DNA from: Hydrolagus colliei
Lineage: Eukaryota
Direction: 5' to 3'
Assembly: GCA_035084275.1 (NCBI GenBank)
Contig: CM068747.1
Span: 23,250,001-23,314,000 of the forward strand
DNA: 64,000 nt
Positions 1 to 64,000 of the stretch are shown here, piece by piece. The position numbers and the translations under genes were made by a program. The notes under the pieces are model-generated. The model did no database searches. It saw nothing but the letters and a program-made list of their open reading frames with translations, and was not told where the DNA came from. Within the stretch, counting starts at the first letter, position 1. Each line of letters begins with the position of its first letter.

Positions 1-290
1 CAGGTCTCTCTGTTCCTTCACACCCCTTAAAATTGTACTATCTAGCCTATATTGCCTCCCCTCATTTCTTCTACCAAAGTGTATCACTTCACACTTCTCT
101 GCATTAAACTTCATCTGCCATGTGTCTGCCCACTTTACCATTTTATCTAAATCCTCTTGCAGATGGCTACTATCCTCCTCACTATTTACTATTCTCCCTA
201 ACTCAGTATCATCTGCACATTTGGAAACCGTACTTCCTAAACCCAAATTCAAATCATTAATGTATATTAAAAAGAGCAGTGGTCCCAAAA
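1..290 (-). mobile_element. CR1-clade LINE ORF2 (reverse transcriptase) fragment
   Basis: Reverse strand reads LGPLLFLIYINDL...SKCADDTELG...LQEDLD...WADTWQMKFNAEKCEVIHFG...EQRDL; the FADD motif is degenerated to CADD. Confidence 0.9.
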
Positions 291-864
291 TATAGTTTGA
301 ACAATTTTAATATGGAGTACTGCAGTATACCTAGATGTGTTCTTGTTGAATGATTATTGTTTCTTAGTTAAAACCTTTAAACTAACTTTAGCCTTGATCA
401 TAAACTCATGCATGTTTTATTAGTTTTGTAGTCTGATAACTGAGTTCAGCACCTCACCATATGACAAAGCTCAGGTACAGAAGTTTGCTTTCAGGCATTG
501 ATTTGTATTGATGCTTTATTCAATATGCAAGCTCATTCATTGAGTTCAGAATTTTAAATCTTTAAACAGAGCAGATATAATGAATTATTTTCTATTTGTT
601 ACTAAGGCTGAAGATTTGAGTTAACTAACCATACTTAACTCATTGTGGAACGTGACAGCTAATTTGTCAAACGGTTGCATATTGTTAGTTAACTTAGCAA
701 GAAAATACTGGGAAAAATGTACCAAGTTGATTTCTAAGATTCTACTTTTTAATCTCAGCAGTTGAAAGATGCCAGTTTTTAGTTTTTCTTAATTATGGAT
801 AGAGGATATCTAAAATGGTCTTATCTTGTGGAATAGTTAGACACTGGGTACTTCTAAGTTGTGG

Positions 865-920
865 GTTCTGAGATGCCGTCCGGGGTGCAGGGCGCTATAT
901 AAATCCAAGTTGTTGTTGTT
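865..920 (+). mobile_element. Short L2/SINE-type 3' tail
   Basis: GGGCGCTATATAAATCCAAG followed by (TTG)n; the same motif recurs throughout the window. Confidence 0.55.
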
Positions 921-1019
921 GGCTGCGTACTTTGATGTTGGATTCCATGAATTATATTAACATTGTGTGTGACCTGAAATGCTTTGTACTGTTTATATCA
1001 TGGCAGCAATGAATTTGAG

Positions 1020-1365
1020 TGCTCGTTACCCTACACCAGACATTGGAAGCTTAGCATTTCCTTTCTCACTTGGCTCCACTGGCTGTCCCACAAGGGATCA
1101 AGATCCTCACATACAAATCACTCTATGGCAATCTTAATTCTGCAACCTCATCGACCTTAACAATGTCAACCCGGCCATTCCCTCTGATCAGCAAACACTG
1201 GCATGCTTTGTGTTCCTCACCCAAGTGACCCTACCATTGTTTAACAAGCTGTCAGTTATTCTGCCCTGCTCTCTGAAACTCCATCGGGGAGCCACACTGA
1301 CCTGCCTCCTCCAGCCTCACTTTTAAAACCCACCTTAAGACATCTCATTGATGGTGCTTTTGCTG
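1020..1365 (+). mobile_element. L2-clade LINE 3' fragment
   Basis: CTCCACTGGCT (LHWL), AAATCACTCTATGGC and TTTTAAAACCCACCTTAAGAC, typical of the L2 ORF2 end. Confidence 0.6.
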
Positions 1366-3420
1366 AATTATCACCCCCGACCCAAGAACCACCCACTCTC
1401 TTCATCTTTCTCCACCAGTTATAATGTAGGCTGTATTAAGGGAACACTTTAAACATTGTGTTGCCCCTCTCTTAAGTGTTGGGGAATGAAGTTGTATCTG
1501 CATGATGGGGGAAGTGAAGTTTCAGAGCAGTGATTGATAGTATGGAGAGAGAGAGAGAGATTTGCAAGTAGAATACAACCCGAAAAAAGTTGAGGTGGCC
1601 TTATTATGCAATATGCAATAAGATGGAAGGTTTCCATGCCCTGGAGTGAGTGTTCAGAATTTGGTACGTCTGATCTTATTTATTCTGGGTAATTCTTTCT
1701 CTCCCTTTAGTTCCCTCTCATAAACCAGGAAAAGTGTCTTTCCTGCTTGGAGGAGTGCATAGGATCGCTTTGTCCCTAATTGTGTGTTCTCAGTAAAAGA
1801 GCTTATTGCTTAGAACATTCAAGGTGTAAAGTCTTATTCTCTGCTTAATGGCATGAAGAGCATGTATCATATGAGGGATTTCTAAAAATTGCTGCTGAGT
1901 AAATAGTTTGATTTATTGTGTTCTGGGGCATTTTAAGTTAAGTTACTTTTAGCTAGCGTTTGCAGGAGGCAGGAGGAAATCCGTCTCCCCTCTCTCTCTG
2001 TCAGTTAGATAAATAGTTCGGCTTGTTGAGATGAGGGATGCAGTAGAGTGGTAGTTTGTTGCATTACCAATAGGAGGCTGTACTCTGTGTGGTATAACTG
2101 GATTTAAAATGTGTGCCCATGTAAATCTGCCAAATGAGTTTTTGAGTTGTCTAGAGATCTTAGCCATGGTACAATCCATCTGTAGACAGTTGTGTGCTTT
2201 CAGCAATGCAATAGAGCTTGCATATAATAAATGGCATTCATGTTTCCGGTTCACATCTTTCATTATTTTAACAGTATATTGATATTTTTGGTTTCCAATT
2301 TGTTAAATTGCATTTGGAAGAGATTATTGTTTTCAACTAGAATATGACATTTGGTTGAATGCTTCAACAGTTAAAGCTGGGTTCATTTTTTTAATGTTAT
2401 GATTCGAAAACAAAATCATCTTAACTTGACATTTGATATAAAGCAACATCTCAATCAGTTGTGGGCTGCTGGTTCATCATTTCTGTCAATTTGCGTTTTG
2501 AATGATCAACAATATAGTAGTCTGAATGCACACATTGTTTTAGCACGTTATTTGCCCTGTTTATGTGTACCAATGATCAAACTTATTGGTTTAGCTAAAA
2601 CGTTCAAATTTGTCTAGAATGGCAAGGTTCACAATAATATATTTTTAAGTTTTTTAAGCTTGAAACATTGTTAACTTTGAAAACTCCTTGCACTTACAGT
2701 ACAGTATACTTGTACTTGGTAGTATTTCATGTTCAACTTGTTTTCTTGGTACATTTGTATTGAAAAATACACGTTTCTCACAGATGGAATAAAGTTTGTT
2801 AGAAATGACTTTCCAGCCTCTTTGATAATTTATAATATGCAATAGAAGTCATGCAATAACATGATTTAGTATGACAATCATTGAGCTAGATTTCTGTTAT
2901 ATTTCCCTATGCGGAATGAGGATACCGTCCTATCTTGATCAAACTGCAAAGTATAGGGCTCCATTTTTCTAGTTATAATATGGAATGGGGCAACACAGAT
3001 ATTAAATATTCTCAATGTGTTTATTTGTGAGTAAACTAACTAGCCTTCACAATGCGCTTTATCTCTACAAATGCCAGTGAATGCACAGTCAAATAATTAA
3101 TTTTCCAATTGAGTAATGCTATATTTTGTGAATTGAATCTACTTTTTGGTATAATGTCATCTCCATGTCAAAGGTAATTTCAGGTACAGCATCATTTCCC
3201 ATCCTGTTTTGCTGGGCAATACGTTTGCTCATGGTTCTTCTTGGAAGAAAATATCTCAGTGATTCATTTTTATTGTTTAAAAAATATATAGTTTAACATA
3301 AAAAGCTTTAATATGCTACTAATGATTGCCACCATTTTCACTTTCCAGCAATAAGAAGCATTACTCAGAATCAATATGCGTTTGCTTCCTAAAATGCTAA
3401 CCATATTATTTTCTATACAG

Positions 3421-6348
3421 AATTTTCTAGCTCTCTTACCATCTCTGCTGAAGAGGAGAGGGAAGATTTCTACAGCAGTGACCTTCACTTGATTGAAAAA
3501 ACATTTGAACTCAAGCCTGAATCTCAAGTTAAATCTAGCACCTTGAAGTTAAAAACTGATGCTACCACATCAAAAGCAGTCCCCGTATTCATTAAACAAA
3601 TTTCCAACATTGAGGTATTTGTAGAGGATGTAGCCAAGTTCTCTGTCACTATTACTGGAATTCCAAAACCCTCTGTTCAGTGGTTTTACAACAGTGTAAA
3701 GTTGGCTCCTTCACCAAATTACAAATTTGTGTACGATAAGAATGAGTATAGTTTAATCATTTCTTATACAAAACTTACAGATGAGGGAGAATATACCTGT
3801 TCAGCGAGTAATGTACATGGGGAGACTTCTTGCAGTGCCTATCTGAGGGTGAAATCAAAGGAAGGCACAGGAGGGATGAGAAAATCAGCTGCCAAACCTT
3901 TAGTAGTCCAAAAACAATACTCTAAATCGTATAAAGAATCCATAAGTGGTGATCAAGCTATAGAGTCCCGTTTATTCATGGTAAAATTGCCAGGTGACGC
4001 AGGGGCTGGATTACAGAAAGGCAATCAGTTGGTATATACAATAGCAACAGAAGATAAGCATTCGCTACACAGCGAACAAACAGGAGTGTTGCGTGACGTG
4101 ACTCTCTCAGCTGCAGAATCATCAGTAGCAAAGACTCAGATGATAATGCATTCGCAGACTACACAAGAAAGTCATGGATTTATAGAGCAACACTATGAAC
4201 CAATTCAAAGTCCAACTGTGGTTACGTTGCCGAGCACAGCAGTAGAGCAGCAGCCTCTTCTCACTCTGCCCACAGTTGAAGAATTGTTGGTAGAGAATAT
4301 ACAGTCAGTAGATATAGCAATAGGAGCAAGATCATCGAGAGAGTTACTACTACCATTGCTATTACCTGTTATTGGAAGCCAGAAAATATTACCAAAAGAA
4401 TCAATATTAAAATCATATAAATCTGAAATGCTACAGGCTTCGTGTACAAAGGATAACATTATGAAATCTGCGATGGTAACAGAGGAAAAACAGCAGCTTT
4501 CAGCTGAATACGCAGAAGCAATAGTTGGCTTAGACAGAGCAACGGCAGTCAGGTCTGTGAAAGAGCAAAAGCAGCCTTTGCACCTGCAAGTAATTCACAA
4601 ACAAGACACTCTGCCCAGAGAATCGACTTTTACATTTGAAGTACCCGCAGAGGAGAAAGCTAAATTGAGGAAAAGCCCAACATTGCTGCATTCACTATTG
4701 TCCGATGAACAGCAATCCATACCTGATGAATTCACCACTGAGTTACCCAGTGTAATGGATGCCGTCACCTGTAAATCTACAAAAGAACCTGCTTCTATAG
4801 TATTTCCTGTTGACGTAGAAACTGGACACATTCTGCAAAAGGAAGACGTGATTCCCCTTGAAAAACCCGCTCCTCATACAGCAGCCTATAAACTGGAGAA
4901 AGTGTACACTTGTGCAGCAGTTGCAGAGAAACAACAAGAAATGCTAGCGGAGCAAACTGAAGCTCTTGGAAAGGAAGCTGAGAGTTTATATGCCAAGGTC
5001 AAAACCGAGCCTGGTCCCCAAACCTGCCTCCAGTCAGTGACTCTACCAATGTTGCTGTCAAAGGAGAAGGGTTTTACCGTAGAAGCAAAAGAGCAGCGTG
5101 CAGTATTAAATAAAGTAGATGACATAGTCAAGCAGTTCAGTACCACAGTGGAGAGTAAGGTCCTGCGAGATGATTTTGCCGGCACTTTTACGACCACAAC
5201 TGCAACAACCTGCAAGGATAACTATGAACCCAAATTGCTTTCAGTTTCTATACAGGTTGAGGAAAAGGCTCTTTCGATGGAGAGCACAAGCAGCTTAGAG
5301 GCGGCAGAGCAAGACTCTGCGGTTAGAATCCAGGAGGGCCAGTCAGTAAGAATTCCTTTGTTGCTTCACGAGAAGCAGCTTTTTAAAGAGGAACATTCTT
5401 CGGCTATCGAGAAGTCAGGTGAAACCTCCTTAAAGGTAGTGAAACAGTCACAGCAAAAACTGGAAGCTCATGTTGTAGAAGAGAGTGATATATTTCCAAA
5501 AGAACTCCCATTTGTGGTCCAAACTCCCGACACAGTCACTCTGGATATAAACATACAGATAAAGAAAGCACTGCAAGCTGCATTAGCAAGTGAACAGTGT
5601 GTTCTTTCTTCAGAATTGCTGGGCAGTATAGATGAGGTGGAGGTTAGGGAGATAAAAATTCAGAAAGAACCTCGGTGCACTTTGTATACCTATCAGATTA
5701 CTAACACCTGTCCTCCTATAGAAGTGACTCTAGCCTTTGAAGGGGAATATCCCCAGAAAGCTGATCTGAGAGAGGAATTGAGAGCGGCGTTGCATGCCAT
5801 TATTCATCAAGAACAACCCATCCTAATGAAAGAGAAGGCATTGCTGGCCTGTCTGAGTAAAGAGGCTCAGGCAGTGACAGAACCAGATGCCCTTACGTAC
5901 ACTTCAATTGTATCAGATAAGTCTGTGTTAAGTGAGTCAACTTTCACTGTGTCTCAGAAAACAGAATTGCTGATAACCACTGAAGCAGAAGGTTTTGTTA
6001 CGGTACAACAGCCAACAGCGACCCTCAAAAAAGAGAAAGTCCTAGACAAAGCTAGCAAGAGAGTAGCCCAAACTCCACCAGTCATCACTAAAGGGCTATT
6101 GGATATGGAAATAGATGAAGATAGCGAAGTAATATTTAGCACAGTGATAACAAAAGTTCAAAAGGTAAATTGGTACATCAATGCCAGGCAAATTACTTCC
6201 AAAAAAGAGTTCAAATGTTTGCAAGAAGGTGACACTTACTCTCTTATAATCGACAAAGTATGCAAAGAGGAACATCAAGGAGAATATGTCTGTGAGGCAC
6301 TGAATGAAGCTGGAAAAGCAACTACTTCTGCAAAACTTATTATAAGAG
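3421..6348 (+). CDS. TTN: Titin N2B exon (human exon 49 equivalent): I24-like Ig, long N2B unique sequence, I26-like Ig
   Basis: Branch TGCTAAC then ttctatacAG|; starts (E)FSSSLTISAEEE; contains PVFIKQISN..GIPKPSVQWF, QDSAVRIQEG, ALQAALASEQ, EHQGEYVCEALNEAG; donor G|gttgga; 2928 bp, phase 1-1. Confidence 0.96.
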
Positions 6349-6504
6349 GTTGGATTATGGGGATAACATTCTTCTTTAATGTTAATTATGAAACCAAATG
6401 TAATCAGACTAATCACATAGTTAACCTGTAATGCTTAATGGTAGATTCTTGTTCTAATAGATCAACATAACTAAACTCTATCTATTTCCCTCTTTCTGTT
6501 GCTC

Positions 6505-6625
6505 TTTTATTTTGCCCACAAAATATACAGTCAATTCACTTTCAGTATATTCTGTGAAGTTCTTTGAGATGTCTCGAAGACTTGATAAGGCGCTGTACCA
6601 ACTGCAAGGATTACTATTTATTACT
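6505..6625 (+). mobile_element. tRNA-SINE 3' half
   Basis: TTTGCCCACAAAATATACAGTCAATTCACTTTCAGTATATTCTGTGAAG...GCAAGGATTACTATT matches the full copies at 48853 and 50602. Confidence 0.8.
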
Positions 6626-7059
6626 ATTTCACTTTTTACTTATTTGCTCTAATTTAATCAAACATAAATTAAAAGTTTTTTAAAAAAAACAGTTCTGCTT
6701 TAAAATTTCATTTCTAGTAATCTGTACAAAATACAATCAACCCAAATAGGGTCACATCAGTTAATATCACAATCATTTTTATCAAAAGGCTTAAAAGTTC
6801 AATTTTTGCCTCATTTTATTTAATACGGTAGAGGATTAAAAATATAATAATTACTTCTGATCGATATCAAGTCTTGATTATCTGATGTGATCGTAGCATG
6901 CTTTTCATGTGGATCATTTTAAACATTCGATTTTGAATAATAAAAGAAAAAATAATTGCAAATAATCAACGGATAAAAGCTTTGAATTCTATGCTGTTTT
7001 AAAATTTACCATGTTATTCTCTGTGGTTTACTTGCAGTCTAACAATTTCTACTAACCTG

Positions 7060-7480
7060 ATTCAGCCACATGTTTGAAGTTTCAACTAATATAATTTGTA
7101 ATAATTTCACCTCCCCATATTCCACATTTGAGGAATTGATCACTTTCTGGATAGATCATGATCACCACTTTGTCATCACATAAAGGCAACTGATTGATGT
7201 ATTTCTTCCTAAACCTTTATCACCTTTTATCATTCATTTTTTTCTAGGAAGTATAGATGCATCAAGATGCCTTGCATGTTTCTAGAATCTAGAGGCATCA
7301 CACCCACATGTCAATCATTCTTGAATTCCATTGAAATGTCACCGTTTGTTACATTGGACATGATCACTGGTTTGCTAACATCTTTTCACGTTCATTTCTT
7401 CTCCACAGTCACTCCTTGGATTGTTAGTTTCTGTCACCCTTCACCATTGGTCTTTTTAGGTGGTCACACCTACACCTAAT
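7060..7480 (+). promoter_or_regulatory. Putative intronic splicing-regulatory CAC/YCAY cluster
   Basis: About 21 CAC triplets in ~420 nt (hand count) between the N2B and I27 exons; TGCATG at 7273. Confidence 0.5.
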
Positions 7481-7550
7481 CCTTGTGATTGTTACAAAAC
7501 AAAAGTTTGCTGATACAGTGCTCTCATAATCTTTGTATTTGCACCTGCAG

Positions 7551-7829
7551 TGCCTCCATCCTTCAAGAGGAAGATCGAATCAGTGCAAGTGACACTGGGA
7601 CAGATTGCTGAGTTTCACTGTGAGGTTGAACCGGTCTCCGATGTGAGATTCCAGTGGTTTCGAGCAACATCTGAACTTCGCGATAGTGAAAAATACTCCA
7701 TTGTTACCGAGAGGTATATCTCCACCTTGAAGCTTTTGAAGCCCCAACTGATCGACTGTGGTGAATATACCTGCACAGCATCAAACCAAAGTGGCAGTGT
7801 AAGCAGTAGTGCTAAATTGCTTGTGACTG
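7551..7829 (+). CDS. TTN: Titin Ig exon, I27 (exon 50 equivalent)
   Basis: cag|..|gtaagt, 279 bp; VPPSFKRKIESVQVTLG..VRFQWF..DCGEYTC. Confidence 0.96.
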
Positions 7830-8630
7830 GTAAGTGCATTCTCCCAAACCCTAATTGTCATATTTCATTTATTGTTGTAGCGGGCTTCTTCGGTGAATGG
7901 CTTTAGAAAAAAAAACTTCTCTTATTTCTTTTACTCAATGTGTGCATCTAGAATGACTCTTCCATTCCTAAAAATAACAGGCGCTTTGGCGTGTTTTACT
8001 GTTAATATAGTACTGCATAAATAAGGAAAATGTTTCTTTGCAAAGGTATTTTGTGATTCACTGAGCTGACTCACCACCTTTAAGGCTTTGCTCATTTTTC
8101 ATAATTATTATGACAAGTAAAACCGGCACGTTTCACTGATAAAATAACGTCTATCCAAAGAATTATTGCCTTTGCAGCAAATGAATAGGTGGCCAAGGCT
8201 ATTTTACGATCACTATGTAACAGACTATTTTGATGTAATTTACATCAACCTCTTTGAACTTTGATTTTAAACAATACAAAGGTTCATAATCTTCTGCATG
8301 TTTCTAAATCACCTTTGTATGGCTAGTGCAAAGTGCCAGAATGCACAGTGAATAGTAGCAATGCTATTCCAGAACTTTGACGATCAAGTGAATTTTCTCA
8401 CCAAACAATCGGTTCTTAAAATTAAGTTGCTTTCAATTATTTCAAGTTGGGACTGCCTGAATGGTGGCTATGGATGTATTGTGCACCCTCTTTTCTTCAA
8501 ATTCTTTGGGTCTCTCTCTTTGTCTTTATCTTTTAAGTAAATCGGGGTGACATAGCAGTCCTAGTAGTCTGCTTTCTTAGACATTAAGTGATATAAATTG
8601 GAAGTCTAACCCAAGATGTTTATTTTGTAG

Positions 8631-9194
8631 AACTCTTACCGCCAAGCTTTGTAACTAGACCAGATCCAGTTACAACATTTGTGGGTAAACTTGCAAAATT
8701 TCAGTGTGTTGTAACTGGATCCCCTGTGATCCACACCGTTTGGCAGAAGAACGGAGTTGACATCATTCAGGAAGAAAATTGCAAGATTTCATCCAAAGAA
8801 AACAAACGCATTCTGGAAATTAGTCATTTGAAGTTGGAAGACAAGGGCGATTACTCTTGTAAGGTGACCAATCACTGTGGCACTGATATCTGCAGTGCTC
8901 ATCTGACAGTAGTTGACATGCCACATTTCATTAGGAGTCTCAAAGCCATCAAGACAACAGTTAACAGCAATGTGCGTCTTGAATGCCAAGTGGACGAAGA
9001 CACAGGAGTCAAGGTTGCTTGGAAGAGAGATGAAGAAACCCTTCGACCAGGCAAAGATTATAGAATGACTTTTGAAGACAAAGTAGCAGTTTTGGAAATC
9101 CTGAAAAGCAAGCTAAAAGATACAGGAAATTATATGTGCACAGCTTCAAATGAAGCTGGAAGTACCTTCTGCTCAGCATTAGTCACAGTAAAAG
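8631..9194 (+). CDS. TTN: Titin two-Ig exon, I28-I29 (exon 51 equivalent)
   Basis: tag|..|gtaaga, 564 bp; ELLPPSFVTRPDPVTTFVGK..LECQVDEDTG. Confidence 0.96.
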
Positions 9195-10719
9195 GTAAGA
9201 TTTCCTGTACTGATTAGTGGAAAAATTGTAAGCAAAACCTGGTAGTTACTGCAGATGGGCTGTTAAAGATGTTGGTAATAATAACATATTTTAATATAGA
9301 TCAGTCAGCCAGTGACTCAGGTTAGTGAAAATGGAAAATAAATTATCATACGATTAACATAGTTTCTTAATCTTAAAGTTTACATTCTTTTCAATGTAAA
9401 CAATTAAATTCAAAGATGTTGATTGGACGCTGTGAAACAGGAAAAAGGACAATTCTTCTGGAAATCTTTAAATGTGTTGCTTTTCATACTCTTACTCATT
9501 TAGAGTCTTTAAATCATCCCTTTTTACCCCCCAAATGAATGCAATTTCCATTTATATAGAATTTGGGGATTTTCCTCACTCAGCTCCCGATAATTCCCCA
9601 AGCTAAAGCCCAAACTCACAATTTTATGGTGCATGCAATGTATTATACGCTGTTTTACCTGATTCACAGGCAGCAAATAATCTTACTATTACTGTACTAT
9701 GTTTCTTTAAAGCTCTTGTAATCCTTAAAATATCATATTTTTGCTATATTTTAACAACCCATGGAGAGAAGCAAGGTCGTGAAGCCTAAGATTTCAATGC
9801 CAATTGAATCAATGGAGTTTATACTGAAGACTTGGAAACCAAGCACTTGGGTTCACACTGGCACGATTTATCCAGTTTGAATCAGATTCCCTGGGGAATC
9901 AATGGGGCTTTATAATTACAGTATTAACGGCTGAATTCTTTAACAGCCATATCTTTTACACATCTTTACATAAGGATCGTTCTCTTCTCATTGTTTCACC
10001 ATATCTTATGTGTATTATTATTATATTGTGTGTATTGTTTTTTTTAGAAAAGTATATTCCTTTTGCAGTAACAAAAAACTAGCAAATTGGTTGTGGACAA
10101 GGGATTTTCCCCACTTGGCTCCTGATAATCCTGCAACCCAAAGTCCAAATGAATAGAGTGCTGTTATCTGGATAAGCAGTGGGAAGCTTGCTAGGCAAAC
10201 TGCAACAACAGCTTGCACTTATATAGCGTCCTCCATGCAGGGTAGCATCTTAGAGTGCTCAGAAGCTATGTGGTTTTCACTGGTTGAACCCCAGCATATA
10301 CTACAATGCACATTCAGGGATCCTCAAGCCTTGACCCTTGAGAACCCGCACCTGACACTTCACTCCCGAGTAACTCAGGTGTGTCCCTTCAGGAAAAGAA
10401 TGCACATCCCATTCCACATACAAAGAAGCATCCATGTATACACGTGGAACTTTAAGTGTGCTTTGGATGCTCTTAAGCATGGTGATGAGTGACCAGAAAA
10501 AAATATTTACTGTACATAACTTTCATTATACTGTTGAATTTGTGATGCATGAGATTAATTGTGCTTCTTTACAATTCAATAAATGTAAATCAATGCAATA
10601 GCTAATTATGTTGAACACTGTGAAATCTGATCAGTTTGGTTAAGCAGCCATTTGTCTTTTCAAAACAGTAATAACGCAAACAGGATCAGTTTGAGTAGGG
10701 ATTTCCCCTAAAGCATACA

Positions 10720-11080
10720 CAAGTTGGATGGTGTTATGGTCAGGCCCAGAGTTTTGTATACAGTTCTAGTCTCTACAACAGAAAGGAACTTCCCAGGCCC
10801 TAGACACAGTGCAGAGGAGAGCAACATCGATAATCTCCAATGTTGGAACGATAAGCATAGAGCAATAATTAGGCAAACAAGGGCTCTGAGAATCTTACAG
10901 GTGATGCAGATGGGGGGCTCACAGAGGTATAAGCTTTTACATGGGATTGAGAAAGTAAACTCTGAGGATATGATTAAAGCAGAAAGCATTAAAAGGAAAC
11001 TTGATGCATACACAGAAGGGAATAGAGGAGTATGGGAGAGGAAACGAGGAGAGCTGTAAACCCAGGCATAGGCAAAGGAC
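10720..11080 (+). mobile_element. Degenerate CR1 LINE 3' fragment
   Basis: ACAGAGGTATAAGCTTTTACATGGGATTGAGAAAGTAAAC and AAAAGGAAACTTGATGCATAC resemble the CR1 ORF2 C-terminus. Confidence 0.5.
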
Positions 11081-12080
11081 CTGTTTTTGTAATGTAACAG
11101 TTTAAATATATGTAAGAATACTTTTGAACGCACCAAGATAACAGAACAGGTTTAGGGTAGCCACGAGCAATTTCAGGACAGACACCGGGAAGTGTTTCTT
11201 TACCTAAAGAGTAAAAAAATGATTGTAAGGGTTTGTTAGTAAGAGTGGTTGAGTGCACTCTTTTAAATCGTTTGATGCTGTGAATGGGAGAATGGTAGGG
11301 AAGATATTCTGGAAGGATAAAGAAGACTCTTCTTCATGTGAATCTTTCTTGCGATCTTATGAAACAGTATTTCTCAAAACCAGAAAGGTTTTAGATCGAC
11401 TACCAACAAGTTTTAATTTGGTTGCATGTGATTTTTGATCTATATTCTAGAATAAAGTGCTGTCCATAGATATAATGGTTCATTAGTGCTTTGTATCTGA
11501 CAATTGCCTTTTTAAATATCTAATAGATGCTATGTTTTTCATCAGCAAAATTTGTAATTTATTAATTGTGTGACTTTTTGATAAAATTTGACAAGTTCCC
11601 AAATCCATTAGCAAAGCCCCAGCTATTTAAATTCAGGCCTATGAATAATATTGTTTTCAAATATAACCATGTATAATAATTAACAATCATTACATTTGAT
11701 ATAGCGCCTTTCACATCGGGAGAACTTCTAAAGCATTGTACAGGATACATGATACAGTGCACTGACTGTGTATCTTGTAGGAAACCATAGATAAAAGTGA
11801 TGTCATGTAATGTCACCTGATTGATACTAAAGTACCATTAATTGTTCCTTAAATGGAAATACAAAAACAAATTTCCATTTATAGAATGCCTTTCACATCA
11901 GGAGGACGTCCCAAGGCGCTGGATTTAGATTATAATTTAGATTATATGTATTTAGTACATGTAAGGCTCTTCTTATTATTGATGTTCAGTACTTTTTTTG
12001 CTCACTCGTGTTGCTTTTGTCTTTTTAGATACTTATTTTCATTAGAATCTCTTATAATGTTTCTTAAAACCTTTCTTTAG

Positions 12081-12362
12081 AACCTCCTTCCTTCGTGAAG
12101 AAGCCAGACCCAATTCTGCTATTGAAACAAGGCGATTCCATATACTTGCAATGCAAAATAAAGGGCTCGCCTGAAATCAATGTGATCTGGTACAAGAACA
12201 ATAACATCCTCAGTCCTTCGGAAAAATGCAGCACATCGTTTATCGATTCGATGGCTGTCCTCGATATAGCTGATCTGACTATCGAGGATGGCGGGGATTA
12301 TGTTTGCGAAGCACAAAACGAAGCTGGTACTGACAGCTGCAACTGTGTCATTACAATCAAAG
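12081..12362 (+). CDS. TTN: Titin Ig exon, super-repeat 1 position A
   Basis: 282 bp, AG/GT, phase 1; EPPSFVKKPDPILLLKQG. Confidence 0.95.
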
Positions 12363-12492
12363 GTCTGTAAGATCTCTCTTTGGGTGATATCAATTCAATT
12401 TTCGGCGACAATTACGTCGCTTTCTTCTTTAATCTTTTACAATAGATCAGTGATGACCGAGTCTGAATTTGCCTTTATGTATTCCTTTATAG

Positions 12493-12771
12493 AACCTCCT
12501 TCTTTTAGCAAGGAAGTTGAACAAGCTGAGGTAGTCAAAGGACTCAATCACACTCTGCAATGCGAGTTGCTCGGTACACCTCCCTTTGAAGTTACCTGGC
12601 ACAAAGACAAAAAGCAGGTTCGAAGCAGTAAGAAATACAGAATGATCTGCCAGAACACTCGGGCTTCCCTGCACATTAGTTCCTTCGAGTTCTCAGATGT
12701 TGGTGATTATCAGTGCACCGTTTCTAATGAAGTAGGAAAATGTTCATGTGGGGCTTCAGTAAAGATAAAAG
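12493..12771 (+). CDS. TTN: Titin Ig exon, SR1-B
   Basis: 279 bp, AG/GT; EPPSFSKEVEQAEVVKG. Confidence 0.95.
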
Positions 12772-12934
12772 GTTAGTCACGTGGTTTTTTGTTACAAAGT
12801 GCTTCTTAGAAAAAAATTCGAAATTACTTTTATCTGTTGCCATAACGAGATGCTTATGAATTTTCCATTGGCCATATCAATGGATACAACAAAACCAGAT
12901 TGTCATCTGTACATGTTTGTTCATTCCAACTTAG

Positions 12935-13213
12935 AACCCCCTATGTTTACGAGGAAGATTGAAAACGTCACTTCACTTTTGGAGAGCGTTGCTGTGTTTC
13001 AATGCACCGTGAAGGGTTCAGCTCCTATCACTCTTACTTGGGTAAAAGATAAAAATATTGTCACCCAGAGCGACAATATCAAAATGACTTTTGAGGACAA
13101 TATTGGGACGCTTCAAATTGCTGCTGTTGAAATGAAAAATAGTGGGAAGTACTCCTGTGAGATCGAAAATGAAGCTGGAAGTCAGAAATGCCTTGCAATA
13201 CTGACTGTGAAAG
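12935..13213 (+). CDS. TTN: Titin Ig exon, SR1-C
   Basis: 279 bp; EPPMFTRKIENVTSLL. Confidence 0.95.
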
Positions 13214-13321
13214 GTCAGTTTAGCCACGTACAACACGTTCATTCACGAATCCTTCTTTATAGAATGGTGAAGTCTTAAACTGGTAAGTTCTCTTAATGGT
13301 ATCCATTTGATTTTGTCACAG

Positions 13322-13600
13322 AACCTGCAAAAATCATAGAGAAAGCAGAGCCCATCAGTGTGACTGCAGGGGACCCAGCAACTCTGGAGTTCATTATAGC
13401 TGGTACACCAGAACTCAAAGCTAAATGGTTCAAGGATGGCAATGAGTTATTATCTCCAAGGAAATATAAGACCATTCTTACAGACAAGGTGGCAAGCCTA
13501 AAGATATTCTCCGTAGAAAGAGGTGATAGCGGCAAATATTCTTTTGAAGTCAACAATGACGTTGGTAGTTGCAGTTGTGAAACATCTATCACTGTGCTGG
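13322..13600 (+). CDS. TTN: Titin Ig exon, SR1-D
   Basis: 279 bp; EPAKIIEKAEPISVTAGDP. Confidence 0.95.
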
Positions 13601-13713
13601 GTTAGTATAACATTACACTATTGTTATTTCTATGTCATCTTTACTTATAAATGTAAGTACTGTACATCTTTAATTGGATTCCAATAACTCCATTACTTTG
13701 TTACTTTGGACAG

Positions 13714-14001
13714 ATCGTATGATCGCTCCTTCATTCACTAAAAAACTCCGGAAGGAGTCAGGCATCTTGGGCAGTTCGTCACAACTGGAATGCAAATTCT
13801 CCGGTTCCATTCCCATCGTCACCTCTTGGTACAAAGACGAAAAAGAACTGTCGGTCAGTGATAAATACAAAATAACATGTCGCGACAATACCGCTAGTCT
13901 GGAGATTAGTCACCTGGAGCTTTCAGACGGTGGAACCTATTCCTGCAAAGCTACAAATCCTGCGGGAAAGGATGAATGCAGTGGGGTTTTAGCTGTCCAA
14001 G
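13714..14001 (+). CDS. TTN: Titin Ig exon, SR1-E
   Basis: 288 bp; DRMIAPSFTKKLRK. Confidence 0.95.
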
Positions 14002-14332
14002 GTTTGAATCATTCATTTCCAATTAATTTGATGCTGCTCACATTATTTTGTTTCTCCTCTCGTTTTAAAGCTTTATCAAATCTATTCTGTGCTTATATGT
14101 ACATTTTTTAAACATACGTATGTTTTTTAAAATGTAGAAACACATATATGTTTTTTCATTAATAACTCATATAATGCCCATTTGTTGTTGCACTTGCTTT
14201 CACATAAATTCTGGGCAAAACACAACGACAACTTGCCTTTATTTATCCCTCAAGCAGGGTTAATGGCAAAAAACTTGCTTGCCCCATTTTCATTTATGAT
14301 TGATTTGCTTTTTTTTTCTGAATGCCTTTTAG

Positions 14333-14611
14333 AGCCTCCAAGTTTCCTTGTCAAACCAATATCAGAGCAAGTAGTACCTAGTTCATCAGTGAAGTTCAAG
14401 GCTGTCATCGATGGAACGCCTCCGTTTACAATAAAATGGATCAAGGGGAACACAGAGCTGGTGACTGGCGGTAGCTGCTTCATCATGAAGGACAATACCT
14501 CGACTTTCCTTGAACTTGTTTCGGTGAAACCTTCTGACATGGGTGACTACACTTGCGAAATCAGCAACGATGCAGGGACAATTTCAAGTACAGCAAATCT
14601 TTTTGTGAAAG
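14333..14611 (+). CDS. TTN: Titin Ig exon, SR1-F
   Basis: 279 bp; EPPSFLVKPISEQVVP. Confidence 0.95.
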
Positions 14612-14867
14612 GTGCGATTTTATGTTACAATTCTTAAGAGAGCTATAGTTTCTAACTTTCCTTTCGCTATTCTCTACCTCTAGTTGTATCAAAGTTCCTC
14701 CAGTACTACATGGTGCATATTTGTTTGTGTGTACATATATTTAACAGTTGAAATTATCAATCGCTGTGAACAGGCATGAATCTTTTTGTCTTTGTTTTCG
14801 TCTGTGTCTTCTTTTATTTTCATGTGCCTTTTACGTGAATTATTCTTTGATATCTTGATTTTTATAG

Positions 14868-15149
14868 AACCCCCAGTGTTCCTCAGGAAACTGGAGTCAT
14901 CAAAGTTACTGAAACAGGGTGATTCAGCACGATTTGAGTGTGAAGTGACTGGCACACCTGAAATTCGAGTTACCTGGTACAAGAATGACGAGAAGATTCA
15001 GGCTAGTGACAGATACAGGATGTCATTTGTTGACTCTGTACCAGTTCTTGAAATTCTTAACGCCACTGTGGAAGTCAGTGGTGAATACATTTGTGAAGCC
15101 CAGAATGAAGCTGGGAGCGAGAGTTGCAGTGTTACAGTAACAGTCAAAG
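14868..15149 (+). CDS. TTN: Titin Ig exon, SR2-A
   Basis: 282 bp; EPPVFLRKLESSKLLKQG. Confidence 0.95.
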
Positions 15150-15278
15150 GTCTGTCCATATTGTCTTTCTTTTAGTGTTCCATAATCAGGAAACATCTCT
15201 CTGAGATGATGAATGCTTTTCTGGCCGTGAGTGTTACAGAACCCTCTTTGATTGAATTTATTGTGTGTTCCTTTGTAG

Positions 15279-15557
15279 AACCACCATCTTTCAGGAAAGA
15301 ACTTGAAAGTCTTGAGGTGCTGAAAGCCTCTGAAGTCATTCTTGAGTGTCAAGTGGCTGGTACAGCCCCATATGATGTCACGTGGTTCAAGGACGATAAA
15401 CAAATCCGACCAAGCAAAAGGTTTAAGACAATCTGTCAAAACTCTTCCATTAGGTTGCATGTTCTTTCATTCGACACTTTAGATGCCGGTGAATACCATT
15501 GCAAGGTATCTAACGAAATAGGAAGTTGTGAGTGCAGCTCTTCGGTGACATTGAAAG
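15279..15557 (+). CDS. TTN: Titin Ig exon, SR2-B
   Basis: 279 bp; EPPSFRKELESLEVLK. Confidence 0.95.
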
Positions 15558-15690
15558 GTTGGTGAAGACTTAACAAGTGCCTTTCTTTCCATTACAATAC
15601 AATTCTTGTTTCAGTATCGTAGTATGACTCTTTACTGGAATGGACCCATTGACAAAATCTCTTACTCTTGGTATTTTATTTCACACCCAG

Positions 15691-15969
15691 CGGCCCCGTC
15701 ATTTGTTAAGAAGATCGACAATCTTTCCGTGCTCCTGGGAAGCTCGGCTGTGTTCCAGTGCTCTGTGAAAGGGTCCAGCCCAATTTCCATAGCCTGGCAA
15801 AAAGATAAAGACAATGTCAAAGAAGATGATAACATTAAAATCACTTTTGAGAAGAATGTAGCCACACTGCAGATTGCATGCGTTGAAAACCATCACAGTG
15901 GAAAGTTCCTCTGTGAGGCAAAGAATGCCGCAGGAAGCCAAAAGTGTGTTGCTGCTTTGGTAGTGAAAG
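15691..15969 (+). CDS. TTN: Titin Ig exon, SR2-C
   Basis: 279 bp; AAPSFVKKIDNLSVLLG. Confidence 0.95.
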
Positions 15970-16220
15970 GTTGGTTCAGATATTATTAGATAAAGTGTGT
16001 TATCTTTCAACTGTGGCAACCACTCTGAATGTAATAACAGTTATTTGTAACTGTACAGGGGGCGATTCAGTTTTAAATCATCCAAATGAAGTGCAATACC
16101 ATCTGGAAGATTGTTACAGAAATCGACACAGGTTTACTGAGAACCATAAGCTTTTCTTTAATTTAAAAAAACATCTAAAATGCAATGTAATTAAAAGTTG
16201 AGTTTGATGTTAACATGGGT

Positions 16221-16725
16221 GTTAGCCTGGCTCGTTCTTTGAGCCACAAGGTTGTGGGTTCAAGCCTCAACAACAACAACAAAAATACACTTGTATAGCA
16301 CCTTTTATGTCAGGAGGACATCCCAAGGCGCTGAAAGCCTCAAGTCATGACTTTGAAATCCTGTCATCTTGGCTGACACTCCAGCACAAGGCTGGGAAAG
16401 CATTGCATAGTTGCAAGAACCGTCCCATCGATCAGACATTAAACTGAGGTCCTATCTACCTGCTCAGGTGGATGTTAAAGATCTTTTGGCATCAATTGAA
16501 AAGAGAAGGGGATCTTCTCCCGGTGTCCTGATTAAAAAATCTCCAGATAATAAATTGGTCATTCACTTCATGGCTGCTTGTGGGACAATGCTGTGTGCAA
16601 ATTGACTTCTGCATTTGCCTGCAAAATGTACTCAATGCACTTCACAGGAAGCCCTTCTTCAAGACGTCTACCTGAAGTGAAATCGTCATGTGCATCATAT
16701 CAAATGCAAGGAATGTTATTGTTAT
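16221..16725 (+). mobile_element. Deu-domain SINE (SacSINE1/AmnSINE1-like) with a nested 64-bp insert
   Basis: tRNA-like head GGTTGTGGGTTCAAG; body GCTGACACTCCAG..TAAACTGAGGTCC..CTCAGGTGGATGTTAAAGATC..CCCGGTGTCCTG..TGTGGGACAATGCTGTGTGCAAATTG resembles the Deu core as recalled. Confidence 0.75.
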
Positions 16726-17913
16726 TTATAATGTAAGATATAATAGGTTAAGAAAATGTTAAGAAATAGGATACATATAATGTTGCTGGATTCTTGCTTG
16801 TCAAGTGATCACGTGGGCTGGGGAATGTACTGAGCTACAAGCATAACTAAGTGGCTGCGTGGTACAGTGGGAAACAGAGTTACCATAAAAATGGGGAGAC
16901 GTATTGAAACTGAGGGAATATTATTTTAAGATGGTCCTAGTGAGTGTAACTAAGCCAAGGAAAGAAGGGAGGAGAGTTTATGCAGAGGCATTTAAGCTAC
17001 TCAAATGGAAGAGAAGTGTACTACAGTGTTTGCTAGTTGTTGGATTGTCATTCAAAAGTAAATAATGATTTGTGTAAGTAGATAATATTATGATTACTGC
17101 AGGTAATTGTGTGTATATGTAGTGTTGTAATTATTGGAGGTCCATGTGGACTAATGATTAGAAGGGCTATTACAATCTGGAATACCAATCAAGTCATACA
17201 ATCTAAATATAGTCGTCCTTGCATTTGACAGAGCATTTTCACATTAGGAAGATTTCTTGAAGCACTTCACAGGATTTACTGTGAAGTGTGGTGACTGTGG
17301 TTTTTTGCAGGCAAATCTCTAAGTGGTAGAGTTGTGAAAGGGTAATGTTATTTATGAAGCATTAGTAAACAGTTGTCAACTTAAGACTGGCCCGTTAGGG
17401 CTTTGCTGTACTTCTGAGGTTCATGGCTGAGCCTGACTGGCTGTTGAATAATCAACAACAACCACAAAGAAAATCACATTTGTGTGGTGCCTTTCAAGTT
17501 GAGAGGATGTACCAAGGTGCTGGCAGTAAACCAGTGCCTGGACTGTCTCCTTGGAGCCAGTTCAAGCCCAGGGAAAATCCACTTACCAAAAGGAGGATAT
17601 GTATGTCACATAACTTATTTTATCTACCTCAACAAGGTAAAGTGTTGAATAGACCCATTGTGATTTGTACATAGGACCCCTATGTCCAAAATCTGGTGCT
17701 CGATAAACTGAGCTACCTGGGATTAAGGAAACTATAAATAAATAACTCTGATCAATTCAATATAAAAGATCAAAAGAGAGCAAGCCAAATGGGCCGAAAT
17801 GGTCTTTTCTTATTTCTTCCTTTCTTTATATTCTTATGTTCTTCTATTCTTCCTCATTTATCTTAAATATGGTGTTGTATTGCCATGTTCTTACACTCTT
17901 ATTTTTGACACAG

Positions 17914-18192
17914 AACCTGCAAATATCATAGAGAAGGCAGAATCCATCAGTGTAACTGCAGGAGATTCAGCAACTCTGGAGTGCAGTTTCACAGGAACAC
18001 CCGAGATTGCAGCCACATGGTTTAAGAATGGCACACAGTTGATGTCTGATAGAAAATATAAAATTAATACCACTCATAAAGTAACTAGTTTAAAGATTCT
18101 AGCCACAGAGAAAGCAGACAGCGCTGAATATACTTGTGAGGTGAAGAATGATGTTGGCAGCAGTAGCTGCCAAGCTGCTGTAACAGTATTAG
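17914..18192 (+). CDS. TTN: Titin Ig exon, SR2-D
   Basis: 279 bp; EPANIIEKAESISVTAG. Confidence 0.95.
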
Positions 18193-18306
18193 GTTGGTAT
18201 CAATGTTTTCTTCTGCTTAGATGCCTCTTTCAAAAGAACAATTTTGTTCAGTAACTTTTCCTTCGAAGACATGACAGCGGTTGCATTTTTACCATGTGTT
18301 GGGCAG

Positions 18307-18594
18307 ATCGCACAGTCCCTCCGTCATTCAAGCGGAAGCTAAAGCCGATGGATGGCTTGAAAACTTCTTTCGTTAAGATGGAATGCAAGATCTCTGGATC
18401 GGTTCCTATGAATTTGCTGTGGTACAAAGATGACAAAGAGATAACAGCCGATGAAAAATATAAAATCTCATTTCACGATAATATGGCACAGTTGGAAATT
18501 CACCAACTAGAGATGAGCGATGCTGGAAAGTACACTTGTACTGCAACAAATGCAGCTGGGAGTGACCAGTGCAGTGGTGCCTTAACTATAAAAG
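18307..18594 (+). CDS. TTN: Titin Ig exon, SR2-E
   Basis: 288 bp; DRTVPPSFKRKLKPMDG. Confidence 0.95.
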
Positions 18595-18854
18595 GTTTGA
18601 ATTTTGATACTGTTCTGGCTCAGTCTTGTTGAAGTGCCTCCTCGAGTTCTTAACTTAGCTAACACCTGTTTGATCGCTGCGACCATAACTTATCATTCCA
18701 TCTTAGTCTGCCACGTTAACCAAACATGGTTGGAATCCCATGCTTTAGGGACGTATCATCCTTCATTTGACCAATCTTTTCAAAGTAAAGCTTCGTCCTC
18801 ATTTTACCTTTGTGTTAATGGCCACTTTTGCAATTTTCCTCCGGAAATGTTTAG

Positions 18855-19133
18855 AGCCTCCATACTTCACTATGAAGCCGCTGTCCCAAGACATAGTGCC
18901 TGGCACCAAAGTGCAGTTTAGAAGCGTTGTAAGTGGAACACCTCCAATGACTACGAAATGGTTCAAGGACAACAAGGAGTTGATATCTAGTCCATCGTGT
19001 TACATTTCAAAGGAAGGATCAACAAGTTTGCTCCAGCTCTTTTCGGCAAGCGTATCAGACACGGGTGACTACACATGCCAAGTCAGCAATGAAGTTGGAA
19101 CAGTGACATGTGGCGCAAAACTCTTTGTGAAAG
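18855..19133 (+). CDS. TTN: Titin Ig exon, SR2-F
   Basis: 279 bp; EPPYFTMKPLSQDIVPG. Confidence 0.95.
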
Positions 19134-20154
19134 GTGTGAATTTTCTCATAGTGTTTCCACCGAACACTGTAAATTTTCTTTGAATTTTATTGCGAAAATC
19201 ATTGTAACTTCTTCTTATTCCTTCTGTTCCAGTCTGCGTCTAACATGTTTTGTGCTCTGTCTTTATTTGATTGATTTTGCTTTACACACAAACTGAACAA
19301 TCTTGGCTTTCATGTTGATGCTATTTAATATTTGTTGTTGTTCTCAGAGAAAATGGAAAACCTCAATTTTAAGCTGTTGTAAGTTTTTTTGGTCATAATT
19401 TGATGATGTGCATTCTGAAACGATTTGGTTTAAACTTATAAGGAGATTATGTAGGAAATTGTCAAATAATATTTTCTAAAGAAAATGTGACTCATGAGCC
19501 CAAAGGGTGAGTGAGTTGTGTCATCTGAAGCCATAAGGTGGTTCATCTTCGGGTAAGTATCTTATTTGTAACATGGGTGTGGCTTTGCGTCCATGTATAT
19601 GGTATAACATATAATCATATATGTTAGTAACAAGTTAGTTTCACAAATCAAGGATCCAAATGATTTAAATATAATTGTAACATGTCAAATTATATATTTT
19701 TTTAAATGGGGGAGGGGGTGGGGGGCAAGTAATTTTCCTGATATCGTCAAAGATATGTAAAGTCTGTCAAAATGTTTTTGTAAAGTTTTCAAAGGCCACT
19801 GACATTTGGATGAACATGCCTTTCTTGATATTGCAAGGTGCCAGATGTACTCTATTCAATGGCTATTGATATTTGACATCTATGACCTTGGTTGATGTGG
19901 TTTTAACTTTGTGCATCATATGAGTTCAGTTCAGGAAGTGAGGAGGTTTTGAGTATAGACAGGTTTAAAATAGAAATTAGATGGACATTTGTTTTCTTAG
20001 TGCAACGGTTATGATGGCTTCTCAACACTGCTTTATTTTAGCAGACGCTTTACTTTCCATGTCTCATCCATTACTATTCAAATACCTCATCTGAACATGC
20101 GTGATGACCAATTGCTTTTCTTGGGATTAATTTCGATACACTTTGCCTTTGTAG

Positions 20155-20436
20155 AACCACCAACCTTCGTTCTGAAACCAGATCCCACAGCATTGCTGAA
20201 AAAGGGAGGTTCAGCGTCTTTTGAATGCACTGTAACAGGCACGCCTGATATCAAAGTTACCTGGTACAAGTATGAAACTGAAATTCAACCAACTAACCAG
20301 TTCAGAACGTCGTTTGTTGATTCGGTGTCAATGCTTGAGATTATCAATGCCAGTGTGGAGGACAGTGGTGAATACATTTGCCAAGCGCAGAATGAAGCCG
20401 GGACTGACAGATGCATTGTCACAGTTACAGTTAAAG
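20155..20436 (+). CDS. TTN: Titin Ig exon, SR3-A
   Basis: 282 bp; EPPTFVLKPDPTALLKKG. Confidence 0.95.
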
Positions 20437-20556
20437 GTCTGTGGCCGTGTCTTATTGCGAACAATATGGTACAAGCAATTGCAAGTCATTTTCTTCAGAA
20501 ATCTTTCAGTTTGGTTGATATCCGAATCCTTTTGTTGTGTGTCCTTTTTCTTTTAG

Positions 20557-20835
20557 AACCTCCTTCTTTTAGAAAGGAGCTTGATGCAGTTGAGGTGGTA
20601 AAAGCCACTGATCTGAGTCTTGAGTGTGAAGTGGCTGGCACAATCCCTTTCGAAGTCACTTGGTTTAAGGACAATAAGCAAATCCGATCTAGTAAAAAAT
20701 TCCAGATGTCCGATAGACGCTCATTAGTCAGTCTTTACATTCAAAAGATCGATAGCTCAGACGTGGGTGAATACAAGTGCAAAGTAACAAATGATGTGGG
20801 AAGTTGCACTTGCTCTGCCGGAGTTCAATTGAAAG
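20557..20835 (+). CDS. TTN: Titin Ig exon, SR3-B
   Basis: 279 bp; EPPSFRKELDAVEVVK. Confidence 0.95.
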
Positions 20836-20989
20836 GTCAGTTCAGCAGATGTTTGCAGACCATTCGCTTTTTTCTTTGGGACGTTTGCAATTTTACAGTA
20901 TTTTTGTTAGTTTTCACTTGATTCATGTTGCAAAAGCATATCCAGTGCACTAACATTTGATTTGTATAACTTTTTAACTTCAAAATCAG

Positions 20990-21268
20990 AACCCCCCTCA
21001 TTTGTGCAGAAGATTGCGAACGTGATGGCATTAGCAGGAAACTCAGCCACTTTTGAAGGCTGCGTGAGAGGCTCGTCTCCTCTGTCTGTTACCTGGATGA
21101 AAGACAAGGATGAAATCCGAGAAGATGATAATATTAAAATTTATTTTGAGAACAATACCACTGTACTTCAAATTGCTGCTGTTGAACACAGTCACAGTGG
21201 AAAGTACACATGCCAGGCCAGCAATGATGCAGGCATTGAGAAGTGTTTTGCTACCTTGTTAGTTACAG
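20990..21268 (+). CDS. TTN: Titin Ig exon, SR3-C
   Basis: 279 bp; EPPSFVQKIANVMALAG. Confidence 0.95.
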
Positions 21269-21344
21269 GTTAGTATGAGCTAAATATATAGGTTTATGGT
21301 TCATTCTTTGTCACTGAATTAATTTAACTTCAGTTAGTCATTGA

Positions 21345-21745
21345 ACAACAACAATGCTTTCATTTATGTAGCACTTATGACAGTATCACAGAGGAAGGCT
21401 GGAGGTGACTGGAAGTACGATCAAAAAGAAAGGTCTTCAGATGGGATTTAGAAGTAGGGAGTGAGGGAGCAAGGCAGAGAGATTAAGAGAGAGTTCCAGA
21501 CTTTTGAGGCATAGTGGCTGAAGGAACTGCCTCCGATGGTGGAACAGAGGGGACGAGGGACAAACAAGAGGCCGGAGCCAGCTGAGCAGAGACAGCGGGT
21601 GATGGAGTTGGGGATTAGCTGATCGGATAGCTAGGGAGATGCAAGGGCGTAAAGGGATTCAAAAATGAGTGAGAGAATCTTAAAATCAATCCGTTCTGTG
21701 ATTGTGAGCCAGTGGAGCCTAGCAAGTACTGGTGTGATGCGGGTA
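21345..21745 (-). mobile_element. L2-clade LINE 3' end
   Basis: Reverse strand reads ITPVLARLHWLTITERIDFKILSLIF, then 3' UTR and a (TTG)n tail. Confidence 0.85.
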
Positions 21746-21819
21746 AGGAGGTTTGAGCTTTAAAGATGCAAATCATCGTTCTTATTCCTTCTAATGAGGT
21801 AGTATGATTTTTCTCACAG

Positions 21820-22098
21820 AACCCGCACAAATCCTAGAGAAAACAGAACCACTAAGTGTTACTTCAGGAACCACAGCAATTTTGGAATGTGTTGTAGCTG
21901 GCACACCCGAACTCAAAGTAAAATGGTTCAAGAATGGAGAGGAGGTGACATCCAGCAGGAAATATAAAATAAGCTTTGTGAATAAGGTGGCCAGCCTGAA
22001 GGTTCTGTCTGTTGATAAGGATGACAGTGGAGCGTATACTTTCGAGGTCAAGAATGAGTTTGGACAAGAGAGCTATAAGACGTCTTTGACGGTGCTAG
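21820..22098 (+). CDS. TTN: Titin Ig exon, SR3-D
   Basis: 279 bp; EPAQILEKTEPLSVTSG. Confidence 0.95.
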
Positions 22099-22486
22099 GT
22101 TGGTGAATTTGTGCATTGAAAGCTTTGCTCATATAAAACATGCATTTCAAAAGAAATCATTTCCAGTCTAATTTAATAAATGAAGGCTTGTAAATGCTCT
22201 AATGCTCTGGCATCATATCTGAATATTGGTGTTATCATATTACCTTTTGTAGTAGAAAATATCAATATTCAGATTGAGTCTGGGGTATTCGATTGGCTTG
22301 TAGGCATTGAGGATATCATCTACAACCATAATTATATCCTTAGTTCTTCATGTCCACATTCACCACGCTCATGCTTTGAATAGCTTAAGGGACATTACAA
22401 GTACTTTAAGAACAACATTGCAAACCATTGCAAAAATCTGCTGCTTTCAGCTGACAACCTTTGTTTTATTGCTCTGTGTTGGACAG

Positions 22487-22774
22487 ATCGAATGATTGCT
22501 CCATCATTTACAAGAAAGTTAAAGAAAATGGATAACATATTAGGGGCTTTGATGCACATGGAATGCAAAGTGTCTGGTTCTCATCCAATCAGCATTTCTT
22601 GGTGCAAAGATAACAAAGAGATAATGGCAAATGACAAATACGCAATATCATTTGAAGACAACACATCAGTGTTGGAGATCGCTCAACTTGAAATCGCGGA
22701 TGATGGAAATTACTATTGCAAAGCAACAAATGATGCTGGAAGTTGTGAATGCAGTGGATCCTTATCCGTTAAAG
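22487..22774 (+). CDS. TTN: Titin Ig exon, SR3-E
   Basis: 288 bp; DRMIAPSFTRKLKKMDN. Confidence 0.95.
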
Positions 22775-23055
22775 GTTTGAAGACCACATTACCACCCCCC
22801 CACATTCCACTTCTACTTTAACATTCATCAAATGCTAATTTTCCAATGATAAAATTCACTGCTTTTTTTTTGTTGGCAACTGCAAATATACTGTTTCCAT
22901 TTCCAGATTTTACTTCGCATAAATTTGTTTTTGCTAGTTAAATTTTGTTCAATATTAAGATGCTGGAATTGCACTTTTTTTTTTGAAACGATAGCTTTTT
23001 ATTTTCCTTGCGGCTAATTTCACTAATTTTTTTCTTCCTCTTAAATAAATTATAG

Positions 23056-23334
23056 AGCCACCAAGCTTTGTAGAAAAAATAGTATCCCAAGGTAGCATAC
23101 TTGGATCCACAGTGCACTTTAGGAGTGTTGTCACAGGAACTCTTCCACTGTCTGTGAAATGGTTCAAAGGAAGCCGGGAACTGAAGCCGGGTACAGCATG
23201 TTCCATTTGGAATGAAGGCTCAACACACTTCATGGAACTAATCTCAACTAAAGTGACTGATGCTGGTGGTTATACCTGCAAAGTCAGCAATGACGTTGGT
23301 GCAGAAACCTGTCATGCAGAACTACTCATAAAAG
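23056..23334 (+). CDS. TTN: Titin Ig exon, SR3-F
   Basis: 279 bp; EPPSFVEKIVSQGSILG. Confidence 0.95.
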
Positions 23335-23570
23335 GTGTGCATGTTTGGAACTCTTATTAGCTAACGATTGAGATTTGTATAACACTCTTTCTTACTTAGT
23401 TACGTTGAAAGGTACGTATCTGTCTGAAGTTCGTTTTTCAGTCTGTTTGTCTGTCGTTTATGTTCTTTGTCCGCAACCAGGTCCTAAATATTGAAAAGCG
23501 TGGATTGCAATTTCAATTACTCTATACCTTTAAGTTCAGTGCACTGGTTAATTACGTTTCATTCCTCTAG

Positions 23571-23852
23571 AACCTCCAACTTTTACTCAGAAGCCAGCTC
23601 CTACAGCAGTATTAAAAACTGGAGAGTTTGGACGTTTTGAATGCAAAATAGTCGGTACACCGGAAATCACAGTGACTTGGTATCTCAATAACAATGAAAT
23701 TAGAGCCAGTGAGAAATACAGGATATCATTTGTAAACTCATTGGCACTGCTGGAAATTGCTGGGATAAGCATGGAAGTCAGTGGCGATTATTCCTGCGAA
23801 GCACAGAACGAAGCTGGTAGCAACGGTTGCAACTTTGTGGTACAAGTTAAAG
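23571..23852 (+). CDS. TTN: Titin Ig exon, SR4-A
   Basis: 282 bp; EPPTFTQKPAPTAVLKTG. Confidence 0.95.
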
Positions 23853-23947
23853 GTTTGTAACACAAGTACCGTACAGGATTGAGCGTTTTACTGGCTGCAT
23901 TCTCGATCTTTTCTAGTAAATCATATATCACTGTGTTTGCTCCTTAG

Positions 23948-24226
23948 AACCACCTATGTTTACCAAGAAGCTTGAATCTGTAGAGGTAGTGAAAACAAAC
24001 GATGTGCCTCTTGAATGTGAGGTGACTGGTACAGGTCCTTTTGAAGTTGCATGGTATAAGGACAGTAAGCACATTCGACCTAGTAAAAAATACCTGATGA
24101 CTTCTGATGATTCATTAGCCAGCCTTTGCATTCTAAAATCTGACTTCTCAGATGTTGGTGAATACAAATGTACAGTAAAGAATGATGTGGGCAGTTGTTC
24201 CTGTAGTGCTGGAGTCAGTTTGAAAG
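23948..24226 (+). CDS. TTN: Titin Ig exon, SR4-B
   Basis: 279 bp; EPPMFTKKLESVEVVK. Confidence 0.95.
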
Positions 24227-24252
24227 GTCAGTTGCAGTTTTACTATTATGAT

Positions 24253-24398
24253 GATAATAATAATAATAATAATCCTTGCATTTGATGTAGCGCATTATCA
24301 CATAGTCGAGACATCCCAAAGCGCTCACAGAGTATATTGTAAAGCGGATTGTCGGTGTATTTTGTGGCCGAAACGTGGCCGCCAATTGCGCACAGCAG
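24253..24398 (-). mobile_element. tRNA-SINE 3' half, antisense
   Basis: (AAT)n CCTTGCATTTGATGTAGCGC...GCCAATTGCGCACAGCA is the reverse complement of the SINE tail. Confidence 0.8.
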
Positions 24399-24521
24399 AA
24401 TGTCAAAGTATTTTCTTCTCCACTATTTACCATCCGCTTAAAAGTGATGAAAACATTTCAGTGTTGCGGGAGTGAAATATTTTCACATAACCTGAACACA
24501 TGACTGTTTATTTTAAACTAG

Positions 24522-24800
24522 AGCCCCCAGGATTTACAAAGAAGTTTGACAATATGACGGTGTTTGCTGGGAAAACCACCGTATTTCAATGCCTGGTAAC
24601 AGGCTCCAAACCTCTGTATGTAACTTGGATAAAAGATAAAGATGATGTGAAAGAGGATGGAGATATAATCATGTCATTTGAGAACAATATTGCCACCCTG
24701 CAAATAAACGCCACAGGAAAAAAACATGCAGGGAAATATATTTGTCAGGCCATGAACGATGCTGGAACTGAGAAGTGTTCTGCCACATTGTTGGTAGCAG
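24522..24800 (+). CDS. TTN: Titin Ig exon, SR4-C
   Basis: 279 bp; EPPGFTKKFDNMTVFAG. Confidence 0.95.
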
Positions 24801-24967
24801 GTCAGTGGACTAAAAGTTGGGATAAGCTTTGCTACATCGCATGATGTTGCCAACTAAATGTGGATTCTTTATTGATCCAAAGCTTTTTTTTAAAGAGAAG
24901 CAAAGCAACATCCTTGCCCAACACCGTGACGTTCTCCTACTGAAGAGAGTTTGTTTCCTTCTCACAG

Positions 24968-25246
24968 AGCCAGCAAAAATAACAGAGCAAGCACATTCGC
25001 TTAGCGTGACTGTGGGCGATCCAGCCAACCTGGAATGTACTGTCAGTGGTACACCAGAGTTAAACGTAAAATGCTTTAAGGATGGGAAGGAGCTGGTGTC
25101 TAGCAGGAAGTGCACCATCAGCTTTCAGAATAACGTGATCAGCCTAAAGTTTCCATCCGTTTGTAAGGAGGATAGTGGTGATTATACATTTGATGTCAAG
25201 AATCAATTTGCATCCTGCAGATGCAAAGCTTCATTGACAGTCCTAG
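24968..25246 (+). CDS. TTN: Titin Ig exon, SR4-D (core Trp replaced by Cys)
   Basis: 279 bp, intact AG/GT; EPAKITEQAHSLSVTVG..VKCFKDG. Confidence 0.9.
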
Positions 25247-25449
25247 GTTGGTGATTTCTTTGTGTGGAACGATTACATGAGTAAAACATGCATTGACAGG
25301 CCTAGAATTGGTAGGATTTTCTTTGACAGTGCGGTAATTTGCAAATGGAAAAAAAATAATCCTGGTGACAACTACTATATGAGCCCATTGATGATACAAT
25401 GCAAAATGTTTAGGTTATCACAGAAGATCGATCAATCTTAACGCTGATA

Positions 25450-25575
25450 GTCATTGCATTTGATATAGCCCCTTATTACGTCATTCAGCTTCACAGAGTA
25501 TATTGTAAAGTGGATTGGCTGCATATCTTGTGGGCGAAAGGTGACAGCCAATTCTGCAGCGTCCCCAAAATAGGC
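25450..25575 (-). mobile_element. Degenerate SINE 3' half, antisense
   Basis: TTGCATTTGATATAGC..TTCACAGAGTATATTGTAAAGTG..TTGTGGGCGAAA. Confidence 0.7.
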
Positions 25576-25922
25576 GTAGATGGAGTGCCCAAATCATTAC
25601 TGTTACTCTAAACTTAAATTTTGAAGGGATTATTACCCCAGTTCATAATTTTTATTTATAATTTTAAGAAATGATTTCGAGTTGCTTAAACTATCGATTT
25701 CAATCATTTTGGGAGAGATATTTTAGTTAAAACATAAACTCCACTTTGGATTAATTTAAGGGCTTCACGAGAGTTTTTTATACTCAGTTTTTTTTCCTTG
25801 CTAGTTAGAAATTCCTATCAAAGCTAAAGCATTGAAGCGTAAAGTTTGGTGAAATATTTCCCCCTTCCCAACTTTTGTGGTTGAGGTTGACTGGTTGTGT
25901 TTTGTCACTTTGTCTTGGACAG

Positions 25923-26210
25923 ATCAAACAGTTCCTCCAGTATTTACCAGAACATTAAGGAAATTGGGCAGTGTTTTAGGATCTTTTATACGCATGGAAT
26001 GCAAAGTCTCTGGTTCTCTTCCAATCAGTTTTTCATGGTATAAAGATGACACAGTAATATCAGCTAATAAAAGATGCAAACTGTCCAGCCAACACAACAT
26101 GGCGATTTTGGAGATGACAGAACTAGAGATTGCAGATGGTGGAATTTACGCTTGTAAGGCAACCAATTCAGCGGGAAGTGACAATTGCAGCACTGTCTTT
26201 ACTGTAAAAG
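25923..26210 (+). CDS. TTN: Titin Ig exon, SR4-E
   Basis: 288 bp; DQTVPPVFTRTLRKLGS. Confidence 0.95.
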
Positions 26211-26573
26211 GTTTGAGAGATTAATTTATTATATTTCAGTGCGTTCCATAGCTTTGGCAAATCTACCCATTATCTTCACGAATTAAGCTCATTCTCATCA
26301 CATATTTGTTCCCATTTTCATTCTGGCTTTTTAGTTTTCCTCATGTTGATTTAATATAATGATAATAATCATCTTTGCATTTGATATGGCGCCTTATCAT
26401 GTCATTGAGACGACTCTTTTGTTGAATTTGCAATTTGTTATGTCTTTTGCAGTAAATTGCAATTCTAGCTTTGCAAGTGATTTTTAACAGATATCTTACA
26501 ACAACAAAAAAGTTCGGAACAAGAGGAATCTAATTCTATTGAACATTTTTTTTCCCCCAAAATACATTTTTAG

Positions 26574-26852
26574 AACCACCAAGTTTTATAGAGAGACCTG
26601 TTGCCCAGGAGGTTATTCCTGGCTCCGCAGTGCAGTTTAAAAGCGTTGCGAAAGGAACCTCTCCCCTGACCATCAAGTGGCTGAAGGATGGCAGGGAATT
26701 GATGTCTGGAGCTGAATGCTTCATTTTAAACGAAGGCTCATCAAGTTTGCTAGAGCTGTTTTCAGCCAAAGTTTCTGACACCGGTGACTATACTTGCGAA
26801 GCCAGCAACAGCGTTGGCAGTGAAACTTGTACGACAAGGCTATTTGTCAAAG
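26574..26852 (+). CDS. TTN: Titin Ig exon, SR4-F
   Basis: 279 bp; EPPSFIERPVAQEVIPG. Confidence 0.95.
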
Positions 26853-27101
26853 GTGTGCATTTCAGATGGACTCTTTTATTCTTACCAGTTGTGGAACTCT
26901 TAAAAATTCGACCCATCTCTTTATCAATAGCTAAACTTTACAGTGTGTTCGGAAACATTATTTTCCTTCATGTCACGTTGCATGTTCTTTATAACGTCAC
27001 TCTGTTTGTGTCTTCCTCGTTCATTATGCCCCTGTGTGTGGTATATCTTTGATTTAGTCTTTTATCTTTATAATAAGCTTATAAAATGTTTTATTCTCCA
27101 G

Positions 27102-27383
27102 AACCTCCATATTTTATTAAGAAGTTAGACCCAACAACAGTGTTAAAAAAAGGAGAGACAGCACGCTTTGAGTGCAAATTAACTGGCACACCTGAAATCA
27201 ATGTTACTTGGTACAGAAATAACTGTGCAATTAGTGCCAGTGGAAAACACAGCATATCATTTATTGATTCTGTGGCAATCTTTGAAATGACTGATGTCAG
27301 TCTGGATGACAGTGGGAAATATTCTTGTGGAGCGCAGAACGAAGCTGGTAGCGAATCTTGCAGCATTGAAGTTACAGTTCAAG
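27102..27383 (+). CDS. TTN: Titin Ig exon, SR5-A
   Basis: 282 bp; EPPYFIKKLDPTTVLKKG. Confidence 0.95.
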
Positions 27384-27930
27384 GTTTGTAAACATTCCTT
27401 GTTTCACGTTCCATCTGAACAATAATGGGATCTTTTGAAAATATCCCATTATTGCTTTATTTGTGATTATGGATTTGGAGGCTAATATAAGCTGATTTAG
27501 CTTTGATTTTACTAAAATATTTCATTTGGCCAATAAGATTTATAAGTGATTGGTCTTTACTAATTAATTATCCTCACAAATTATTCGCCGTGCGACAATG
27601 TCACCATTTAAAAAATATTTAATTCCCACATTTTATCGTTTAGAATCAACTACTCTTGGCCCAAATTAATTTTTTGAGGCATGTAAATGCCTTTGAAAAT
27701 TGTCATTGAATACAAACCAATCTCGATAACATAACTCTGTGCATTTAGTGAAAGAGGGAATCTGACTTGACTCCCATAATCAGCCACCAAGTTGGCCTTC
27801 AGGCACAAGCCGCTGAAATATTGTTTTTGTGGCTCAAGAATTGTTGATGGGAATCACTGTTTTTTTTTTTTTTAAATGTTTAGTGTCTGGGATTTGTCAA
27901 TTTGTCACGTTGATGTCTTTGCTTTTGTAG

Positions 27931-28209
27931 AACCTCCGTCATTTACCAAGAAGCTTGAATCTGTTGAGGTAGTGAAAGCAAGTGATGTGCTTCTTGAATG
28001 TGAGGTGACTGGTACGGGTCCCTTTGGAGTTACATGGTATAAGAACAAAAAACAGATACGCCCTAGTAAAAAATACAAGATGGTCTCTGAGAGATCGCTA
28101 GCCAGCCTTTGCATTCTAAAGTCTGATATTTCGGATGTTGGTGAATACCAATGTACCGTAAAGAATGATGTGGGCAGTTGTTCCTGTAGTGCTGGAGTCA
28201 GTTTGAAAG
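27931..28209 (+). CDS. TTN: Titin Ig exon, SR5-B
   Basis: 279 bp; EPPSFTKKLESVEVVK. Confidence 0.95.
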
Positions 28210-28325
28210 GTCAGTTGCTTTGTGGTATGAAAAGTCGTTGAACGCATCATTTCAATGAATTATATTGAATGTTTTGCGTGTGCTTCTGTACAATAACAGA
28301 ATGTATTTTGTTCATTTCAAACCAG

Positions 28326-28604
28326 AACGACCGTCCTTCATAGAGACAATAGTAAATGCAACAACATTTTCTGGAAATTCTACAGTATTCCAATGTCTTG
28401 TTAAAGGATCAACTCCCATATCTATAAGATGGATAAAAGCTGACGCTCGTATCAAAGAAGACGAAAAATTTAAAATGTCCTTTGAGAATAATGTTGCTAC
28501 ATTGGAAATAACTAACGTTGAAGACAATCATAGTGGAAAATACATTTGTCAGGCAAAGAATGATGCAGGAGCAGCCCAATGTTTTGCTACTTTGACAGTC
28601 ATGG
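28326..28604 (+). CDS. TTN: Titin Ig exon, SR5-C
   Basis: 279 bp; ERPSFIETIVNATTFSG. Confidence 0.95.
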
Positions 28605-28790
28605 GTCAGTAGGAATTAATCAGCATAATACAATTGAAATTGTGTCCATTTTTTTTTACAATTGATTGAGGATCTCTGTCTCAGAATAGTTGCCGTTTCC
28701 ACGTGGAATTTATTCTGTGAAAGTCTCAATCACAGACAAACGTTGCTGCACAGTTGTTCTGACGTAAATGGTGTGATTTCTTTCCCTTAG

Positions 28791-29069
28791 AACCTGCAAA
28801 AATCATAGAGAAAACTCAGCCACTCACTGTGACTATGGGAGATCCGGCCATACTGGAATGCACCGTGGCTGGTACCCCAGAACTCAAAGTTACCTGGTTC
28901 AAAAATGGGAAAAAGCTGGCATCAAATTCAAAATATAAAACGAGTTTTACGAATAAAGTGGCCAGGCTAAAGATCTTATCTGTTAAAATGGATGATACTG
29001 GGGACTATACATTTGAGGTCCAGAATGAATTTGGAACAAGTGGCTGCAGTGTCCCTTTGACCGTATTAG
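28791..29069 (+). CDS. TTN: Titin Ig exon, SR5-D
   Basis: 279 bp; EPAKIIEKTQPLTVTMG. Confidence 0.95.
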
Positions 29070-29209
29070 GTTTGTGATTCAATTGCATTTTAAAAGGGTT
29101 TAATTGTTATATATATTTTAAAACACACAGACGTTTCTGAATTCGGCATAAAGTTCACAATGCTTCCCTTTTTGATATTTTACGCTTTTTTTGTGTATTT
29201 CTTGGACAG

Positions 29210-29497
29210 ATCAAATAATTCCTCCACTGTTTACAAGGAAATTGAAAGAAATGGACAGTGTTTTAGGATCTTTCATGCACATGGATTGCAAAGTGTCTGG
29301 TTCTATTCCCCTGACTATTTCTTGGTACAAAGATAACAGAGAAATAACAGATAGTAACAAATACAAGATGTCATATCAAGACAACGAACTGACTTTAGAC
29401 GTCGTTGAGTTAGATTTTTCAGATGGTGGGATTTATGTCTGCAGAGCAACAAATTCAGCAGGAAGGGATGAATGCAGTGGTACCTTAACCGTAAAAG
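29210..29497 (+). CDS. TTN: Titin Ig exon, SR5-E
   Basis: 288 bp; DQIIPPLFTRKLKEMDS. Confidence 0.95.
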
Positions 29498-29763
29498 GTT
29501 TGAAAGCCTACATTTTAATACATTTAGTTAGTTTTAAAGCAAGTCGCAAATACACATCTTTTTTTCTAACAATTTTCTGCAGTTACTTGGTGTGTATAAG
29601 CACAGTAAATTAATATATTGCATTACGTTATCTTTATTTTGTTATCAATTTATGTATCAAACAGGACGTAATTCAGAACACTGCATTCTTTTACTTGTAA
29701 TCTCTTAGAGTTTGGAATTTGGAGCTAATCTCATTGAATATCTTCTTTTCACATGAATTTTAG

Positions 29764-30042
29764 AGCCACCAAGTTTTACGGTCAAAATAACGGCCCAGGA
29801 AGTTATACTTGGCTCCACAGTGCAGTTTAGGAGTGTTGTAAAAGGACATTCCCCGCTGTCTACAAAGTGGTTCAAGGATGACAGGGAATTGACGTCTGGT
29901 GTGGCATGTTCCATTTGGAATGAAGGCTCAACACATTTCCTAGAGCTTTTTTCAGCCAAAGTATCTGATGCGGGCAGTTACAGCTGCCAAGTCATCAATG
30001 ATGTTGGTACCGACACCTGTGCAGCAAAATTGTTTGTTAAAG
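29764..30042 (+). CDS. TTN: Titin Ig exon, SR5-F
   Basis: 279 bp; EPPSFTVKITAQEVILG. Confidence 0.95.
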
Positions 30043-30703
30043 GTCTGCATTTCTGGATTTCTTTACCTCAATCGCGATCTAGCATTGTTAGCTAGCCTTT
30101 TCAGCCTTCGAAGATTGGATAGGCTTAACATATTTTATCTTTGGGGCGAGTGCAGACCAGTGGTGGAAGGTTAGACTCCTACAAGGGGTACAGGGGAGGT
30201 GGAGATGAGGGACTATCATGCATTCAAATCAGAGTTTGGAGTAACATTCAAAATTGTAATTATTTGTTCTTCGCTAATCTTTGTTAAGTTGCTTACTTGG
30301 CAGCAGAACATCAGACATCATTTAACAACAACAACAGCAGCAAAATTACATTCATACAGCACCTTTCACGTTGGGAGGACGTTTAAGAACTGGCAGAGAG
30401 CCACACTGCCTTAGAAGTTGGCCTTTGTTAACTGAATACAGAGTAACATTAATTGGTGTTGCTTTGGGAGGGCGGAATCTATAGCTCAAGACAAAGAAAT
30501 ATGATGGAATACAGTAAGATGGAGGAAGATAATTAAAACCAATTAACAAAAAGAAGTAATTTAACTTTGCTTTTCTGTAGAGCAGAAGAGTTTTTTTTAA
30601 TTATAGTTACTTATAAATATCTTTTTTAATTCATCACTATTACTTAAGTCTAGTCGCCTATAGATAACCGTTATATTTAAGATGATTATATTTTGGTTTC
30701 TAG

Positions 30704-30985
30704 AACCTCCGAGCTTCATTAAAAAGCTAGATTCTTCGACAGTGCTGAGGAATGGAGACTCTGCACGCTTTGAATGCATTGTTACCGGCACACCTGAAAT
30801 CAAAATTACTTGGTACAAAAATGGCCATAAAATCAATGCCGATGACAAATACTTGATGTCGTTTGATGATTCTATGGCAGTTCTTGAGATACTTGGTGTT
30901 GATCTGAGTGACAGTACACATTATGCCTGTGAAGCACAGAATGAAGCTGGTAGTGACAGCTGCAGCACCGAAGTGAAAGTTAAAG
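30704..30985 (+). CDS. TTN: Titin Ig exon, SR6-A
   Basis: 282 bp; EPPSFIKKLDSSTVLRNG. Confidence 0.95.
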
Positions 30986-31129
30986 GTCTGTAAAAGTATC
31001 ATCATCGCAATTTGCTCAGAAACAACCTGTGCATAGACAAAGTATTTATTCCCTGATAGTACCAATGAGGTACTATTGTTCTCCGCACTTTGGTTGATAT
31101 GTATTTCTTTCGTTGTGATTACTTCATAG

Positions 31130-31408
31130 AACCTCCCACTTTTAGAAGGAAACTTGAGCATACTGAGGTAGTAAAAGCCTGTGAAGTCACTCTCGAATGC
31201 GAGGTGACTGGTACAGGTCCCTTTGACGTTACGTGGTATAAGGAAAACAAACAGATTTCGTCTAGCGAAAAGTACAAGATGATCACCCAAAACGCTGTAG
31301 TTAGCCTTCTCATTTTGAAGGTGGATGTCTCAGATGCCGGTGACTACAAGTGCACGGTTGCAAATGATGTGGGAAGTTGTACCTGTAATTGCAGTCTCAA
31401 ATTGAAAG
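31130..31408 (+). CDS. TTN: Titin Ig exon, SR6-B
   Basis: 279 bp; EPPTFRRKLEHTEVVK. Confidence 0.95.
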
Positions 31409-31562
31409 GTCAGTTGAAATCCAATAGGATGTTGTTCTGCGATACCGCAGAATATAGTTTAAATCTCACTCTTAACAGGATCTAGAATCATTTGATTATC
31501 ATTTGGGAGAAGAAGGGAGCAGAGAACTTAATTGTATTTTATGACTGTTTATCTTAAACCAG

Positions 31563-31841
31563 ACCCACCATCGTTTGTAAAGAAGATTGAAAATGTTACA
31601 ACTTTTGCTGGAAATTCCGCAGTGTTTCAATGCCTGGTAAAAGGCTCACAACCTTTATCCATAAATTGGATGAAAGATCAGGACGATGTCAAGGAAGATA
31701 ATAATGTCATAATTTCTTTTGAGAATAATGTGGCCGCTCTGCAAATTATATCTGTTGAAGCAAAACACGGTGCAAGATACGTCTGTCAGGCCAAAAATGA
31801 TGCAGGGATTGAGAAATGTTTTGCTACATTGAGAGTAACAG
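31563..31841 (+). CDS. TTN: Titin Ig exon, SR6-C
   Basis: 279 bp; DPPSFVKKIENVTTFAG. Confidence 0.95.
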
Positions 31842-31984
31842 GTTGGTAGCTGGCACTCAGCTGTTTAATTGGACAATGCATGCAAACCAATCATTGGCAA
31901 GTTCAAAATTGTTGTACCTCATCTTACTTTGTTTCATATCATACTTTGTTTCATATCATGCTTTGTGAATTATAGCAGTGAATG

Positions 31985-32475
31985 GCACAGAAAGAGGCCA
32001 TTTGACCCATCACATCTGTGCTCTCCGACTACAGCTAATTCCATTCCCTTGCTCTTTCCGCATACCCTTTAATTTTCTCTCTAGTATTTACCCAATTCCC
32101 TTATAAATGCTACATGGACTCATGGTCCAAAAACCATTTGTATGAAATTATATATTTTTTAAACTTTTATCCTCTCATTCTTCTGGTGATAATGCTCAAT
32201 TTACGTTGAACAGTGGAAAATAGTTGATCATTATTTGCCCGATCAGAACCCATTTTCCATCCCATTTTCCACCCATTTATCATTTTGAAAGCCTCCAGCA
32301 GGCCCTCCCTTAATTTTCCCTGTTCTAATAAAAATAGTCCCAACTTTTGTAAGTCTCCCCACTTTACATATAACCCCTCATTCCCCCTAGTAAATCTCCA
32401 CTGTACCCTCTCAATGAATTTGATCCCCTTTTTATAGTAAGATGCCCCACACTGGACCTAATACTTCCAATTGTG
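31985..32475 (-). mobile_element. Degenerate CR1 LINE 3' region, antisense
   Basis: AGAGGCCATTTGACCCATC (CR1 3' end, reverse complement) and TAGTAAATCTCCACTGTACCCTCTC..CCCCACACTGGACCTAATACTTCCA (reverse complement of LE.YC.Q.W.P...LERVQ.RFTR-like coding). Confidence 0.7.
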
Positions 32476-32581
32476 TGTTGCATAAATTTAACATTGCCTC
32501 TTCTTTGCTTTTGCATTCAAGAGAAAGCTGCATTCAAATGTCAAGTATGTGAACATTACAGTGCAATTTCTTTTCAAACAG

Positions 32582-32860
32582 AACCCGCAAACATTATAGA
32601 AAAAGCAGATTCATGCAATGTAACTATTGGAAATCCGGCAATTTTGCAATGTACTGTGACTGGCACACCAGACTTAAGAGTAAAATGGTTTAAGGATGGA
32701 AAGGAACTGACATCCGACAGACATTATACATTGAGCTTTGAGAAAATGGTGGCCAGTCTAAGGATTATGTCTGTCGAGAAGACGGATAGTGATGAATATA
32801 CTTTCGAAGTCCAAAATGACTTTGGAGTCAGCAGTTGCAAAGCTTCATTGACAGCAATAG
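32582..32860 (+). CDS. TTN: Titin Ig exon, SR6-D
   Basis: 279 bp; EPANIIEKADSCNVTIG. Confidence 0.95.
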
Positions 32861-32994
32861 GTTGGTGTTTTTTCCATATATTGGAACATTAGAAAGTTTA
32901 GATATAAAAGAAATATAATTGAGACATATTCTTCAGTGTGTGTTAAAAAAAAGTTGAATTTTGAAGCTGATTGGTTGTGCTTTATGTTGTGCAG

Positions 32995-33282
32995 ATCGAA
33001 TAATTCCACCAACATTTATGAAAAAATTGAAGGATATGAGCAATGTATTAGGGTCTTCCGTTTCTATGGAGTGCAAAATCGCTGGCTCTCTTCCAATGAG
33101 CATTTATTGGTATAAGGATGATGCAGAGATATCAGATAGCACTAAATATAAAATCTCAATGCAAGATAACATTTCAACTTTGGAGATTAATCAACTTGAT
33201 ATCGCAGGCGGTGGAGTTTATTCTTGCAAAGTATCAAATGTAGCAGGAAGCGCTGAATGCAGTGGTGCATTAACAGTCAAAG
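32995..33282 (+). CDS. TTN: Titin Ig exon, SR6-E
   Basis: 288 bp; DRIIPPTFMKKLKDMSN. Confidence 0.95.
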
Positions 33283-33531
33283 GTTGGAAATAGTACCTTA
33301 TTATCTTCTGCTCAATTTTTCTAATGCTTTTAACATGAAAAATGTCAACAATTTATTTTAAATACCCGCTGCTTTAAATACCGGTATCGTTCGAAAGTTT
33401 TAAATAATCATTCTATGAATCGCGTTATCGGAAATTTATGCCGCTCATTAGCATAAGCTTTCTGCAATCCACGGATCTTCGTAAGCGCTTCTTCTTTCAA
33501 TGTGCACAATTTCTCTTCAATGAATTTTTAG

Positions 33532-33810
33532 AACCACCAAGATTTGTGGTGAAGCCAATTTCACAGGGAGTTTCTCGTGGTTCAAGAGTACAATTTAAGA
33601 GTGTTGTGCAAGGAACGCTCCCGCTCTTTTTCAAATGGTTTAAGGATGACAAGGAGCTAACTGCTGCGGCTACATGTATCATTGTGAAGGAAACTTCCTC
33701 CAGCTCTATTGAACTGTGTTCAGTGAAATCTTCTGATACAGGATACTATACTTGTCACGTCACCAATGATGCTGGCGTAGACACTTGTACCGCAAAACTG
33801 TCCGTAACAG
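33532..33810 (+). CDS. TTN: Titin Ig exon, SR6-F
   Basis: 279 bp; EPPRFVVKPISQGVSRG. Confidence 0.95.
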
Positions 33811-34228
33811 GTGTGGAATTCTGTGTTGTGTTGGTATTGTACATGTTATCTGTTGGGTACATGTCCTGTTTGTCCTATCTTTTATCTATTTCTTTATCTA
33901 TTTCTTTATGTTTCTGAGTGTTCTCAGTACATTTGTCTAATTGTGATCTTCATTACAATAATTTTACATTAGAATCTTAGCATCTTCATTGCATTCTTTT
34001 TTTTATTTGTTCTTTCATATGTTAATCGTTTGTTATGTTATGTTATGTTATGCTAACCACCATTTATTTGGTAATAACAAGTGTCAAACTTAATTTTTTT
34101 TTCTCGCACTTGCTGTTTTATTCAGTCTTTCTTGGTGTATTTCTTTCCTGTTTCATGACTTCAGCCATTCCTCAAAAAGGGATATATTGGTAAACTTTGC
34201 ACTAAGTGTATCTCATTTGATTTCCTAG

Positions 34229-34510
34229 AACCTCCATCCTTTAGTCAGAAGCTGGAGCCCACCAGAGTGCTGAAGAAGGGTGAATCGGCACATTTTGAGT
34301 GCAGAGTGACTGGCACGCCTGAAATCAAGATCTCATGGTTCAAGAACGACAGTGAAATTAGAGCAAGTAACAAATACAGAATGTCCTTCGATAAATCTCT
34401 GGCCGTTCTCGAGCTAGCTGAATCTGACGTGCTGGACAGTGGTGATTACATATGTGAAGCGCACAACGACGCAGGCAGCGTGAGCTGTAGTGTTGCTGTC
34501 ACAGTCAAAG
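34229..34510 (+). CDS. TTN: Titin Ig exon, 10-Ig super-repeat position A
   Basis: 282 bp; EPPSFSQKLEPTRVLKKG. Confidence 0.95.
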
Positions 34511-34613
34511 GTGGGAATGATTGTTGACAAATTGTGTTCGCCTTTGCCTCACAAGGTTCTACAGCTTCTTTGCCATGTACGAATCAATGAAACCAATGAA
34601 TGCTTTCTTGCAG

Positions 34614-34892
34614 AACCCCCTGCGTTCATTAAAACGCTGGAGTCCGTTCACGTACTGAAAGGCACTGATGTCATTCTCCAGAGCACGCTGACTGGCACAG
34701 CTCCTTTTGAAGTCACCTGGCACAAGGACAAACGGCAAATCCGAGCCACTAAAAAATACAAAATGACTTACGAAAACTATGTAGCATGTCTTCATATTCT
34801 TAAAGTGGAAACCTCAGACGTAGGTGAATACCAGTGCATGTCCAAGAATGACGTGGGAAGCGACAGTTGTACTGGGACGTTAAGGCTCAAAG
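34614..34892 (+). CDS. TTN: Titin Ig exon, 10-Ig SR B
   Basis: 279 bp; EPPAFIKTLESVHVLKG. Confidence 0.95.
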
Positions 34893-35008
34893 GTTTGTCA
34901 ATCTTTTTCCAATTGGCTTTTCTTACTTTTCTGGTGTGGGACTTGCAAGAAAAGAGATGCTGAGGTTCGTTCTCCATAATTCTTGCTCTCGTGTCTTTAA
35001 ATCTCCAG

Positions 35009-35287
35009 AGCCGCCTTCGTTTGTGAAGAAACTTTCCAACGCGTCTTCTGTCCTTGGAGAGTCAGTTACCTTGCAGGCTACCATTAAAGGTTCCGAGCCC
35101 ATTCATGTCACTTGGCTGAAGGACAAGGAAGATGTGCGAGATCACGAGCACGTGACAACATCCTTTGAACAAAACGTTGTCACCTTACACATCGCAAAAG
35201 CAAAAGTCATCCATGCCGCAAGTTACACTTGCCAGATCAAAAACGATGCTGGAATGCAAGAGTCCACTGCTACAGTATCAGTCCTAG
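35009..35287 (+). CDS. TTN: Titin Ig exon, 10-Ig SR C
   Basis: 279 bp; EPPSFVKKLSNASSVLG. Confidence 0.95.
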
Positions 35288-35433
35288 GTCAGCAATCTAG
35301 AGACAGTTCCTATTCAATGTCTACGGATATCCATAACGTTAAATCCATATGTAACAGTTCTCCTGACTACTGGTTGATCATTTCCTTTGCGTATCAAAAG
35401 ATGTTTGTAACGCAAAGTGTTCTTATCTTGCAG

Positions 35434-35712
35434 AGCCAGCCACCATTGTGGAGAAGGCAGAGTCTGTCAGTGTGACTGCCGGAGATACAACCATTCTGGA
35501 ATGTGTTGTGGCTGGGACACCAGAACTAAAAGTTATATGGTTCAAAGATGGTAAAGAACTGGTGTCCGGCAGAAAATATAAGATCAGTTTTCAGAACAAG
35601 ATTGCCAGCTTAAAGCTTCTTTGTGGAGAGAGGGAAGATTCAGGACAATATACGTTTGAAGTCCAGAATAATGTTGGTACAGATAGCTGCAAAGCAACAA
35701 TCAATGTTCTAG
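35434..35712 (+). CDS. TTN: Titin Ig exon, 10-Ig SR D
   Basis: 279 bp; EPATIVEKAESVSVTAG. Confidence 0.95.
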
Positions 35713-35837
35713 GTTGGGTTCATTGTCATTTATTCTTTATCCTGTTTTTCTTAAAGATGTTCTTAAATTCTTTATTTTATCTTTTGAAAAGAAAAACTTT
35801 TGTAAATCATTGGGCTGTTGGTGTGTCTCACAAACAG

Positions 35838-36125
35838 ATCGCATTATTCCGCCATCATTCACCAGAAAATTAAAGAAAGCCAATGGTATCCTGGCCTCTC
35901 CCATCCTAATGGAGTGTAAATTGTCCGGATCAGCGCCCTTCACCATCTCCTGGTTCAAAGATGGACAGGAGATCGCACATGAAGCAAAATACGACATCTC
36001 ATTTGCAGATAACACGTGTAATTTAAGAATCAGCACACTGGAAACTTTGGATGCTGGCAATTATACCTGCAAAGCAACAAACGCTGCAGGAAGTGATGAA
36101 TGCAGTGGTATCTTGACGGTGAAAG
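35838..36125 (+). CDS. TTN: Titin Ig exon, 10-Ig SR E
   Basis: 288 bp; DRIIPPSFTRKLKKANG. Confidence 0.95.
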
Positions 36126-36244
36126 GTCAGTTGATTTCTCATTGCAGATATCAAGGCTTTTCTTTTCATCTCGACGATTCTTATATTCAAATAATTTATT
36201 TTTTAATATACCTTTCTGTACTTTTTCATAATAAGTGACTTATT

Positions 36245-36670
36245 GGGGCCTCTCAGTTCACCATGTTATGTAATGCGCTATTGAGTAAAGCAGGTCAGGG
36301 AGGTGTCTGGTGGGATCTCTGGTCTGTGTGGGTTCAGCCTGTCTAAAATGGGGCAGGGGTGGGATGCTAAATTAGCTTTGAGTTTGGAAAGGAGAAAAAT
36401 CAACCAGGGTCCCCTCTCTCTTCTTCACTGGTCAGTAATGCCTGCTAGAAGTCTACACATGTGAATGTTAAATAGCTGACAAGATGGACTTGTTTGCAAT
36501 TTCCTCCCTCCCTCCTTCCCTGTTTAAATACTCCTCTTCCGAAACTCACCATCTTGGCTACAATTTTTTTTTAAAAAGGGACCATTTGGATGAAATATCA
36601 GAGGAATATTGGTGTTCTGTGTAACAATATCCAGGCACGACAAACCACCTTTAGAAGAGAAGAGGACAAA
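36245..36670 (+). repeat. Unclassified old interspersed repeat (SINE-like)
   Basis: GC-richer block in an AT-rich intron; partial resemblance to 48620-48745. Confidence 0.35.
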
Positions 36671-36791
36671 TGTATTTTTTATTTAAAAGGAAGTTTTTTT
36701 TTAGTTAGAGTGAGAAGATGCAGCTTACTCTTAATGATAATCTCTATCAGTTAAATGGATGTCTTAATCCATTTTCTTTTGACCCATTCAG

Positions 36792-37070
36792 AACCACCCT
36801 CATTTGTGAGCAAACCTGAATCTCAGAAGGTTTTACCTAAATCTACAGCAAGATTTACATCTGTTGTTACTGGAACCGTCCCACTGACGGTAAAGTGGTT
36901 TAAAGGTAGCACTGAACTGGTAACTGGAAGAAAATGTCATATTTCTTTGACTGACTCAGTGGCGGTACTCGAACTACTGAACGTAGAACCATCTGAAAGT
37001 GGAGACTATATATGTCAAGTTAGCAATGATGCTGGCAAAGATTCCTGCACAACAAATCTCTTTGTGAAAG
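36792..37070 (+). CDS. TTN: Titin Ig exon, 10-Ig SR F
   Basis: 279 bp; EPPSFVSKPESQKVLPK. Confidence 0.95.
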
Positions 37071-37168
37071 GTTGGTGAAAGTACAAATTGCAAACCATCC
37101 CCATAAAAGTTCACATTGTGCTGCTGGGATCGTTTTTGACCACTTTGGTTTTTGTGTGTCTTTACCAG

Positions 37169-37447
37169 AACCAGCCGTGTTCCAGAAGAAACTAAAGGAT
37201 TCCAGCATTGAACTGAACAAGTCCGTCTGTCTGGACTGCACCTACTCTGGAAGCCCAGAAATTAAGGTTATCTGGAAGAAAAATGATTTCGAATTATTTC
37301 AATCTGAAAAATATACCATAACCACCACCGATAAGTCTTGCATATTAGAAATTCATCACAGCATTAGTGACGATGGTGGGAAATACACTTGTGAGGTGGA
37401 AAATGATGCTGGAGGTGACATTTGTCACGCTGAAGTCACTGTATTAG
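37169..37447 (+). CDS. TTN: Titin Ig exon, 10-Ig SR G
   Basis: 279 bp; EPAVFQKKLKDSSIELN. Confidence 0.95.
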
Positions 37448-37616
37448 GTTTGTTAAATCTATATTTTTTGTACTTGCCAACTTGCAACTGCATTCTGCTA
37501 TTTAGCTGATCTAATTTATCTAATCGAAGTGCTACTGTAAGCACTTTAAAATACCTTGAACATGTGATAAGGCGCTTTATCAAATGTAAAAATTATTATA
37601 ATTATTGTTATTACAG

Positions 37617-37895
37617 AACCACCAACATTTGTCCATGAATTGGTGCCTTTGGAAGTCACACTTGGTGATGCAATATCTCTGTCGTGCATCCTGACTGGAA
37701 CCCCTGAAATTAAAGTGTCTTGGTACAAAGGAGACACTAAGCTGAGAACAATGCCTAACGTTGGGATGGCGTTTTACAACAATGTGGCCACACTGGAACT
37801 GAAGAAAACAGCTTTGAGTGACAGTGGAGAATATGTTTGCAAAGCGGAAAATAGAATCGGTAGCTGTTCCTCAATGGCCACGCTGACTATACAAG
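37617..37895 (+). CDS. TTN: Titin Ig exon, 10-Ig SR H
   Basis: 279 bp; EPPTFVHELVPLEVTLG..WYKGDTKLR. Confidence 0.95.
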
Positions 37896-37984
37896 GTGAA
37901 CGCTGCTTTGCGGTTTGATGTGTTTATGCTAAACTCAATTGTTTGTCTGGACGTCTTAATCTTTTTGTTCTTCCAAAAATGGAT

Positions 37985-38372
37985 GTCAGCTTGGCTCAGT
38001 GGTAGCACTCTCACCTCTGAGGCAGAAGGTTGTGGGGTCACAAAGGAAATAATTGTCTAAGATGTCACTCCAATGTGGCGCTGTTGCATTGCCAGATCTG
38101 CCGTCCTTCGGATGAGATGTTAAACATAGGTCCCTGTTCAGGTGGATGTTAACAATCCCACGGTACTATTAAAAAAAAAAGAAGGGCATTCTTCTGGTGT
38201 CTTGACCTACAGTCCCCCAAATAAAATTGGTCATGTTTCATGGCTGTTTGTGGGACATTGCTGTGTACACAATTGCCTGCAAATTCACAGTCACTCCATT
38301 ACACAGTAAATTCTCTGAAGCTCTTTGAGATGTCGTGATAAGGGGCTGTACCAAAATGCAATTATTTATTTA
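37985..38372 (+). mobile_element. Deu-domain tRNA-SINE (SacSINE1/AmnSINE1-like)
   Basis: A-box TGGCTCAGTGGTAGCACTC; TGCCGTCCTTCGGATGAGATGTTAAAC..CAGGTGGATGTTAACAATCCCACGGTACTATT..GCTGTTTGTGGGACATTGCTGTG. Confidence 0.8.
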
Positions 38373-38431
38373 TAAAATCTCATTAACCCAAGGCTTTTAA
38401 AATGCTTACTTTATGACTATCTATTTTGCAG

Positions 38432-38719
38432 AACTTAAAACTCCACCTTCTTTCACAAGAAAATTGAAGAACATGGAGGAAACCGTGTGTCGGCCAGTGA
38501 AATTTGAATGCCGCTTGTCTGGTTCGGCTCCAATTGAAACTTCTTGGTTCAAAGACGGTGTGAATTTGTCCAGTGGAGGAAATGTAACAATATATTTTGC
38601 AGAAAACCTGGCAACTCTTAATATTCTTAATGCTGGAATGGCCGATGCCGGTGAATATACTTGCAAAGCTTCCAACATGGTTGGAAATGCCTCATGTACT
38701 TCAACACTAACTATAAAAG
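38432..38719 (+). CDS. TTN: Titin Ig exon, 10-Ig SR I
   Basis: 288 bp; ELKTPPSFTRKLKNMEE. Confidence 0.95.
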
Positions 38720-38891
38720 GTTTGTTGGGTTAAAGCATTACCAATCGCCTGCAGATTTTAGTCTCTATTCTTATCTTTTACCTTTGTCTGGAGTTATTCT
38801 GTCATGTACCCGTCTTTGCAGTAAGTCAGTCCTATAGAACTGAAGTATTCAATGATTAGAAATTAATTGTTTTACATGTTGTGACTTTTAG

Positions 38892-39179
38892 ATGCCAGAG
38901 TTGCTCCTGAGTTTGACAAAACACTAGAAGCAATGGAAGTCATAGCTGGGGACCCAGTGGAGCTTGAATGCCATGTAATTGGCTCTACTCCTATCAAAGT
39001 GTCCTGGCTGAAGGATAACCGAGAGATCCGATCTGGTGGTATCTATAAGATGACCTTTGAGAACAATACATCTCACTTGACGATTCTAAAAGCAGAGAAG
39101 GGAGATTCTTGCCAGTACACTTGTCAGGCCAGTAATGACGTCGGCAAAACCTCTTGCTCAGCAGTGGTGACTGCAAAAG
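38892..39179 (+). CDS. TTN: Titin Ig exon, 10-Ig SR J
   Basis: 288 bp; DARVAPEFDKTLEAMEV..KDNREIRSGG. Confidence 0.94.
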
Positions 39180-39384
39180 GTATTGTTCGATAATTCCCAT
39201 TTATGTCTGTCTTTCTCCAAGTGTCTGTCATTAACTAATGAGGTAAAGGTTAAAGAGTTGCTGTTTAGCCATATGAAAAATCTGTCGGGTGAAACTACTG
39301 GATTAGTCCTTCAACAAGTCTGTTGCACCAGTGTGTTCAACAGGACAGTGTTGGGAATGTTTAGGATTTTGTTTTATACATTTA

Positions 39385-39590
39385 CCGTTTGAAATGCACC
39401 AAAGGCGATACGCCAGAGGTAAAAATGAAATGGTTCAAGGAGAAAAAATGTAATAACCTTGAGAATAATGTGCATAAAGTGGCCAGTGTAAATGTTCTAT
39501 CTAAGGAGAAGGTGGGTAGCGAGTCAGAGGTAAATGTGCCCTTGAGATGTAGAATGAGAGCAGAAGACTCTTTGACACTATTTGTGTGAT
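39385..39590 (+). pseudogene. Decayed titin D-type Ig pseudo-exon
   Basis: LKCTKGDTPEVKMKWFKE...KVASVNVLSKEK versus D consensus LECTVAGTPELKVKWFKD...KVASLKILSVEK; internal deletions, no splice sites. Confidence 0.8.
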
Positions 39591-39697
39591 GTCCATATAC
39601 ATCAGATATTCTAAAACAATACATTATTAGTAAGATTTGATGTGAAGTTACAAATAATTTCCTGTTTCTGGCTGATAGACTGCACTGTGTTGCACAT

Positions 39698-39945
39698 TTT
39701 AAATCATTGCTACATCATTTGCAAAAAAAAGAATAGACGAGGGGCTTAAGTGTATATGAAAGTAAAGAGATTGGTTCTGTTCGTAACATTGATGAACAAG
39801 GGGAGAAATATTAGATAGTTACAGATATCACATGCTGCATTTTCAAGGTAATACATCAGTTGTCGTGATGTCAATCACTAGAAGTCATAGAGCAGGGCAT
39901 TTATTCTTGAGAAGTGACAAATTGAGGAGAAAATGAAGCATTTAC
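39698..39945 (+). pseudogene. Decayed titin E-type Ig pseudo-exon
   Basis: tgtgttgcacAT (live exon: tgtgttggacAG) then ATCATTGCTACATCATTTGCAAAAAAA..AGGGGCTT..TGGTTCTGTTC..GGCATTTATTCTTGA; aligns by eye to SR3-E and SR5-E with stops and indels. Confidence 0.72.
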
Positions 39946-40467
39946 CAAACAAGACTTGAAAGATTTCCTTGTCATCTAGATAATTTCTAAGGGCCTCTGA
40001 GGCAAATGAATCAACAAATACAGATACAGATAAATCTTTCTAGGTAGTTTCACTTGCTTTTCGTTTGAGTTCTCAGTGAATATCTGTACTCCTCAAGTGG
40101 AGATGTTATTGAATGGAACGTTGATTTGATTTTTGTCACACAATTAGTCTGAAAAAATGCTCCAAACTTGAACACCTTCTACTTTATCCGGGCAACATTT
40201 CAATTGATACCCTGACCAACCTTAACAATTTTCTCGGGAAACTGAGAAATTGAGCCTCTACCAAAAGGGATGAGACTTGCCAAACCCAATTTATGATGAA
40301 TTCCTTCCTTCAGCATGTAGTCAATCGTACATAGGTTGGATTCATAACCAGAGGAGAGCAGAGCATGTGTGAGCACTGTGCCACTAGGGATGTTTCTAAG
40401 TTTTTACTCTTCAGAGGATTTCTTTCTTGGAAGAAAAATTCATGTTTGCTGGGCCTATCTGTTACAG

Positions 40468-40755
40468 AACGTAAAATCCCACCAAGCTTCACGAAAAAGC
40501 CCCTTGAAAGTATACAGGATACAGAAGGCAAGGCAGTAAAACTGGAAGCTCGTATTTCTGGTTCTCAACCTCTGTCTGTAACATGGTTCAAAGATGAACA
40601 GGAGATCTATCAAACTGAACATGAAATATCATTTAAGAATAATGTGGTGCTGTTGAACATGAAGAAAGCACTTCCCATTGATTCTGCTGTTTATACATGC
40701 AAGGCTTCCAATGAAGTGGGATTTGCATCATTTACCGTGTCTGTGCTCATCAAAG
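40468..40755 (+). CDS. TTN: Titin Ig exon (I78-like)
   Basis: 288 bp; ERKIPPSFTKKPLESIQDTEGKAVKLE. Confidence 0.95.
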
Positions 40756-41216
40756 GTTAGTCACCAAAGCAATTATTAATCAATGTGCATGATAACAGTG
40801 GGTGGGAATTTTAATCTGTCGAAACGCTGGTGCCTTTTTTATTTCACGGAATGTCTCTGCAATCTTGATGTGTTTATTTTTCATTCACCTTATTTAATTA
40901 TTCGTACGCTAAGTATCCGTTCAGTGTGGAAAGAGTTCAAATCACGTGAAACTAATTTAAACGGATGAAACTTCTTTTTGGGGCATGGTTACCCAAGTCT
41001 GGGCAAATTGACTGGATTAAATGGTGTGTGGAAGGAGGGAGGTAAGTATTTGCTTTATTAACTAATCATGCAGTGCTCACTTGGTTTAAAAAAAGAGGAG
41101 TATAGTGTGGGTAAGGAGCAGCAATGGATAGCTTCAAGGCATCTACATTTTACAAAGAGTTTGGCCTCATATGATTTTCACTTGAAATGTTGACCATGTA
41201 TTTTTCGTTGCTCTAG

Positions 41217-41504
41217 AGCTTAAAAAGTCACCTGTCTTCGATGTACCACTCAAACCACTGACAGCAACTGAAGGAGAGTCACCTCAGCTTAGCTGTCACG
41301 TCCACGGAGGTGAACCTATTAGGATCCAGTGGCTTAAAGACAGAAAAGAAATAAAAACATCTGACAAATTCCTAATGACCTTCACCAGTGGCACAGCTGC
41401 CCTGGATATCACACAAGTGATTAAGACAGACAGTGGCGACTATCTGTGCAAAGCCATAAACGAGATTGGAAGTGACTCTTGCAAAGCCAAGCTAACAGTT
41501 CAAG
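41217..41504 (+). CDS. TTN: Titin Ig exon (I79-like)
   Basis: 288 bp; ELKKSPVFDVPLKP..QLSCHVHGGEPIRIQWLK. Confidence 0.95.
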
Positions 41505-42394
41505 GTATGCAAGCTGACATAATATATATTATATTGTTGTTCATAGAGGTTTCTTGTTCACTGTAAGAATAATATAGGGAGAGAACTACCATCTATTTAA
41601 TGCAATTTATTCTGGTCACATGTTTAGGCATTTTGTCCAAACTCCTGTGTGGTGAGGCAAGCTTTTATATTTTTCTTCCTTTATAGCTAACTATTCTCAC
41701 TGCCAAATGTGCCCATGTATGTAAATCCATTTTGTCTACCATGCTTTTGTCCCTATGTCAGCAGAAGAAAAAAAATAATGGTTGATCAGGAAATGAGACT
41801 TGGGCTGCACAAGGGGAATTTCAGGAGGAAGTATGGAGATGGATAAGAATGCTTAAACCAAGTGCTTCTGCATGTTGATCAAGTTCCTCATTTCAACCAT
41901 TCAATGATCAATAAAGGCCCTAGTTGTGTGTGTGTCCCACCACAGTATTGGGGACTCTTCTCAAGCATAACAGTGAGCGAAAGCACTATATTGATAGATT
42001 ATATTTATCGTATGAACAGGAGTGTTCAACAACAGGTATCAATTAACAGATTGTTGAGCAATATAATACTAATTATTCTGAACTAAAATACTGTAATGAT
42101 CTTTAAAATTCAATTGAACATATTGGAATGCAAACTGAAATGCCAATCGACTCTAATTTATTTAAAGTTGTCATGGCAAAAAGCTAATTTTCCATTCCAC
42201 ATGTATCCATAACCAAAAGTTTGCTTAATTAGTAAACAATATATGTGACGCTCTTTAGACTTTTTAGCTTTTAAATATTGTCAAGGAAACCTTAACTTAC
42301 TGATCAATTCCTTATGGAAAATTCCAAACTATGCACATTAGTTAAATGCTAAAATAGTTGAATTTCAAATAATGTTTTACTTGTTCTGGTTTAG

Positions 42395-42487
42395 GAAAAA
42401 CCATCCCAGCCAAGAAAGTGGCCACTCCATCAGAACCAGGCAACATCTTCTTCATTGAGGAACCAAAGAATACAAAAGTAGCAGAAA
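42395..42487 (+). CDS. TTN: Titin N2A linker and start of I80
   Basis: 93 bp, ttag|..|gtaagc; GKTIPAKKVATPSEPGNIFFIEEPKNTKVAE. Confidence 0.9.
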
Positions 42488-42551
42488 GTAAGCACACCTC
42501 CAAGTATTTTCTTTATTGTTTATTGAGTTAAAAAGACTTGTGTGTGGAAAA

Positions 42552-42704
42552 AAATAATAATAATAATCCTTGCATTTGATATAGCGCTTTTCATGTCTTC
42601 AAGACATCTCAAAGCACTTCACAGAATATACTGTAAAGTGAATTGACTGTATATTCTGTAAGCAAAATCCGGCAGCCAAATGCGCACAGCAGTTTCCCCA
42701 CAAA
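42552..42704 (-). mobile_element. tRNA-SINE 3' half, antisense
   Basis: (AAT)n CCTTGCATTTGATATAGCGCTTTTCATGTCTTCAAGACATCTCAAAGCACTTCACAGAATATACTG. Confidence 0.85.
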
Positions 42705-42841
42705 TATTTCAAAGGAAGTCTAGTTCGAAGGCAATCTGCGATGTTGCCACATTTGCCACTAAAACCAGAGGTTCTGCAAAAATCAAGAATAAAACGGTAA
42801 AGCGTAATTATTATTGATCTTAACGACATTGTGTGTTTCAG

Positions 42842-43124
42842 AGAGTACGGCAGCGTTCATGGCCAAAGTTGGCGGTGACCCAATACCAAATGTTAAATGG
42901 ATGAAAGGCAAATGGAGGCAAGTAAACCAGGGTGGAAGGTTTACTGTGCAACAAAAGGGACAAGATGCAAAACTGGAAATCAAAGACGTGGTGAAATCTG
43001 ATTCTGGAGAGTACAGGTGCATCGCATCGAACAAGTCTGGTGAACTCGAATGCACTGCAAACGTTGAGGTTGTGGACAAGAAAGAAGTCATCATTGAAGG
43101 TGACCTCAGAGCAAAACTGAAGAA
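42842..43124 (+). CDS. TTN: Titin N2A I80
   Basis: 283 bp, phase 1-2; STAAFMAKVGGDPIPNVKWMKGKWRQVNQGGR. Confidence 0.96.
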
Positions 43125-43673
43125 GTAAGTGTCTTTGCTCAAGTTGGATTGTTTTTTGATCTGCTGACTGTCTGACACACGTGGAAACCCATTGCCATGA
43201 TTTCAAACTAGACCTACAAGTGAAAATCCCAGAGGCATTTGTTGAGCTGGAATATGCACACTCTCTCCCTGGAGGGACACATAATGCTTATCTAATTCCT
43301 GGAAACATTAGTCGTAGGTTGGCAAAAGCTAAGACTTGGAGACCCCAGAGTGTGCATTTGGGTTAACTGCTAGAGTCTAACCAACTAAAACCCTATCGCT
43401 TGGCATTGAGAGCGCTGTCTGCAAATGTTCCTGCTGCTTGTCCAGCTAGGACAAGCCTACCTATTAGGGCTTTGATTTGCAGGGTTTAATTTGGTTTCTG
43501 GGGGCTATTTGAAGGCTTAAAGATGAGGTGTTCATCTTAGTACACTTTACTCTTGAATTTTATTTCCGGGAGTTGACGAAGAAAATAATTTTGGTGTAGT
43601 GTTGTTTCACATTTTTACAAACTTTAGGTTCAGTGATTACATTTACGTTGCTCTGTTATTTTTCTTCTGAAAG

Positions 43674-43857
43674 AACACCTTCCAAACAAAAGGAAGAGGA
43701 ACCAGACAAGGAGATCGATATTGTTGAACTGCTGAGAAACGTGGATCCGAAGGAATACGAGAAATACGCCCGCATGCATGGAATCACTGATTTCCGTGGA
43801 CTTCTTCAAGCGATGGAACAACTGAAAACAAGTAAAGAAGATGAGACTCACAGGGTT
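43674..43857 (+). CDS. TTN: Titin UN2A exon (CARP/MARP-binding insertion)
   Basis: 184 bp, phase 2-0; EIDIVELLRNVDPKEYEKYARMHGITDFRGLLQA. Confidence 0.96.
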
Positions 43858-43977
43858 GTAAGTTACCCTCCCATTCTTTCTCAAAACACTCGTATCACAT
43901 GAATTTTTTTTTAAGTGCAAAAATTTCACTTGATTATTATGCTCACCACTCTCATTCACCGGCTGTGTTTTCTGCAG

Positions 43978-44061
43978 GAGATCGAAACGCGTGAGCGACC
44001 TGCAGAAGAGGAATTTGAAGAACTCATCCATTATCTTCAGCAAAAAATACAGAATGTTGAG
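43978..44061 (+). CDS. TTN: Titin UN2A second exon
   Basis: 84 bp, phase 0-0; EIETRERPAEEEFEELIHYLQQKIQNVE. Confidence 0.94.
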
Positions 44062-44168
44062 GTAACATGGGTCTGTTTGATGCTTAAATAGCAAACAGCA
44101 ATGAGCTATATCCACGTGGTTCTGTTTGAAACCTAACGTTGATGGGGTTTTTTTCCTTCTCTGTCCAG

Positions 44169-44436
44169 CCCGTTGAACTGGTCAAGGATATTGAAGATCA
44201 AACGGTACGCACAAAAGTGGACGCCATGTTTGAATGCATCATAAAGATAAATTACCCAGAAATCAAGCTTTCCTGGTATAAAGGGACCGAAAAGTTGGAA
44301 TCAAATGACAAGTATGAGATTACCGTGGATGGTGACATTCATCGCTTAACGGTCAAAAGCTGTGAATTGAATGATCAAAGCAACATCCGCCTTGTCTGTG
44401 GCCCACACATCTCAAGTGCTAAACTAACCGTTGTTG
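44169..44436 (+). CDS. TTN: Titin N2A I81
   Basis: 268 bp, phase 0-1; PVELVKDIEDQTV..INYPEIKLSWYKGTEKLE. Confidence 0.96.
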
Positions 44437-44558
44437 GTAAGCAGCTCTTAATATAATAATAATTATACTCTTGCGTTGTTAACACTGCGCAAAATATTCC
44501 TTGGAAATTATTTTTCCCGTTACTCATGGGATGTCTTTGGATTTGCTTGTGTCCCCAG

Positions 44559-44819
44559 AACCCATTGTTGAACAACATCTTGAACATCTTTCTGGCAAGG
44601 AAGGACAGATCTGTATCATGGTCTGCCAGTTCTCTCTCCCAAACCTGAAAACCGAATGGTTTAAAAATGGTCGGCAGATCGAGGGACGAGGCAGATATTC
44701 AATCCACGTTTCAAACAAAACACAAAAACTGACTATCAGCGATGTAAAACCCGAAGATCAGGGTAGATTTACCTGCAAGTTTGAACATCTTGAGACATCT
44801 GCTGACCTGAGGGTAGAAG
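44559..44819 (+). CDS. TTN: Titin N2A I82
   Basis: 261 bp; EPIVEQHLEHLSGKEGQ..LETSADLRVE. Confidence 0.95.
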
Positions 44820-44915
44820 GTACGTAGCTCTCAGAATATTATCTCTGTCCACTTGGATTTGTTGCTGATCAACTGTTGGCAGAGAAGCTAACTTTCCTGT
44901 CCTTCTTTCCTGAAG

Positions 44916-45125
44916 CTGAACCGATTGAGTTCACAAAGGCAATCCAGGATATCGTAGTGAATGAACACGAGTCGGCCACGTTCGAATGTGAAGTGTCTTT
45001 TGACGATGCAATAGTAACCTGGTACAAAGACACAATGGAACTTCGAGAGAGTCCAAAATACAGCTTCAGAAGAACTGGCCGCCGTCATTTTATGACTATC
45101 CACAATGTTGCCGCTGAAGATGAAG
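44916..45125 (+). CDS. TTN: Titin N2A I83, first part
   Basis: 210 bp; AEPIEFTKAIQDIVVNEHESATFECEVSFDDAIVTWYK. Confidence 0.95.
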
Positions 45126-45244
45126 GTACGCTCAGTGCAGACGTCAAACGTGTTTCTTCTTTTCTACTGCAGCAAAAATTAATTGTCTGCTCCTGAAACA
45201 AAAGTGTTTTAGTATAAAAGAAATTATAATATTTTATTTTTCAG

Positions 45245-45322
45245 GTGTCTATTCAGTAATTGCTCAACTTGAGCCAAGAGGTGAGGCTAAAAGTACTGCA
45301 GAGCTCTATGTATCGAGCAAAG
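45245..45322 (+). CDS. TTN: Titin N2A I83, second part
   Basis: 78 bp; GVYSVIAQLEPRGEAKSTAELYVSSK. Confidence 0.95.
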
Positions 45323-45428
45323 GTGGGTATGTGTGGAATGAATGAACCTCTTAATTATAATTTGAAAATGCTTTAATGATCGTTTCCTTCTATTGGTTTT
45401 CACTAACATTAAAATCTATTAATTATAG

Positions 45429-45455
45429 ATGTCGTCTTGCAGCCAATGGAACCTG
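45429..45455 (+). CDS. TTN: Titin 27-nt microexon after I83
   Basis: atag|ATGTCGTCTTGCAGCCAATGGAACCTG|gtgagt = DVVLQPMEP; upstream CACTAAC branch site. Confidence 0.8.
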
Positions 45456-45618
45456 GTGAGTATAGCGTTAAGTGGTAGCTTTAAGAGCCTATTGCCCCCT
45501 GTTCAAAATACTTTAATAGTGCAACAAAAAGTACAGGCCACAAGGTTTTGTTTAGTAGTAGTAAAACCTTAGGACGAACATTCTTTTGAGCATTTTGTAC
45601 ATCACCTATTATGATCCT

Positions 45619-45956
45619 GGAGTCGTGGAGCCCAGTGGTTAGAGCACTCGCCTCACAAGCGAAAGACCTGGTTTAGATTCCCAGGAGGGAAAAAATATAA
45701 ATTTTTCTGAACTAAAAATACAAGTTTCCTTACTCCACACACCTTATGAGAATCCCTCAATAACAATGTGCTCACTCAATCTATGACTGTTTGTGGGACA
45801 CCGCTGTGCGCAATTGGCTGCGTTCCGCCCACAAATAAACAGTCAATTCCCTTTACAGTATATTCTGTGAAGTGCTTGGAGACGCTTCACAGAAGACATG
45901 AAAATCGCTGTTTTAAATGAAGAATTATTATTATATTAGCATTAGTATTATTATTA
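45619..45956 (+). mobile_element. tRNA-derived SINE, near full length
   Basis: A box AGCCCAGTGGTTAGAGCACTCGCC, B box GGTTTAGATTCCC, family body, (ATT)n tail. Confidence 0.85.
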
Positions 45957-46479
45957 TCCTCGCCACCAAAGGGATTTCCTTATGACGCACAACTGAATTT
46001 TTAATCCCGTGGTGTTAGAATATGTTTCTACATAATATGTCAGAAAGTCAGCAAGCATTTTCTCACAATTGCTTCTCAAAAGTAGAACTTTAAAGAACAC
46101 CATTCTGTATTTTTTTGGTTTGCGCAATCCAACAAATAACAATGTTAAGGATTTGACCTTTAGCAGTAGAAACCTGACTGTGCGAGTGAAAATTCATGTT
46201 TCTATTCATGTGAATGAAACAGTGAATAATTAGGTAACCCACTGCATTATCTTGCAACATGCTGGTACCAATCACATAATGCTGTGAGTTAATTGGGATT
46301 ACCAACTCTCTAATCCATGCAGTGCATCTCTCCAAGACTTAACTTTGAAATGTGTTAGTAGAGAGTGTAGAATCTGCAAAGGGCCCCTAATTAATTGAAC
46401 ATTGTTAGTATTTTTTTATGCTGCTCGTTTTGCTACATGTAGAATGCATTTTTGCACATGGAGCAATTGAAGGGTGCAC

Positions 46480-46661
46480 AATAATAATGAAAATAATAAT
46501 AATAATCCTTGCATGCGATATAGCACTTTTTTACGTCTTATAGATGTCTCAAAGCACTTCACAGAATATACTGTAACGTGACTTGACTGTATATTTGTGG
46601 GTGAAACGCAGCAGCCAATTGTGCACAGCAGTGTCCCACAAACAGTCGTGGATTGAAATGA
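46480..46661 (-). mobile_element. tRNA-SINE 3' half, antisense
   Basis: Reverse complement of the SINE body and tail (GCAGCCAATTGTGCACAGCAGTGTCCCACAAACAGTCGTGGATTGAAATGA). Confidence 0.85.
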
Positions 46662-47685
46662 GAAATGAGGTGAGAGAGAGGGGAGAGAATTAGTGGAGAA
46701 AAAAATTAGCTAAAGTTTTACACTGGCGACGCATTCCTTTATTATAAGGGTTATTTCCAAACACTAAAGGAATAATGGGTCAAATGGCCTCCCTCTGTGC
46801 TCTAGGATTCTATGACTATTCAGCTAACGACCTGAGCCAAGGGAATTGCGAATCAGTGGGACTATCCATGCTATGTTTGAAAAAGTGGTGTGGAAAAAGA
46901 ACCATTGAGGATGCAGTCAATTCTTGGATCAATTTGACAATCAACATCTTATAGAGGAGGAGGAACTCTAGGGAATTAACTAAGCTATGTTCAAGCCTAG
47001 TGGATTTCTCTCAATTTTGCTTTCTGAAAGGAAAAATGCCATCCTATTTTTAAGATGGAGAAAAATTCATAGCATAGCAAAATGGTAAGACACACTCAAA
47101 GAGCTAAGCCGTGTGGTGAAATGCTCAGCAGAAATACTCCATCATTATTCCAGAGGAAAGCACTTCCGTTCGGACTTTACCTGGAAACAAATCGAAAGGT
47201 TTCTGAAGAGATTCTGGAGAGATTATTCAGTCGGGAGTAGATAGAGAGTATAAATTTGAACCCAGGGTGTCTCAGATGAACCTTGTAAGTTTAAAGAGAG
47301 AATTGTATCACATCTCTCAATACTTCCAATATGGTTGGAAATTAAAAGAATAGTGTCTGACACGACAATATTTCCCTCAACATGTGGGTCATTTGGCATT
47401 GTGAGAATGATCAACTCTGATTGATTCTGCCTTTTATCTGCCTGAGAAATATGGTCCCATTGCTTCGCATGTTGGTAATGCAGTTGCCATATCCTTGGGA
47501 TTTAAATAATAATTAAGAACTGCTTTGAAATTGGTCCTCATCGTAAGTATATCACCTCGATCACTTTATTATATGCACTAAACTCCTAGAAGACTGCAGC
47601 CTGATGTTTCTGTAATTATATTCTATCTCTGGATGTTCGGGATTAGTTGATATAAAATAATTAAGGCTTCTTTTCTATTCTGCAG

Positions 47686-47724
47686 ATGTTCCTGATATTG
47701 GAATTTCAACTGAAACAGTACAAG
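47686..47724 (+). CDS. TTN: Titin 39-nt linker microexon
   Basis: ttctgcag|..|gtaaag, phase 1-1; DVPDIGISTETVQ. Confidence 0.8.
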
Positions 47725-47988
47725 GTAAAGACTCTTAACCACTGTGTTGAAAATTCTGTAAAATTAATGTTTTGCTAAAATAGTTTGGGGTCAAATAAAT
47801 CCACAACTTTTAGTAATTACTGTTTATTAGTCCGAATAATTTGATGTGCCGAATTAATTCATTGACTTATATAATGTGTCAGATGACTATCTGAGATATC
47901 TTGGGGACCCATTTATTTTGGATTATATAAATTGAAATCTCTATCTTAATTTGCTATTTATACTTCTGTGTTCGTCCCTATTTTGCAG

Positions 47989-48015
47989 TAGAACAAAAAC
48001 GCATAAAAGAAGAAG
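47989..48015 (+). CDS. TTN: Titin 27-nt microexon
   Basis: ttttgcag|TAGAACAAAAACGCATAAAAGAAGAAG|gtacgt = VEQKRIKEE. Confidence 0.7.
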
Positions 48016-48364
48016 GTACGTTACGTTTGTGCTAAACTCCAGAGCTAAGTATAAAAATGCAGTAAACCAATGAGATGCGCCCAACCCTCCTCTACTTAAT
48101 AAATATTTCATAAAATAGTGTATCTGAAATAAATGTTCTTAGCAAAACAAAAACTAATGTTCTTCATGCTAAAAATATCATAATATGCTTCATCATTCTC
48201 ATTTATCATAATGTAATATTTACATAATAATATAATTGGTGGAACACATTAAGTTTCTTGCAACAAATGCATACTTTTTTCTTGATTGTAATGTTTGGCT
48301 TGTTTCCTTTTGAAATAAAATCTGCTGCTGGACTTAAACTAATAATATACGAATATTTCAATAG

Positions 48365-48451
48365 TTACAACATATCATGAAGAGATATATGAAGAGACAC
48401 ATGAAGAGTTTTTCTATGAAACACATGAAGAGGAGATCACAGAAATCAAAG
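48365..48451 (+). CDS. TTN: Titin PEVK Glu-rich exon
   Basis: 87 bp; VTTYHEEIYEETHEEFFYETHEEEITEIK. Confidence 0.82.
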
Positions 48452-48750
48452 GTACAAATTTTGCTTGTAAATCAATGCTTGTTTCAGATGCGTTAAACAT
48501 GAAAAAATAACAAGTGAACGAAGGGTTATCAGTAATCACTCCCAAAACAATTGAAGCAATGACATTTTCACCAGTTTCTCACATGGTCTCGATAGCAGGG
48601 GGACCATGCATTATGCCACTGGTCTGTATATACCAGGAGTATCTGTAGGTCAGATCTGTGATCAGTGCTGAGTTTAGCCATGGAAGTAGCTAAGACCATT
48701 CTTCTGTACTAGGGAGAGGGTAGGCAATTGCTTGGGTTCCCACATCCACA

Positions 48751-49155
48751 GGAGCTCCTGTAGCCCAGTGGTTAGAGCACTCACCTTACTCAACACTTAT
48801 AAGCTCTCACAGTCCCACAGTTATTAGAGGAGTTAGTTGTGGAGTTAGTTATGGAGTTCTGTAGCTCAATGGTTAGAGCACTCGCCTTGCAAGCATGAGA
48901 CCTGTGCTTCGAATCCAGGCAGGTCAGGGCGAAACCTTGGGCAAGTATCCTTATTCCACACGCCTAATAATAATCCCTCCAAAAACCACAATAATAAAAT
49001 TGGTCATTTCAAGCCACGACTGTTTGTGGGACACTGCTGTGTGTAATTGGCTGCCACGTTTTGCCCACAAATATACAGTCAATTCACTTTACAGTATATT
49101 CTGTGAAGCGCTTTGAGACGTCAATAATAAGATGTGAAAGGATTATTATTATTAT
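48751..49155 (+). mobile_element. Composite tRNA-SINE (partial head, 64-bp spacer, full SINE)
   Basis: GGAGCTCCTGTAGCCCAGTGGTTAGAGCAC, spacer, then GGAGTTCTGTAGCTCAATGGTTAGAGCAC..TTCGAATCC..(ATT)n. Confidence 0.88.
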
Positions 49156-49503
49156 CTGGTTATGCTGTGGTGGCTCATGTTTAGAAAGTATTCAGGCAAC
49201 GACAGGATCAAACCAAAGCAGTATCGTTCCCCTCCACGAGCCTCCCCCTTTGCCATTGCATTGAAAACATATCCTATTTCAGCAGGCTTCATTCATATTT
49301 TGACATATTTCTAAATACGTTTTGTGATGCCACCTTGCGTGAAGGATGTTATATAAATGCAAGCTGTTGTTGTAAATATTGTGTGTATTGCATCTCAATG
49401 CTTTTTGGACCATGGTATATTGGCTGCAAGGATACGTTCTCATTGCTTTCTTACCGAATTAACAATGCGTTAACTGAAACATTATTCTTTAACATTCCTA
49501 AAG

Positions 49504-49572
49504 CTCCCAAGAAGCCTGTATCTAGACAGACTGCCCATGCTATTGTTGAAGAAGAAATTTCTGCAAAGAAAG
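49504..49572 (+). CDS. TTN: Titin PEVK exon
   Basis: 69 bp, aag|..|gtacag; APKKPVSRQTAHAIVEEEISAKK. Confidence 0.85.
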
Positions 49573-50243
49573 GTACAGATAGCAAGGCACCTTTGCTTTT
49601 TTTTACCTCTGACAAGTCAAATTCTTGTTGCCCATAACAGGGTTCTTTCTTTAAATGTAATGTACAGTTGCTTGTTTAAATCATTGTTTAATTGTTTAGT
49701 TCAGTATCTTTTTCTTTGCCCTTGTGTTACACAAACTTGTGTCTTTTTGCATTTGTCTATGTTGTTGGACGTCTGTTGTTTCATTGTTGAAGAAACTTTT
49801 ATCCTAATCAATTCATTTGTATGCGACATATTCTTAAACGTTTTGCCATTGAGGATTTCATGCAGAGCTTTTACATTTTAAGCTGTTAGTTTGACTTTGC
49901 TATTCCAGTCGCACTAATTGCAATAACCAGTCTAGACTAGAGTTACTTTTATTCTCCGTATCCTTATGCTTTATACCTTCAAATAGTAATTGTATTCTGA
50001 TTCATTTGGCGATATTATCGATTGTCAATTCTGGACACACAATGAAATTACATTAAAATCAGCATCAAATATCAGCTCCACCAAACTGTATTTATTTAAC
50101 AATGTTTTCGTTTCCATGCTCGGCTTTTAGACATAATTTAGGTAAATTGACAATATTGTGTGTTTGATATACATTGTTAAAGATGTGTAAGTGTCTTCAA
50201 TATGAAGCCTCTTCATTAATTAATAATAATAATATCTTTACAG

Positions 50244-50333
50244 TGTCTCAAGTTAGCAGCAGGACTGGAAAACTACCAGAAAAACTTCCTACAGATAAAG
50301 TTCCTATTACAGATGAGATCATGGCACAAAGAG
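50244..50333 (+). CDS. TTN: Titin PEVK-region exon
   Basis: 90 bp; VSQVSSRTGKLPEKLPTDKVPITDEIMAQR. Confidence 0.8.
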
Positions 50334-50537
50334 GTATAATGTGCTTGCAGATTGCCTTACAACAAAGCTCCCCCTGTTAATATTATCATTGGCTTCATTT
50401 TATTCCTCTGGTAGCAACTGCTAATTGTGTTGTACTGGCCTTGCCTTCTGTTTTGTCTGCCTTTGTGAACAAATGTAATCCTTGCTTATTGTGTGTGTTT
50501 GTTTTTATCAAGTACAGGCATATTGATAAAAAGAAAA

Positions 50538-50929
50538 CTCAACACTTATAAACCATCACAGTCCCACAGTTATTAGAGGAGTTAGTTGTGGAGTTAGTTA
50601 TAGAGTCCTGAAGCTCAATGGTTAGAGCAATCGCTTTACAAGCGTGAGACCTGTGTTCGAATCCAGGCTGGTCAGGGCGAAACCTTGGGCACATTTCCTT
50701 ACTCCACACGCCTAATAAAAATCCTTCCAAAAGAACACAATAATAAAATTGGTCATTTCAATCCATGACTGTTTGTAGGACACTGCCGTGCGCAATTGGC
50801 TGCTGTGTTTCGCCCACAAATGTACAGTCACTTCACTTTAAAGTATATTCCGTGAAGCGCTTTGAGACGTCTAGAAGATGTGAAAAAGCGCTATATCAAC
50901 TGCAAGGATTATTATTATTATTATTATTA
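50538..50929 (+). mobile_element. tRNA-SINE with 64-bp 5' leader
   Basis: A box AGCTCAATGGTTAGAGC, B box GTTCGAATCC, (ATT)n tail; leader shared with 48789-48852. Confidence 0.88.
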
Positions 50930-51283
50930 GGTCAAACATCATTTGTAGATCATCATTGGGGTCAGATGTTTTTTTGAGTGGGGAAAGACCGCTTCGGACA
51001 ATAAAAAAAAAAATTCAAAAGAAAGTGTCCATTTGGCCCATTTGATTTCATCCTTAGCCTAAAAGAACTGGGTTGTCCCGTTAATTCATCTTACTCTTGG
51101 GAATACCAATTTTCTATCTTGCTGTGGCAATGTATATGATGTTATTACGTACTTCTTTTAAGAGCAAAAATAGTCTGTGTTTTGCTTGAAACAGAAGTCT
51201 TTTTCATCCAATGGGCTGTTTTCATTTTTGATTGACAAGGATAAGCTTGACTTGAAATTTAAAACTTAAAATGCTCTTTGCAG

Positions 51284-51361
51284 TGTCAGAATTGCGTGAG
51301 GAACGAATTCTTGAAGAACATATAAGCATTTCAAGAGAAGAAGAGATTGTTGCAATAACAG
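51284..51361 (+). CDS. TTN: Titin PEVK Glu-rich exon
   Basis: 78 bp; VSELREERILEEHISISREEEIVAIT. Confidence 0.82.
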
Positions 51362-51829
51362 GTATTAAAATAACAACTCTATCTGAATATATCTTTAGGT
51401 AAATATTTCTCTTAATAAATATGCTGTTGTCCGTCCTTTAAAAATGTTTCGAGTGTTCAAATCCGTCTTTAAAAATAATATTGCAGCATTATTTCATTGT
51501 ATAATGCAACTATTTTGAATGTTTATTGACTGTTTATTTCTGCTTCACTTAAAATGTTTGCTTTTACTCTAATGCTGAGGAACCATCAAAATATACAGTG
51601 GTTCAATGTCATGAAGTAAGCAGGGATTTTATATTGTGTTGATTAATGAAAAGAAACTTCAACTTAAACATTTCTGCATAGCAAATATTTTTTCCTGAAA
51701 ATATATTTCAAACCTAAATAAATGCCAGAGAATAAATGCCAGGCTAAATTAAAGATGAAAGACAGGCAGGATATCGCTTAAGCAATGAGAGGTTGTTTGG
51801 AATAAAACGTTTCACATTAGATGATGATT

Positions 51830-52000
51830 CGCATCGGGTGGAGTGCCTTCTGCCCCAAATCTCCTGAACTTTCTCCCTCAATCTTCTCTTCCCTCAATCC
51901 CTCTGCCTTGCCCCCTTCTTCCCCCCACCACCCAATTTCAAACCCCGCTTAAAGACCTTACTTTTGATTGTTCTTTCAGTCACCTCTTGTTGTTGTTGAA
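51830..52000 (+). mobile_element. Degenerate L2 3' fragment
   Basis: TTTCAAACCCCGCTTAAAGACCTTACTTTTGA...(TTG)n. Confidence 0.45.
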
Positions 52001-52121
52001 TAGCAGCACATAATCCGTCCATTGGTTGTCTGTTTGCACATTCATGCTGAAATGTTCTCAGTGCATTTAGCGATTGTCGGATTATTTCTCCATTAAAAAT
52101 ATGAAACTGTCTTATTTAAAG

Positions 52122-52199
52122 TCCCGGAGATTCCTCGGAAACCAGTACCTGAAGGAGTGAAACCAGTTCCAACCAAGAAAGAAGTTGCACCTGTGAAAG
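52122..52199 (+). CDS. TTN: Titin PEVK (PPAK-type) exon
   Basis: 78 bp; VPEIPRKPVPEGVKPVPTKKEVAPVK. Confidence 0.92.
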
Positions 52200-52669
52200 G
52201 TACAGAAATCAACACATTATTGGTCAATGCAAACTACATTTTTACCGGTAGTTTTCCTTTGCTGAGTCTTGGAATGCATTTTTGGTTACGTGCTAATCGC
52301 ATTCTGTGACACTATATAAATCACGCGGTCTTCAGTCTTGTGAATTTAACATTTTACACTGGTTGCTGCTGGAAGATATTTTTGAATCTTAAGAAGCTTT
52401 TTAAACTAGCAAATGTTATTATCATGAATATCTTACGCTTGCTGTATGGAAACATTTCTGGTAACCATTGTACTTCAGCCATATATTTTGCGCGCGGAAG
52501 AAATTGTCTTGGTGACGAGTCCGCAAAATGCTTCTGAAGGAAAAGCATTTTTGACTTACAATGCTCACTGCTTCTGGGGAAGGTGTGCCTGTGTGTGTGT
52601 GTGTGAGCTTTGTATAGTGTGATTTCCTGTTGGTTTAAATAAGTTTCTAATACATATAAATCTTTAAAG

Positions 52670-52735
52670 TGCCAGAGCCGCCAAAGAAACCGGAGCCTGA
52701 AATTATTCCAAAGAGAAAAGAAGTCCAGCCAAAAG
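52670..52735 (+). CDS. TTN: Titin PEVK exon
   Basis: 66 bp; VPEPPKKPEPEIIPKRKEVQPK. Confidence 0.92.
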
Positions 52736-53378
52736 GTACAACTTACACAGTTATGCAGAGCCTATCATTATGTTGCTTTCGGACTTGAAGTGAAACAATA
52801 ACTAGTCTTCACATTAACTTTCCAATCCAAACCAGGAGCTTGTCTGTCCTGCTTATTCTACTGTTCGTGAACAGTTGTTGTTCTGTGTCAGTCTTGTTTC
52901 AATCTTGTGGTCCTTGTCCATGCATTGTACAAGTACAGATTATGTATGTCACTGCAGAAGATATATACATTGTTATATTTTTGTAACACATCAATTAGAT
53001 TGGAGTCTAGGTATTTTATAGACATTGATTCTAATATCTGTATAAAAAATACCTACAGTACATTCTGAATCTATTTTTAGTCAACTTTTACAATTTGAAT
53101 CATGTTAGCTGGAAAAACATGAAAGACACTAATCAGTGAAAACAATTTCTCTGCTGAAATTTTTTAATATATTCTATTTGATGAAGATTACTGTTGTATC
53201 ATTGCAAACACATTCCCCCTTTGGTAAGTTCTTCAAGTTGCCACTTGTACATAAGCAATCATCTCAGTTTTGAAAGAGGACATGTCTGTCATGCGCATTA
53301 CCTTGTTGAACAAATGTGTTCAGTTCTGTATGTTTTCTTCAATGAGTCCAATCTTAAAAAAGACTATGTTGCTTTAAG

Positions 53379-53462
53379 TGCCAGAGGTTCCTAAGAAGCC
53401 AATTGTTGAAGAACCTAAACCTGTTAAAGTTGCAAGGAAAGAGGCGGTTGCCCCAGTAGAAG
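53379..53462 (+). CDS. TTN: Titin PEVK exon
   Basis: 84 bp; VPEVPKKPIVEEPKPVKVARKEAVAPVE. Confidence 0.93.
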
Positions 53463-54314
53463 GTACAAAATATAAAGCAAGATTTCATCCAACATTTAAT
53501 CTTCTACATTTAATCCTATTTTCATTTCATCGGAATGAAAGCCAGGCCTCTTCTCTTTATGGCTATTTCATAACCTCTAACCTTGCTCCTGGTGTTTCTT
53601 CTGATACAAATATCTGTGTCTTGCCTTTTAATATTTGTTTATTTGTCTCTAAATGTTGTCTTTCATTCTGTTATGTTGTGGTGGAAATCCATATTCTGGT
53701 GGAGTCTCTTAATTACAGGTGCTCTAACAGTTTAATTTTAATCATATTTTAATAGTTTAATATTAACAATATAAATAGATTGGAGTTTGATTTGCCATAT
53801 TTGCATTGCCGAGCATCTGATATTTGGAGTCACTTTTTGATGTAATTATTAAAATGTGTGAACCAGTTTAAAAACTTTACAATATCACCTCCCATTGTAT
53901 TTCATATGTGTGAGTCACGTCATTGTAATTTGATGTTGTCTTTGATGTTAAGTGTGTCAGTGCTTGATTTGAGGGGTAAGGTGGGAATTGAATGGTTCCC
54001 ACTGAATCATAAATTCTGAACTGAATCTTAAATTCAGTGAATTTATGAACTGAATCATAAACCCACCAACAAACCTTCATTTCATGCTCAAACTAAATGT
54101 TTGCATTTCGGCTAACTCATTCTTCGTAACTGGGGTTGAAACTATAGTTTAATTAAAAACCTCGTAATTTATCCATAAATCATTAAATGTAAATGCAAAT
54201 AAGTTCTTCAGGTTTTTTTTTGCAATGCAATAAGAATCTGAACTAAATGCAACACAGATATCAATTTGTAGGTGATCTAGTTATTGATAATACTAAACGC
54301 TGGTAATAGGTTAC

Positions 54315-54625
54315 AGCTCCTGTAGCTCAGTGGTTAGAGCACTTACAAGTGTGAAACCTGTGTTTCAAATCCAGGCAGGTCAGGGCGAAACCTTGGGCAA
54401 GTTTCCACATGCCTAATAATATTTCGTCCAAAAGAAACCACAATAAAAAAAATTGGTCATTTCAATCCACGACTGTTTGTGGGACACTGTTGTGTGCAAT
54501 TGGCTGCCGCGGTTCACCCAGAAATATACAGACAATTCACTTCACAGTATATTCTGTGAAGCGCTTTGAGACGTTGATAAGATGTGAAAAGCACTATATC
54601 AAACGCAAGGATTATTATTATTATT
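54315..54625 (+). mobile_element. tRNA-derived SINE, near full length
   Basis: AGCTCCTGTAGCTCAGTGGTTAGAGCAC..TTCAAATCCAGGCAGGTCAGGGCGAAACC..(ATT)n. Confidence 0.88.
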
Positions 54626-54720
54626 ACAGTTCAGCCTTGAAACAACAACAACAAATTACGTTTATATAATGCCTTTCACATCAGGACGACATCCCAATGT
54701 GCTCAAATTCTAACTCATGG

Positions 54721-54870
54721 AAGAACGTAAGAACATAAGAATTAGGAGCAGGAGTAGGCCATTCGGCCCTTCGAGCCTGCCCCGCCATTTTATAAGATCA
54801 TATCTGATCTTCTGACCTAACTCTAATTACCTGCCCTATCCCCATATCCCCTAATCCCTCTATTTTTTTA
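54721..54870 (-). mobile_element. CR1 LINE 3' terminus, antisense
   Basis: AAGAACATAAGAATTAGGAGCAGGAGTAGGCCATTCGGCCCTTCGAGCCTG, with an 8-bp terminal repeat typical of CR1 tails. Confidence 0.75.
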
Positions 54871-54987
54871 AAAAATCTAAGGAAGGTAGCAATATCTTTT
54901 TTTAGCAATATCTTAAATGATAAATCAAGCACTGATGTTTGCATTTTTGAAATGTGTCTGGTTTTAAAACAATGATGTTCTTTAAAG

Positions 54988-55068
54988 TGCCAGAGGTTCC
55001 CAAGAAGCCAGTTGTTGAAGAAGCTAAACCAGTCACTGTTGAAAGAAAAGAGATTCCTGCAGCAAAAG
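54988..55068 (+). CDS. TTN: Titin PEVK exon
   Basis: 81 bp; VPEVPKKPVVEEAKPVTVERKEIPAAK. Confidence 0.93.
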
Positions 55069-55873
55069 GTACAATGCGACTTGATGGCTTTTGCATCAGT
55101 GTCATTACGCGGTGTGGGAATCTAATGAAAGGATTGTTTCTCTTTGTGTTTGTCTCTTTAGTCTGAATCAGACATGGTTTGTGGATGTTTGATGTGATAC
55201 AAATGTTGTCGCCTTGTCTGCAATTAACCTTGTGTTTGTATTGCTCTGTGTAAGTGTAATGAGCTCATAGATTCTGTGCCTCTGTTTTCCATACTTACAT
55301 CTCTTATGTTGTTATATCTGCTTCCATTATATAACCAAATAGCACCTTAATATTTTATTCACCATCGCATCCCTTTACATTCTTTGAATTCCTTACACAA
55401 GAATTCATTTTTGAACATTTGAATTCATGCAAAATTTATTGTAAGAAGTTAATATTATTGAATTCAGTAAATATCCTCTTCATGGTTTTTTTTTAAATCT
55501 GATTTTATTTCATTATTTTATTGAATCAATTATTACACAATTCAGCTTGGAAAGGAGAAACAATAAAGAATATTACCCAATATGACCCAATTTCTAACAA
55601 GTTATTTTTGTTATTTTCATTATTTGTCATTGGGTCTCTATTATTATTAAGCACTTATTATTATGATGATAAGCTCTCTGGGATGCTGCCCTGGTGAAGG
55701 GTGCTATACAAATGCAAGCTGTTGTTATCAGTCAATCCCCAATCATAACATATAATGTACAGAACTAGTCACCCTGTTCATCTAACTGTTGTCATATGTA
55801 TGTTTTTTGTCATCTTGAATGCTGAATACATTTCTTGAATTACTTTGGTCTTAAACTACACTATTCTTTGAAG

Positions 55874-55957
55874 TCCCGGAGGTTCCTAAGAAGCCAGTTG
55901 CTGAAGAGGTCAAGCCTGCTCTTGTCCCCAAAAAACAAGAGATTCCTCCAGCCAAAG
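55874..55957 (+). CDS. TTN: Titin PEVK exon
   Basis: 84 bp; VPEVPKKPVAEEVKPALVPKKQEIPPAK. Confidence 0.93.
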
Positions 55958-56159
55958 GTAATTCAATAAACCAAACGCTATCTTTCCATTGTGCGGCATC
56001 TGTTCTTACCATTAATTCTCTGATCTTGATCAGAATTCAGTGCCATTGGTTTGAGTCGGATCCCAATTGACCTTGAACCAATCATATGTAATATATCGAA
56101 CCAGCAATTCATTAACTGGACTGATCACTTGATAAATGACCATGTATTTAATCTTTGCT

Positions 56160-56345
56160 TTAGGATGTATCAAGATGGTAAAACAAGAGGATATGCATTT
56201 TAGGGTTGTAAAGGGCAATTTAAGTCAGATATCGGGACTTTTTTTTACACATTGGGTAACCAATGACTAGAAAGGTTTTCCAGAAAAGATGGTAGAAGCC
56301 AGGGTTAATACTCATTTACCAAAGCAGTTTAATGCAGTGCCTGTA
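56160..56345 (+). mobile_element. Degenerate CR1 3' fragment
   Basis: AAAACAAGAGGATATGCATTTTAGG..TTTTTTACACA..CCAGAAAAGATGGTAGAAGC (TRGH..FF.QR..W..LP..VVEA-like). Confidence 0.55.
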
Positions 56346-56575
56346 GAGAGCGAGGGATGGGATGAGATGCATTACTTCATCCAGACTTATCTTGTGATTT
56401 TAGTTGTAATAAATAGCATTTTTGCTAAATATATTGTCTCATGCTTCAATGTTGTACGTGCCAGTTGCCCACTAAATAACCAACCAAAGCCTCTTGTGTT
56501 TAGTTACTTTTTAAACATCTTCAAAATATGTTTTCTTGACTGAATTCTGATCACACTAAATAATATTCTTTGAAG

Positions 56576-56659
56576 TGCCGGAGGTGCCTAAGAAGCCAGT
56601 GGCTGAAGAGGTTAAACCCGCTGGCATCCCAAAAAGAGCAGAGGTCACACCAGCCAAAG
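56576..56659 (+). CDS. TTN: Titin PEVK exon
   Basis: 84 bp; VPEVPKKPVAEEVKPAGIPKRAEVTPAK. Confidence 0.93.
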
Positions 56660-57429
56660 GTAGAAACTACAGAGAGTTTTACACCCCCTTCATTCTTTGT
56701 GATGCAACACCTTGTTCTTACCTTTTGAGGGTGGAAATATTTTCTGCTTCATATTCAAACCCTGTTTGCCTTTGTCTGATACAAAGGCTGATTTGTCTGA
56801 TTAATTGTGTTGTTATCATTTATGTATGGTACATGTTTGTGGTGGAGTGTAATTGGTATATTCGTTATTCAAATGGCAACTTGATATTCTAAATCTGTCC
56901 TGAAATTCCAAGTGCTTCATTAATTTCCTAGAAATATATGCAGATTTTCTTTCCAGAGATCACCAGCTGATCTGAATCACTGCATTTGAATCAATATGAA
57001 TGTGCCATTTCTTTTAAAATTATATTGTAATACATCATTAGAAAAGTCCCCCTTTTTAATCAATAACTACCGAAAGTGTTTCATCCGATATTATAAACCT
57101 TTATCAGAGAAAAGGTGGATCAGTGCACATTTTTCTTGCCTCAGGGAAAGTATCAAGCTCATAAGTTTGAACTTTGTTTTCAAAAAAATTGAACTCGTGC
57201 CCTGATTTGGAAAAACAAGACAGATGTTCTTTCTCTGGACACCTGGATATTTAAGATGTTTGTAAATTGTCCCTTTGATCGAACGATTGTGTTGGTTCCA
57301 AATGAGGGAAAATCTTATTTGTTTTGTCTCTCATGTGTTTCGTGTCGTGTTGATTTGTTGTTAAAATCATCAATGTTCTGCACATATTCTTGTGTGAATC
57401 TTTTCTTAAATCAATGATGTTCTTTGAAG

Positions 57430-57513
57430 TGCCAGAGGTTCCCAAGAGGCCAGTGGCTGAAGAGATCAAACCAACAGCTGTTCCACCCAAAGAAGAGATT
57501 GTGCCAACTAAAG
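57430..57513 (+). CDS. TTN: Titin PEVK exon
   Basis: 84 bp; VPEVPKRPVAEEIKPTAVPPKEEIVPTK. Confidence 0.93.
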
Positions 57514-58496
57514 GTAAAGAAGGGCTTTTAATAGCAAAGCCTAATTCTTGTGTAGAATTGCATCTCAATTTTAACCATTGTTACCGTCATTGTTACCTGT
57601 CCTGGTTTTGTCCTGAATCCTAATCCGAACCTTTCTCCTGGTGTCTCTTGTTCGAACGTAGTTCTTCTGTTTAATTGTTTGTCTGTGTCTGCTCTTGTGT
57701 TCCAATGTTCTAACATCATGACAGGAGTTGCTCCCAGTCTCCTGGCTAACAGTCCCCTGATAACACTGTTCATATTCACTTCATGACCATTTGTGGGGAC
57801 ATTGTTGTATAAAATGCAGTAAAAATCTATGAAGGGCTTTAAGACGCCCTTGCTTGTGGGAAAGGCATTAATTAGATCAAATGTGAAGACTATTTTGGTT
57901 AATCTTTATAGCCATGTAAACATTGTGTGTATCTTAACAGCAGTACTAACATACATGGAAAATGTGTTTGATTGCAAGACATGAACAATATTGATTAGAC
58001 TAGAGTATGATCTTTGCTTGGGAACTATACGGAATGCAGTTTGCTGAGAGTAAAATGAATATTTTAATGAGTTATTATCTTGGATGTTTGTATTGAAGAA
58101 AGTATTTATAATAATTAATGGGAAACATAACTAACTGCGACATTGGTTAGGGAAGGATCTTATTTTGATTTTTTAGTATATTCTTATTGTTATCTTCTGT
58201 TACTACCAAATGCTGCTTGAATTTTCAATCACTCGTCATTACATAAAAGAAAATGAAAGCGTAAAAGGAAAAAGCTATGTGATAAGTCAAGCCTCCAGAA
58301 TAGCCCCTATCATATATGTCACTATATTACGTTGGGTTTTCATTTTATAATTCTGCTTCAGGGGAAATATCATCTTTTATTCGTTCAATTTGTCGTGTAC
58401 GTTCCACATTGTCTTAAGTGTTTCCTCTTCATATCTTGAGGAACACAAATTCACTCTTGAATTGACTTGGTTTTAAAATAATCATATTCTTTAAAG

Positions 58497-58574
58497 TGCC
58501 AGAAGTTCCCAAGAAGCCAGTTCCTGAAAAGGTGAAGCCAATTACTGTTCAACGAAAAGAAGAGATCGCTCCAG
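58497..58574 (+). CDS. TTN: Titin PEVK exon
   Basis: 78 bp; VPEVPKKPVPEKVKPITVQRKEEIAP. Confidence 0.92.
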
Positions 58575-59283
58575 GTACACATCTACAAAGGGCATTTAGG
58601 CAGACTTTATTTGCCTTCGTTCTGGGTAGCTCTTGAAATCTCGATTGCAGCCTTGCTTGTTATTGCAGATGCAATATGTACTGTACACCTTTGTGTCCTG
58701 AATGTTTGGATGGTGTGTTAAAAGTGTTGCAAATCTGTGTGATGTGTTTGCACTCCACCCGGTCATTATCCTGTCATAACACCACCACCACTGAAACATG
58801 TTGAATAAAACAATTAGTTTTTTGTAAATAACAGATCACTGCAGATTGATTGGAACTATTTATATTTAATCAGATGTTAGAAGGCACATTACTTGAACAG
58901 GATACCATTTACTGTCAGCGATTTATGGGTGTATTTTGCTAATTTGGTAATTATATGCCAATACAAATCATCGAATTTGCGAAATTAAGATTTTTAAAAA
59001 TTTTTAAACACCTTTAATGCTTAGTATTTTAGTGATGTAATATAAGTACAGAAACCATCCTACTATTATTATAGTAATAATTATTATTATCATCAGTTAA
59101 TGCTCAGTTACCCAAAGGCAACACATTACATACATGTACATTGATTGGATTTTAAAAATGTAATTGTTTGTAGAATATGTTCTGTCATGTGTGTGTTATG
59201 GTCTTTCGTTACTTATGGTTTTTTTCAAAGTTTGTACATTTTCTTGAGTAAATTCGCTCACAAAAATCTAATATTCCTCAAAG

Positions 59284-59367
59284 TGCCCGAGATTCGTAAG
59301 AAACCTGTGGCTGAGGAAGTGAAGCCAGTTACTGTTTCAAGGAAAGAGGAGCCTGCACCAGAAATAG
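59284..59367 (+). CDS. TTN: Titin PEVK exon
   Basis: 84 bp; VPEIRKKPVAEEVKPVTVSRKEEPAPEI. Confidence 0.92.
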
Positions 59368-60230
59368 GTATAGAAGATGCATATTTATGCAATACTATTC
59401 TTATTTACTTGCTTCTTTACACCTGTTTCATACATTTATGCAGTAATAGTGTTGTGAGTTCATGCTGTACATTACATGTGTTTGTCTGTGTTGACGTCGC
59501 AGTATGTTTGACATTGCAAGAAAAGCTCTTTTAAATATTGAAGACATCAAAGAGCACCCATAGTAACCAGACAAATTTCATTAGAAAATGTAATTGGAAT
59601 GATTCACCTATGTGGTTGTACCTTTCATAGAGCATGACTAGCTTTACAACTTTGATAGAGAGCACTGAGCTTAGGGAAAGAATTATTGATGTTGATCAAT
59701 AATTGAGGGTTTTTAAGGCACAAGAGAGGAATGAAGGCCAAGAAGAATTGAAAAGAAGTTCTAGAAGACATGACATATAGCTTAGTCACCTATAGCAGAA
59801 CATAGTGGAGCAGTGGGGGGATGAGCAAAGTGCACTGGACTGTTGGTTATGACCTCTGTGATTACTAAAGTTACGTTTATTTAATTGGAAAATCACCAGA
59901 ACTTTTTATTAAAAATTCAAGCAATTTCCCTCAATCTTTCAATAAGAAATTATTCCTATTGTTGGCAGTTGAAAACGGATGCTGTAACATATCGAGTGAA
60001 ACATTTTGGATTTAAAATATATATATAATTCAAAGATCAATGCAGATTGAGGGTAAACATTTACATTTAAATATATCTTAACATTATTCACATTATTTAC
60101 ATGAGTTCTTATCCTTTGGAATTAGTAGTTCCATTGTTTGTTTCATATGTTGTATACGTGTTTTGCGTGGTCTTATTTGTCTAAATTACATGTTCTTCTT
60201 GAACGATTGAAACAATAATATTCTTTAAAG

Positions 60231-60314
60231 TGCCAGAGGTTCCTAAGAAGCCAGTGGCTGAAGAAGTGAAACCAGTTACTGTTCCAAGAAGAAAGTTGAC
60301 CCCTCCAACTGAAG
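60231..60314 (+). CDS. TTN: Titin PEVK exon
   Basis: 84 bp; VPEVPKKPVAEEVKPVTVPRRKLTPPTE. Confidence 0.93.
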
Positions 60315-60655
60315 GTACAAAACTGGAGAGAAAGATTTTATAAAGCCTGAATTCTTCACCAATGTGCTTGTCTGTTCCCACCATGAGAATGAAAACTGTG
60401 TTCTATATTTCACACTCTTCTCTCAAACTCTATCCAGCATCTCTTTATATTCTTTCTTATTATTCTGGTGGAATTAAATTCCACCGTATTTGTTCATTGG
60501 TTTGTTCTGTATAATGTTGTGATGTTCGATATGTACTGTTATGACTGGTTTTGTCCGTCATGTTCACATGCCTTGGAGTCACTTGGCTTCTGTATTCCAC
60601 GTACTGTGTGTTTTCTTGAGAGAATTATTCACTAAATCACAAATATTCTTTAAAG

Positions 60656-60739
60656 TGCCGGAGGTTCCTAAGAAGCCGATGGCTGAAGAAGTCAAATCTG
60701 TTGCTGTATCTAGAAGGGTGGAGGCTCCTCCCGCTGAAG
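60656..60739 (+). CDS. TTN: Titin PEVK exon
   Basis: 84 bp; VPEVPKKPMAEEVKSVAVSRRVEAPPAE. Confidence 0.93.
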
Positions 60740-60975
60740 GTACAAATATAAGAGAGATTTTATAAAATCTTTAGTCAGTGTGGCTACAAGTTCCCATCAT
60801 TAGTATGAAAACTGTGTCTACATTTCACAATCGTCTTTTAAACACTGTCCAGACTCAGCTTCTGGTACTTCTTGTTTTGATGGAATTGAACCACGACTGT
60901 GTGTATTCATCAAAGTTCTGTTGTGGTGCTTCAAATTTATGTTTTACTGTGCATCTTGTTCATATTGTCTTAAGT

Positions 60976-61277
60976 GGAGTCCTGTAGCTCAGTGTTTAGA
61001 GCATTCGTCACTCAAGAGACCTGGGTTGGCCAAGTTTCCTTACTCCACACACCTGATAATAATCCCTCAAAAATAAACAATAACAAATTTGTCACTTCAA
61101 TCTATGACTGTTTGTGGGACACTGCTGTGCGCAATTGGCTATGCAATTGGATGTGCGCAATTTACCCACACAAATATACAGTCAATTCACTTTACTGTAC
61201 ATTCTGTGAAGCACTTTGAGATGTCTAGAAGACGTGAAAGTGCTATATCAAATGCAAGTATTATTTTTATTATTATT
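60976..61277 (+). mobile_element. tRNA-derived SINE
   Basis: GGAGTCCTGTAGCTCAGTGTTTAGAGC head, family body, ATT-rich tail. Confidence 0.85.
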
Positions 61278-61859
61278 GTCATAATTAGCAGATGCAACAT
61301 GTAGGCAAAATGGGCAAATATGTATTTAGGGCAGTGCATCCTCTGTCAATTAATGGGATGTTAATCTCTGCACATAAAATGGGATTGCCCAACAGTTAGT
61401 ACATTTACTGTGAAAACCTACTGACTAGTTGTTGCAACTGAGAAGAGAATAATCCTACAATAAACTACCATTGTAAACATGGAACATCCAATCACTGACC
61501 CTATATAACTTAGTTCAATATAAAGTTGCTTAAAAAATCCAAACAAGTGTTATCAGTAAATCAAATTGACTTGAATCAAAAATGTGATAATTATTTGTGA
61601 AGAAAATAGAAATTAAAGTACATTGAAAATATTTCCAGGTCAAATTGACATTTTACCATTGAATATAACTTATTTCCAACTATTGGCAAAGCATCCAGTT
61701 TTCTGCTTTCATTTCATGTTTAGAAATATTCGTTGTCTTTGTTCAGTCATGTCTTGTATGTGTCATCGTGTGTCTTCATTTTTACTTTGAGTTCCGACTG
61801 GTAATTTATAAATTCTCAAAGTTATATATTTTCTCGGGTCAACATTTTCTTATGATAAT

Positions 61860-62478
61860 AATATTCTTTGAAGTGCAAGAAGTTCCTAAGAGGCGAGTAA
61901 TTGAAGAAGTGAAACCTGCAATTGTTCCAAGAAGGAAGGAGATTCCTCCAGCTGAAGGTACAGCATGAGAGAGAGATTTTATGGCACCTTCATTCATACT
62001 AAGTTTGGCTGTCTGTTTGCACAATTTGACTGAAATTTGTGACTACATTTTTCAGCCATTTATCAATCATTGTCCAGATTCCAATTCTGGTTCATCTTGT
62101 TGAGGTGGAATTAATCATCACCATATTCAGTCATCCATGTTCTATTCTATTACAGTGTTGTGATACCTGCGTGTTTGTGTTTTACGTCTGTGTGTATCTT
62201 TCATGCTGTCATATGTAGCAACTACAACACACAGGGGCAATGTTTAGTATATTTCAGTTAACTACTGAAATAGTAGTGGTGCAACACATTTCTTGGTCAA
62301 TTTATTGAGGATGATTTTCCGAACCCCTTTAAATTGGTGACTTTATCGCCAATGGGGTTGGTCACTTAACTTTTCTTCAACAAGGAAATTTATACATTGA
62401 TGCGGTGTCAGCTGGGAGCAGGATTGGACCCGTAACATTCATAAATCTCATTTGATTGTAGTTGGCTCACTGCAATTA
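61860..62478 (+). repeat. Local duplication unit (PEVK exon plus ~520 bp intron), copy 1; copy 2 at 63313-64000
   Basis: Collinear intron similarity, e.g. GTGGAATTAATCATCACCATATTC and GAACCCCTTTAAATTGGTGA in both copies. Confidence 0.88.
61874..61957 (+). CDS. TTN: Titin PEVK exon
   Basis: 84 bp; VQEVPKRRVIEEVKPAIVPRRKEIPPAE. Confidence 0.92.
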
Positions 62479-62497
62479 TTCTGTTAATGTAATATTA

Positions 62498-62755
62498 AAC
62501 AAACAACAAATTACATTTATAAAGTGCCTTTCAATTCGGATGGACACCCCAAGGCCCTGGACAGTTAAGCGATTGCATCCCAGCTGGGGGATGGAGTCAA
62601 CAGGAGTGCAGGGCAAGGGGATTGGATGGGTGGCCAAAGGCACAGTCAAAGAGTCGGGTCTTGAAGGGGGCAAGGTAGGGGGCAAGCCGGAGCGATTCCA
62701 GGATAGAATTCCAAAACCTAGGGTCAGAAACTCTGAGGGCCCGACCACCAGTGGT
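62498..62755 (-). mobile_element. L2-clade LINE 3' end, antisense
   Basis: (CAA)n TTACATTTATAAAGTGCCTTTCA..CCCCAAGGC tail, then AAAGGCACAGTCAAAGAGTCGGGTCTTGAAG..GAATTCCAAAACCTAGGG. Confidence 0.7.
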
Positions 62756-63016
62756 ATAAATTAGAGTAATTTGTAGTCACATTTCTAACTTATCAACGCA
62801 AAAAGTCCCTATTAATTTCAGCACCTGTCCAGGGTAGCAACATTTTATGTTGACAAGTGATTTTACTTTTGAATGCACTCATGCATTTCATGTACCATCA
62901 ATATGTCGTCTTGAGTACGTTTCCCTGTGATGTTTCTTGTTATCTTGGTTGAAGTGACTTCAATGTTATGTGTATTCTTACGTGAATCTTTTCTTAAACA
63001 ATGCTATTCTTTAAAG

Positions 63017-63100
63017 TGCCGGAGGTCCCTAAAAAGCCGATGGCTGAAGAAGTCAAACCTGTTACTGTTCTTAGAAGGAAGGTGTCTCCTCCAATTGAAG
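63017..63100 (+). CDS. TTN: Titin PEVK exon
   Basis: 84 bp; VPEVPKKPMAEEVKPVTVLRRKVSPPIE. Confidence 0.93.
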
Positions 63101-63312
63101 GTACAAAAACAATGGGAGACTTTATAATATTTTCAGTGTGGCTGCACGTACACACGATTAGATAGAAAACCGTGTCTGTTTCATTGTCTTCTCACAAACT
63201 CTGCCCAGACTCAGTTTTTGGTTCTTCGTCTGGCGTCAGTTGGTCTTGTCTGTGACGTTAGTGTGTTCAATGTTCTGTGTATTTTCTTGAATAAATTATT
63301 TCCTAAAATGCT

Positions 63313-64000
63313 AATATTCTTAAAAGTGCCAGAGGTCCCTAAGAAGACAATAGTTGAAGAAATGAAACCTGTTACTGTTTCAAGAAGGAAGGAGATTCCT
63401 CCGACTGAAGGTATAGCACTAGAGAGAGAGATTTTATGACATCTTCATTCATACTCAGTTTGGCTGTTTGTTTCCATCACTTGACTGAAATTTGTGTCTG
63501 CATTTTTCAGCCATTTCTCAATCACTGTCCAGAAATTGATTCTGGTTCTTCTTGTTGTAGTGGAATTAATCATCACCATATTCGGTCATCCATGTTCTAT
63601 TCGGTTACATTGTTGTGATACCTGTGTGTTTGTGTTTTACATCTGTGAATAACTTTCATGCTGTCATATGCAGTAACTGCAACACATGAGAAACATTTAG
63701 CATATTTCAGTTAAGTCCTGTCACATTGGTGCAATACATTTCTTGGCCAATTTATTGTGAGTGATTTTCTGAACCCCTTTAAATTGGTGATGTTATCACC
63801 AGTGGGGTTGGTTACCTTACTCCATATGAACCAGAAAATTTACAGATTGATATAGTTTCAGCTTAGAGCAGGATTGGACCCTTGACCTTCACAAATCTCA
63901 GTGTGGGACATCCTCCTGACGTGAAAGGCGCTATTATACTGAGCATAATTTTGTTATTGTTAGTGACTTTGCCAGTGGTTGCAGTTGGCTCACTGCATTA
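63313..64000 (+). repeat. Local duplication unit, copy 2
   Basis: Collinear with 61860-62478, plus an extra short insert starting near 63901. Confidence 0.88.
63327..63410 (+). CDS. TTN: Titin PEVK exon
   Basis: 84 bp; VPEVPKKTIVEEMKPVTVSRRKEIPPTE. Confidence 0.93.

Follow-up and report, generated by a model that had tools for sequence, protein, structure and literature searches.

Evidence for an ancient 74-residue tandem repeat in the unique sequence of titin N2B

The unique sequence of the titin N2B element (N2Bus) is one of three cardiac titin springs, and in the literature it figures as a spring specific to heart and as a much-studied hub of signalling. Both its name and its models treat it as unique and non-modular. 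The parts of the published work available to us call it 'nonmodular' (PMC2150553) or describe a disordered chain with one domain (PMC11530556). For human N2Bus, the accessible portion of Sun et al. 2024 (PMC11530556) reports a 115-residue domain that was predicted, purified and unfolded at ~5 pN, and no unfolding step for N2Bus without this domain. The same source describes FHL2 as binding through numerous short sites. Of the LIM sites predicted, 13-14 lie in region 79-308, each 3-5 residues long and joined by 5-15-residue links, and eight more are buried in the folded domain; the spacing of LIM domains is ~3 nm, and the binding configurations are variable. An initial annotation of the DNA studied here noted that mammalian N2Bus is treated as a non-repetitive, disordered cardiac spring. 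It is indeed commonly described as lacking modules, but with the 115-residue domain it is no longer regarded as wholly disordered.

We analysed N2Bus in the window, a 64,000-nucleotide stretch of Hydrolagus colliei DNA, and found that it carries a tandem repeat of ~74 residues. That this repeat exists and is ancient we regard as almost certain. What the repeat does is a separate matter, on which we hold a tentative preference set out below.

The N2B exon and its repeat

The exon is the titin N2B element by architecture: it is large, I-set Ig domains surround a unique sequence of ~740 residues, and single-Ig exons followed by PEVK-like exons lie 3' of it. It is contained in an ORF spanning 3393-6431, with an acceptor AG that ends at 3420 and a donor GT that starts at 6349. 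The exon begins in phase 1; translation from 3421 itself is out of frame and meets 77 stops, and residues are numbered here with the codon at nt 3420 as residue 1. The best relative of the ORF is a skate titin-like protein (44% identity across 79% of the query), and homologues named as titin-like come from skate, turtle, parrot, beaver and arowana. Exon architecture and titin-like homologues together bear out the first identification of the region as N2B unique sequence. Stranded RNA reads from one sample of a close relative span the exon at a depth of ~5-13, and 9 of these reads join 6348 to 7551 at GT..AG, so that the exon is transcribed and spliced in there; the other RNA read counts were 0 (X4) and 5 (X3). 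An assembly artefact was ruled out by an independent contig, which differs from 2500-6536 at 9 positions with 0 gaps. The exon in the window has two Ig motifs (residues 123 and 954), and skate and most of the aligned sequences have three. The independent contig crosses the site of the absent middle Ig without a gap. One other aligned sequence, P0010, likewise carries two Ig, not three.

BLOSUM62 autocorrelation of residues 146-884 had its top peak at lag 74 (z 6.1, compared with 4.8 for the largest z at any lag from 10 to 250 in 2000 shuffles), with further peaks at lags 218, 148, 147 and 37. At lag 74, ungapped off-diagonal scores reached 128, clearly above the maximum of 55 in 200 shuffles. 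The same period was detected in DNA (lag 222, z 7.1; lag 111, z 3.9; against 300 codon shuffles), and in a profile built from 17 non-mammal sequences lag 74 reached z 12.9 and was accompanied by harmonics at 147/148, 110, 184 and 294. The stretch thus combines the two properties of a protein tandem repeat, significant self-similarity and units that find each other without mutual training. Tandem Repeats Finder detected no repeat here because the units in the window are pairwise only 9-25% identical. All 21 motifs on which the periodicity was first proposed are present in the ORF, each exactly 23 residues after its earlier hand count, and the spacings then given for LxKE-type motifs (74, 74, 74, 72 and 74) are correct; LPKES, for example, is at residue 324 (nt 4389) and FPKEL at residue 692 (nt 5493). 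The proposed array was confirmed, but not its estimate of about eight full copies: we found ~7.5, namely six clear units, a divergent seventh and an isolated half-unit upstream (Table 1).

The six clear units together occupy residues 302-743 (nt 4323-5648). Each consists of two halves of 36 and 38 residues, A and B, whose anchors alternate at these distances. The A half keeps alternating hydrophobic positions and ends with a hydrophobic-x-K-E motif, the Glu of which is found in 94% of 99 units, and the B half carries a related motif, E-E-x-x-x-L-x-x-E. Sequence comparison suggests that the kinship of the two halves, which had been hinted at from the motifs, is real but weak, and weaker than the full repeat. 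Lags 36 and 37 in the unit profile gave z 3.1 and 3.3 (null 95th percentile 3.1), alignment of A with B halves by hhalign gave E 0.0008 at a probability of 24%, and in cross-HMM searches at the 99th shuffle percentile 16/99 B halves and 4/99 A halves matched the other half. A sub-period of 18.5 residues fell short of significance (z 1.5-1.6). A period of 9.2 residues stands out in hydropathy, beta propensity and charge (power 20, 24 and 12; null 95th percentile ~8-9). This rhythm corresponds to hydrophobic, beta-prone segments, eight per unit; since 9.2 is a harmonic of 74, it is a property of the unit and adds no separate line of evidence.

At the two ends of the array, the upstream half-unit scored 14 bits with a PSSM (shuffled 99th percentile 9.7) and 11.9 bits with the unit HMM, outside whose training set it lies. 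Unit 7 scored 7.1 bits with an HMM of units 1-4 only, a value that none of 500 shuffles reached, and 17/22 mammal sequences pass the same test.

Table 1. Features of the N2B exon. Row counts for units 1-6 come from leave-one-unit-out HMMs, a pass being a score above the 99th shuffle percentile; the tail control in this test passes in 2/17 non-mammal sequences.
Feature	Position (nt)	Strand	Residues	Basis
Titin N2B exon (Ig, unique sequence, Ig; single large exon)	3421-6348	+		ORF, splice sites, RNA reads
First Ig (I-set) domain of exon	3582-3851	+		Pfam PF07679
Isolated upstream B-type half-unit remnant (holds EDKHSLHSE)	4011-4106	+	~198-229	PSSM, unit HMM
Repeat unit 1 (74 aa)	4323-4544	+	302-375	HMM: 13/15 non-mammal
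Repeat unit 2 (74 aa)	4545-4766	+	376-449	HMM: 14/16 non-mammal
Repeat unit 3 (74 aa)	4767-4988	+	450-523	HMM: 17/17 non-mammal, 17/21 mammal
Repeat unit 4 (72 aa)	4989-5204	+	524-595	HMM: 15/17 non-mammal, 10/22 mammal
Repeat unit 5 (74 aa)	5205-5426	+	596-669	HMM: 16/17 non-mammal, 16/22 mammal
Repeat unit 6 (74 aa)	5427-5648	+	670-743	HMM: 13/17 non-mammal, 22/22 mammal
Predicted folded domain (half-units B6-A7-B7)	5547-5855	+		AlphaFold, human domain match, hhalign register
Divergent unit 7	5649-5855	+	744-812	HMM from units 1-4 only
Last Ig (I-set) domain of exon	6072-6348 (start approximate)	+		Second I-set stretch; Ig motif at residue 954

Conservation of the register among jawed vertebrates and its erosion in mammals

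The named homologues in our alignment are from skate, arowana, whitefish, icefish, box turtle, kea and beaver, and the remaining sequences carry amphibian-like, bird-like or mammal-like labels assigned by similarity. Skate, bony fish, turtle and parrot all preserve this register. Anchor spacings were drawn from 21 non-mammal sequences. Among those that hold both anchors, the A anchors are 74 residues apart in 16/17, 18/18 and 16/20 for units 1, 2 and 3, the unit 4 spacing is 72 or 73 in 18/19, and the unit 5 spacing is 74 in 15/19.

Over residues 302-709, identity is 32.5% and indel events number 0.44 per 100 aligned residues. Elsewhere in the exon, the corresponding indel rates are 0.75 and 0.48 in the Ig domains, 3.2 in the upstream flank and 7.2 in the downstream flank. 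The array therefore has an indel rate like that of the Ig domains and 7-16x below the flanking unique sequence at similar identity, a ratio that is descriptive because its 78 pairs, taken from 13 non-mammal sequences in one MAFFT alignment, share ancestry and some sequences are near-duplicates. Comparison of the array with that of a close relative gave 14 replacement and 8 silent changes (pN/pS ~0.5) and 0 indels. These sequence comparisons support the view that the length of the array is under constraint while its residues drift, as the initial annotation had argued from near indel-free periodicity at low identity. Its suggestion that the array is better preserved in this particular lineage was not borne out: all non-mammalian groups sampled keep the array, and it is mammals that have eroded it.

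The units are also old. In a tree of 52 units from nine sequences, which rests on 75 columns and whose bootstrap is not settled, the six position labels need 5 changes, the minimum (mean after shuffling 34). Three of the positions, units 4, 5 and 6, are separate clades with full support. Because units group by position, they duplicated before cartilaginous and bony fish diverged. Recent concerted duplication was ruled out on the same ground, the units showing no sign of later homogenisation.

The 31 mammal-like sequences have a different pattern. The anchors of units 1-2 are unaligned in them, the unit 3 spacings scatter from 30 to 75 and those of unit 4 from 57 to 68, and the last intervals are fixed, at 75 in 28/31 and 54 in 30/31, so that mammals retain the last 2.5 units in register. 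One mammal-like sequence, P0025, is missing ~180 residues. The unique sequence in the window is 28-45% identical, by region, to beaver and the other mammal-like sequences. On the human sequence printed in PMC11530556, we hand-counted A anchors at 131, 205, 273 and 348, which are 74, 68 and 75 residues apart. A mammal-only profile, made from the 22/30 sequences that passed the cutting pattern (the other 8 failed it), had 37 and 74 as its top two lags, with z 3.7 and 3.2 (blind 95th percentile 3.6). An HMM of non-mammal units 1-4 recognised unit 5 in 16/22 mammal sequences, unit 6 in 22/22 and the folded domain in 20/22; the tail control was recognised in 0/22. The mammal-only profile places the repeat at the edge of detection there, which likely explains why it was overlooked.

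A predicted folded domain and the possible role of the upstream units

AlphaFold modelling of residues 287-813, with 53 aligned sequences, predicted a fold only at ~710-812. The predicted domain runs in the order helix, short helix, three strands, helix, and its blocks are mostly at pLDDT 73-92, with one at 64. The blocks of units 1-5 are at pLDDT 37-57, apart from a low-confidence helix in the B half of unit 3 (model residues 199-229, pLDDT ~52-66). When modelled alone, the domain took the same topology at a mean pLDDT of 67. The B half of unit 6 provides its first helix, and unit 7 provides the three strands and the last helix. In hhalign, the profile of the domain could be placed on units 1-4 at three offsets, all of them in register (E 0.003-0.018). 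The hydrophobic fraction is 0.38 in units 1-5, 0.36 in the flanks and 0.48 in the domain. By these models the upstream units look disordered when alone, and the idea in the initial annotation of a repeat fold for every unit is left unsupported, since AlphaFold folds only B6-A7-B7.

The domain matches by eye the human domain sequence printed in PMC11530556. In the available portion of that paper, the domain of Sun et al. has the same helix, three strands, helix topology and is clearly the same sequence; it is treated there as a stand-alone domain in a disordered chain, whereas here it makes up the last three half-units of a repeat. Sequence and model thus both indicate that the human folded domain of 2024 corresponds to these half-units, and the register explains where that domain came from. 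Foldseek returned several dsRBD entries among the weak matches to the domain (E 0.1-0.3), and the element order alpha-beta-beta-beta-alpha is that of a dsRBD. Across Foldseek and VIA-align searches with both models nothing was found at E 0.001; the best VIA Z scores were 4.5 and 4.8, and the best VIA match of the domain (Z 4.8) was an unrelated protein.

We then considered what the disordered units might do. A chain that is disordered alone yet fixed in length is most simply a template that is read by a partner of fixed geometry. The reading we prefer, at a probability of roughly 0.4, is that the array is a register-fixed strip of short beta motifs that would fold on binding a multi-domain partner, most likely the FHL LIM proteins. 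The upstream units would present beta-strand motifs at fixed spacing, and FHL sites would follow the repeat register. Four LIM domains could read four motifs in one fully extended 37-residue half, or could use every second motif across one 74-residue unit. In extended strand, 9.25 residues would measure ~3 nm, the LIM spacing of Sun et al., which is an arithmetic match and not a measured one. Stretch would open the strip for partner binding. In mammals, the domain and the last units would have been retained, and the remainder would have loosened into a softer entropic spring.

Several observations are consistent with docking of FHL proteins. The genome encodes FHL2-, FHL1-, FHL3- and FHL5-like genes, putative family labels that we assigned by likeness to the FHL2 sequence printed in PMC11530556. 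In metagenomes, a scan for FHL2 without introns yielded genomic exons only. The human FHL2 region 79-308 covers units 3-5 by a hand count on the printed human sequence. Characterised LIM ligands are described, in the part of PMC4195752 available to us, as disordered beta motifs of 8-10 residues, and the array has both the low pLDDT and a 9.2-residue rhythm of hydrophobic beta motifs. By analogy, the array may resemble LDB1-LID, ISL1-LID, DEAF1 and ARP7A, in which a disordered chain offers short hydrophobic beta motifs to tandem LIM domains. These ligands have two motifs and a plastic spacer, whereas the N2B array has ~50 segments in fixed register.

Other observations count against FHL docking. 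According to the accessible parts of PMC4195752 and PMC5496915, tandem LIM complexes have plastic spacers of 1-9 residues, so that indels could be compatible with LIM binding. In human N2Bus the upstream units have lost register and FHL2 is bound nonetheless, in the variable configurations described by Sun et al. Since 9.2 is a harmonic of 74, peaks of this kind would arise from any 74-residue repeat with uneven hydropathy. Nor does a generic LIM motif account for why the A and B halves alternate so strictly or why the Glu of LxKE is nearly invariant. A complex prediction for units 3-4 with three copies of an FHL2 exon-encoded piece scored 0.01 and speaks neither for nor against docking; the piece is not a whole LIM domain, and alignments were unused.

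A broader version of the FHL proposal is possible, although on the unlikely side. The spring may have begun as ~8 modules of 74 residues that load FHL or another rigid partner at fixed intervals upon stretch, a graded tension gauge that would be intact in fish, amphibians, turtles and birds and cut in mammals to ~3 units plus a force-gated folded end. Human FHL2 sites, phosphosites and cardiomyopathy variants would then map onto the register.

The strongest alternative, itself unlikely, is that each unit is a marginally stable alpha/beta module, or that units pack on one another or on neighbouring titin, so that non-mammalian N2B would be a string of elements unfolding at low force rather than a random coil. 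Such a string would suit a folded domain built from B6-A7-B7 in register with units 1-4, an Ig-like indel rate of the kind that usually signifies a fold, and the alternating hydrophobics and near-invariant Glu of the A half. However, AlphaFold gives units 1-5 no fold even with 53 aligned sequences, a prediction with which marginal or partner-induced folds are still compatible, and the composition of the units resembles that of the disordered flanks. We also found no coherent pattern of covariation across 99 stacked units, which is a weak test. The lack of an unfolding step in human N2Bus minus the domain, in the portion of PMC11530556 cited above, points the same way, though the human units are eroded.

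It is rather improbable that the strip serves some other periodic or multi-domain partner, such as a small heat-shock oligomer, a kinase scaffold or an I-band protein. Indel constraint does not identify the partner, and alphaB-crystallin, Hsp90, PP5 and Erk2 are reported on N2Bus3 in the part of PMC8553726 available to us. None of these four has a known rigid period that matches 36/38, however, and FHL is the sole partner mapped to the repeat stretch.

Improbable as well is the periodic thin-filament ruler raised in the initial annotation. In the form considered here, each actin subunit would be matched by a single half-unit of 36-38 residues, as in nebulin. Nebulin places a 35-residue module with an SDxxYK motif on each actin subunit, and it is absent from heart muscle. 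The half-unit is near the nebulin module in length, and a filament template would impose strict spacing, but the array is net acidic (-15), Pfam gave no nebulin match at E up to 10, and SDxxYK is absent from the unit column table. In elephant shark, heart includes N2B by splicing and skeletal muscle excludes it (PMC12241362, accessible portion), as could be expected of a cardiac ruler. The published mammalian data, as far as the available text goes, are contrary to it: N2Bus3 showed no direct actin binding (Yamasaki 2001 as cited in PMC8553726), and thin filaments stayed intact when the middle N2B piece was overexpressed (PMC2150553), in experiments that used mammalian, and hence eroded, sequence.

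Finally, it is very improbable that the array is a relic, left by old duplications through which an entropic spring grew longer, with a register that is functionless today; the low identity between units, the loss of units 1-2 and tolerance of out-of-phase indels in mammals, the ~180 residues missing from P0025 and a pN/pS that on 22 changes indicates weak selection would fit a relic, but the flanks of the same exon have 7-16x more indels at similar identity, and the 74-residue spacing is nearly uniform across the non-mammal sequences.

Comparison with described repeats and springs

Pfam assigned the repeat to no family and returned only weak Ig-like matches. The unit alignment had 0 matches among solved-structure sequences at E up to 10, another such search found Ig only, and ESM Atlas gave no usable match; failed look-ups of this kind do not show the fold or family to be new. 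A genome search with units 1-3 gave matches in the N2B exon only. The unit HMM found no copy outside N2B in the six frames of the window or in five long titin-like proteins, and no unit copy was found in the upstream unique region of parrot titin. One candidate homologue, P0029 (E 1e-5), was dropped as an unrelated repeat protein with no unit match. The Sallimus/I-connectin repeats of invertebrate titin may resemble the units. There were no invertebrates among the homologue search matches, and the accessible part of PMC12198301 holds nothing on a Sallimus/I-connectin link.

A repeat in N2Bus is unmentioned in the open-access titin literature that we searched, outside of which lie subscription papers on fish, turtle and human N2B. 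The portions available to us of PMC11530556, PMC8553726, PMC2150553, PMC12241362, PMC11033294, PMC8189172, PMC12198301, PMC13031707, PMC3402919 and PMC12418385 contain no mention of one. We therefore think it fairly probable that the repeat is previously unreported.

An internal register gives N2Bus a coordinate system, from which the sites and number of docked partners can be predicted. It also offers a reading of missense variants and phosphosites in a region regarded as structureless, and points to modules gained or lost as the source of differences in N2B length between species. A disordered region whose length has been conserved like that of a folded domain for >400 million years needs explanation under any mechanism.

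The closest described counterpart is human N2Bus3 (572 aa), which has the same exon position and Ig flanks. The N2B of the window differs from it in having ~740 aa, in keeping units 1-2 and in the absence of the middle Ig. Tandem modules are also found in other parts of the sarcomere giants, including the PEVK PPAK modules (26-28 aa), the Z-repeats, the Ig/Fn3 super-repeats and the 35-aa modules of nebulin. Z-repeats and nebulin modules bind their partners as linear motifs. Unlike all of these, the N2B array has another unit length and composition, lies within one exon rather than one exon per module, and has no Pfam match to any of them. The repeat is a new feature that belongs to an already known protein, and it does not amount to a new kind of system.

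The middle Ig domain and the region ahead of the array

The N2B exon of the window lacks the middle Ig domain that is present in skate and most other homologous titin-like proteins, with ~95-120 residues gone in frame relative to those sequences. An independent contig matching this exon bears out the sequence at the site, and RNA reads from a close relative mapped there show no joint or indel at that position; their depth dips at the same place. The domain is likewise missing from P0010, an amphibian-like protein. Directly ahead of unit 1 of the 74-residue array, the window has ~85-117 residues fewer than skate, bony fish and turtle-like proteins, which carry 1-3 extra degenerate half-units at the matching place.

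Array deletions and a separate repeat in other titins

Some mammal-like N2B proteins (P0025, P0062, P0069 and P0070) have large internal array deletions, amounting to ~180 missing residues in P0025. The spacing between successive unit anchors is exactly 37 in two of the mammal-like proteins, which reflects the loss of one half-unit. The kea titin-like protein P0073 carries a recent short tandem repeat at residues ~1230-1400, within a unique region upstream of N2B. Its Y-S-T-P-rich unit of ~15-16 residues has no relation to the 74-residue N2B unit.

Flanking introns and downstream Ig exons

The open frame in the upstream intron resembles a LINE reverse-transcriptase fragment, judging by its motifs. 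Directly 3' of the N2B exon, the intron contains a short repeat on which contigs and RNA reads of outside origin stack in their thousands.

Features in and around the N2B exon
Feature	Window position	Strand
Open frame, upstream intron	1-306	-
Site lacking the middle Ig	3852-3920	
Shortened region before unit 1	4200-4320	
High-copy repeat, 3' intron	6507-6580	
Two-Ig open frame	8597-9217	
Middle-Ig exons	12279-36238	

Further downstream, two Ig domains share one open frame with no intron between them, whereas the Ig exons after it carry one Ig each. The middle-Ig exons repeat in groups of ~6, and these sets match the 6-Ig super-repeats described for connectin of cartilaginous fish in PMC12241362.
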